DNA of 39,426 nucleotides from a virus (lineage: Duplodnaviria; Caudoviricetes): positions 1 through 39,426 of the IMG/VR virus record IMGVR_UViG_3300017780_002683; one strand, written 5' to 3'. The position numbers and the translations under genes are program-made. A model generated the notes under the pieces. It had not been told where the DNA came from. It made no database searches and was given only the letters and a program-made list of their open reading frames with translations. This document shows positions 1 through 39,426 of the stretch, piece after piece. Position 1 is the stretch's first letter. Each line of letters begins with the position of its first letter.

Positions 1-633
1 AGACGCTGGGGTGTCTGTCAACGCATAACGGAACCAGCCGTTGCCGACGTCCGTCACGGTGTAGGGTAACCCGCCCGCAAAACCGCCGGTGTACGCGCCG
101 GTCAAGCCATCAAAGAACGCGCCCCGATCTGGGCCACCGCCACCCGTAACAGTGACTGCGATATATCGCCGCTCTGCCGCTTTTACGTATACCGAACCCG
201 CGTGTGCAATGTTCGCTGCTGGCGTAATGATGGGTGACTGAACGTAGTGCGAAACGGTTGCAGCCGTGTTTTCAACAATCTTGTCAGCAGTCGTCGTTCC
301 ATCCGGGGCCACAACGCTGTTTGACGTTATGGTGGACTGTGCTTTAGTCCAAGCCGCATTATCAAACTGCTCCGAATAAGTCAGCAAATTGTGCGGCGCG
401 TACTGAAGCGTGCCGTCAGAGCCGATCAGCGTGGCGTTGCTGGTGCGGGAGAACGTAATGCGAGGGTCAAGTGTCGGGCCGTCGAATGCCGCAGTAATGA
501 AGTTCAACCCGAACGAGGGGCCGGCCACTACCTCCGAACCCCCACCGACACCTGCAACACCCATGACCCGAACTGCCGTAGCAGTCGAGGTCATGGCAAA
601 GTTCGCAACGCCCGCAAAGCCAACATCGCTCAT
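1..633 (-). CDS. Virion protein, tail fibre/spike-like (3' part beyond window)
   Basis: ATG at 633 directly after the stop of the upstream gene; open to the window edge; reads MSDVGFAG...LDPRITFSRTSNAT...NLLTYSEQFDNAAWTK...APDGTTTADKIVE...DVGNGWFR, typical of phage fibre/carbohydrate-binding virion proteins. Not in the ORF track. Confidence 0.7.
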   Translation of the reverse strand, partial: MSDVGFAGVANFAMTSTATAVRVMGVAGVGGGSEVVAGPSFGLNFITAAFDGPTLDPRITFSRTSNATLIGSDGTLQYAPHNLLTYSEQFDNAAWTKAQSTITSNSVVAPDGTTTADKIVENTAATVSHYVQSPIITPAANIAHAGSVYVKAAERRYIAVTVTGGGGPDRGAFFDGLTGAYTGGFAGGLPYTVTDVGNGWFRYALTDTPAS

Positions 634-951
634 TTATTTCCCCGGCATACCTGCCTGAATAACCGTAGCCGTAGCCGAGCCCGAGCCCGAATTGACCAGC
701 ACCTTGACACCCCGAATCGGAAAGGCGTAGTTGCCATCCGATGAAACCGCCGATGAAGCCAGCGTCGGGTGATTGAACCATGTCGGCGTCACCGCCGCAT
801 CCAACACGTCATCAAACGTGTGCTGAATGGTGTAGTTCACGGTTCCACTCACAACCACGCCAAGGCCCACGTTAAATGGGCTCTGGTAGTGATCCAACAC
901 CGCAACGCTGGACGAACCCGTCCCAGTCTGGCTAATTACGATTGGTCGCAT
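634..951 (-). CDS. Hypothetical virion-associated protein (105 aa)
   Basis: AGGAGG RBS upstream; beta-rich sequence in the structural operon. Confidence 0.65.
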   Translation of the reverse strand: MRPIVISQTGTGSSSVAVLDHYQSPFNVGLGVVVSGTVNYTIQHTFDDVLDAAVTPTWFNHPTLASSAVSSDGNYAFPIRGVKVLVNSGSGSATATVIQAGMPGK

Positions 952-964
952 ACCGACCTCCTAA

Positions 965-1438
965 TTAAGCGCTAGCGGGGTTCTGAGCGCCGTTGTCAGC
1001 ACGTTGAGCGTACACCACCGTGACGATGGCTCGGCCAGCAGTCAGCGTAGCGGTAGCCACAGCAACTCGCACATAGATCGTCGTGTCAGCAGTCGTCGAG
1101 GTCTGCCAAGCAAGCTGCGTAGCCGCCGTAGCAGTACCACGGAACCGGCCACCCGCCGTCGTAGCAATAGCCGCCATCAACTGCGCGCCGCCAGAAGCAT
1201 TGCCAACAGAAATCGTGGTGGTGCCCGCCGTAGCAGCAACCACTTGGTCAACAACGATGTCGATGATCTGGCTGCCTCGGGGGATGATGAATGAAGCGGT
1301 GTCGACGTTACCAACAATGGTGCCAGTCAGGTCGCCCGTGTCGTAGGATTGGCTCAGATTGACCAAACCAGTGTTACGACCTGCGCCTTCGCGCACGGTG
1401 CCAGAACGGATTGGGCCGGAAAATGTAGAAAAGCTCAT
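965..1438 (-). CDS. Putative structural/head decoration protein (157 aa)
   Basis: Ala/Thr/Gly-rich, N-terminal TFSGPIRSG motif of the kind seen in genes following the capsid gene; position. Confidence 0.6.
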   Translation of the reverse strand: MSFSTFSGPIRSGTVREGAGRNTGLVNLSQSYDTGDLTGTIVGNVDTASFIIPRGSQIIDIVVDQVVAATAGTTTISVGNASGGAQLMAAIATTAGGRFRGTATAATQLAWQTSTTADTTIYVRVAVATATLTAGRAIVTVVYAQRADNGAQNPASA

Positions 1439-1446
1439 GATGTTCT

Positions 1447-1503
1447 CACATGCGAGTTACGCGAGCCTGTCTGCATGTCGTCAGCCGGGACTGTCAGACT
1501 CGC
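1447..1503 (-). ncRNA. Putative structured 5'-UTR element (stem plus pseudoknot next to RBS)
   Basis: Minus strand GCGAGUCUG/CAGGCUCGC 9-bp stem, inner CAGU/GCUG hairpin, loop ACAUGC complementary to downstream GCAUGU. Confidence 0.4.
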
Positions 1504-1523
1504 CGGAATCCCCGGGGTACCCC

Positions 1524-1552
1524 TTTGTATCATTTGTGAGGGGGGAAGGCAA
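1524..1552 (-). promoter_or_regulatory. Sigma70-type promoter at the end of the HNH gene
   Basis: TTGCCT-17 bp-TACAAA with extended -10 TGn. Confidence 0.45.
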
Positions 1553-2150
1553 GCGCGTCACTGTCAGACGGCACCGTATTTGACTTTTCCAAGTTCTCCT
1601 TGCGCGTAATTATCCGCAAGTTCCAAGGCACATGCAGGCCGCACACCTCATCTGAGCGCAACGGGTAGATATGGTCTACAACGTACTGTTCACCGGTGGT
1701 TTGCGTCATAACAATTGCAGCTTGGTACATGTGTCGAATAGCCGCTTTTTGTTGACGGCTTAACCATACAGGCGTAGCCAATCGGTGCTTTCTACGACGC
1801 GCTTTCGTGTCCGCCCGCACCCACACCTTGTTGCGCTGCTTCCACGCGTCCTGGTATTGCTTTTTTACATGGGCCGGGCGTGTAGAAGCCGCTTGCACTA
1901 CCTGCTCCTTATTCTCCACGTACCACTCGTGCTTACGTTCTTTGACGTCCTCTCGCTTGTTATACGTTCGAAAGTACTCGGCGCGTGTCTCGGCCGTTTT
2001 TTTGGCTTCAACACGGACGCATTCCGTACACGCACCTTTTGTCTTACGTGGTGCAATGTGCCCATGCTTACACGGCAGGCCCGTAAAGTAATGGGTAACG
2101 CCGAGCGCCTGTGCTTCGGCCCGCGTTTTTGGCAAGTTGTCGATGTCCAT
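1530..2150 (-). CDS. Free-standing HNH homing endonuclease
   Basis: N-terminal YFTGLPCKHGH...CTEC Zn motif; C-terminal VDHIYPL...VCGLHVPWNLRIITRKENLEKSN HNH motif. Confidence 0.85.
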   Translation of the reverse strand: MDIDNLPKTRAEAQALGVTHYFTGLPCKHGHIAPRKTKGACTECVRVEAKKTAETRAEYFRTYNKREDVKERKHEWYVENKEQVVQAASTRPAHVKKQYQDAWKQRNKVWVRADTKARRRKHRLATPVWLSRQQKAAIRHMYQAAIVMTQTTGEQYVVDHIYPLRSDEVCGLHVPWNLRIITRKENLEKSNTVPSDSDALAFPPHK

Positions 2151-2180
2151 AATGTTTCCTGAGACTTAGTAACAGGTAAC

Positions 2181-2208
2181 ATTCTACACAGGTACACTGT
2201 GCCGTCAA
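2181..2208 (-). promoter_or_regulatory. Sigma70-type promoter of the HNH gene
   Basis: TTGACG-16 bp-TAGAAT, about 30 nt upstream of the ATG, which has an AGGA RBS. Confidence 0.6.
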
Positions 2209-2252
2209 CACGAGTTTATGTGTACCGCTTGCTAGCTTTATACCGATCAGGC

Positions 2253-2279
2253 AAAGAAAAAGCCCACCGAAGTGGGCTT
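2253..2279 (-). terminator. Rho-independent terminator after major capsid gene
   Basis: AAGCCCAC-TTCG-GTGGGCTT followed by TTTCTTT on the minus strand. Confidence 0.85.
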
Positions 2280-2289
2280 AAAATCTCGC

Positions 2290-2302
2290 TAAGTGCTTGA
2301 TT
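2290..2302 (-). promoter_or_regulatory. IHF-site consensus match
   Basis: AATCAAGCACTTA matches WATCAANNNNTTR exactly. Confidence 0.35.
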
Positions 2303-2316
2303 TTACTGAGGTTTTA

Positions 2317-3249
2317 TCAGGTCGAACCGGCCGAGCCCCAGATGCCAAGTGCATCACTCCAGCCAAACGAATACCGCTCGCGCGCTTTGTAACGCACGTT
2401 ACCGGTATCGAAGTCTCCATCCATTGAGGTTGCCATAGGCGAACGCTCAAAGTGCTTCAGGCCGTTGGGCACGTCGGTCAGCAAGAACCAGCCGTTCACG
2501 TCGGTCAAGAAGTGGTTGACGCAGTAGCCTTCAGGAATGGCGCCCAACTGTTTGATAGCGTTGATATCGTTATCAGTGGTCGAGACGCGCAGTTCCGTGT
2601 CCATCAGACGCTTGGCAACGAACATGTACGCTGGAGGAATGACCAGCTTACGTGGCTTGGCAGCGATCAGCAGACCGCGCTCGTCAGTCCAGGCAGCGAT
2701 TTGAATGATCGCGGCTTCCAGGGAAGTCTCGTTCAAGTCGACGCCAGTGGCGGGGCTGTTGTAGTTAACAGAGCCGTTGACCAGGGGGTGGCCAACACGA
2801 ACGCTGCTGGAGTTGACGCCGCACAGGGAGACACCGTCGCCGCCCAGGAAGCTGCCGCTGAACGCATTGTTCAGAACGGAAGCGCCCTTGACTTGCTTGG
2901 TGTAAGCCATACCACGGGCCAGAGCCTTGGTGTAGCGGGCAGACAGGCTGTCATACAGATTGTCTTCCACTGCTTCTTCAGTGATGGAGAAGCCCAGAGC
3001 GATGGTCTCGTGGGTGTAGCGAGCGGTGAAAGCTTCCTGCGCATTGTCATAAGCAATGGCGGCGCCTTCGTTCTTGACCGGAGCAGCGCCGAAGCCGGCG
3101 AGCTTGGTTTCTTCTTCAAAGCTACGTTCCGATTTCTCGATGTCGTAGATTTCCTTGTGCTCTTCGCCGTAGCGAGCGTACTCCAAGCCGAACAAGGCGT
3201 TCAAGCCGGGCAGGAGTTCCTTAAGCAGTTGTGCGCGTGAAATAGCCAT
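2317..3249 (-). CDS. Major capsid protein
   Basis: 310 aa, MAISRAQLLKELLPGLNALFG...FDTGNVRYKARERYSFGWSD; GGAG RBS; followed by a strong terminator; downstream of portal and scaffold. Confidence 0.9.
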   Translation of the reverse strand: MAISRAQLLKELLPGLNALFGLEYARYGEEHKEIYDIEKSERSFEEETKLAGFGAAPVKNEGAAIAYDNAQEAFTARYTHETIALGFSITEEAVEDNLYDSLSARYTKALARGMAYTKQVKGASVLNNAFSGSFLGGDGVSLCGVNSSSVRVGHPLVNGSVNYNSPATGVDLNETSLEAAIIQIAAWTDERGLLIAAKPRKLVIPPAYMFVAKRLMDTELRVSTTDNDINAIKQLGAIPEGYCVNHFLTDVNGWFLLTDVPNGLKHFERSPMATSMDGDFDTGNVRYKARERYSFGWSDALGIWGSAGST

Positions 3250-3259
3250 TATTTACTCC

Positions 3260-3883
3260 TTAGACGCCGGTGGCGAGGTAGTACGAATGCGTGCCTTGAT
3301 TGAACTTCACCAGGAGTTCTGGGAAAGCATCAGTCTCGGTGCCAGCAACAACGCCAACAACGCGCATTGCCAAGGTGGCGGTCAGTGCCAAGGAAGCGCC
3401 GTTAACGCCAACAATGACGTTGACGCCAGAGTTACCGGTGGCAGCGCTACCAGCAGTGACGAAGCCCAGAGCAGCGTTCTTACCGACTGCGCCAGCAGCG
3501 CCGTTGGTCAGCGAGCCGAAGGCAGCCGTACCTTGCACTTGGAACACCAGATCAGGATCGTCAGCAACAATGATGAACACGTCGGTATAACCGCCGGTGA
3601 TCGCGTTGGCAGGCAGGTACTGAGCGAAGGTGGGTTGCTTGGTGGCGGGGTTAACGTACCGAACACCCAGGCAAACACCGACGATACCGCTGGTGGTGCC
3701 GGCGGTAGGGGTGGCTGCGATGGCTGCGGGGTTACCTGCCGAAGACAGTTGAATCACATCGCCGTTATAGATAGCGGCGGTGTTGTTGGTAGACAGCTTG
3801 ATTTCGCGGGTAGAACCAGCGAAGGACTGCCCACCAATCAGGTTTACAGGCTTAAGCCCGTAGGGAGAAAGCGTCGAGGCCAT
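3260..3883 (-). CDS. Putative capsid decoration/cement protein
   Basis: 207 aa Gly/Ala-rich, PYGLKPV...DDPDLVFQVQ; immediately upstream of the capsid gene; AGGAG RBS. Confidence 0.6.
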   Translation of the reverse strand: MASTLSPYGLKPVNLIGGQSFAGSTREIKLSTNNTAAIYNGDVIQLSSAGNPAAIAATPTAGTTSGIVGVCLGVRYVNPATKQPTFAQYLPANAITGGYTDVFIIVADDPDLVFQVQGTAAFGSLTNGAAGAVGKNAALGFVTAGSAATGNSGVNVIVGVNGASLALTATLAMRVVGVVAGTETDAFPELLVKFNQGTHSYYLATGV

Positions 3884-3896
3884 ATAAGACTCCTAG

Positions 3897-4352
3897 TTAA
3901 GTACCAGAACCAAAACCCCCGCCGCCACGGCTGGTCGAAGACTTCTTCTCCGAGAACAGCGGCATACGAGGATCGTTGTTTCGCATAAAGTTGTTGTCGA
4001 CTGAGTCCACCTGCGCTTGGGCTTGGTTGGCATAGTAAGCGTCGCGAGCTTGCGCACGTTCTTTGGCCATCTTGCAGAGCATGAGGCCGCCGATTTCGAC
4101 GTTTCCAGTTTTGCTGCCAAGCAACATCAGTTCAGGGTGGTCAGACGCCTTGACCGGTTCCCAACCTTCGCGCAACTTCTTAGACACGTTGGTAGGATCA
4201 GACTGTCCCAGAACGTGCGTCGCTACCCAGCGATACACATACCCAGGCTCAGGAGTAGGGTCAGGCAAGGTACTCGGGGGTGTGTACACCATACGAGCAG
4301 TTTTTTCGCGTGATGCCAGATCACGGGGTGTGCGGGAAGTTGCTTCAGCCAT
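3897..4352 (-). CDS. Conserved head-module hypothetical protein
   Basis: Start re-called at ATG 4352 (MAEATSR); PGYVYRWV...LREGWEPV...GGLMLCK motifs. Confidence 0.7.
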   Translation of the reverse strand: MAEATSRTPRDLASREKTARMVYTPPSTLPDPTPEPGYVYRWVATHVLGQSDPTNVSKKLREGWEPVKASDHPELMLLGSKTGNVEIGGLMLCKMAKERAQARDAYYANQAQAQVDSVDNNFMRNNDPRMPLFSEKKSSTSRGGGGFGSGT

Positions 4353-5283
4353 TTGATTTCTCCATTTTTGCGATTTCAGCCGCGTATTGCTGTGGGGTAA
4401 GACCGAACTTGCGTGCCAACGCAACCTGCGTGGACGTAAGCTGAATCTTTCTTGCACCAGTGGAGCGAGTCCCCGGCGCTACGACGGTTGCTGGCCGCTT
4501 GGATCCATCACCAGACTTTTGGTTATTGTCCGAGCCAAAGAAATCCGAAAACACCGAACGCATGCGAGCATCAATTTGCTCGAAGTACTCATCAGAGCGA
4601 GGGTCAACCCCCGAATTCACTAGTTTTTGATGCAGCCCTAGTGAGAAGCTGGTCATTTCCTCGTGCCCAGAAGCCCCAAACCACTGGTTTTTTGCCTGCC
4701 AGCGCAGAGTCTTGTCATCGACCTGGGGTGCCTGTTGCACTTGTTGGGGGATTTGTACCACTTCTTCTTGAGGCTGTAAAGCAACATGCTTTGCATATCT
4801 AGCCTGCTGAAGACGTAGTTTGGCATCCGACATTTCTTCCTGAGCCGAAATAATCGCATCAGTATCAAAAGCCTCGTGCGCGGCCTTCAATTTCTTACGT
4901 GCGTTATCCAGCTCCATCTCTGCGGCAGAACTCGCGGTCTCAGCGTACTGCTTGGCGCCTTCGTTGTACTGGGTCTTGAGTCGGCGGTTCTCGTCGATCA
5001 GCGCTTGGGCGATTCGTTCGAGTTCTTGCTTCTCGCGCTGGGTCGTTTCCTTGGCACGGCGCTCATCATGTCGTGCATGCGTAAGCTCTTTAATACGCTT
5101 CTTGACGCCGTCGGAGTACGCCTCCAGCTCATCGTCAGACGGATCACTGACTTCACGATCCAGCGGCTTGCGGCCACGGTCTTTCGCAGGAGTGTCATCA
5201 ACGATCTCAACTTCAAAGGAATCATCCGCTTCAACGGAGACCTTCTTGTCTTCTTCATCCGGGAACTTGTATTCTTCAGTCAT
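4345..5283 (-). CDS. Putative scaffolding protein
   Basis: Acidic N-terminus, long coiled coil, C-terminal ARKFGLTPQQYA; between portal and capsid genes. Confidence 0.65.
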   Translation of the reverse strand: MTEEYKFPDEEDKKVSVEADDSFEVEIVDDTPAKDRGRKPLDREVSDPSDDELEAYSDGVKKRIKELTHARHDERRAKETTQREKQELERIAQALIDENRRLKTQYNEGAKQYAETASSAAEMELDNARKKLKAAHEAFDTDAIISAQEEMSDAKLRLQQARYAKHVALQPQEEVVQIPQQVQQAPQVDDKTLRWQAKNQWFGASGHEEMTSFSLGLHQKLVNSGVDPRSDEYFEQIDARMRSVFSDFFGSDNNQKSGDGSKRPATVVAPGTRSTGARKIQLTSTQVALARKFGLTPQQYAAEIAKMEKSNG

Positions 5284-5292
5284 GGTAGCTCC

Positions 5293-5721
5293 TTATGCAG
5301 CGCGGCTGATGCCGCGAGGGTCGTCCACAACAGCGTCGATCTGGTCATCGTTGAGCAGACGGAACTCTTTGCCGTAGATCTTGAACCGGGTGCCAGAGTA
5401 GGTTCGAACAAGTACGAAGTCGCCTTCCTTACACCACGCGCCGGAAGGGAACTTGGCTGCATCCTTATATGCGTCGGGGCCTACCTTCAACACGAACATC
5501 ACGGTCGTCGCATGCTCTTCAGACTTCATGAAAGACTCGGCCTTGACGATCGAGGAGTTTTCAAACTTGTCTGAAACATCAGGAACTACGCACAGGAGTT
5601 TGTAGCCTGTAGGTTGGGGAACCTGCGTGGCCTTTTGCTCTTGCGGAGCATCTTCCGGCTTGTCGATGGGTTGAATCGGTTCGGGCAGGCTGACACCTGG
5701 GGGCAGAATGATATTACTCAT
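5293..5721 (-). CDS. GroES-like co-chaperonin
   Basis: PTGYKLL...KVGPDAY...WCKEGDFVLVRTYSGTRFKIYGKEFRLLNDDQIDAVV matches the Cpn10 pattern. Confidence 0.85.
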   Translation of the reverse strand: MSNIILPPGVSLPEPIQPIDKPEDAPQEQKATQVPQPTGYKLLCVVPDVSDKFENSSIVKAESFMKSEEHATTVMFVLKVGPDAYKDAAKFPSGAWCKEGDFVLVRTYSGTRFKIYGKEFRLLNDDQIDAVVDDPRGISRAA

Positions 5722-5917
5722 CTGATTGCTCGACTTTCTCTAGCAAGGCCAGTAAATGGGATTCTGCGATCGCTAGGCCCTGAATCACGCCGCAGAGTTT
5801 CTGATATTCGTCAAACGACCGACAACCCCCTCCCGAGAGGTCGTCAGCGTAGTTATTCATGTCCGTGCGTAGCTTATCGCGCAGTACGCGTGCGAAGTCT
5901 TTCATCATGACGGACAT
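5714..5917 (-). CDS. Small hypothetical protein (67 aa)
   Basis: Overlaps flanking stop/start codons; YQKLCGVIQGL motif. Confidence 0.7.
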   Translation of the reverse strand: MSVMMKDFARVLRDKLRTDMNNYADDLSGGGCRSFDEYQKLCGVIQGLAIAESHLLALLEKVEQSDE

Positions 5918-8403
5918 TACTCCTCAGTAGGTTTCTTCTGTTGGCTCTGCATGGCGGCTTGACGCGCCTGCGCAGCCGCTTGCTGTTTGCTCTTGGCAAT
6001 GTCGATACCCATGCGCACGCCTTCGCGTTGTTGCTGGTCTTGCCGACTCTGCTGCTTGTGCTCGACATCCTTGCTGATCTTGAGCATGTTGAGTTCGGAC
6101 GTGTTCTCCATCTTCTCGCGCTCGATGTCGATGCGGTCAGACTCGGCAGCCGCGTTGGCCTGCATCTGCTTTTCCTTGATGTCCAGCTCGCGGGAGCGAA
6201 GCTGCAGTTCTTGCTGCTGCATCTGCAGCACAGGATCCTGGGCTTGTTGCTGGGCTTGCTGTTGTGCAGCCATTGCTTGGTTCTGCTGCAGCAACTGCTG
6301 GGCAGCCTGGGCCATCATGCCGGACATGGCGATCTCAACTTCTGGTGGCAGCTTCTCGTCTTCTGGCGGCAGGGCCATACCGAGCTGTTGCTCGATCTTC
6401 TGGCGGTAGCCGTAGCCAACGTGCTCGGCGATGTGCGCTTGGATGGCTCCGAGCATTGCTTGCGCCTGGGGGTTCTGCCCCATCAGCTTCTGAACAATGG
6501 GATCCTGCATCATCGCGGTATGCACCTGGATGTGTGCTTCGTGATCTTGGTGAATGAACGCCTTGAGGGGCTTGCCCTTGAGCACGAACATGTTCTCAGT
6601 CACGGGGTCAACGGGCTTCTGATCGTCCGGCAGAGCAACTAGCTTCTCGGGGTTCTTGATGCCCAGAACCTCCAGCATGCCTCGGTGCAACTGGGGCAGG
6701 TCGTAGATCTGTGGCGCGCTCTGGGCGAGCTGGATGACTGCTTGGTACTGTACGACGCGCTGTGCCAGCGTGGACGCGTTCGGGTCGGACACCGGGATGA
6801 TATCGACATGCTTGAAGTCCTCTTTGCGAGCGCTCTGGCGACCGGTCTCAGGCTCGTAGCTGTAGTCCTCATCGGCGTAGTCAGCGATGATGTCCTTGAT
6901 CAGACCCAGCTCTTGCTTGAGCGCGTAGTGAACCCGTGCCTGCACGGCCGTCATGACCTTGAGCTGGCGCTCCAGCAGTGCCAGGGTGGTACCCACCGGC
7001 GCCTGGGCTGACATGTCGCTGACCTGCATGTCGGCGGTAGCTGCGAAGCGACGGCCTTCTTCAACGATGGTGTTGAGCAGGTTGTACAGCGTGCCGCTTG
7101 GCTCTTTATACGGCAGGGGCAGAATGCTGTCGCGCATGGCGCCAGAGCCGACGTCCACGTCGCGCCACTCGCCTGGAGCGATCGGGGTGTCGTCACCCTT
7201 GATGCGCAGACCGCGAGACTTCAGACCACCGGGCAGGTTAGACAGCGTACCTGCGTCCACCAACTGGCGCATGATGGAGGTTGCCGACTTGGCGAAGCCG
7301 CCGATCAGGTGGAACAAACCGAAGCCGTAGGGGCCGAAGCCGGGGATGTAGTTGTACTGGACGAAGTGTTGACGCTTGAGCTTGAGTTCGTCTTCTTCTT
7401 TCCAGTTCCGGCGGATGGCCAGCACGGTGTTCGTGCCACGGATGAGCGTGATGACGTAAGGCAGGGCAATGCCGGTGGGCTCGCCGTCTTCCTCATCCTC
7501 GAATCCGGGCAGGTCGAGGTCAACGCAGCACTCGTACAGCACAAACCGCTCGTCGTTGATGTCGCTGAAGCCGGTCTCGCTGTCTTTGGCCTTCTGGATG
7601 TCGTCTTTGGTGTGTTCTGGCTCGCCGATCTCGGTTTCGCAGTAGAAACCGGCCTGCTGGAGCTTCAAAATCTCGTTTTTTGTCTTGCGCATAACGTGCG
7701 TTACGCGGTACGACGAGCGTGCATCGGTCACGCCGTAGGGCAGCAAAATGTCTTCTGCGGGGATAAAAATCGAGATTTGACGGTCTAAACTGGGGTCAAA
7801 GTACACTTTCTTGAACGCACTGCCTGCTGCCGGCAGGTTCCACAGCATTCTCTCGTGCTCTGGCCTGAACTCCTGCATGCGCTCGGTCAACTGGTAGTTC
7901 ATGTCGTCGACGACACGTACTGCAGACTCTTTCTTCGCAGGCGTCTCTTTACCGATGATCTTGGCCTTGACTGGGCCTGCTGCCGGGAACGTCTCGGTGA
8001 TCATCTCGCTCTGGAACCGAACAACTGCCTCAGTGATCATGGGGTGGAACACGCCGCAGGCGCCGTTCCAGGGCTCTGTGCGCTCCTCATACTTGAGACC
8101 CAACAGCTTCAAGCCGTCGACGTAGGCTTGCTCCCAGTCTTTACGGCTACTGCGGTCGTTCTGAATGTCTGAGTCCAACTCAGAGGCCAGCGCCTGCATC
8201 TTGCCCGCGTCCATATATTCGGCGAGGTTGGCGTTGAAGTCTTCCGCACTGGGCTCTTTAGGCGCAATGGTGAGGTCTAGACCTCCAGCGTGGATGGAGA
8301 CTTCTTCGGGATCAACGATCTCAATCTCGATCGGTTCCGCTTCTTCTTGCTCTAGACCTTGGGGGGCTTGGTACAGGCCCTTGTCCATGAAATTGGTAGC
8401 CAT
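5917..8403 (-). CDS. Portal protein with Gln-rich coiled-coil C-terminus
   Basis: 828 aa directly after terL; FKKVYFD, PGFGPYGFGL, DAGTLSNLPGG motifs; long barrel-like Q-rich tail. Confidence 0.88.
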   Translation of the reverse strand: MATNFMDKGLYQAPQGLEQEEAEPIEIEIVDPEEVSIHAGGLDLTIAPKEPSAEDFNANLAEYMDAGKMQALASELDSDIQNDRSSRKDWEQAYVDGLKLLGLKYEERTEPWNGACGVFHPMITEAVVRFQSEMITETFPAAGPVKAKIIGKETPAKKESAVRVVDDMNYQLTERMQEFRPEHERMLWNLPAAGSAFKKVYFDPSLDRQISIFIPAEDILLPYGVTDARSSYRVTHVMRKTKNEILKLQQAGFYCETEIGEPEHTKDDIQKAKDSETGFSDINDERFVLYECCVDLDLPGFEDEEDGEPTGIALPYVITLIRGTNTVLAIRRNWKEEDELKLKRQHFVQYNYIPGFGPYGFGLFHLIGGFAKSATSIMRQLVDAGTLSNLPGGLKSRGLRIKGDDTPIAPGEWRDVDVGSGAMRDSILPLPYKEPSGTLYNLLNTIVEEGRRFAATADMQVSDMSAQAPVGTTLALLERQLKVMTAVQARVHYALKQELGLIKDIIADYADEDYSYEPETGRQSARKEDFKHVDIIPVSDPNASTLAQRVVQYQAVIQLAQSAPQIYDLPQLHRGMLEVLGIKNPEKLVALPDDQKPVDPVTENMFVLKGKPLKAFIHQDHEAHIQVHTAMMQDPIVQKLMGQNPQAQAMLGAIQAHIAEHVGYGYRQKIEQQLGMALPPEDEKLPPEVEIAMSGMMAQAAQQLLQQNQAMAAQQQAQQQAQDPVLQMQQQELQLRSRELDIKEKQMQANAAAESDRIDIEREKMENTSELNMLKISKDVEHKQQSRQDQQQREGVRMGIDIAKSKQQAAAQARQAAMQSQQKKPTEE

Positions 8404-8411
8404 AAGGATCC

Positions 8412-9941
8412 TTAATAGTAGGCAGCAGAGCGCCGGCGAAATAACTGCGGCTCATCTTTGCGGTCAGACGATAGCGACACAAAGCCCCCGCGTCTATAGC
8501 GCGCCAGGGCCATTGAAACACAGTCAACGAAGTCGTCGTGCTCGCCGTGGGGAAACTCCGCACATTCATTGATCACCTCGAACGCCCAGCGGTGATCTGG
8601 CGCCCAGACAACTTTATCGAACAGCATGGGTGCCACCGAGTTAACTCGCGCTCTCTTGTCATTGGACACACCTGCGCCTGCGCGTGACGGGCTGTAGTCT
8701 TCAACAATCAGCTCCATCTGACGAAGCTCCTGGATGAGCGGGGCACCGGCGGCCTTCTTCTCGATCAGCAGACACTCGGGCTGCCACTCCTTGTACTCGT
8801 CCATCGCCTTTTGCTTGAGCTGTGGGAACTCCCAACGCCCCTTGACCGCGTTGAGCATGATGATCTCATGGCGGCTGGTCTCTTCGTTGAACCACACACC
8901 CCATGTAATACAGGCGCTAAAGTCATTGTGGCTCTTCGTGTCGTGCGCCGTGTCCCAGACCTGGATCACAAACTCCACATCGGGCGGGTCGTCCTTCTCC
9001 CATATCTGCCACCACTCGCGCTTGAGGATGGCGCCCTCCTCGGACGTGGGCTCCTGCATGTACTGCGCGGCCCAGAACTGGGGCTGCATACCGGCCTTCT
9101 TTGCCAGCAACTGATTCACGGGCCACTGCTCAGGCCACAAGCTCTTGCCAGACGGCAGGATGGCTGGGAACCGCACTTCAGTCCAAGGCGTGCTGTTGGG
9201 GTTGTTCTCTGCCCAGGCCAGCGCCCTGCCGATCGGATCTTTCTTACCCCAGCGTGTACCAATCATGATAATGCGCCCACCGGGCATCAAGCGTTGGATA
9301 GGGCCGACCTGCATGTACTCCCACGCCACAGAGAACGCATGATCCGGGTTGGCCAAGACTGACTGTTCCGAGACCAAGTCATCGACCACCAGAAGGTGGG
9401 CGCCGTGCCCAGCTACGTTAGCGCCGATACCGATGGCCAGATACTTGCCGCCCGCAGTCGTCGTCCAGTTGTCTGCCGCGCTCTTGTCTTTAGAGACGGT
9501 GGTGTTGGGGAATATCTCCCGGTACGCTTTTGTGTCGAGCAGGTTGCGCACCTTACGCCCGAAGTCAGCGGAGAGCGCTGCCGTGTGGGTGGCCATCATA
9601 ATGTGATGACTAGGCAAGTGCCCCAAGTACCACGCCACAAACATATAGGCGATCGTCTCTGACTTACCGAAGCGTGGGGGCATGCTGACCGTCAGCCGCG
9701 TCTCTTCACCGTCCCGCACTTTGTGTAGCAACGGCTTCATATAGCGGTGATGGGGGCCTTCTTTCCACTCAGGGTATAGGTGGGCGCAGAACGTCAGAAA
9801 ATCGTCACGGCAGCGCTTTAAGAGCTTCTTGTGCTCAAGTGTTTCCAACTCACTCAGCAAGGCTTCCTTCTCTGCCAGCGGCATGCTGGGCAGGTTTGCC
9901 ACCAAAGCGGCTATCGCCTCTGATGAGAGTTCCTCAAGCAT
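8412..9941 (-). CDS. terL: Terminase large subunit
   Basis: Walker A PPRFGKS, Walker B LLVVDD, nuclease motifs WDTA and HDDFVD. Confidence 0.93.
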   Translation of the reverse strand: MLEELSSEAIAALVANLPSMPLAEKEALLSELETLEHKKLLKRCRDDFLTFCAHLYPEWKEGPHHRYMKPLLHKVRDGEETRLTVSMPPRFGKSETIAYMFVAWYLGHLPSHHIMMATHTAALSADFGRKVRNLLDTKAYREIFPNTTVSKDKSAADNWTTTAGGKYLAIGIGANVAGHGAHLLVVDDLVSEQSVLANPDHAFSVAWEYMQVGPIQRLMPGGRIIMIGTRWGKKDPIGRALAWAENNPNSTPWTEVRFPAILPSGKSLWPEQWPVNQLLAKKAGMQPQFWAAQYMQEPTSEEGAILKREWWQIWEKDDPPDVEFVIQVWDTAHDTKSHNDFSACITWGVWFNEETSRHEIIMLNAVKGRWEFPQLKQKAMDEYKEWQPECLLIEKKAAGAPLIQELRQMELIVEDYSPSRAGAGVSNDKRARVNSVAPMLFDKVVWAPDHRWAFEVINECAEFPHGEHDDFVDCVSMALARYRRGGFVSLSSDRKDEPQLFRRRSAAYY

Positions 9942-10551
9942 CCCGGCGCTCTACGACTTGACCGATCTCAGCGTCGATGGACTTCACGTCAATAACTTCT
10001 GCTGGCGTGGCGCTGGACGGGATGTTGGTGATGAACTTAGCCAAGCGCTCGCGCAGGCGCTTCTCGATCTCTTCTTCGCTGGCATCCTTCTTGGTGACTT
10101 CCACGCGCTCAGTAAAGAGTGCAACCTCCGTCACGTTGCCAAGCATCTGCAAGGCTTTCAGCCTGATGTTAGCGTTGGGGTTGGTTGTCTCTTCGACGAT
10201 TTTCGCTACAGCGTAGCCGCGCAGTTCCTTGGCCTGATGGATGAAGTCCCAATCATAGGCCGTCAGCATTCCTGTGAGGTGCTGCACTGCGGCAGGCGTC
10301 TTTATAGCGGCAAGGGCTTGCTTCTGCGTTGCGCTGCTGAGATCGAAATTAAGCGCGGTGAAAGCTGTCCGTGCGGCTTTGGTTTGCTGCTTGTCGTCTA
10401 CGTCTTTGTCTGAGGGGACTCCAAGGTCTTCAAGCCATGCCGCCGTCTCTAATTGAGCGTCGAGCATAGTAGCAGCGCCTACCTGCTCTATAGGAGTGAA
10501 GTCGCCTGCTGGTGATATTTCAGGCTCGAATTGCACCAAGTTCTCAAACAT
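9934..10551 (-). CDS. Putative terminase small subunit
   Basis: Overlaps the terL start; RLKALQMLG helix typical of TerS; start ambiguous (ATG 10551 or 10602). Confidence 0.65.
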   Translation of the reverse strand: MFENLVQFEPEISPAGDFTPIEQVGAATMLDAQLETAAWLEDLGVPSDKDVDDKQQTKAARTAFTALNFDLSSATQKQALAAIKTPAAVQHLTGMLTAYDWDFIHQAKELRGYAVAKIVEETTNPNANIRLKALQMLGNVTEVALFTERVEVTKKDASEEEIEKRLRERLAKFITNIPSSATPAEVIDVKSIDAEIGQVVERRDA

Positions 10552-10574
10552 TTGCGTATGCGTAGATGACATAT

Positions 10575-10603
10575 TTGCCTTCTCGTTGGTCGCAGTGTAC
10601 ATT
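10575..10603 (+). promoter_or_regulatory. Sigma70-type promoter for candidate sRNA
   Basis: TTGCCT(10575-80)-17 bp-TACATT(10598-603). Confidence 0.5.
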
Positions 10604-10609
10604 TACTTC

Positions 10610-10688
10610 GCGCTTTGCGCACATCTCTCTCCTGTTAGTTTTGTCTGAACCTCCTCCATTGCCCGCTTGGTTTCAAGCGGGCTTTTTT
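10610..10688 (+). ncRNA. Candidate anti-Shine-Dalgarno small RNA (~80 nt)
   Basis: Bounded by a promoter and an intrinsic terminator; contains UCUCUCCUGUUA and CCUCCUCC. Confidence 0.5.
10661..10688 (+). terminator. Rho-independent terminator
   Basis: GCCCGCTTG-GTTT-CAAGCGGGC-TTTTTT. Confidence 0.8.
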
Positions 10689-10852
10689 GCCTACTAATGT
10701 CTAAAGTTTTACAAAGAGCTATGCAAAATTTTTATAGTGGGGGTGGGGGGTCTAATTATTCAAAGCGCAACCTCAAGAGCATAACGCGAACCGCAAGGGC
10801 ATTAGCTAAAAAGACATAACGATGCGTCGCTGAATTTTTATAGTGGGTGGTG

Positions 10853-10940
10853 CTTAAATTGGCATAACTACACAGTGCGCTGGTCTTACTTAAATTGGCA
10901 TAACACACAATGCGCCGGCCTTACTTAAATTGGCATAACT
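10853..10940. repeat. ~36-bp tandem repeat, 2.5 copies
   Basis: CTTAAATTGGCATAAC at 10853, 10889 and 10924 with similar intervening sequence. Confidence 0.9.
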
Positions 10941-11046
10941 GTGTAGCGTGGTTGTGAAATACTGTTCCTGCCAAGCTCCCCTGCCCTCGTCATACAGCGG
11001 GGGGTGCCGGTACGGTGGGGTCGCGCCTGGGGCGATTGGCTGGAAT

Positions 11047-11162
11047 CGCTCTGCCGCTCTGCCGCTCTGCCGCTCTGCCGCTCTGCCGGCTCGCTGTGCT
11101 GTGCTGTGCTGTGCTGTGCTGTGCTGTGCTGTGCTGTGCTGTGCTGTGCTGTGCTGTGCTGT
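11047..11162. repeat. Adjacent microsatellites (CGCTCTGC)x5 and (GCTGT)x14
   Basis: Direct reading: 11047-11086 and 11093-11162. Confidence 0.95.
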
Positions 11163-11229
11163 GCCTGAATAAACTCAAGGCATGGGGTTTTCACCTATCA
11201 AACAGTTTATTGAAACGTCGATAAACCTA

Positions 11230-11259
11230 TTGACCTATCTTTTTATTTCGTGAGAGAAT
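11230..11259 (+). promoter_or_regulatory. Putative first early promoter
   Basis: TTGACC-18 bp-GAGAAT with TGn, AT-rich upstream; the -10 lies in the TGAGAGA/TCTCTCA palindrome. Confidence 0.4.
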
Positions 11260-11429
11260 CTCTCTCATGTTGTAGCGGTTTTTAAGTGTTAGCGGGGTCG
11301 CGTGGTGTTCGGCGGGGTTTATCCCCCGCATGCACAACGCGGGCTTAGTGGATTGAACAGCCCCCGACACTTCGAAACCGTGACATCCGATCACACTTTT
11401 TCACCCTTAACCTACCCGGAGATATCACC

Positions 11430-11942
11430 ATGAGCACATCCCCCTACACCACACACTGCGCAGCCCTTACAACAAAGAGCGAATCCTCAGACATCCGGAA
11501 GGATGTTTACCACGTGTTGCGTGCTATTGAGACTGAAGAACACTTCGTTGCAAAATGGTCGGCGAGTTTTCAAGGGCAAGCTTCTGAGGCCGTTGCGGAG
11601 GCTCTGTTACCCCATGTGGCCGCGTTCTATGGCGTGAAAACGAAAACACAAGGGACAGGTCGCGTCGTGATGTCGGGCACCGATAAGACCCTGAGGGATC
11701 GTGCCGCAAAACAATTGTCCCGCATGGTGCGTGCCATTGTGGGGGAAACCTCAGCCCATACCGCGGCTGTCGAAGCCGCAGAGGAGGGGGCAACTGAGGC
11801 AGAAACGAAAGAAGAAACCCCAGAGGCTACCTCCGAACAAATTGCCGCTATGGCGCAGTTGATCCAAGCATATGGGATGGACAGAAAACTCGCGAACAAA
11901 GCCCTCTCAAAAGCCTTTGCATTGATGAAGGCTTCCGCATGA
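11430..11942 (+). CDS. Hypothetical early protein (170 aa)
   Basis: GGAG RBS; first plus-strand gene. Confidence 0.7.
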   Translation: MSTSPYTTHCAALTTKSESSDIRKDVYHVLRAIETEEHFVAKWSASFQGQASEAVAEALLPHVAAFYGVKTKTQGTGRVVMSGTDKTLRDRAAKQLSRMVRAIVGETSAHTAAVEAAEEGATEAETKEETPEATSEQIAAMAQLIQAYGMDRKLANKALSKAFALMKASA

Positions 11943-12007
11943 AACAAGCCCTTTTTTCCATTGCCCTAGGCGTGACCTTTGGCCTGATATTCGCCCTCTA
12001 TTTTTAA
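11939..12007 (+). CDS. Putative 22-aa membrane peptide
   Basis: ATGA overlap with the upstream stop; MKQALFSIALGVTFGLIFALYF. Confidence 0.4.
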   Translation: MKQALFSIALGVTFGLIFALYF

Positions 12008-12040
12008 CCCTCGGGGGCACGTACCCCCATTGGATACACC

Positions 12041-12307
12041 ATGAAAATCGACACCCTTAAAAACTTCGTCCGTTCAGGCGGCTATGCATGGCCCGGCGGG
12101 TACCAAATGGCCCTCCTCATGGCGGACGGCGAAGTTATCGACGCACAGAGCGCACGGGAAAACTACCGACTCATTAGGCGAGCCATGCAACAGCCCGGCA
12201 CGTGCCGTGACTGGCAGGCTGTGGATGCATTCATCCACTGGGAGGGTGACCCCTTAACGTGCGCCCATTCAGGCCGCGACATCCCATCCGCCTACGGCAC
12301 GGACTAA
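12041..12307 (+). CDS. Phage hypothetical protein (YAWPGGY motif)
   Basis: GGA RBS and ACACC-ATG leader; YAWPGGY motif recalled from phage early proteins. Confidence 0.75.
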   Translation: MKIDTLKNFVRSGGYAWPGGYQMALLMADGEVIDAQSARENYRLIRRAMQQPGTCRDWQAVDAFIHWEGDPLTCAHSGRDIPSAYGTD

Positions 12308-12330
12308 GCCCCTACACCCCTCCCCCCTTA

Positions 12331-12361
12331 GGGCCCTCACGTTAACGCGTGAGGGCTCTTT
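12331..12361 (+). terminator. Putative terminator hairpin
   Basis: GGGCCCTCACG/CGTGAGGGCTC stem followed by TTT. Confidence 0.5.
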
Positions 12362-12687
12362 CGCATGCCCCTGCACTTCGCACAAAAAATCTGTGACACG
12401 TGTCACACTTTCCAAAATGCACACTCAAATAATTTCATACCTCACGCACCTTCTGAACATCAAACACGTACCCTTTCGCGTGGCGCTCTTAATCGTCGCG
12501 GCCCACTATCGCCAACCCACGCACACAATCGAACGCCTCTTTCACCGCGAAAATCTCTAACACTGGTCGGAAACGCCCAGCCCCTTAAGGCTAAAATGCC
12601 AATCTCACACAAAATAAACTGTTACATACAATTTAGAGTTCTCATTTTTCAACAATCCTAAATAAAGGTTGTCAAGCGTCGGCCTCT

Positions 12688-13096
12688 AACCCGCATGGAT
12701 GCTAGCGTCTAGGGGGGACTGGCTTTGCTACCCATATATATATATCTATTAAAAGAGATTTATATATAAGCACACTTTTTTCCTCTTTTTTCTTTTTTCT
12801 TTTTTCTTTTTTCTTTTTTCTTTTGAAAAAGAAAAATTTTTTTAGTTTGCTTTTGATGTGGGGAAAAAGTAGGTAGGAAGGCCAGTACCCCCTCCAACCC
12901 GCATGAATGCTTGCTCTCCAGCCATTCCTTGCCAAGATTTAGAATGCCCGAAATTGAAATAATAGGCCAGTAACCCCCCCCCTCTTTTTATGACCTCCCC
13001 GCTAACCCGCATGGATCCTTACGCTCAGAATTCCGGTTGTTTTCAATGTCAAACGAGTCTATGAGGCCAGAACCCCCCGAAACCCGCATGGATGCT
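12688..13096. repeat. Iteron-like repeats flanking an AT-rich tract (candidate origin)
   Basis: AACCCGCATGRATSCT at 12688, 12896, 13004, 13081; GGCCAGWA(A)CCCCC at 12880, 12965, 13065; (TA)n and (CTTTTTT)n tract at about 12734-12855. Confidence 0.75.
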
Positions 13097-13184
13097 TACT
13101 CTCCTCAATTTTGCTCACAACCTTTTCATTCGGACAGAACCTTTTATGTTGCTAAAATACAACACAAATAATTGAAATAAACTC

Positions 13185-13213
13185 TTGCATAACAATTTAT
13201 TCTGTGGCACAAT
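13185..13213 (+). promoter_or_regulatory. Sigma70-type early promoter
   Basis: TTGCAT-17 bp-CACAAT with TGn and an A/T-rich UP region. Confidence 0.6.
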
Positions 13214-13248
13214 CTCTTCATCGAATCAACAAATCGAAGGAAAACATC

Positions 13249-13503
13249 ATGAAAATCAAGCCCGAACACCTCAATTTGCTGCGCACGGCAGTCACCCAGC
13301 TGGACACCTCATTCCACCGAGACCGCTACAAAGCCGCCGAACTATCCGACCAACGCTATAGGTGGGATCTTCTTTTCCACGCACAACGCAAGAACATCGT
13401 TCCCGAACACTTCGTGTGCGACACCCTCTACCCCTACGCCAACGATGACCACATCGATACCGCCCTCAAGCGACTAGTCCCCACGCTGTACCCAAAGCAG
13501 TAA
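13249..13503 (+). CDS. Hypothetical early protein
   Basis: AAGGA RBS; RYRWDLL...LYPYANDDHIDTALK motif. Confidence 0.75.
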   Translation: MKIKPEHLNLLRTAVTQLDTSFHRDRYKAAELSDQRYRWDLLFHAQRKNIVPEHFVCDTLYPYANDDHIDTALKRLVPTLYPKQ

Positions 13504-13580
13504 AAGCAGAAAATAAAAAGTGTGACACCACGTCACACTTTTCTAGACAACCACCCACCAACGCACAAGGAACCTACATC

Positions 13581-13811
13581 ATGAGCAAGCCCTATAACGG
13601 ACACCTGAACTGGAATCACTGGAACGTGTCGCTGTGGATCAACAACGACGAGGGCCTCTACCGCATGGCGCTCGACCAAGTGCGCACCCACCGCAGGGCG
13701 GCTGCCGCGAAGAACATGCTCGACGACCTACGCTCAATCGGCACAACGCACACCCCGGACGGCGCGCCGTACTCGGTTTCATCCATTCGTGCCGCTATGC
13801 GCGGCATGTAA
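13581..13811 (+). CDS. Phage hypothetical protein (YNG..NW..WNVSLWINNDEGLY family)
   Basis: AAGGA RBS; motif recurrent in phage early regions. Confidence 0.75.
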   Translation: MSKPYNGHLNWNHWNVSLWINNDEGLYRMALDQVRTHRRAAAAKNMLDDLRSIGTTHTPDGAPYSVSSIRAAMRGM

Positions 13812-13845
13812 CCCCCACCAAACAAACGCACAAGGAACCTACATC

Positions 13846-14049
13846 ATGGCCTGCCTTATGAACTACACAATTCAATGCCGCGACATCACAACGGGTGAGA
13901 CGGGCTGTTTCCTGTTCGACACTGCGCACTGGCAAGCTACCGGGGAGTTCAAAGCGATTAGCCCTGTTATGCCCGGCCTGCCGCAGTTTTACGCATGGGA
14001 CAACGCCAACGGCACGAAACGCGAGGGGTGCTACCTCGAACGCGAGTAA
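13846..14049 (+). CDS. Hypothetical early protein
   Basis: Start re-called using the repeated leader AAGGAACCTACATC-ATG. Confidence 0.65.
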   Translation: MACLMNYTIQCRDITTGETGCFLFDTAHWQATGEFKAISPVMPGLPQFYAWDNANGTKREGCYLERE

Positions 14050-14121
14050 TAAACGCAGAATAAAAAGTGTGACACCACGTCACACTTTCCACCACCAACC
14101 AACCCACAAGGAACCCGCACC

Positions 14122-14268
14122 ATGCAATCTCTCTTAGGCTTCTGGATATACCTCCGCCAAGGCACCTATATCAGCACCCCCTATGCCGTGTTCTACGCCG
14201 ATGACGGCTTCGGCAACCTAGTCCCATCCCCGTGCCCCACGCACAGCATCCAGACCGCATCACTCTGA
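14122..14268 (+). CDS. Small hypothetical protein (48 aa)
   Basis: AAGGAACCCGCACC-ATG leader; not in ORF track. Confidence 0.55.
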   Translation: MQSLLGFWIYLRQGTYISTPYAVFYADDGFGNLVPSPCPTHSIQTASL

Positions 14269-14307
14269 CCACCCACCAACCCCACTCACCCACGGAGCAC
14301 CTACACC

Positions 14308-14712
14308 ATGACCAACGCAAACAGCAACGTATACCCCCTCGACAACATCATTGACGTGCGAGACCTTATCGAGCGCTTCGAAGCGCTGGACAGCTTGCGA
14401 GACAACGCGGGCGGCACCTTTAATGAGGGGTTCACCAAGGAAGATGCTGACGAAGCGCGGGAGCTACGCGCCCTCCTCGACGCGCTCAAGGGCCTAGGTG
14501 GGGACGAACAGTGGCGCGGTGACTGGTACCCCCTAACACTGATCCACGATGCATATTTCACCGAGTACACCCAAGAGCTACTAGAGGAGCTCGGCACCAT
14601 CCCCGGCGACTTCCCCGCATGGATCGCCATTGACTGGGAGCGCACCGCCGATGCTCTGCAAGAAGACTACACGCCCGTCGAGATAAACGGTCTCACCTAC
14701 TGGACACGCTGA
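14308..14712 (+). CDS. Acidic ArdA-like (anti-restriction) protein
   Basis: Strongly acidic; C-terminal IP...WIAIDWERTADALQEDY resembles the ArdA C-terminal YIDYE..ARDL pattern. Confidence 0.5.
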   Translation: MTNANSNVYPLDNIIDVRDLIERFEALDSLRDNAGGTFNEGFTKEDADEARELRALLDALKGLGGDEQWRGDWYPLTLIHDAYFTEYTQELLEELGTIPGDFPAWIAIDWERTADALQEDYTPVEINGLTYWTR

Positions 14713-14748
14713 ACAACCCCCTACCAACGCACCCGGAGCACCTACACC

Positions 14749-15222
14749 ATGAGCACCACATACAAAAACATCCAACGCTGGAATCTACCCGACGCATACG
14801 CGGGGGCCCAGTGGCCCGAGTATTTCGTTTTCCTCGGGCAGAGCCGCGACAGTGACGCGCTCACACGCTCGAACTTTACGCGGGGGCTTGAAATAATCGG
14901 CGGAGAGTCTGAGAGCGTGCACGTAGTTCGCGAGCGTCACTGGGCCGTGGGTTGGATCGAGTGGATAGCCATACATGAGAGTGACGCGCAAGCCCTGGCG
15001 GAGGCAGACGACATCCTGACAGCGCTCGAAGACTACCCGGTATTGGACTGCATGCACTTCTCGCAGCTTGAATGGGACGAAGCCGCAGCGTATTGGGCGC
15101 GCCTGTCAATACGCGACAGAGTGGACTATTGCGAACGTGCCGGCTTGTCGATATTTGCCGCACGCCGTGACTACCTCCCCCCGGACGACACCGGCGCACT
15201 GATGGAGATGCTCAGAGGCTGA
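14749..15222 (+). CDS. Phage hypothetical protein (HWAVGWIE motif)
   Basis: GGAG RBS; HWAVGW and LEDYPVLD motifs. Confidence 0.75.
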   Translation: MSTTYKNIQRWNLPDAYAGAQWPEYFVFLGQSRDSDALTRSNFTRGLEIIGGESESVHVVRERHWAVGWIEWIAIHESDAQALAEADDILTALEDYPVLDCMHFSQLEWDEAAAYWARLSIRDRVDYCERAGLSIFAARRDYLPPDDTGALMEMLRG

Positions 15223-15271
15223 ACCACACGCCAACCAACCCCCTACCAAATAAACTCAAAGGAACCACACC

Positions 15272-15496
15272 ATGACCCACGACCTGTACGCTATCGCAAA
15301 AGAACTCGATCAAACGGCGCAAGGCATTAGCTATCACGGCAACGCGCTACATGCGGCGAGGGTTGTCCCATGCGTGACGGCCAACGACGTGCAATGCATA
15401 AATAAATGGCTACACGGCACGAACACGCCTTCGGACGGCTTCAGACTTCAGGAAATCGCAAGCTACATCCGCGACTACGCTAAAAAAGAGGCATAA
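15272..15496 (+). CDS. Hypothetical protein
   Basis: AAGGA RBS, ACACC-ATG leader. Confidence 0.65.
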   Translation: MTHDLYAIAKELDQTAQGISYHGNALHAARVVPCVTANDVQCINKWLHGTNTPSDGFRLQEIASYIRDYAKKEA

Positions 15497-15500
15497 CACC

Positions 15501-15875
15501 ATGACCAACGTACACCGCAACAATTTCGAATTCCAGAACACGGCTCACACCACACCCGCCCAACTATGCGCCCACATCGCGTATGTCTACATCACTTCAG
15601 ACGGGCACGACGACCCCGAGGACGTGTCGATCATCCTGAGACGCTACACCGCCGACGAACTGACTGACGAATGCATCGAGGGGTGGAACCTGCACGACCA
15701 ATGGCTCACTGAGCGCAACATCACCCGCGCCAACATCCTCCACGCCATCGAGCATTTCATCCGCTACCGCCCCGACCAAACATTCAGCGACGAAGAGCTA
15801 CGCGAGTCGGAGCGCGACTATCAGAACGACATCGCCGAAAAAGAGAAACGCGAAGACCGCGCCTGTGGCGGGTAA
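15501..15875 (+). CDS. Hypothetical acidic protein
   Basis: GAGG RBS, ACACC-ATG leader. Confidence 0.65.
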   Translation: MTNVHRNNFEFQNTAHTTPAQLCAHIAYVYITSDGHDDPEDVSIILRRYTADELTDECIEGWNLHDQWLTERNITRANILHAIEHFIRYRPDQTFSDEELRESERDYQNDIAEKEKREDRACGG

Positions 15876-15930
15876 GCCCGACCAGTGTTAATGCCCCCAC
15901 ACAATCACCCACGCACAAAGAACCTACACC

Positions 15931-16599
15931 ATGACAACAAACCTCAATCTGACAATAAACGCTAAACACTTCGCGGCTGTTGCTTCGTTCCGCGCTGCCA
16001 TAGATATACGCATGTACCTCACGGGGGTGTGTATTGAGACCGGCCCTAAGGGGGCGTACGTCATCGCAACCAACGGCCACGCGCTGGCCGTGTCGAAGGT
16101 GGACAACGGCGACATAGTTGGCACTCTCCCTGCAACCGAGACGCAATTCATTCTCCCGCCGGACTGGTGCCCTGACCTTGTCAAACTGGCCAAAACGAAA
16201 ACCCCCGCATTCAGCATCACGCTGCCCGATCAACCCGGACAATACAACGGCGGCACCCCACGCACAGCCATCATCCACACCGTGACCTCGAAGCAATACC
16301 TCCACGAGCAACGCATAGCCGAGATGGACTGGAAGTTTGTTAACTGGCGCCGTGTCGCACGTCACGAGTACAGCCACGAGCCCGTGGCGTACGATCCCCG
16401 ATACCTCGCACTCGTCGACAACGCTGCGCACATCATCAAAGGCAACAAAAAAGAACACATCGGCACGCTGGTGCGCCCTGGCACGCTGGGGACGTGCGGT
16501 TTCGCATGGCTCGATATGCACGGCACCACCTGCGCATGGGTCAGCCCGATCAACGGGCCGATGGAAGGGATGCCAAGCGCACCAGCCTGGACAATCTAA
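15931..16599 (+). CDS. DNA polymerase III beta-clamp-like protein
   Basis: DIRMYLTGVCIE...VIATNGHALAV resembles the DnaN middle-domain R.YL.GV...ATDGH.L motif. Confidence 0.6.
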   Translation: MTTNLNLTINAKHFAAVASFRAAIDIRMYLTGVCIETGPKGAYVIATNGHALAVSKVDNGDIVGTLPATETQFILPPDWCPDLVKLAKTKTPAFSITLPDQPGQYNGGTPRTAIIHTVTSKQYLHEQRIAEMDWKFVNWRRVARHEYSHEPVAYDPRYLALVDNAAHIIKGNKKEHIGTLVRPGTLGTCGFAWLDMHGTTCAWVSPINGPMEGMPSAPAWTI

Positions 16600-16684
16600 G
16601 CAACACAAAATAAAAAGTGTGACATGGTGTCACACTTCTGGAATAAACTCTTAACCCAACCAACCATTTAATCGAGAACCAACA

Positions 16685-17185
16685 ATGAACGCAATGATCA
16701 TCAACACGACCGACACTTCCAGCCTGAACGCGCTCATCACGCTAGCCCTCAAGCAGACGATACAAGCGGCTGTTCAAGCCGCGATAGAAGACAAGCTTGC
16801 GACCCTTGACGCTGACTTAGCCGGCATCGCAGCTAAAACAGTGGCACTAGAACGGTTCACGAGCGGCCTTGACCGTGCGCTCGTTACGAGCATCGGAGAC
16901 CAGCTAAGCGTTAACACGCAGCTACAAGACCGCATCATCAAGCTAGAGAAGCGCCTCGACACCCTCAGCCTCATAAACACAGCACAGGAAGACGCGCTGA
17001 ACGCTCGCATACAAGTCCTAGAAGACGAAGTGAGCCGCCTACAGCACGCCAACGCAAGCCGCGACAAAGAGCGCGAAGACATTATTTCCGACCTGATCGA
17101 CACCCGACTTGAGTACGCACTCGAAGACCTCGATCTGACAGAGCAGGTGCGCAACGTCCTAGTAGACGCAACCATCACGATATAA
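16685..17185 (+). CDS. Coiled-coil hypothetical protein
   Basis: Heptad-rich 166-aa ORF after palindrome copy 5. Confidence 0.65.
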   Translation: MNAMIINTTDTSSLNALITLALKQTIQAAVQAAIEDKLATLDADLAGIAAKTVALERFTSGLDRALVTSIGDQLSVNTQLQDRIIKLEKRLDTLSLINTAQEDALNARIQVLEDEVSRLQHANASRDKEREDIISDLIDTRLEYALEDLDLTEQVRNVLVDATITI

Positions 17186-17202
17186 ACAGAAGGCATAGCA
17201 GC

Positions 17203-17661
17203 ATGAAAATCAAAACGAGCGAACTAACGGGCGCCGCGCTGGACTGGGCGGTGGCGGCTTGCGAAGAAACGACCGCGAGGGGTCGCGAAGATATCCGCTG
17301 GCTCCCATGTTTGGTATCCCACGCCAAGTACTCAACCGACTGGTCCCAAAGCGGGCCTATTATTGAGCGTAAGGGGATCAGCGTAATCCGTCTCGATGAT
17401 GAAGACATTCCAGATGCTGAAGGTTTTTGGACGGGCAAGAAGGTGTCGCGGTGGGGTGCAGTGATCCGAGATAGGCACGGCCTTGAAGAAAATCACGGAT
17501 CACAAGGCGACTACTGGGGCATGTCATACCACGTTGATGAAAATGCCGTATGCGGCCCCACACCACTGATCGCAGCCATGCGCTGCTTCGTAGCCAGCAA
17601 GCTGGGCGAAGAAGTAGACATCCCCGACGAACTCGTATTGCCAGGAGCAGACGCAACATGA
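17203..17661 (+). CDS. DUF2591/NinX-family phage protein
   Basis: KTSELTGAALDWAVA...YSTDWSQSGPIIE...GPTPLIAAMRCFVASKLG. Confidence 0.8.
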   Translation: MKIKTSELTGAALDWAVAACEETTARGREDIRWLPCLVSHAKYSTDWSQSGPIIERKGISVIRLDDEDIPDAEGFWTGKKVSRWGAVIRDRHGLEENHGSQGDYWGMSYHVDENAVCGPTPLIAAMRCFVASKLGEEVDIPDELVLPGADAT

Positions 17662-18578
17662 CACCCGAAAAGATCCCCTACCCCGCCCGACGCACCTATC
17701 TGTGGGCCTACCCGACCGAGGTGCATACATATGAAGACGCACGAGACCTGTTCGCTCGTATGCGAAAGCAAGCGCCAGAGCACGACAACCCCGCCCGGTT
17801 CAAAGCCCTCACGCTAGCATTAGAGGCACTCGCCCACCTCAGCCACCACCAGGGGGTGGAGGCATTCCCCGGCCCCAAGCTGCACAAGCTCTTATGTAAG
17901 AGCGCCCTGGCCGCTGACTGGTGCCCTGACCTGGGCGAGAAGCAACGCGCAGCATGTGCGCAGCCTGTCGAGGGTAGCCCGGGGATGTACCGCTGCCCGA
18001 AGTGTCGAGAGATCAAGCCCGTGACCGAGTTCCTCAAGACCGTGAGCGCTGCACAGCGCCGCCTCTGGGGGTGGAACAACCCGCAGGCTGTGCGTAAGAC
18101 CAAGGCCAAGACCTGCCGCACCTGCCGCGACAAGGCACAGCAGAGCGCTGCCCGTAAGAGTGACCGAGCCATTGCCAAGCAAGCCCGCGCCGCGTTCGAG
18201 AAGGCTGTAAAGAATGGCGTCTTAAGCACCGCTGTGAACGACCCCGCAATGCTCACCAAAGTGTTCGACTACTGGCAGACAGTGTTCAAGACCGCGACAC
18301 GCAGCACCCAGCTAGCACGGCAGAAAGTGGCCAGCAGCACGACCATTCACACCTCAACGCTCGCGTTCTACGACATCAAGGTAACCCTCCTCACGCTAGC
18401 CCAAGAACGCTTCGACCTCGCAGCCGATGCCGGACAGCTCGCACCCTACATCGTGCCCGCCCCTCACTGGACGATGTTCTTGACCCCCGAGGAACTGACC
18501 ACCATCCAGACCGCACACGTGACCATGACCGCCGACCGCCGCGATGAGCTAGTACGTGGCCGCACCCCCTCTATATAA
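17658..18578 (+). CDS. Zn-finger hypothetical protein
   Basis: ATGA overlap start with GGAG RBS; CPKCREIKPVTEF...CRTC. Confidence 0.65.
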   Translation: MTPEKIPYPARRTYLWAYPTEVHTYEDARDLFARMRKQAPEHDNPARFKALTLALEALAHLSHHQGVEAFPGPKLHKLLCKSALAADWCPDLGEKQRAACAQPVEGSPGMYRCPKCREIKPVTEFLKTVSAAQRRLWGWNNPQAVRKTKAKTCRTCRDKAQQSAARKSDRAIAKQARAAFEKAVKNGVLSTAVNDPAMLTKVFDYWQTVFKTATRSTQLARQKVASSTTIHTSTLAFYDIKVTLLTLAQERFDLAADAGQLAPYIVPAPHWTMFLTPEELTTIQTAHVTMTADRRDELVRGRTPSI

Positions 18579-18592
18579 GACAGGAGCAAAAC

Positions 18593-18811
18593 ATGACGCT
18601 AGGTGAGTTGAAAAAACTACTCGCGCAGTACCCCGACGATGTGGAAGTTATCTTCCCAAAATACAGCGATTACGCACACATTGAAGCCGCCGAGGTTGCA
18701 CTAATTAAAGCGGTTCCCCCGGATGACGACAGCTGGGTCATGCGCTCCGATCCCCACATGACCGAAGAAAACAAAGCAAGGGAAAAAACATATCTCACGC
18801 TGGGCTACTAA
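18593..18811 (+). CDS. Hypothetical protein
   Basis: AGGAG RBS; MTLGELKKLLAQYPDDVEV type N-terminus. Confidence 0.7.
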   Translation: MTLGELKKLLAQYPDDVEVIFPKYSDYAHIEAAEVALIKAVPPDDDSWVMRSDPHMTEENKAREKTYLTLGY

Positions 18812-18813
18812 CA

Positions 18814-19062
18814 ATGGCAACCAAACCCCTCCCCCAATGCGACTGCCTCAACGACTGCGGGGATGACCCCCGCATAGACCGTGGCCAGTGCCGACCCTGT
18901 CAGGTGTACGTCAACCACATGCAGAGCAAGCGACTACACGATGCGAGCGCCGACCTGCTGGCCGCACTGCAAGCACTAGTGAAAGATCAACGCGATGCCA
19001 GCCTGCCCGTACTAGCTCAAGCCCGCGCCGCTATCAACAAAGCAACCAAAGGAACAGCATGA
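18814..19062 (+). CDS. Hypothetical protein
   Basis: Cys-rich N-terminus plus DLLAALQ...ARAAINKA module. Confidence 0.65.
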   Translation: MATKPLPQCDCLNDCGDDPRIDRGQCRPCQVYVNHMQSKRLHDASADLLAALQALVKDQRDASLPVLAQARAAINKATKGTA

Positions 19063-19289
19063 ACACCCGCAAGAAACAACTCTTCGCCTACGTTGTCGCA
19101 CACTTCCTGATGATGCTCGGCTGGGGGCACCTGCTGTTCATTGGGATCAACAACACCGCAGACAACAACCTCATCACAGTGATGGCCCTGGTTGTGGGCG
19201 GTGCCCTGGCAGCGGTTCAGGTGTGCGCCCTGCTGCACGACTTTTACGAGACCACCAACGGCCTTGACGACCCAGAGACGCGCTGGTAG
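19059..19289 (+). CDS. Two-TM membrane protein
   Basis: AAGGA RBS, ATGA overlap; two hydrophobic segments. Confidence 0.6.
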   Translation: MNTRKKQLFAYVVAHFLMMLGWGHLLFIGINNTADNNLITVMALVVGGALAAVQVCALLHDFYETTNGLDDPETRW

Positions 19290-19292
19290 TAT
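19264..19292 (+). promoter_or_regulatory. Sigma70-type promoter
   Basis: TTGACG-17 bp-TAGTAT with TGn. Confidence 0.55.
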
Positions 19293-19343
19293 AGTTACCG
19301 TAATCCAGTCGGTTTACTTGTACACCGTAACAAAGGAGCCCTT

Positions 19344-19592
19344 ATGACTGACCCAAAACCGAAACCCGATCGGTTCCCCGATGACTCCCGCGCTGGCCCG
19401 TGGGGTGTGAGCAGTGTGGGGATGTATTGGTGGGTGATCCACCGCGAGACGCTGGAGTCTCAGAGCGTAGGCACCATCGGCAAGCCGGCCATGTTCGCCC
19501 GTGCCCTGGAAGAAGCATCAAGACGTAACGCGCTCCCCGTGCCTGTACCGGAGGCACCCCCTGCACCCGTTGCAGCCTCCCCAAACGCCTGA
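19344..19592 (+). CDS. Hypothetical protein
   Basis: AAGGAG RBS. Confidence 0.65.
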   Translation: MTDPKPKPDRFPDDSRAGPWGVSSVGMYWWVIHRETLESQSVGTIGKPAMFARALEEASRRNALPVPVPEAPPAPVAASPNA

Positions 19593-19710
19593 GCCCAAGC
19601 CCCCTCAGAGGGGCAGTCAAAGCAGTAAGAGTAGTAACCAGCATGGCCCTGTGCAGCGCGTTGATACGCTGTGCGCTGCTGTGCCTCACTTAAAAACAGG
19701 AGAGAAGAGA

Positions 19711-19947
19711 ATGACACGCGAAGAAATCACCAGCATGGCGGAGGAATCGGGATTGCTTAACCCGCCTCAAGCCGGACTAGATTGGTCAGCACCTGTACCG
19801 AACAGCGACTACCTGCAAAGGATCGAACGCTTCGCCGACCTCGTTTTGAGAGCAGAACGTCAAGCATGTGCGGAGTTGGTGCAGGTGCACATGACAGCAT
19901 CGAGCATCGACATGGGCGTGGCCATATGCGTGAGGGGAAGGAAATGA
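19711..19947 (+). CDS. Hypothetical protein (MTREEI...ERFADLV...ERQACA family)
   Basis: Start re-called at AGGAG RBS. Confidence 0.7.
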   Translation: MTREEITSMAEESGLLNPPQAGLDWSAPVPNSDYLQRIERFADLVLRAERQACAELVQVHMTASSIDMGVAICVRGRK

Positions 19948-20336
19948 CAACACTAAAAGAAGCCGCCGAAATGGCGCTTGATGCGCTTGAGAACGTTGGC
20001 GTAGAGGGGAATTGGGAGCGAGAAGATGCGGCTGTAGTCGCCTTACGCGAAGCACTAGACGCCCACAGCATGGCGAGTGACGCAAGCCCAGTAGCCTGGA
20101 TGCACACGAACGCAGTCGGTCACCGGTACTTCAGAAAGAAACCGCACGACGCCGTGTTCAACCCGCAAGCGGTTTATGTGCAGCCACCCCGACGCGAATG
20201 GCTGGGGCTGACACACGAAGAACGTGACGAGATATGTAAAGACTTCGTTGGTGACGACGGTCGCGTAGGCGCATACCTCAGCCTCGCGCTAGAAGTAGAA
20301 GTCCGTCTGACAGAAAAGAACAGGAGTGAGGAATGA
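19944..20336 (+). CDS. Hypothetical modular protein (PVAWM module)
   Basis: ATGA overlap; MTTLKEAAEMALDALE...PVAWM...WLGLTHEE. Confidence 0.7.
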   Translation: MTTLKEAAEMALDALENVGVEGNWEREDAAVVALREALDAHSMASDASPVAWMHTNAVGHRYFRKKPHDAVFNPQAVYVQPPRREWLGLTHEERDEICKDFVGDDGRVGAYLSLALEVEVRLTEKNRSEE

Positions 20337-20698
20337 CAACACTACGAGAGGCCGCAGAGCGGGCGCTTGAGGCGCTTGAAGTGGCGACTACTCCGCGTTC
20401 AGAAGATCGTCAAACAGTGTTAAAGGCGCAAGCCGCCTTGCGCGCAGCACTAGCGCCGGTGCCCGTCGCATGGATGGATCGTGAGGGCGATCTTTACAAA
20501 ATGCCTGAGATTGAGGGATGGGCACCTCCTCACACGCTGCTCTACACCCATCCACCACAGCGCCAGCCGCTGGCGGATGAGGAGATTCTAAAAATGTGGG
20601 ATGACACGCGCAACGACCCAATTGCACCGACTGTTTTTTGTCTTATCGCTTGTGTGCGGCATGTAGAGAGAGCACATGGGATTGGGGGGAAGGGGTGA
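20333..20698 (+). CDS. Hypothetical modular protein (PVAWM module)
   Basis: Paralogous N-terminus MTTLREAAERALEALE; C-terminal ERAHGI. Confidence 0.7.
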   Translation: MTTLREAAERALEALEVATTPRSEDRQTVLKAQAALRAALAPVPVAWMDREGDLYKMPEIEGWAPPHTLLYTHPPQRQPLADEEILKMWDDTRNDPIAPTVFCLIACVRHVERAHGIGGKG

Positions 20699-21195
20699 CA
20701 CGCGGCCTCACGCAGCACACGCTCGAAACGCTGATGGCCCGCACGGTGGAAGTGGGTGAGTGCAATGAGTGGCTGGGGTATATCGCGAACGACACACCGC
20801 AGGTGTCGCACGGCGGCAAGATGATGACCGTTAGGCGTCTGATGTTCGAGCTGCAAGGCAAGGCCGTGGATGGCTACTACATCGCGCCAAGATGCGGTAA
20901 TTTCCGATGCGTCAACCCAGCTCACGCCATTGCTCGAACAAAAAAAGCGCATCACAAGATCATGAACCAGAACGTGGATCCCAACGGGATGCTCCGCATC
21001 ATCAAGCTACAGCAAGTGGCCAGAGGCAGGCGCAAGCTGACCGACGAGCAAGTCCAGCAGATACGCAGTGACCCGCGCCCATCACGAGCCGTCGCAGCAG
21101 AGCACGGTGTCAGTAAAGGTCTGGTGTGTCTGATCCGTGCCGGTAAAGCACACCGCGCAGTCAGCGCAAGCCCCTTCGCGGGTCTTATGAAATAG
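20695..21195 (+). CDS. Degenerate HNH-like protein with C-terminal HTH
   Basis: CNEWLG...CGNFRCVNPAH followed by KLTDEQVQQIR...AAEHGVSKGLV. Confidence 0.65.
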   Translation: MTRGLTQHTLETLMARTVEVGECNEWLGYIANDTPQVSHGGKMMTVRRLMFELQGKAVDGYYIAPRCGNFRCVNPAHAIARTKKAHHKIMNQNVDPNGMLRIIKLQQVARGRRKLTDEQVQQIRSDPRPSRAVAAEHGVSKGLVCLIRAGKAHRAVSASPFAGLMK

Positions 21196-21205
21196 GAGAG
21201 ACGTA

Positions 21206-21361
21206 GTGAACTACGAAGACATCAAAACCTATAACGAGCGCTGCGAATCGAACCCCGACCACCAAGGCATCGTCACGTACCAGATGGTGGAGGATCGGCT
21301 GCGTGAAGAGATAGAAGAGCTTCGCCAGTACATAGAAACAACTTTAAAGGAACACAAATGA
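21206..21361 (+). CDS. Small hypothetical protein (51 aa)
   Basis: AGGAG RBS, GTG start, stop overlaps next ATG; not in ORF track. Confidence 0.6.
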   Translation: MNYEDIKTYNERCESNPDHQGIVTYQMVEDRLREEIEELRQYIETTLKEHK

Positions 21362-21609
21362 CGCGAGAAGAAGTAATCGCACTGGCACAGAAGTGCCAAC
21401 TCATCGGAGCCAACCCACACGAGGACGGCATCTATTTGAACTCCCTGGAAGCATTCGCCGCCCTGGTGATGGACGCCCAGATCGACGGAGGCAAGTGCCC
21501 CTCGTGCGAATACAACAAAGGCAGAGCCAAACGCTGGCGACACGAGGCATACAGGGCCAACGGCACGCCGCTGCCGTGGGATCCGGACGAGCCCGCTCAA
21601 ACAGACTAA
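21358..21609 (+). CDS. Hypothetical protein (MTREEV family)
   Basis: AAGGA RBS; N-terminus paralogous to the 19711 gene. Confidence 0.65.
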   Translation: MTREEVIALAQKCQLIGANPHEDGIYLNSLEAFAALVMDAQIDGGKCPSCEYNKGRAKRWRHEAYRANGTPLPWDPDEPAQTD

Positions 21610-21636
21610 AACGAGACAACAGAACAACGCCAACTG

Positions 21637-21665
21637 TTGCACACGGTCAGCCGTTGGCGCATAAT
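21637..21665 (+). promoter_or_regulatory. Sigma70-type promoter
   Basis: TTGCAC-17 bp-CATAAT. Confidence 0.6.
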
Positions 21666-21708
21666 CCGTTACCGTCAAGCAACCTTTAAACAAGTTGGAA
21701 ATCACTTT

Positions 21709-21906
21709 ATGCAACCAGTGTTTAATCTGACCAAGTTGTTTCGAACGCCGACGGCTGTCGCGCTGGCTACCAGGGAGTTAGAGGCGGCAAAGAAAGACCT
21801 GCTGCGACATCAAGCCGCGTCTGACTACCACGCTCGCATGAGCGAGTACTGCATCGCATCCATGCGCCGCTTGTCGGTGTTCATCAAAGAGGAGCAGCAA
21901 AGATGA
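21709..21906 (+). CDS. Hypothetical protein
   Basis: Start re-called at ATG 21709; helical RELEAAKKDLL. Confidence 0.6.
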   Translation: MQPVFNLTKLFRTPTAVALATRELEAAKKDLLRHQAASDYHARMSEYCIASMRRLSVFIKEEQQR

Positions 21907-22136
21907 GAGGTTTCTTGTGGCGAGTTAAGCGCACACTCAGGCGATGGGGGCACGCGATGCAGCACCGCATGGGTAACAACTCAGGCACCATCACAACATG
22001 GTGGGAGGGTGACTCCAACAACGAGCGGCTCATGCTGGGTTACAAGTGCGATACGTGCGGCAAGCTCAGTGGCATCCACGAGTCCATCATTTCCCAACGC
22101 CTGAGAGAACGCAAGGAGCGCTACCGTGACCTTTAA
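21903..22136 (+). CDS. Hypothetical protein
   Basis: GAGGAG RBS, ATGA overlap, CDTC. Confidence 0.6.
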   Translation: MRGFLWRVKRTLRRWGHAMQHRMGNNSGTITTWWEGDSNNERLMLGYKCDTCGKLSGIHESIISQRLRERKERYRDL

Positions 22137-22341
22137 TGCTGATTCCCTGACGCTGACACCCACAGCGCACCTGCGGTTTGTAGTTCGAGAAGTCACCGCA
22201 TTCGACATAAACAAGAACGGATACTCTCCGACAAACATCAAGATCCTGCAGCAGTGGTTCGAGCCCCATCAACGCTACGCGGGGATCGTCCCCGGTGAGT
22301 GGCGTGACATCCCGCTGGTAACTGGCGAAGACGAAGCCTAA
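22126..22341 (+). CDS. Hypothetical protein
   Basis: AAGGAG RBS; LRFV...ILQQWF...GEWRDIP motif. Confidence 0.7.
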   Translation: MTFNADSLTLTPTAHLRFVVREVTAFDINKNGYSPTNIKILQQWFEPHQRYAGIVPGEWRDIPLVTGEDEA

Positions 22342-22353
22342 AAGGAACGCAGC

Positions 22354-22548
22354 ATGACGAAACCTGTAGAGACCGTTGATGCTGTACTTCTCGACGCTAA
22401 CCTGCCGACATACACAGAGACCATGAAAGCGCTGCACGCGCTGGCACTGGAGGTGGGGCTCGCCCCCCGCGTAGACACACACGTCATGTACAAAACTTGG
22501 GCTCTTTTAGACAGGTTTTCTGCACTTGTACAAAAACGTACCCCTTAG
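22354..22548 (+). CDS. Hypothetical protein
   Basis: AAGGA RBS. Confidence 0.6.
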   Translation: MTKPVETVDAVLLDANLPTYTETMKALHALALEVGLAPRVDTHVMYKTWALLDRFSALVQKRTP

Positions 22549-22576
22549 TTAACACATCCTTTCATTGGAGAAACGT

Positions 22577-22729
22577 ATGAAAAAGAAAATCCTCATTGCC
22601 GCTATCGCCGCACTCACCTCCGTCGCTGCCTGGGCAACATGCACCACGCACACCACTTGGTACAACGGACGCATGGTGACGTGCCAGACGTGCTGCTACG
22701 GCAGCAACTGCCAGACAACCTGCTACTGA
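22577..22729 (+). CDS. Secreted cysteine-rich peptide (50 aa)
   Basis: GGAG RBS; MKKKILIAAIAALTSVAAWA signal peptide plus TCTTHTTWYNGRMVTCQTCCYGSNCQTTCY; not in ORF track. Confidence 0.75.
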   Translation: MKKKILIAAIAALTSVAAWATCTTHTTWYNGRMVTCQTCCYGSNCQTTCY

Positions 22730-22741
22730 GCACGGCGCGCC

Positions 22742-23251
22742 ATGCCATCGAATGCGAAGACCCGCAAGAAGTACCGACCCAAGCCGCAGATCCTGAACAC
22801 CATCGGGCACGTCATGGAGGGGATGGAGTCAGTTAAATCCCACGACTCTTTTCTGCGCACGCTCAAGATCCGCAACAGTGGCGCCGTTGTGGCGCTGATG
22901 CAGGGAACCGCGACAAAGATGGACATGAATGTGCTCGTGGCCCTGAGCAACATGGTCGAGGTGCTGTGCAGTATGGGCTTCGGCAGTGAGTACCTGGAGG
23001 TGTCCGTGGAAGGTCGCGCTGCCATCCTGCGCACCATCTTCCGCGCTGTGGACAAGCTGCGTTTCGTTCCGATGGGGGTCGAGATCAAGGCGATCCAGGA
23101 TCTGCTGGAGCTACACGATCAACAGATGGATGTGATCACGATCAAGGAACTCGACAGCGCCTTGGCGCTGGCAAGAAAGATGATCAAGCAGCCCGATGCG
23201 ATCCGCTTACCGAAGGTGGACGACAGGGTGGGGCTAAGGAGTACAGGATGA
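22742..23251 (+). CDS. Hypothetical protein
   Basis: RKKYRPK N-terminus; LELHDQQM motif. Confidence 0.7.
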   Translation: MPSNAKTRKKYRPKPQILNTIGHVMEGMESVKSHDSFLRTLKIRNSGAVVALMQGTATKMDMNVLVALSNMVEVLCSMGFGSEYLEVSVEGRAAILRTIFRAVDKLRFVPMGVEIKAIQDLLELHDQQMDVITIKELDSALALARKMIKQPDAIRLPKVDDRVGLRSTG

Positions 23252-23574
23252 GTTCTAAAGGTTCTAAAGCGATAAAGGTTAACCACCTAGTCTTAGCGCA
23301 GACCTTTAGGCTGCTGCAGGCCGGGCCTGTGACAGCACAGGCGCTGGCAAACGAGACAGGTGTTCATGTTGTAACGGCACAGGACTGGCTTCGCGCATTG
23401 AAGGCGGAGAACGCTGTGCACATAGGCAGTTGGCTGCCAGACAGCCTCGGGAGAGACGCTATTCCCGTGTATGAGCTGGGGGCTGACAAAGACGAGCCGC
23501 GCAGGCGGTTCACCCGTGCTGAGGTATCTCAGCGGTATAGGCAACGACAGAAGCTAAAGGAGAGCGGATCTTGA
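23248..23574 (+). CDS. Winged-HTH-like protein
   Basis: GPVTAQALANETGVHVVTAQDWLRAL...VHIGSW. Confidence 0.6.
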   Translation: MSSKGSKAIKVNHLVLAQTFRLLQAGPVTAQALANETGVHVVTAQDWLRALKAENAVHIGSWLPDSLGRDAIPVYELGADKDEPRRRFTRAEVSQRYRQRQKLKESGS

Positions 23575-23879
23575 CGACTTTTAAAGACTCGATTTTTGAT
23601 TGCGAGACGCCGGACTTAGGCAACTACTTTGTGCAACTAGACATAGAGGCCCCCGCTGACCAGCAACAGATTGGAGGCACGCACTACAAGGACATGGGCA
23701 TCCAGCCGTGGGCTGTGATGCAGGCGGTGCTGACGCACGACGAGTGGATCGGCTACCTCAAAGGCAACGTCATCAAGTACGGCATGCGCCAGGGTAAGAA
23801 AGACTCGGATGACGCCAACAAGGCCAAGCACTACGCCAAGAAGCTGGCCGAAGAATTGCGTAAAGGTTTCAAGTATTGA
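23571..23879 (+). CDS. DUF3310 (SaV-like) protein
   Basis: QIGGTHYKDMGIQPW...YLKGNVIKYGMRQGKK...KAKHY. Confidence 0.85.
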   Translation: MTTFKDSIFDCETPDLGNYFVQLDIEAPADQQQIGGTHYKDMGIQPWAVMQAVLTHDEWIGYLKGNVIKYGMRQGKKDSDDANKAKHYAKKLAEELRKGFKY

Positions 23880-23880
23880 G

Positions 23881-24019
23881 TCGGGTGTAAGTGAAGAAGT
23901 TTGGCGAGCCTTGTAGATGTGACCCTTACTTCTTATCGGCACGTACCCGATGAACCTGTGTTCGCGTGCCGACTCCACGAACCGCGAGCCGAGGGGGCGC
24001 GGAATCTACATTCCCCCTC
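23881..24019 (+). ncRNA. Putative structured intergenic RNA (two possible pseudoknots)
   Basis: Five to six complementary segment pairs of 5-8 bp within 140 nt (see findings). Confidence 0.4.
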
Positions 24020-24057
24020 ACCCCATAACACCAAACACAAACGCTACGGAGATCACT

Positions 24058-24351
24058 ATGGCCACAACACCCGAGGGGATGGTGAAAGCCCACATTCGAA
24101 AGATTCTCGACGCCGCCGGCGCCTATTACTACATGCCTGTCAGCTATGGGATGGGTAGGCACGGCGTCCCCGACTTCTTTGTGTGCTGCCGAGGACTGTT
24201 TTTCGGTATTGAGGCCAAGGCAGGCAAGGGCACCACCACCGCACTACAAGACCGGGAGATTGCTCGGATCGTCATGGCCGGGGGCGTAGCCCTTGTCGTC
24301 AACGAACACAACCTCAACGAACTAGAGGAGCTACTCAATGAGGGAACATAA
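24058..24351 (+). CDS. VRR-NUC domain nuclease (resolvase-like)
   Basis: TPEGMVK...GVPDFF...FFGIEAKAG...TALQ; GGAG RBS. Confidence 0.85.
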   Translation: MATTPEGMVKAHIRKILDAAGAYYYMPVSYGMGRHGVPDFFVCCRGLFFGIEAKAGKGTTTALQDREIARIVMAGGVALVVNEHNLNELEELLNEGT

Positions 24352-24625
24352 ATCCGCTGAGAGCGACGAGAAGATGATCGCGCACCTCGCATCATTGCCT
24401 GAGAAAGAACAGGAGCATTTCAAGATGCTCGTGCGGCTGCTATCAAGCTGTTACGGCCAAGGTGCAGAAGCCGCCGGCGTGCTGCTCGTGCGAGACAAAG
24501 AGCGCATCGCTGTGATGTCTGTGAACGCGAACGACTTGGCCATGACCGAGATACTTATGAGCGCCGTGGATGCGATGGGTGACGTTTTGCTAGAGGACGC
24601 ACCGCCCAAAGAGATGTTCAACTGA
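24338..24625 (+). CDS. Hypothetical protein
   Basis: GAGGAG RBS; between VRR-NUC and polymerase. Confidence 0.7.
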   Translation: MREHKSAESDEKMIAHLASLPEKEQEHFKMLVRLLSSCYGQGAEAAGVLLVRDKERIAVMSVNANDLAMTEILMSAVDAMGDVLLEDAPPKEMFN

Positions 24626-24633
24626 AGCCCGCC

Positions 24634-26613
24634 ATGAGCACACCCTTCGACAGAATTTTGGCCGTCGACTTCGAGACGGTGTATGACAGCAAAGACTACA
24701 CGCTGCGCAAGCTCACCACGGAGGAATATATCCGCGACATCCGGTTCAAAGCCTTCGGCCTGTGCGTGCATGAGCTGGGCAGCAGCGAGCCCGTTGTGTG
24801 GATCAAGGGCCGGGATATCTCAGACTGGGCAGCCACCATCGACTGGAACCGCACAGCGGTGCTGGCCCATAACGCGCAGTTCGATGTGGCGATCCTGGGC
24901 TGGCATTACAACGTACACCCCGCGTTCATCTTCGACACGCTCTCGATGGCCAGGGCGCTGCGCGGTGTGGAGGTCGGCAACAGTCTGGCTAAGCTCGCCG
25001 AAGACTTCGGCCTCCCCGCCAAGGGCAATGCCATCAACAGCACGGACGGGCTGATCGAGTTGTCACCACGGGTTGAGAGGGAGCTTGCAGAGTACTGCGC
25101 TCATGACGTGTATCTGTGCGAGCATATCTTCGAGCGCCTGGGCAAGGGCTACCCCAAGAGCGAGCTGCGCCTCATCGACATGACGCTCAAGATGTACACC
25201 CGCCCGCTGTTGGAGCTGGACTCGGACATGCTGACTGATGCGCTGTATGCAGAGCGTGAACAACGCGAAGCACTGCTCAAGCGGCTGGACATTACAGACG
25301 GCGCGCTGGCCAGTAACCCCCAGTTCGCAGAGCTGCTGCGCACCCTCGGGGTGGATCCCCCGATGAAGAACAAGCGCCCGACAGTGAAGACGCCGAACCC
25401 AGAAGGCAAGACCTTTGCCTTTGCAAAGAACGACGCGATGTTCCAAGCGTTGCTCAACGGCTCTAACGAGGATGTGGCGCTGCTGTGCGAGGCCCGGCTG
25501 AAGGTGAAGTCAACGACTGAGCGCACACGGGCGCAGCGGTTCCTGGAGATATCGAAGCGTGGGCGGCTGCCTGTGCCGCTGTCTTATTACGGCGCGCTGT
25601 CTGGCCGGTGGACTGCCGGGCAAAAGTTAAATATGCAAAATCTGAAGCGTGGGAGCTTCCTGCGCAAGGCCATCATGGCGCCCGAAGGGCATGTGCTGGT
25701 GGTCGGTGACTTGTCTCAGATCGAGCCGCGTGTGCTGGCATGGCTGTCTGACTATGACGAGATGCTCGACATTTTTAGAGCAAAAGGAGACCCCTATGCG
25801 CAGTTCGGTGCTCAGATGTTCAATATACCGGGGCTCTCGAAAGAAAGCCATCCCGACTTACGCCAGTCTGCAAAAAGCGCGTTGCTTGGCGCGGGGTATG
25901 GGCTGGGCTGGGCCAGCTTTGCAGCTCAGTTATTGGTCGGCTTCCTCGGTGCGCCGCCTGTTCGGTACGACAAGGACTTCGCCCGCAAGCTGGGCGTTAC
26001 GGCAGACTACGTGGAACGGTTTCTGGAGTGGGACGAGAACATCCTCCGCATGCAGGAGATTCCGCATGTATGCACTACGAAAGAACTCTTGGTGCACTGC
26101 GTCGCAGCGAAGAAGATCATTGATATCTATCGTTCGACCGCGTACCCGGTTGTCGGCTTCTGGGAGCTTTGCAGCGGTCTTATCCAGCGCTCACTGGCAG
26201 ATGGCGAAGAGTATCGCCATAAGTGTCTGGTCTTCCGCAAAGAAGAGATTGTTCTTCCCAACGGCATGAGCCTGTTGTATCCTAATCTCCGTCAACAGAA
26301 AGATGTTCGTGGGAGGCCGCAGTGGGTGTACGGCTCAGACGCCACGAAGCTATACGCAGGAAAGATTACGAACAATGTGACGCAGGCGACTGCACGCATT
26401 GTGATGACGGACGGCATGCTCAGGACAGCTAAACGCTACCCTGTGGCAGGCACCGTACATGATGAGCAGATTGTTGTTGTACCTGAACAAGAGGGTCAGG
26501 ACGCTCTGCCGTGGGTGCTGGAGCAGATGACTATGGAGCCGAAGTACATGCCGGGGATCCCCCTGGCCGCTGAAGGTGGCGTTCACCGTCGTTATGGCCT
26601 TGCAAAAGGCTAG
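24634..26613 (+). CDS. polA: Family A DNA polymerase
   Basis: Exo motifs DFET and HNAQFD; motif A DLSQIEPR; motif B RQSAKSALLGAGYG; motif C VHDE. Confidence 0.95.
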   Translation: MSTPFDRILAVDFETVYDSKDYTLRKLTTEEYIRDIRFKAFGLCVHELGSSEPVVWIKGRDISDWAATIDWNRTAVLAHNAQFDVAILGWHYNVHPAFIFDTLSMARALRGVEVGNSLAKLAEDFGLPAKGNAINSTDGLIELSPRVERELAEYCAHDVYLCEHIFERLGKGYPKSELRLIDMTLKMYTRPLLELDSDMLTDALYAEREQREALLKRLDITDGALASNPQFAELLRTLGVDPPMKNKRPTVKTPNPEGKTFAFAKNDAMFQALLNGSNEDVALLCEARLKVKSTTERTRAQRFLEISKRGRLPVPLSYYGALSGRWTAGQKLNMQNLKRGSFLRKAIMAPEGHVLVVGDLSQIEPRVLAWLSDYDEMLDIFRAKGDPYAQFGAQMFNIPGLSKESHPDLRQSAKSALLGAGYGLGWASFAAQLLVGFLGAPPVRYDKDFARKLGVTADYVERFLEWDENILRMQEIPHVCTTKELLVHCVAAKKIIDIYRSTAYPVVGFWELCSGLIQRSLADGEEYRHKCLVFRKEEIVLPNGMSLLYPNLRQQKDVRGRPQWVYGSDATKLYAGKITNNVTQATARIVMTDGMLRTAKRYPVAGTVHDEQIVVVPEQEGQDALPWVLEQMTMEPKYMPGIPLAAEGGVHRRYGLAKG

Positions 26614-26623
26614 TGGAGTTCAC

Positions 26624-26905
26624 ATGCAATACAAACCAAACAGTTTCAAAGTAGGTGCCTCGCCGTACAAGGTGCATTACGTCAATGAGGACAGGGGCCG
26701 CGAGTACGGGGCGATCTATTACGGCACCAAGGCCATCGTCATCTACACAAAGAACCGCGCTGAAGAAAGCGTATCTGAGACGTTCTGGCATGAGATGACC
26801 CACGCTGTTCTGCATGAGATGAAACACAAGCTGTACAACGACGAGAAGTTTGTGACGCAGTTTGCAAAGCTCCTCAACGAAGCAATCAACAGCGCGAAGG
26901 ACTGA
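26624..26905 (+). CDS. Small HExxH metallopeptidase-like protein
   Basis: GGAG RBS; TFWHEMTHAVL followed by NDEKFV. Confidence 0.7.
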   Translation: MQYKPNSFKVGASPYKVHYVNEDRGREYGAIYYGTKAIVIYTKNRAEESVSETFWHEMTHAVLHEMKHKLYNDEKFVTQFAKLLNEAINSAKD

Positions 26906-27092
26906 CATGAGCGACGACAAAATGCAACAAGCATACGAGCTACTAGCCATGCTGCACACAGAAACAATGGCCGAGCTTGTGGAGACACAGCGCCGTATGG
27001 ATGCGATGTCCCGTTGTTGGTGGCGGATGCTTAAGCACCGGATCAAGACCGTATTAGGTTTTAACAGCGCGAAGGACTGACATGAGCGACGA
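26888..27092 (+). repeat. 30-bp perfect direct repeat flanking a mini-gene
   Basis: AACAGCGCGAAGGACTGACATGAGCGACGA at 26888-26917 and 27063-27092. Confidence 0.95.
26907..27080 (+). CDS. Small hypothetical protein (57 aa)
   Basis: AAGGA RBS within the repeat. Confidence 0.55.
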   Translation: MSDDKMQQAYELLAMLHTETMAELVETQRRMDAMSRCWWRMLKHRIKTVLGFNSAKD

Positions 27093-27213
27093 GTTCAAGC
27101 AGTGGGTGTGCAGTATCGAGAGCGGTGTCCCGCACGGCGTAGCCTGGGACAGCACGCTGGTGAAGATGTTGTGGAACTGCTGGCTCGCATCGAGGGAGAC
27201 GGCCAATGTCTGA
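27082..27213 (+). CDS. Small hypothetical protein (43 aa)
   Basis: Same RBS and start as the previous gene via the repeat; overlaps the next start. Confidence 0.5.
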   Translation: MSDEFKQWVCSIESGVPHGVAWDSTLVKMLWNCWLASRETANV

Positions 27214-27877
27214 GCGAATCATCCGGTGGTCGCATAGCGCTCTGAAGGACTACGAAGGCTGTGCGCGGCGGTATCACGAGGTCAAGGTGCTGGGCAAGTA
27301 CCCGTTCCAAGAGACCGATGCCACACGCTACGGCGTGGAGGTGCACAAGGCCCTGGAGGAGTACATCAAGGACAACAAGCCCATACCGCCCGCCTACGCG
27401 CAGTTCCAGGCGGTGGTGGACGCGATTCTCAAGAAGCCTGGGCGCAAGCTGGCCGAGCATGAAATGGCGCTGACTAAGAGCTTGCAACCCTGTGATTGGA
27501 AAGACAAGGACGTCTGGGTGCGTGGCATTGCTGACATCCTGATCGTGGATGATGACGACTTGGTGGCCTGGGTGGGTGACTGGAAGACCGGCAACGATCG
27601 CTACCCCGACAGGGATCAGCTCGTGCTCATGTCGATCATGGTGTTCGCGCACTTCCCACACATCCGCAAAGTCAACAGCGCCTTGCTATTCATCGTGAAG
27701 GAATCTATGGTGAAGATGCAGATGATGCGAGAGCAGGCAGACGCGGCGTGGTGGAAGTACCGCGAGCGCACAGCCCGGCTTGAGAACAGCTTTGCAAACA
27801 ACGTATGGAACCCCACACAGACACCGCTGTGCCGCTGGTGCCAAGTGACGGGGTGCGAGTTCAACCCGAAACACTAG
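27206..27877 (+). CDS. Cas4-like PD-(D/E)XK exonuclease
   Basis: WSHSALKDYEGC, GVEVH, RGIAD, DWKTG, QL, C-terminal LCRWC...C. Confidence 0.85.
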   Translation: MSERIIRWSHSALKDYEGCARRYHEVKVLGKYPFQETDATRYGVEVHKALEEYIKDNKPIPPAYAQFQAVVDAILKKPGRKLAEHEMALTKSLQPCDWKDKDVWVRGIADILIVDDDDLVAWVGDWKTGNDRYPDRDQLVLMSIMVFAHFPHIRKVNSALLFIVKESMVKMQMMREQADAAWWKYRERTARLENSFANNVWNPTQTPLCRWCQVTGCEFNPKH

Positions 27878-27886
27878 GACTAAATC

Positions 27887-28126
27887 ATGACGCAGAAGAA
27901 CGGCAAAAGGGATTTCAAGCATGCCTACGCCTTGCAGAAGGCCAGCGGCGAGACCAAGGATCAACTTGAGCGCCAGAAGGCCCGGCAGGCATACGACAAG
28001 GCCGGCATAGACCGGTCAGGCAAGCACATAGATCACATCAAGCCGCTGCGTGCTGGGGGTAAGACAACCAAGGGCAACCTCCGCTTACGCAGCCCCAAGG
28101 CGAACGTAAGCGATAACGGGAAATGA
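27887..28126 (+). CDS. Small HNH protein
   Basis: IDHIKPLRAGGKTTKGNLRLRSPKAN. Confidence 0.75.
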   Translation: MTQKNGKRDFKHAYALQKASGETKDQLERQKARQAYDKAGIDRSGKHIDHIKPLRAGGKTTKGNLRLRSPKANVSDNGK

Positions 28127-28127
28127 G

Positions 28128-30560
28128 ATGGAGATTCTGGACGATAAGGCCGTGCTTATCAGGACGCGCAATCCTGCGAAGTACACAGTAATACCGAAGA
28201 GTCGCATCGTCGAGGATCATGGCAACGGTGGCTACACCGTCGCTGTTTTCTTCGGCCTCGACGAGATGCGCGTGCTGCGCAACCTGGGCGTTAAGAAGGT
28301 TGTCTCGCCCATCACACGCAAGTACAACTGGCCCGGACGCTATCGTCCGATGGATCACCAAGTAGACACCGCATCGTTCCTGACGCTGCACCGCCGAGCG
28401 TTCTGCTTCAACGAGCCTGGGACAGGCAAGACGCTCTCCGCGCTGTGGGCGGCTGACTACTTGATGAAGCGTGGTGAGGTGCGGCGTGTGTTGATCCTGT
28501 GCCCGCTGTCGATCATGCACAGCGCCTGGATGGGGGACATCATGAACTCGGTGATGCACCGCAGCGCTGTCGTAGCCCACCATGCGCAGGCCTCGCGCAG
28601 AATAGAGCTGGTGCAGGGGGACTACGAGTTCGTCATTGCCAACTATGAGGGGCTGAACCTTATCAACCGCGAGGTGCTCAACGATGGCCGGTTCGATCTG
28701 ATCATTGTGGATGAGTGCTTTGTCGCAGGCACGCCAGTTGCAACTCCGTTGGGGAACCGCCCGATTGAACAGCTAGAAGCCGGGGACGAGGTCTTGACTT
28801 CTGACGGAGTAATGCGTATAAAAAGACTTGTACGCAACACTGCTACGCAATTGGTTGAGGTCAAACTTGGAAACGGAAAATCCATCCAGTGCACTCCAGA
28901 ACATCCGTTCTTTACTGATGCCGGCTGGGTGTGCGCCAAAAATCTTGCGGGAAGACGCCTTGTATCTGGCGTTGAGCTGTCCTGTTTGCGGGGTGGAGTA
29001 CCGCCGCAAAAAAGCGCAGATGCTCTGGTTTCTATCGAAGGGAATTCCGACTGGGGTTACCTGTTCCAGATCCTGCGCACGGAAGAGGTGGCATCTAATG
29101 AATCCCGGAGCCAGCTACTTCAGTCAGATGCCGCCAGATCAACGGGGAAAAACGTCGGGGCCGAAGACGCCAGAACATCGGGCGAAGCTGTCAGCAGTAG
29201 CGAAAGCCAACGGGCACAAACCGATTGTGCGGGGGGGAAACGGTACGGGCATGACGCCGATGGAGCAGTTGATTTCCGAGGTCTTACCTGTGGGGTGGGC
29301 ATGGAACTACCCAGTAGCGTTGGGCAAGAGGCAGCAAGGCTTTCCTACGAACTACAAGCTCGACTTTGCGTGGCCACACCTCAAGGTGGGGCTGGAAGTG
29401 GACGGGGGCAGCCACACACTGTTAGCGCGGCAAGCGCAGGATCGGAAGAAAGAAGCCAAGCTGGCGGAGCTTGGGTGGAGATTGTTTCGTATATCGAATG
29501 CCCAAACGGGGAGCCTGTATACAACCTCGAAGTTGAAGGAACACCTAACTACTTTGTTGGGGATCATTGGCTAGTCCACAACTGCAACGCATACAAGAAC
29601 CCCACGACCCAGCGCTGGAAGTCGCTGCAGTCAATCATTCAGCCGCACACGTATCTGTGGATGATGACGGGTACGCCCGCATCGCAGTCTCCCGTCGATG
29701 CGTACGGTCTGGCCAAGCTCGTGAACCCGAACGGTGTGCCGAAGTTCTACACCGCGTGGCGCGACAAGGTCATGAACAAGATCACGCAGTTCAAGTGGGC
29801 GCCTAAGCCTGAGTCCAAGACGCTGGTACACGAGGCACTGCAGCCAGCGATCCGGTTCACCAAGGCACAGTGTTTGGATCTGCCGCCGGTACTGACAGTC
29901 ACCCGTGACGTAGCGCTCTCGCCTCAACAGACGAAGTACTACAAGCTGCTCAAAGAACAGATGCTGGTGCAGGCTGCCGGCGAGACGATCAGCGCAGTGA
30001 ATGCGGGCGTGATGGTCAGTAAGCTCTTGCAGGTGTCGTGCGGTGCGGCATACACCGACGACAGGGAAGTGGTTGAGTTCGACGCATCAGCACGGCTTAA
30101 AGTCTTGATGGAGGTCATCGAGGAGACCAACCGCAAGGTCATCATCTTCGCAATGTTCCGCTCTAGTATCGACACGATCACCACGTACCTGGAGAAGAAC
30201 AACGTCAAGACTGCGCAGATTCACGGCGACGTGAGTGCGACCAAGCGCGGGGTGATCATCAATGACTTCCAGCACACGCCCAATGTTCAGGTCTTGGTCA
30301 TGCAGCCCCAGGCTACGGCACACGGGATCACGCTGACTGCTGCCGACACGGTAGTGTTTTATGGCCCACTCATGAGCGTGGAGATGTACCTGCAATGTAT
30401 TGCGCGAGCCGACCGCAAGGGGCAGAACTCCGACAAAGTGACTGTGGTGCACATTCAAAGCAGCCCTATTGAACAAAAGATGTTCAAGGCTATGGCGTCC
30501 AAGGTAAGTGACCACGCACTACTCGTTGGCATGTTCGATAGCGAGGTTAAAAATAGTTGA
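28128..30560 (+). CDS. SNF2-like superfamily 2 helicase containing an intein
   Basis: EPGTGKT, IIVDE|C, MTGTP, HGITLT, QCIARADRKGQ motifs. Confidence 0.92.
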   Translation: MEILDDKAVLIRTRNPAKYTVIPKSRIVEDHGNGGYTVAVFFGLDEMRVLRNLGVKKVVSPITRKYNWPGRYRPMDHQVDTASFLTLHRRAFCFNEPGTGKTLSALWAADYLMKRGEVRRVLILCPLSIMHSAWMGDIMNSVMHRSAVVAHHAQASRRIELVQGDYEFVIANYEGLNLINREVLNDGRFDLIIVDECFVAGTPVATPLGNRPIEQLEAGDEVLTSDGVMRIKRLVRNTATQLVEVKLGNGKSIQCTPEHPFFTDAGWVCAKNLAGRRLVSGVELSCLRGGVPPQKSADALVSIEGNSDWGYLFQILRTEEVASNESRSQLLQSDAARSTGKNVGAEDARTSGEAVSSSESQRAQTDCAGGKRYGHDADGAVDFRGLTCGVGMELPSSVGQEAARLSYELQARLCVATPQGGAGSGRGQPHTVSAASAGSEERSQAGGAWVEIVSYIECPNGEPVYNLEVEGTPNYFVGDHWLVHNCNAYKNPTTQRWKSLQSIIQPHTYLWMMTGTPASQSPVDAYGLAKLVNPNGVPKFYTAWRDKVMNKITQFKWAPKPESKTLVHEALQPAIRFTKAQCLDLPPVLTVTRDVALSPQQTKYYKLLKEQMLVQAAGETISAVNAGVMVSKLLQVSCGAAYTDDREVVEFDASARLKVLMEVIEETNRKVIIFAMFRSSIDTITTYLEKNNVKTAQIHGDVSATKRGVIINDFQHTPNVQVLVMQPQATAHGITLTAADTVVFYGPLMSVEMYLQCIARADRKGQNSDKVTVVHIQSSPIEQKMFKAMASKVSDHALLVGMFDSEVKNS
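28716..29582 (+). mobile_element. Intein (289 aa) inserted in helicase motif II (DE|C)
   Basis: Block A CFVAGTPV, block B CTPEHPF, block F VYNLEVEGTPNYFV, block G LVHN followed by +1 Cys. Confidence 0.95.
28918..29574 (+). CDS. Out-of-frame (+1) endonuclease nested in the intein (Zn finger, NUMOD3-like, DUF559/Vsr-like)
   Basis: CPVC...CSRSC; KTPEHRAKLSAVAK; YKLDFAWPHLKVGLEVDGGSH...QDRKKEAKLAELGWRLFRISN; start uncertain (28828, 28918 or TTG 28960). Confidence 0.85.
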   Translation: MPAGCAPKILREDALYLALSCPVCGVEYRRKKAQMLWFLSKGIPTGVTCSRSCARKRWHLMNPGASYFSQMPPDQRGKTSGPKTPEHRAKLSAVAKANGHKPIVRGGNGTGMTPMEQLISEVLPVGWAWNYPVALGKRQQGFPTNYKLDFAWPHLKVGLEVDGGSHTLLARQAQDRKKEAKLAELGWRLFRISNAQTGSLYTTSKLKEHLTTLLGIIG

Positions 30561-30640
30561 AAAAGAGGGCATACAAGCCGCAAAATTAGGGCTATGATTG
30601 TCAAAGGTTAGACAAATAAGACAGGTAACAGGAGAGAAAA

Positions 30641-31057
30641 ATGAATCAAGACAACGAATCCGCCAGCATTCCTATGGACAAGCTGGCCCGGGTGTATCGC
30701 AAGATGCAGGCCCGGATTCAAGAACTGACGACGGCTTACGAGACCGAGGTCGAGACGCTCAAAGCGCAGCAAGAAGCTGTGAAGACGGCGCTCAAAGACA
30801 AGATGTTGGCTCTCGGGGTCAAGTCAGTTAGTACGGAGGAGGGCACAGTAATTCTCTCCACTAAGACCCGCTACGCGACCCAAGACTGGGATTCGTTCAA
30901 GCAGTTCGTGGTGGAGCACGATGCACTAGACCTGTTTGAGAAGCGCATTGCGCAGACCAACATGTCGACCTTCTTGAAAGAAAACCCAGGCTTAGTTCCG
31001 CCTGGGCTCAACAGCAACTCTGAATACGCGATCAGCGTAAGGAAGCCTTCAAAATGA
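30641..31057 (+). CDS. Conserved hypothetical protein of the replication module
   Basis: AGGAG RBS, TATGAT -10 at 30593; N-terminal coiled coil, DWDSF...LFEKRIAQ...PPGL. Confidence 0.8.
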   Translation: MNQDNESASIPMDKLARVYRKMQARIQELTTAYETEVETLKAQQEAVKTALKDKMLALGVKSVSTEEGTVILSTKTRYATQDWDSFKQFVVEHDALDLFEKRIAQTNMSTFLKENPGLVPPGLNSNSEYAISVRKPSK

Positions 31058-31215
31058 ACATGACCTTTACCTTCACCCAGCAACAAGCCCAAGTCTTGCT
31101 TAACGCCTTGGCACAACGCCCCTACGCTGAAGTCAGCGGCCTGATCGAGACTCTCGTAACCCAAGCCCGCGCTCAAGAAGAAGCCGCAGCTAACACCAAA
31201 GAGGAACAGCAATGA
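31054..31215 (+). CDS. Small hypothetical protein (53 aa)
   Basis: ATGA overlaps at both ends; LLNALAQRPYAEVSGLI; not in ORF track. Confidence 0.6.
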   Translation: MNMTFTFTQQQAQVLLNALAQRPYAEVSGLIETLVTQARAQEEAAANTKEEQQ

Positions 31216-32207
31216 GCAACGTAACCGTTTTCAACCCATCTAACGTCCCCGCCTTCGCCCGTAAGGGTGAACTGTCTGACATGGCCAAGGCCCTGGCGGG
31301 CGGCGGCGCTGCTGGTGGCAAGCGTGTCTCTATCAAGGGCGGTGTGTTCCGCTTGATGTCCGGCGGCAAGGAAGTTGCCAACATCGAGGACAGGCATCTC
31401 GACATCGTGATGGTCAAGGCGGCCTCCAAGGTCAGCCGCGTTTTCTACGCAAAGAGCTATGACGCTGAGTCCGTGTCCGGCCCTGACTGCTGGTCAGCAG
31501 ACGGCGACAAGCCTAGCTCCGAGGCAGCCAGCCCCCAGGCATCCCGCTGCGCTGAGTGCCCCAAGAACATCGCAGGCTCTGGCCAAGGTAACAGCCGCGC
31601 TTGCCGCTATCAACAGCGTCTGGCTGTGGTGCTTGAGAACGACATGAGCGGTGACGTGCTGCAGTTGGCTCTGCCCGCTACGTCGATCTTCGGGAAAGCC
31701 GAGGGGGATAACCGCCCGCTGCAAGAGTATGCTCGGTGGCTGGTGGCCCAAGGCATTAACCCAGAGGCAGTCGTTACCCGCATGAAGTTCGACACCAAGT
31801 CAGAGTCGCCCAAGCTGCACTTCAAAGCGATGCGCTGGCTGAGTGATGACGAGTATGAAATCGTCGAACAACAAGCGGCAACGGATGATGCAGTCAAGGC
31901 CGTCACGATGACCGTGGCGAAGATGGACGCAGCGCCTGAAGCACCTGCTGCTCTGGCCGGCAAGCCGCCCGCTAAGGTCAAGCCCGCACCCGCACCTGCT
32001 CCGGCAGTTGAGGAAGAGTCTGAGGATGAAGAAGTTGCCGCAGTTGCAGCGCCGAAAGCACGTAAGGCCAAGGCAGCACCTGCTCCGGTAGTTGAGGAGC
32101 CGGAAGAAGTTGAAGAGCCTGCTGTGCGTAAGGAAGCGCCTAAGAAGCCCGCTGTGGAAGGCAAGAGCGCCCTTGCTGACATGGTGAGCGACTGGGACGA
32201 CGAGTAA
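31212..32207 (+). CDS. Putative ssDNA-binding protein
   Basis: RVSIKGGVF, PDCWS...CAECPKN...RAC; Pro/Ala/Glu linker and acidic-aromatic C-terminus DWDDE. Confidence 0.55.
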   Translation: MSNVTVFNPSNVPAFARKGELSDMAKALAGGGAAGGKRVSIKGGVFRLMSGGKEVANIEDRHLDIVMVKAASKVSRVFYAKSYDAESVSGPDCWSADGDKPSSEAASPQASRCAECPKNIAGSGQGNSRACRYQQRLAVVLENDMSGDVLQLALPATSIFGKAEGDNRPLQEYARWLVAQGINPEAVVTRMKFDTKSESPKLHFKAMRWLSDDEYEIVEQQAATDDAVKAVTMTVAKMDAAPEAPAALAGKPPAKVKPAPAPAPAVEEESEDEEVAAVAAPKARKAKAAPAPVVEEPEEVEEPAVRKEAPKKPAVEGKSALADMVSDWDDE

Positions 32208-32289
32208 GGTTTTGGGGGGAAGGAGGACTTATGGCCCTCACTTTTAAACGCTTCAAACACACGAACGCCCCCCGCCACTAGGCGCCACC

Positions 32290-32565
32290 ATGTACCACCA
32301 CAAGTTCGTTGTCCAGATAAAGGAGCAGCCGCTTTCACTCGGAACACGCCTAGCAAAGTGGGCCATATTCCTGGATGTACCAGTCACCAAGATCGCACGC
32401 GCCGTAGGATCTACGCGCCAGTCGGTCTACAACTGGATGAAAGGCGGTGAAGTATTCGTCGCCTACCGCCCTGCGGTAGAGCGGATCGTTGAAATATTAC
32501 AGGCGTCGAAAACGTCTGAAGAAGCGTGGAGCAAAATATGCAAGGCATTCAACCTACATCCCTGA
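32290..32565 (+). CDS. Cro/XRE-like HTH regulator
   Basis: VTKIARAVGSTRQSVYNWMKG. Confidence 0.8.
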   Translation: MYHHKFVVQIKEQPLSLGTRLAKWAIFLDVPVTKIARAVGSTRQSVYNWMKGGEVFVAYRPAVERIVEILQASKTSEEAWSKICKAFNLHP

Positions 32566-32696
32566 GTAACGAAGAATTGCTTAAGTACAGTTGGCTCACA
32601 GGTGCCGACAAGTTGCCAGCGCAGTGGGTGTCGGAGTTGATGCTCCGATTAGAGGAGTACGTCGACGCTGAAGCCAAAGACGCCGCCTCCGAATAA
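32538..32696 (+). CDS. Small hypothetical protein (52 aa)
   Basis: GGAG RBS; MQGIQPTSLSNEELL; fills the gap to the primase. Confidence 0.55.
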   Translation: MQGIQPTSLSNEELLKYSWLTGADKLPAQWVSELMLRLEEYVDAEAKDAASE

Positions 32697-32717
32697 CCCA
32701 AAAGAAAAGGCCCGTAC

Positions 32718-35700
32718 ATGAAACCGCTTGAGTTTCTAGCGGAGGTGCTTCCGTCGCCCGGTCATGGGTATTACTGTGTTGCGGAACTCAGCTCGGCTAA
32801 AAAAGAGCACGCTTTTGTAAGTGACCTGCCCGACATCCGTCCCAAGGTTAAGGCGTGGCTAGGTGCATCCAGGGACATCTACTTCGCCCTGTCTACGTTC
32901 AAAGAAAACAAAAGCCGCAAGGCAGAGAACGCGCAGTTCATCAAGTCGATCTTTATCGACATGGACGGATACACGACCAAGCGTGATGCAGCGCACGCGC
33001 TGGGGGCGTTCCTTGAAAAGACGGGCCTCGACTCTTTTGGTATTCCGTGGATGGTCAGTTCTGGTGGCGGTCTGCATTGCTACTGGCCATTGACTGAGGA
33101 AGTTGACATCACCAGTTGGAAGCCCATCGCCGAGAACTTCAAGCGCCTGTGCAAGCAGGAGGGGCTGGAGATCGACATGACGGTGACGGCTGACGCTGCG
33201 CGAGTCCTGCGCATACCGGGTACGTTCAACAACAAGGCCAAGTACGAGACACCCCGTGCGGTCAAGGTGCTGTTTGAGGGTACCGCCAAGGTGGACATCA
33301 AGCTCTTCGGGGCCACCGTGCGCTCGCTCTTGTCTTCTGAGAACGCTCCGATCAGCAACAACTTCGTGGCGACCAGTGTTGATCTGGCAGGCACACGGCC
33401 TAGCAAAGCTGCGGCTAAGCGATCGGCTGCGGCAGAGGCTTTGCTGAACAACAGCGCCACTAGGTTCGAGACGATCTGGCTCAAGTCTGAGAAGGGCGTG
33501 GGCTGCGGTCAGTTGGAGTTCTACCAGAACAACGCCAAGCAAGACGGTATGGAGCCGCTGTGGCGTGGGCTGCTGTCCTGGGCCAAGGTGTGTACGGATG
33601 CCGGGCAGTTCACCCACAAGCTCTCCGAGCTGCACCCGTATACGCCTGAGCGTATGAACCAGAAGCTCGCTGAGATCAAAGGCCCCTACGCCTGCATCAA
33701 GATGGACAGCGAGAACCCCGGTATCTGCCCGAAGTGCCCGTTCTGGGGCACCATCACCAACGCCCTGGCGCTGGGGCGGGAAGTCATCACCGACAACCGG
33801 GCCAAGGAACTGGTGATCCCGATCCACAACAGCACAGACGACGCGCCTGAGCAAAGCAAAACCCATATTGAGGATGAGTTCCACGTCGATGACGGGCTGC
33901 CGGAGAACCTCAAGACCTGCACGGTTCTGCGCCCACCACCCCCACGCGGGTTCGACTACGGCAAGCACGGAGGCGTGTACCGTAACGTCAAGGAGAAGGA
34001 CGCCACAGGCGTAGAGATAAAGACGCAGATTCAGATCCTGCCGCACGACCTGTTTGTGGTGGACATGCTGCGCCAAGAGCAAGAGCACCAAGTGCATCTG
34101 ATTGCCATCCGCCCCGTAGGCCCAGCGCCTGAAGGTCGTGCAGCAACGATGGAGCACCGTCAGGTCATCATGCCCAGCAAGGCGGTGGTGGCTAAAGATG
34201 AACTGCTCAAGTGCCTCGCGTCGAACAACATCTACGCATCGTTTGGTCAGGCGACAGACCCGCACCTGTACGCCTACGTTCGGGCCTGTGTAGAGAGCGC
34301 TGCGCAAGAGCGCAAGGTGGTGGACGTACCGCTGCAGTTCGGGTGGCAGAAGGATAAGTCCTTCGTCTACAACAACCGTGTCTTCAAGCCTAACGGTTCA
34401 GAGATCGTGGTGCCTATGCCCGGCATGGAGAACATCAACCGCAACACCAACAGCAAAGGATCTCTTGATAACTGGCGCAAGCCTTGGGAGTTGTTGATTG
34501 GTCGAGGCATGAACACGATGCTGGCGCTCTGCATGGACTCGTTCGGGTCTGCGCTCATGCACTTCTCCGATCACAAGGGCTTTGTGTGGCACATCGGCTC
34601 GACATCGAGCGGCACGGGCAAGTCGCTGTCCCTGAGCTTGAAGGCTGGAGTCTGGGGACATCCTGTGCACTACCGCACCGGTAAGGGTACTTCGTTCGTG
34701 GCACTGCAGCAGCGTGCGGGTCTGCTCAACAGCCTGCCTTTGTTGATCGACGAGATCACCACCAAGACTCGTAACGACACGGAGTGGGCACCTGAGCTGA
34801 TTTTCGACATCTCTGAGGGCCAGGGCAAGGAGCGCATGGAGGCTGGCACGAACCGGGAACGGGTCAACAACAGCACCTGGGCGCTGACCTGCACGATGAC
34901 GGCTAACACGCACATGGTTGACCTGTTGGTGGGTGGGCGCAAGCACTCCTCTCACGGTGAGCTGATGCGTATGCTGGAGTGGAACCCAACGCGAGAACTG
35001 TCGTTCGACAAGGCTGAGCGCGAGATCCTGCGTGAGTTGAGCCTGAACTACGGCGTGGCGGGTGAAGCCTGGGTGCGGTGGCTTGTGCGTAACTATGACG
35101 TGGCCAAGGAGATGTGGAGCAAGGTTCACGAGCGGCTGCGCGTGGCGATGGACTTCGCGGATGAGGAGCGGTTCTGGCATGCTGGCTGCACGTCCACTGT
35201 GACCGCCGCTATCCTGCTGGGGCCGAAGTACGCCAACATCATTGAGTCGCCTGTGGCGGCGGTGATGGACGCGCTGAAGGATCTTGTGGCCATCGCACGC
35301 TCTTCGCACAAGAAGTCTGTGCGCACGGCTGAGGATGTGCTCAACGAGTACACCCGTGAGTTCTACGGCAAGTTCGTTGTGCTGCGCTTCGACACGATGG
35401 GCCAGCTTGTCGCTGACCTGGGCAAAGACCTGCAGGGCAAGACCAGCACCAAGAACACGGTGATGGGCCGTATTGAGCATGGGACGCACCACAGCAACTA
35501 CGTCGAGTACTTTGTGGAGGAGTCACTGCTGCGTCGGCACTGTTCGTCTATGAGCTTTGGCTACACGGACTTCAAGCGTCAGTTGGAGAACATGCAGAGA
35601 GGCCCCCAGCAGTTCCGCATTCAGTACCTGCGCAAAGACATGCTGGCCAAGACGGACGGCCCGGCGATGCGCGTGAAGGTGATGCAGATCAGTGTCCCGA

Positions 35701-35741
35701 AGGAGCTGCTGGATGGAGATGGTGCGATTTCCGTGGAGTGA
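32718..35741 (+). CDS. Primase (RepB/AEP-like) fused to DUF927/helicase domain
   Basis: IFIDMD, SGGGLHCYW, DAARVLRIPGTFN; Cys cluster CPKCP; C-terminal GSTSSGTGKS Walker A and LLIDE. Confidence 0.85.
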   Translation: MKPLEFLAEVLPSPGHGYYCVAELSSAKKEHAFVSDLPDIRPKVKAWLGASRDIYFALSTFKENKSRKAENAQFIKSIFIDMDGYTTKRDAAHALGAFLEKTGLDSFGIPWMVSSGGGLHCYWPLTEEVDITSWKPIAENFKRLCKQEGLEIDMTVTADAARVLRIPGTFNNKAKYETPRAVKVLFEGTAKVDIKLFGATVRSLLSSENAPISNNFVATSVDLAGTRPSKAAAKRSAAAEALLNNSATRFETIWLKSEKGVGCGQLEFYQNNAKQDGMEPLWRGLLSWAKVCTDAGQFTHKLSELHPYTPERMNQKLAEIKGPYACIKMDSENPGICPKCPFWGTITNALALGREVITDNRAKELVIPIHNSTDDAPEQSKTHIEDEFHVDDGLPENLKTCTVLRPPPPRGFDYGKHGGVYRNVKEKDATGVEIKTQIQILPHDLFVVDMLRQEQEHQVHLIAIRPVGPAPEGRAATMEHRQVIMPSKAVVAKDELLKCLASNNIYASFGQATDPHLYAYVRACVESAAQERKVVDVPLQFGWQKDKSFVYNNRVFKPNGSEIVVPMPGMENINRNTNSKGSLDNWRKPWELLIGRGMNTMLALCMDSFGSALMHFSDHKGFVWHIGSTSSGTGKSLSLSLKAGVWGHPVHYRTGKGTSFVALQQRAGLLNSLPLLIDEITTKTRNDTEWAPELIFDISEGQGKERMEAGTNRERVNNSTWALTCTMTANTHMVDLLVGGRKHSSHGELMRMLEWNPTRELSFDKAEREILRELSLNYGVAGEAWVRWLVRNYDVAKEMWSKVHERLRVAMDFADEERFWHAGCTSTVTAAILLGPKYANIIESPVAAVMDALKDLVAIARSSHKKSVRTAEDVLNEYTREFYGKFVVLRFDTMGQLVADLGKDLQGKTSTKNTVMGRIEHGTHHSNYVEYFVEESLLRRHCSSMSFGYTDFKRQLENMQRGPQQFRIQYLRKDMLAKTDGPAMRVKVMQISVPKELLDGDGAISVE

Positions 35742-35898
35742 AGTGTTGCCCGGGCAGGGGTTTTTTGTACCCTGCCTGGACACAGAAAAGATGCGCTTGC
35801 TCGGGTTACGAGCAGCGCTTCACCACGGTGTTGAGGCCGAGGCCACCGCAGGGGTATGCGGTGGCCGATTCGGTCTGTGGTTTTTCAGGGTGCGCTAG
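35719..35898 (+). CDS. Small hypothetical protein
   Basis: FPWSEVLPGQGFFVPCLD motif; last plus-strand gene, converging on the LPD gene. Confidence 0.6.
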   Translation: MVRFPWSEVLPGQGFFVPCLDTEKMRLLGLRAALHHGVEAEATAGVCGGRFGLWFFRVR

Positions 35899-38800
35899 AC
35901 ATCTGCCGGATCATCGTTGCTAGCTGGATCTGCATTTCCTTGACGCGCTTGATCTGCGCTTGCTTCTGCTCTGAAGACATCCCTGGCGCCATTTCGATCT
36001 GGCGTCGCAGCGCTGCCAACTCACCCATCTGCTGCCGGAATGCTCCGCCTGTCGAGTTCAGCGCGATCTCACGGGCGTGTTTGTCAGCGAAGGCTGCGGC
36101 ATCTGCTCGGTTGCCTGATTTGAGTAGGCTTTGATACGTCCCTGCCGCTTTGCGGAACTCCTCGACGTCCTTGAATGCTGCGTCCACAATGCCCCGGCCC
36201 GTAGCAGGCTGGAACAACGACCCGATAGCCGGCATCTCACTGAGCGCCCGTGCAGGTTTATCTGTCGCGTTGGGGCTGACCAATGGGCGCAGCGGGTAGT
36301 TGGCCATGCTGGCAAGCAAGATCCCCAGGCCGCCCGTGTAGCCGCGAATCAAGTGGTCAATGCTTACGGGGGAGGCCAGTCCGGTTTTACCCAAGAGCTT
36401 TGCCAGCTCCGTGGTGTTAGTGCGGAACTGCTGATCCGTGGTCAAGCCCGCTTCCCGCTGGGAAATGATGGGTGCGTCAGCGTAGAAGTTGTAGTTGGCT
36501 GCCAGCTCAATGAGGGGTTTGACGCCTGCGGGCAGACCGATTGGCTGCGACATTGCGAGCATCTTGCCGAAGGCGTCCAGGGCATCGCGTGCCTTGGTGT
36601 CACCAGCCGCCGTGTTGAAGATCATCTCGGGGATGACTTTGAACGCAAGACCGGGCTCGAACGGGATCGGGATACGCAGCGGCTCGTCAATGCCAGGGAT
36701 ACGCAAGAACCAAGACTGAGCACGTTCCAGCGGTGTGGCGGTCTTATACGCCTCATCATCCTGCATCAGCGCAGCGTAAGCGAAGGTCATCCCGAACATC
36801 AAGGCGCCGCGTTTCCAGAGCTTGGCGCGGGCGTCCAGCTTTTCTTGGAACGTGGTGTCGCCAGTAATAGCCGCACGGTAGACCGCATCCAGACCCTGGA
36901 TCTGCGAGTTGAAGAACGGGATCATCGTGGAGAGCCAGTGCAGGCTAGCCGATGTGCCGCGACGGGAGAAGTTCATCGCCTCCGCAGCGCCGAGCACCGC
37001 TTCGAGGTGCGACATGCCCTTCTTACGGAAGTTGTTGTACAGCGCAGCACGAGTGGCGGCATCGGCCTTCAACCCCAGGGTGTCGAGCTTGGCCATGACG
37101 CCGTTGAACCCCCACCCGCTCTTGCCTGCGGTCACATCCCGCAGCATGTTGGCCACGTCTTCTTGGCTGCCTGCGTAGATGTCGCTGCTGATCGCACCGG
37201 CCTGCTTAAGGCTCAAGCCTGCAGGCGTGTCGCCTTTGAAAGACTTGGCAAACTCGCGGTACGTGTCAACTACTGCCGAGAAGTCACCGCCCGTGGTCAT
37301 GTACGCATGGATCGGATCGCGAATAAGCTGCCGATAAGCGTAGGTCGGCAAGCGCGTAATACCCTTGCGCAGCAAGTTTGCCGGGATGCCCATCATCCGT
37401 ACACCGGTAGGTATAGCGGTCTTGATGCCTTGCATGCCCATGATGACGACGTCTGCCGGGATACCTTCGGGGAACGCTTCTTCATCAAGACGGACGTAGT
37501 GCTGCACACCCTTGTCGTTAAACCGGGCCGTGAAGACATCGCGTGGGCCTTCGCCTTGGATGATCTTGGCCATGCCCAGGTCTTGCAACAAGTTGCCGAC
37601 GTCTTTGGTCTGCATGTTGCGTACAGCCGAGCGAACGAGCAGCGAGGTGTTCTGCACCATGCCGGAGAAGATTGGCAGGATCTTGTCTTCACCACCGACA
37701 AGCTCCTTGAGCTGCGGCTGGTCGATGATGCTGCCGATGGTGACGGGTTTGCTTCCGCCGACGAAGAGCTGCACAAGGCCCTTGTCAATGCGGTAATACG
37801 GAACGTAGTCGCCAGCAATCAACGCATCCGCTTTGGACTGCGCCATCATGCCGGAGTCAACGTACATCTGCAGAAGCTCTCGGTTGTACTGCCGGTAGAT
37901 GTCGCGGGCATCCGCGAACGCTTTCTTGGTATCAGGGTCGGACTCAACAGTAGCCTTGACGCCCTTGGCCTTTTCCGCGTTAAGGATGGGGTTCCCGTCA
38001 GCGTCTTTGCCGAAGTTCAGCTTCTCATACCCAATACCGTCACGCTCTGCGCGAAGGATAGCCAGCCAAGTTGTGAACAGGTTTTCCACAAAGTGCGCAT
38101 TGCCGAGCTTGGAGCCTTTCAATGCCTCGGCCATCTTGAGCGCGCTAGGGCCACCGGTTTGGCCTTGAATGGTTTTTACGCCGTCAGCATTGCGCTTGAT
38201 CTTGGCGGGGCCGGTAGTGAGAGACAACTGGGTCAAGCGGCTGGTGTCATCAGACACGCGCATCAGGAGACGCAGTTGTAGCGCCTGGGCAGTTGCCACT
38301 TTCCCTTTGGATACACCGAGCTTGAGCAGCGCTTCAATAGGCGCCCAACTGTCGGCAATCCGTGTGCGCAGCCGCAAGCCCATCGCAGAGGCGGTGATCT
38401 TGTCCCCAGTATTGGCCGATCTACCCACCAGCGCGTTGACCGTGTCGACGGTACCTTGAGCCACATTTGACGAAGCCACGGCCTTGGTACCCGCGAATAC
38501 GCCGCGCATGATGGATGGCAGCATCACCGAGTCTTTGGCCATAGGGCTGGGTGGCTGGAAGATCTTGAACGCTGAAGCCATCGCTTGTTCAGACAGGCTC
38601 TTTGGCTCCATGCCCAGCATGCGCATGATGGCTTGATAGAAGCGCTGCAAGAAGCCCGGCTTAACAGCGTCGATTTTTTCTCGAAGATTCGCGTTCGTCA
38701 TAAGTTCAGCAACGAACTCTTCGACGTTCTTCTTGCCGTACTCTCTGGCAAAGGCGGGATCGTCTTTGAGATTGGCGTACAGAGACTCCAGCTCAGAGCG

Positions 38801-39426
38801 GGCAGCGCGTTGCTCTGCGGTGAGGGTGTTTGGGTCTGCGCGAAGCACGCCCAGGGTCACTGCGTGAACCGCCTCGTGCAGTACTGTCTCCTCGTGCATC
38901 GAGCGATTGTCGATGTAGATACGGTTCTTAACAGGGTCGTAGAGACCCGCTACGTTCACGCCCTTATCTTTGAGGTTCTCGACAAGGATCAGCTTAGGAC
39001 GACGGCCCACTGCCTTAAGCGTCTCTTGGAGGCTCTTTACCAGCTTCCGGTTGAAAGGCGTAGAACTCTCCCCGATAGCTTCAAGCAACCCCGTAAAATT
39101 CCCGTCTTCCGCTGCCGATACCCCATCAGGGCTTATCAAGTTGGTCGGGAAAGCGTCGTAGAGATCGTTGTTCTCGCGCAGGGCGACATCGTTATCCGTG
39201 TCCGTATCGGGGTCGAATTTAGCGTCATCGAACAGATCAGGCTGTTCTTGCAACAGCGTTTTTGCAGCGGTCTCGGCTTTAGCTACGTCGGCTTTAACGG
39301 ATGTGGGTGCTGGTGCTGGTGCTGGTGCTGGTGCTGGTGCTGGTGCTGGTGCTGGTGCTGGTGCTGGTGCTGGTGCTGGTGCTGGTGCTGGGGCTGGTGC
39401 GGGTGCTGGTGCTTGTGCTTGTGCTG
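35885..39426 (-). CDS. Giant polyvalent/internal virion protein with HExxH peptidase and LPD38-like domain (5' part beyond window)
   Basis: Frame open to the window edge through a Pro-Ala repeat; GLYDP...VLHEAVH...EEFVAE; C-terminal IPFFNSQIQG...LRIPIPFEPG...IDHLIRGYTGGLG. Confidence 0.8.
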   Translation of the reverse strand, partial: AQAQAPAPAPAPAPAPAPAPAPAPAPAPAPAPAPAPAPAPTSVKADVAKAETAAKTLLQEQPDLFDDAKFDPDTDTDNDVALRENNDLYDAFPTNLISPDGVSAAEDGNFTGLLEAIGESSTPFNRKLVKSLQETLKAVGRRPKLILVENLKDKGVNVAGLYDPVKNRIYIDNRSMHEETVLHEAVHAVTLGVLRADPNTLTAEQRAARSELESLYANLKDDPAFAREYGKKNVEEFVAELMTNANLREKIDAVKPGFLQRFYQAIMRMLGMEPKSLSEQAMASAFKIFQPPSPMAKDSVMLPSIMRGVFAGTKAVASSNVAQGTVDTVNALVGRSANTGDKITASAMGLRLRTRIADSWAPIEALLKLGVSKGKVATAQALQLRLLMRVSDDTSRLTQLSLTTGPAKIKRNADGVKTIQGQTGGPSALKMAEALKGSKLGNAHFVENLFTTWLAILRAERDGIGYEKLNFGKDADGNPILNAEKAKGVKATVESDPDTKKAFADARDIYRQYNRELLQMYVDSGMMAQSKADALIAGDYVPYYRIDKGLVQLFVGGSKPVTIGSIIDQPQLKELVGGEDKILPIFSGMVQNTSLLVRSAVRNMQTKDVGNLLQDLGMAKIIQGEGPRDVFTARFNDKGVQHYVRLDEEAFPEGIPADVVIMGMQGIKTAIPTGVRMMGIPANLLRKGITRLPTYAYRQLIRDPIHAYMTTGGDFSAVVDTYREFAKSFKGDTPAGLSLKQAGAISSDIYAGSQEDVANMLRDVTAGKSGWGFNGVMAKLDTLGLKADAATRAALYNNFRKKGMSHLEAVLGAAEAMNFSRRGTSASLHWLSTMIPFFNSQIQGLDAVYRAAITGDTTFQEKLDARAKLWKRGALMFGMTFAYAALMQDDEAYKTATPLERAQSWFLRIPGIDEPLRIPIPFEPGLAFKVIPEMIFNTAAGDTKARDALDAFGKMLAMSQPIGLPAGVKPLIELAANYNFYADAPIISQREAGLTTDQQFRTNTTELAKLLGKTGLASPVSIDHLIRGYTGGLGILLASMANYPLRPLVSPNATDKPARALSEMPAIGSLFQPATGRGIVDAAFKDVEEFRKAAGTYQSLLKSGNRADAAAFADKHAREIALNSTGGAFRQQMGELAALRRQIEMAPGMSSEQKQAQIKRVKEMQIQLATMIRQMSSAP
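39306..39411. repeat. (GGTGCT)n coding microsatellite encoding a Pro-Ala linker
   Basis: 14 perfect copies at 39306-39389, then degenerate. Confidence 0.95.

Follow-up and report, generated by a model that had tools for sequence, protein, structure and literature searches.

The window, the whole 39,426-nt stretch of DNA that we analyzed, is a 39-kb piece of a podophage-like genome. Genes for terminase, portal, GroES, and capsid lie on its minus strand; small early genes, DNA polymerase and helicase genes, and a primase-like gene lie on its plus strand. The large terminase subunit, TerL, is 43 to 44% identical to those of HTVC023P, HTVC027P, and DSL-LC04, podoviruses of the HTVC023P type (PMC9599517), which have a similar portal-GroES-capsid order. 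A search confined to tyrosine integrases found no match in 5 of 5 complete relatives. Contigs of the family occur in three bacterial bins, whose taxa are unrelated to each other. No tRNA genes were found in the window; in two relatives (L478 and L500), tRNA genes adjoin the RNA unit described below.

Several other features of the window stand apart from that unit. Tandem repeats with periods of 35, 8, 5, and 7 lie at 10853-11164 and 12784-12824, in the non-coding gap between the gene arms. A palindrome, GTGTGAC..GTCACAC, is repeated before small early genes (12393-12410, 13520-13543, and 14065-14090), with leaders of the form AAGGAACCTACATC-ATG or GGAGCACCTACACC-ATG; this arrangement looks like a repeated control module of early genes. 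The SNF2-type helicase gene at 28128-30560 contains an intein (Pfam Intein_splicing), and its 521-aa homologue in relative G016 gave no intein match.

The first gene of the packaging arm is called terS by synteny, because its product has no informative Pfam or PHROG match. The conserved start is the ATG at 10551 (MFE). An alternative ATG at 10602 was rejected as a start because relatives do not share it and it falls within the −10 boxes; another in-frame ATG, at 10572, is not conserved either. The predicted terS leader (10552-10587) has no clear Shine-Dalgarno (SD) sequence before ATG 10551, and several relatives have GGAGG. Upstream, each strand of the palindromic region 10594-10603 has a −10 box of its own; transcription is predicted to start at 10587 on the minus strand and at 10610 on the plus strand, so that the two starts are divergent and 23 bp apart. 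At the terS −35 box, GCAA on the plus strand is nearly invariant across relatives. Bidirectional sigma70 promoters with a shared −10 element resemble this arrangement: in the account of PMC12825309, symmetric −10 boxes commonly yield divergent transcripts, and 23 bp is among the start spacings reported as common. Unlike the promoters described there, this one would serve a non-coding RNA and a phage packaging arm.

Table 1. Features of the small-RNA locus and of its predicted targets (window coordinates)
Feature	Position	Strand	Remarks
Putative terminase small subunit (TerS), 205 aa, starts MFE	9934-10551	-	Precedes TerL; first gene of packaging/virion arm
−35 box of small-RNA promoter, TTGCCT	10575-10580	+	From sequence; family has TTG at 17-bp spacing
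−10 box of putative terS promoter, TACACT	10594-10599	-	Overlaps plus-strand −10; predicted start ~10587
−10 box of small-RNA promoter, TACATT	10598-10603	+	TAnnnT kept; predicted start ~10610
Predicted small RNA, 79 nt	10610-10688	+	Fold z −3.2; model match
Hairpin 1 of predicted RNA	10610-10620	+	
−35 box of putative terS promoter, GTGCGC	10617-10622	-	TTGC.. in most relatives; inside first hairpin of RNA
Seed UCUCUCCUGUUA	10626-10637	+	Complement of 30641 ribosome-binding site (RBS); co-variation
Weak hairpin 2 of predicted RNA	10634-10647	+	
Second anti-SD stretch CCUCCUCC	10650-10657	+	In some relatives only
Intrinsic terminator, 9-bp stem and U6	Stem 10661-82, whole 10661-10688	+	No U-run on minus strand
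Imperfect palindrome TGTC-N8-TACA, operator-like	10698-10713	.	Follows terminator; putative role
RBS of gene 19711 (78 aa), a possible further target	19695-19705	+	11-nt match; −15.3 kcal/mol
Promoter −10 TATGAT and palindrome of target gene	30593-30614	+	Predicted start ~30605
Target RBS and start codon of 30641	30626-30643	+	Net interaction −18.6 kcal/mol
Main target gene, DUF7307 (Pam3 gp33-like), 138 aa	30641-31057	+	Upstream of HTH gene and primase-like gene

A sequence-only reading of this DNA had proposed that a small RNA with anti-SD seeds is encoded here, and a sequence check found every string that it named exactly where it had placed it. The boxes and 17-bp spacing of TTGCCT-17-TACATT are exact; this promoter matches the sigma70 consensus at only 8 of 12 positions and is not in the list of a promoter scanner, and its support comes from conservation. 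The 9-bp terminator stem followed by T6, the second anti-SD CCTCCTCC at 10650-57, the 12-nt complement between 10626-37 and 30626-37, the 11-nt seed match at 19695-705, and a second pairing site between 10640-52 and 30605-16 (with one bulge) are all present; the partial matches near 20320 and 21193 are 8-nt Watson-Crick runs at the leaders of genes 20333 and 21206. The seed partly doubles as a hairpin arm.

Nowhere else in the window does the 51-nt RNA body have longer complements than the 12 nt at 30626 and the 11 nt at 19695. When the CUCCU core was kept and the rest of the body was shuffled 20,000 times, a 12-nt run at 1 of the 29 SD-led plus-strand leaders arose in 1.4% of shuffles, and 12-nt and 11-nt runs together arose in 0.16%. 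The second site is altered in relatives with 97% identical TerS (L002-L004), and its partner falls inside a conserved DNA palindrome. RNA runs (4 of 12) yielded unstranded contigs, which carry neither strand nor ends; one stops at 10692 and one crosses the terminator. Because the seed matches within the window alone are suggestive, not decisive, we compared the locus with its relatives.

Conservation of the unit upstream of terS

Searches with TerS and TerL gathered 401 sequences; 231 had enough DNA upstream of terS, and these collapsed to 137 distinct regions. A promoter, a C/U-rich anti-SD seed, and an intrinsic terminator are present upstream of terS in 126 of the 137 and absent in 11. The terminator was called automatically in 122; 4 of the 15 negatives (L009, L022, L024, and L265) have an interrupted U-run, and their terminators were confirmed by the RNA model in two cases and by eye in two. 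Both −10 boxes (TAnnnT on each strand) are intact in 115 of 121 anchored units, with 5 of the 6 failures due to mis-anchoring by the search pattern and five more units lacking an anchor. The plus-strand −35 element, TTG, lies 17 bp before the −10 box (T 0.91, T 0.73, G 0.74). In all 11 regions that lack the unit, the minus-strand −10 box is kept and the final T of the plus-strand −10 box is lost; thus, the plus-strand promoter is retained along with the RNA. The portal tree calls for at least two independent losses of the unit, and it is dispensable in at least two lineages.

Among 118 units cut out cleanly from the terS-anchored set, on which the seed counts are based, CUCC is found in 111, UCUCCU in 94, and UGCUUCUCCU in 56. 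Another alignment, A3, was chosen by a pattern containing the seed, so seed invariance in A3 is circular. Model R2, built from 64 terS-anchored units with the clade of the window left out, has a sole match in the window, at 10594-10688 (E 0.0013), and had no significant match in the stretches retrieved from seven unit-lacking records, two distant relatives, and three cultured phages. Among cultured relatives, HTVC023P, DSL-LC04, and Pag-Yong1 differ from the window family in that the RNA models matched nothing significantly in 50-kb stretches of them. Model R1, built from pattern-selected sequences, missed the window and matched 0 of 41 genomes of the family of G074, a set with no positive control. 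BLAST of one typical unit against GenBank phages gave no match, and literature searches, which did not extend to the 38 phage sRNAs of unassigned function in Supplementary Table S1 of PMC12197685, found no publication on this RNA. Just past the unit (window 10725-10755), a conserved block of AAAATTTTTATA followed by G-rich GGGGGTGGGGGG also occurs in genomes without the RNA; it is possibly a packaging or genome-end signal.

In the usual fold, hairpin 1 is followed by a linker in which CUCCU is open (its unpaired probability averages 0.84), then by a hairpin 2 that varies, and finally by the terminator. The strand is indicated by the terminator U-run, found on the plus strand only, and by the hairpin-2 tetraloops, which are of the GNRA or UNCG type in 19 of 27 cases when read on the plus strand versus 2 of 27 on the minus strand. 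Hairpin-1 pairs vary mostly by A-U/G-U and C-G/U-G exchanges, in an alignment whose members had been chosen by the seed. Only 60 of 118 units have a minus-strand start codon at SD spacing, opening frames of 3 to >30 codons; because the starts are so few and the lengths so scattered, there is no conserved small open reading frame (ORF). The unit thus has its own promoter and terminator and no conserved ORF, as trans-encoded sRNAs do.

The seed tracks the leader of gene 30641

Gene 30641 overlaps 31054-31215, which in turn overlaps 31212-32207, both stop to start. Its product has a predicted fold with a pLDDT of 82, for which a PDB comparison gave no match at an E value of ≤0.001 and only generic coiled-coil rows (best Z, 5.8); BFVD matches are uncharacterised, Gp157 and a host-nuclease inhibitor appearing there only weakly. 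Before the 30641 homologue, relatives conserve TTGCAY-17-TATGAT and TGTYAAA..TTWGACA. After opening costs, the net interaction of the RNA in the window is strongest with 30641, the best of six leaders tested; other leaders reach −15.3 (19711), −14.2 (20333), and −11.3 (21206) kcal/mol.

Co-variation between the seed and the target RBS in relatives had been proposed as a check by the sequence-only reading, and we ran it on 23 genomes that have both the unit and a 30641 homologue, with gene starts called by a simple SD rule and the seed of G049 picked by hand. Once row and column effects were removed, cognate seed-leader duplexes were 3.1 kcal/mol stronger than permuted ones (P = 1e-5), with the proviso that the permutation treats lineages as independent even though they share ancestry and the family is mosaic. 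Among 47 gene clusters present in at least 10 of the 23 genomes, 30641 ranks first (z −6.0; next, −2.5) and has the strongest mean energy. With five near-duplicates dropped, 18 collapsed lineages gave a z of −6.1 for the whole RNA body and no chosen seed. Leave-one-out values range from −5.2 to −6.3, and the 13 consensus-type lineages alone reach −3.2; the reverse complement (z −0.6) and the terminator (z +1.1) served as controls. A longest-exact-match statistic for the 30641 leader gave a z of 4.3.

On the tree, seed and leader change together in the window, G009/G010, G049, G051, and G016; in G042, G053, and G059 the seed changed and the leader did not. Two further genomes served as a held-out check. 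The seed of G072 matches the divergent leader ACAGAAAGGAG of that genome over 11 nt, and this leader ranks 2 of 34; no exact match in the 84-kb contig is longer, and it falls at the RBS of the 30641 homologue. For G044 the outcome is only middling: set against leaders close to the consensus, its own takes place 10 of 34. Mismatches show no G·U bias (16 compatible versus 18 incompatible transitions in a crude ungapped count). In a noisy ranking over all possible starts that ignores accessibility, the target reaches the top 8 in only 8 of 18 genomes, and in G016 it drops to place 564. Linking target-only contigs with RNA-bearing fragments by overlap gave just two joins, of G036 with L308-type fragments and of G027 with the window, and these were left unused.

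Thus, promoter boxes, an exposed CUCCU seed, and a terminator are conserved throughout this large family of uncultured aquatic phages, and the seed tracks the 30641 leader between lineages. The short complementarity to a distant mRNA is conserved by co-variation, another hallmark of the trans-encoded class. Conservation of the unit together with seed-leader co-variation argues for the trans-acting repressor that had been proposed, at least with respect to the 30641 leader.

Competing explanations and known RNAs

The proposal had extended this repression to early and middle genes at large, for which support is weak once 30641 is set aside. Silencing of such genes as a group through a common AGGAGAAGCA-type RBS, with 30641 as the best-conserved member of the group, would fit the several early leaders per genome that pair over 9 to 13 nt and the strong bias of runs of at least 8 nt toward early-strand SD-led leaders (100 of 664 versus 6 of 380 on the late strand, where 3 of the 6 are the RNA's own antisense). 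This bias, however, persists in genomes without the unit (GGAGAAG at 15 of 90 early versus 0 of 68 late leaders), and the unit-lacking genomes G063 and G064 retain the consensus 30641 leader AGGAGAAGCAAATG, so the leader style is independent of the RNA. T4 early RBSs likewise consist of GGAG and an A-rich tract (PMC3014915), which shows that RBSs of this style exist without any such RNA. With 30641 removed, the best early leaders co-vary at a z of only −1.4 to −1.7 (P = 0.05 to 0.08), and the next gene clusters reach only −1.7 to −2.5. Because the other early leaders co-vary so weakly, we take 30641 as the main target and regard group silencing as unlikely. The RNA therefore appears to have fitted itself to an early RBS style that was already there, with 30641 as the main gene that keeps it in place.

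The unit could instead be a mere terminator for by-product transcription of a bidirectional terS promoter, its C/U stretch being incidental or a relic of a duplicated leader. The symmetry of the −10 boxes, the operator-like palindrome at both loci, and a seed that is partly a hairpin arm all lend themselves to such an origin, but lineages without the unit simply lose the plus-strand −10 box, which is a cheaper fix, and a terminator would explain neither the conserved plus-strand −35 box nor the plus-sense stable tetraloops in a non-terminator hairpin nor a seed that tracks a leader 20 kb off; we find this account improbable. Nor do we favor the ideas tied to terS and the minus strand. The sequence-only reading had the RNA lie antisense to the terminase leader and act as a cis-antisense timer of the packaging operon, an interpretation that fails because the predicted starts diverge and the RNAs would not overlap; as a cis-encoded antisense RNA of terS the unit was rejected, since no overlap was found between the transcripts expected from these predicted, unmapped starts. 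The related idea of an ordinary minus-strand RBS, named in advance as what would undo the proposal, finds some footing in the window, where the minus strand reads AGGAGAGAG-ATG and opens 22 codons, but not in the 118 units, given the scarce starts and scattered ORF lengths noted above, and the motif lies upstream of the terS −35 box. Either version is extremely unlikely.

Rfam searches of the window and 40 relative loci found no sRNA family above cutoff. The nearest Rfam family by layout is RF02278, the betaproteobacterial toxic or double-hairpin sRNAs (ncS27 of Burkholderia cenocepacia and S17 of Bordetella), which are also short RNAs with an unpaired CU-rich anti-RBS stretch, a hairpin, and an intrinsic terminator, and for which repression at RBSs is predicted or shown (PMC5688073, PMC11722255, PMC4603805). 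The phage units share this layout; the window scores 15 bits and the best relative 33.3, below the gathering cutoff of 50. Most phage units differ in adding a 5' hairpin and in their variable seed, which tracks a phage leader, whereas the 5' 27 nt of S17 are reported to be invariant (PMC5688073, PMC11722255, PMC4603805). A second CUCCUC in the loop of the first hairpin, an RF02278 trait, occurs in a few units (L267, L341, and L320) and is absent in most. Descent of the phage unit from RF02278 is possible. Could the unit encode a generic anti-SD RNA against host mRNAs in the Burkholderia style, diverting ribosomes to late phage mRNA? The sub-threshold RF02278 scores (22 to 33 bits versus 50) point that way, as does a candidate host genus, that of the sole Limnohabitans-labelled bin with a family contig, in which 16 of 21 genomes have RF02278 above cutoff; a host-directed RNA, however, need not co-vary with one phage leader, and we judge this role highly improbable.

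The nearest phage precedent is c4 of P1/P7, a phage RNA that blocks translation of phage mRNA around the RBS with phage-specific pairing (PMC12197685). As described there, c4 acts on antirepressor and immunity in temperate phages, unlike the present RNA, whose predicted target is a replication-arm gene in phages in which tyrosine integrase was not found. C4 (RF01695) gave no match in the Rfam searches of the window and relative loci, and the target encodes a DUF7307 protein rather than an antirepressor. An immunity or superinfection-exclusion RNA of a non-lytic state, similar to c4, would account for a host-type, constitutive-looking promoter and lineage-specific seeds, and one family contig does adjoin bacterial genes. 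Against it stand the 5 of 5 complete genomes without a tyrosine integrase and the one-sidedness of that junction, which may be a mis-assembly, and we give this reading almost no credence. At the junction itself (G072:C24 near 49.1 kb; L637:9000-9400), ~49 kb of family phage DNA meets Bacteroidota-type genes (type IX secretion and DNA ligase) just past the RNA unit; it may be a prophage or a mis-assembly.

Proposed mechanism and its meaning

We consider it likely that the unit, which is conserved, self-contained, and non-coding, encodes a trans-acting sRNA of ~80 nt that would pair with the SD sequence, spacer, and start codon of 30641 and block its translation. One bidirectional sigma70-type promoter would fire the terS/packaging arm in one direction and the RNA in the other, yielding a 79-nt transcript. 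The open CUCCU between the two hairpins would nucleate on AGGAG, and pairing would then invade the 3' arm of hairpin 1, covering the spacer and AUG and excluding the ribosome from 30641 mRNA. Output of the downstream genes 31054 and 31212 would drop as well, because the three genes overlap stop to start. Side effects would reach a few more early genes that share this A-rich RBS, and the RBSs of virion genes would escape because their AGGAG is rarely continued with A.

Timing may be supplied at the level of transcription. Both promoters resemble host sigma70 promoters. The imperfect palindrome following the terminator (TGTC-N8-GACA type) has only one other copy in the window, at 30599-30614, where it overlaps the point at which 30641 transcription is predicted to begin; under stricter criteria, each of 13 genomes has 0 to 3 copies. 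An HTH gene at 32290-32565 has weak Pfam matches, and the palindromes at 10698 and 30599 are a candidate operator for its product. Palindromes and HTH protein together may provide this timing.

The nearest functional analogy is T4 RegB, an endoribonuclease that inactivates early mRNAs at GGAG and an A-rich tract (GGAGRAYARAA) and spares late ones (PMC3014915); RegB is a protein nuclease, and the phage unit here is a predicted RNA. A bolder and rather doubtful idea, offered tentatively, is that widespread, apparently lytic phages possess an RNA-only developmental switch, an RNA counterpart of RegB: a symmetric promoter would start the packaging/virion arm and at the same time release an RNA closing down the replication-arm operon through its first RBS; seed and target would evolve together like lock and key. 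Among the phage small RNAs described in PMC12197685, most belong to temperate phages, work in cis, or are directed at the host. Here the RNA is family-wide in phages in which no tyrosine integrase was found, and co-variation by itself is enough to name its phage target; naturally occurring pairs, cognate and non-cognate, provide a ready two-plasmid test. If the proposal is true, the lytic program of an abundant aquatic phage group would gain trans-acting RNA control physically linked to the packaging promoter, and an uncharacterised DUF7307 protein would be flagged as one that needs a dose limit.
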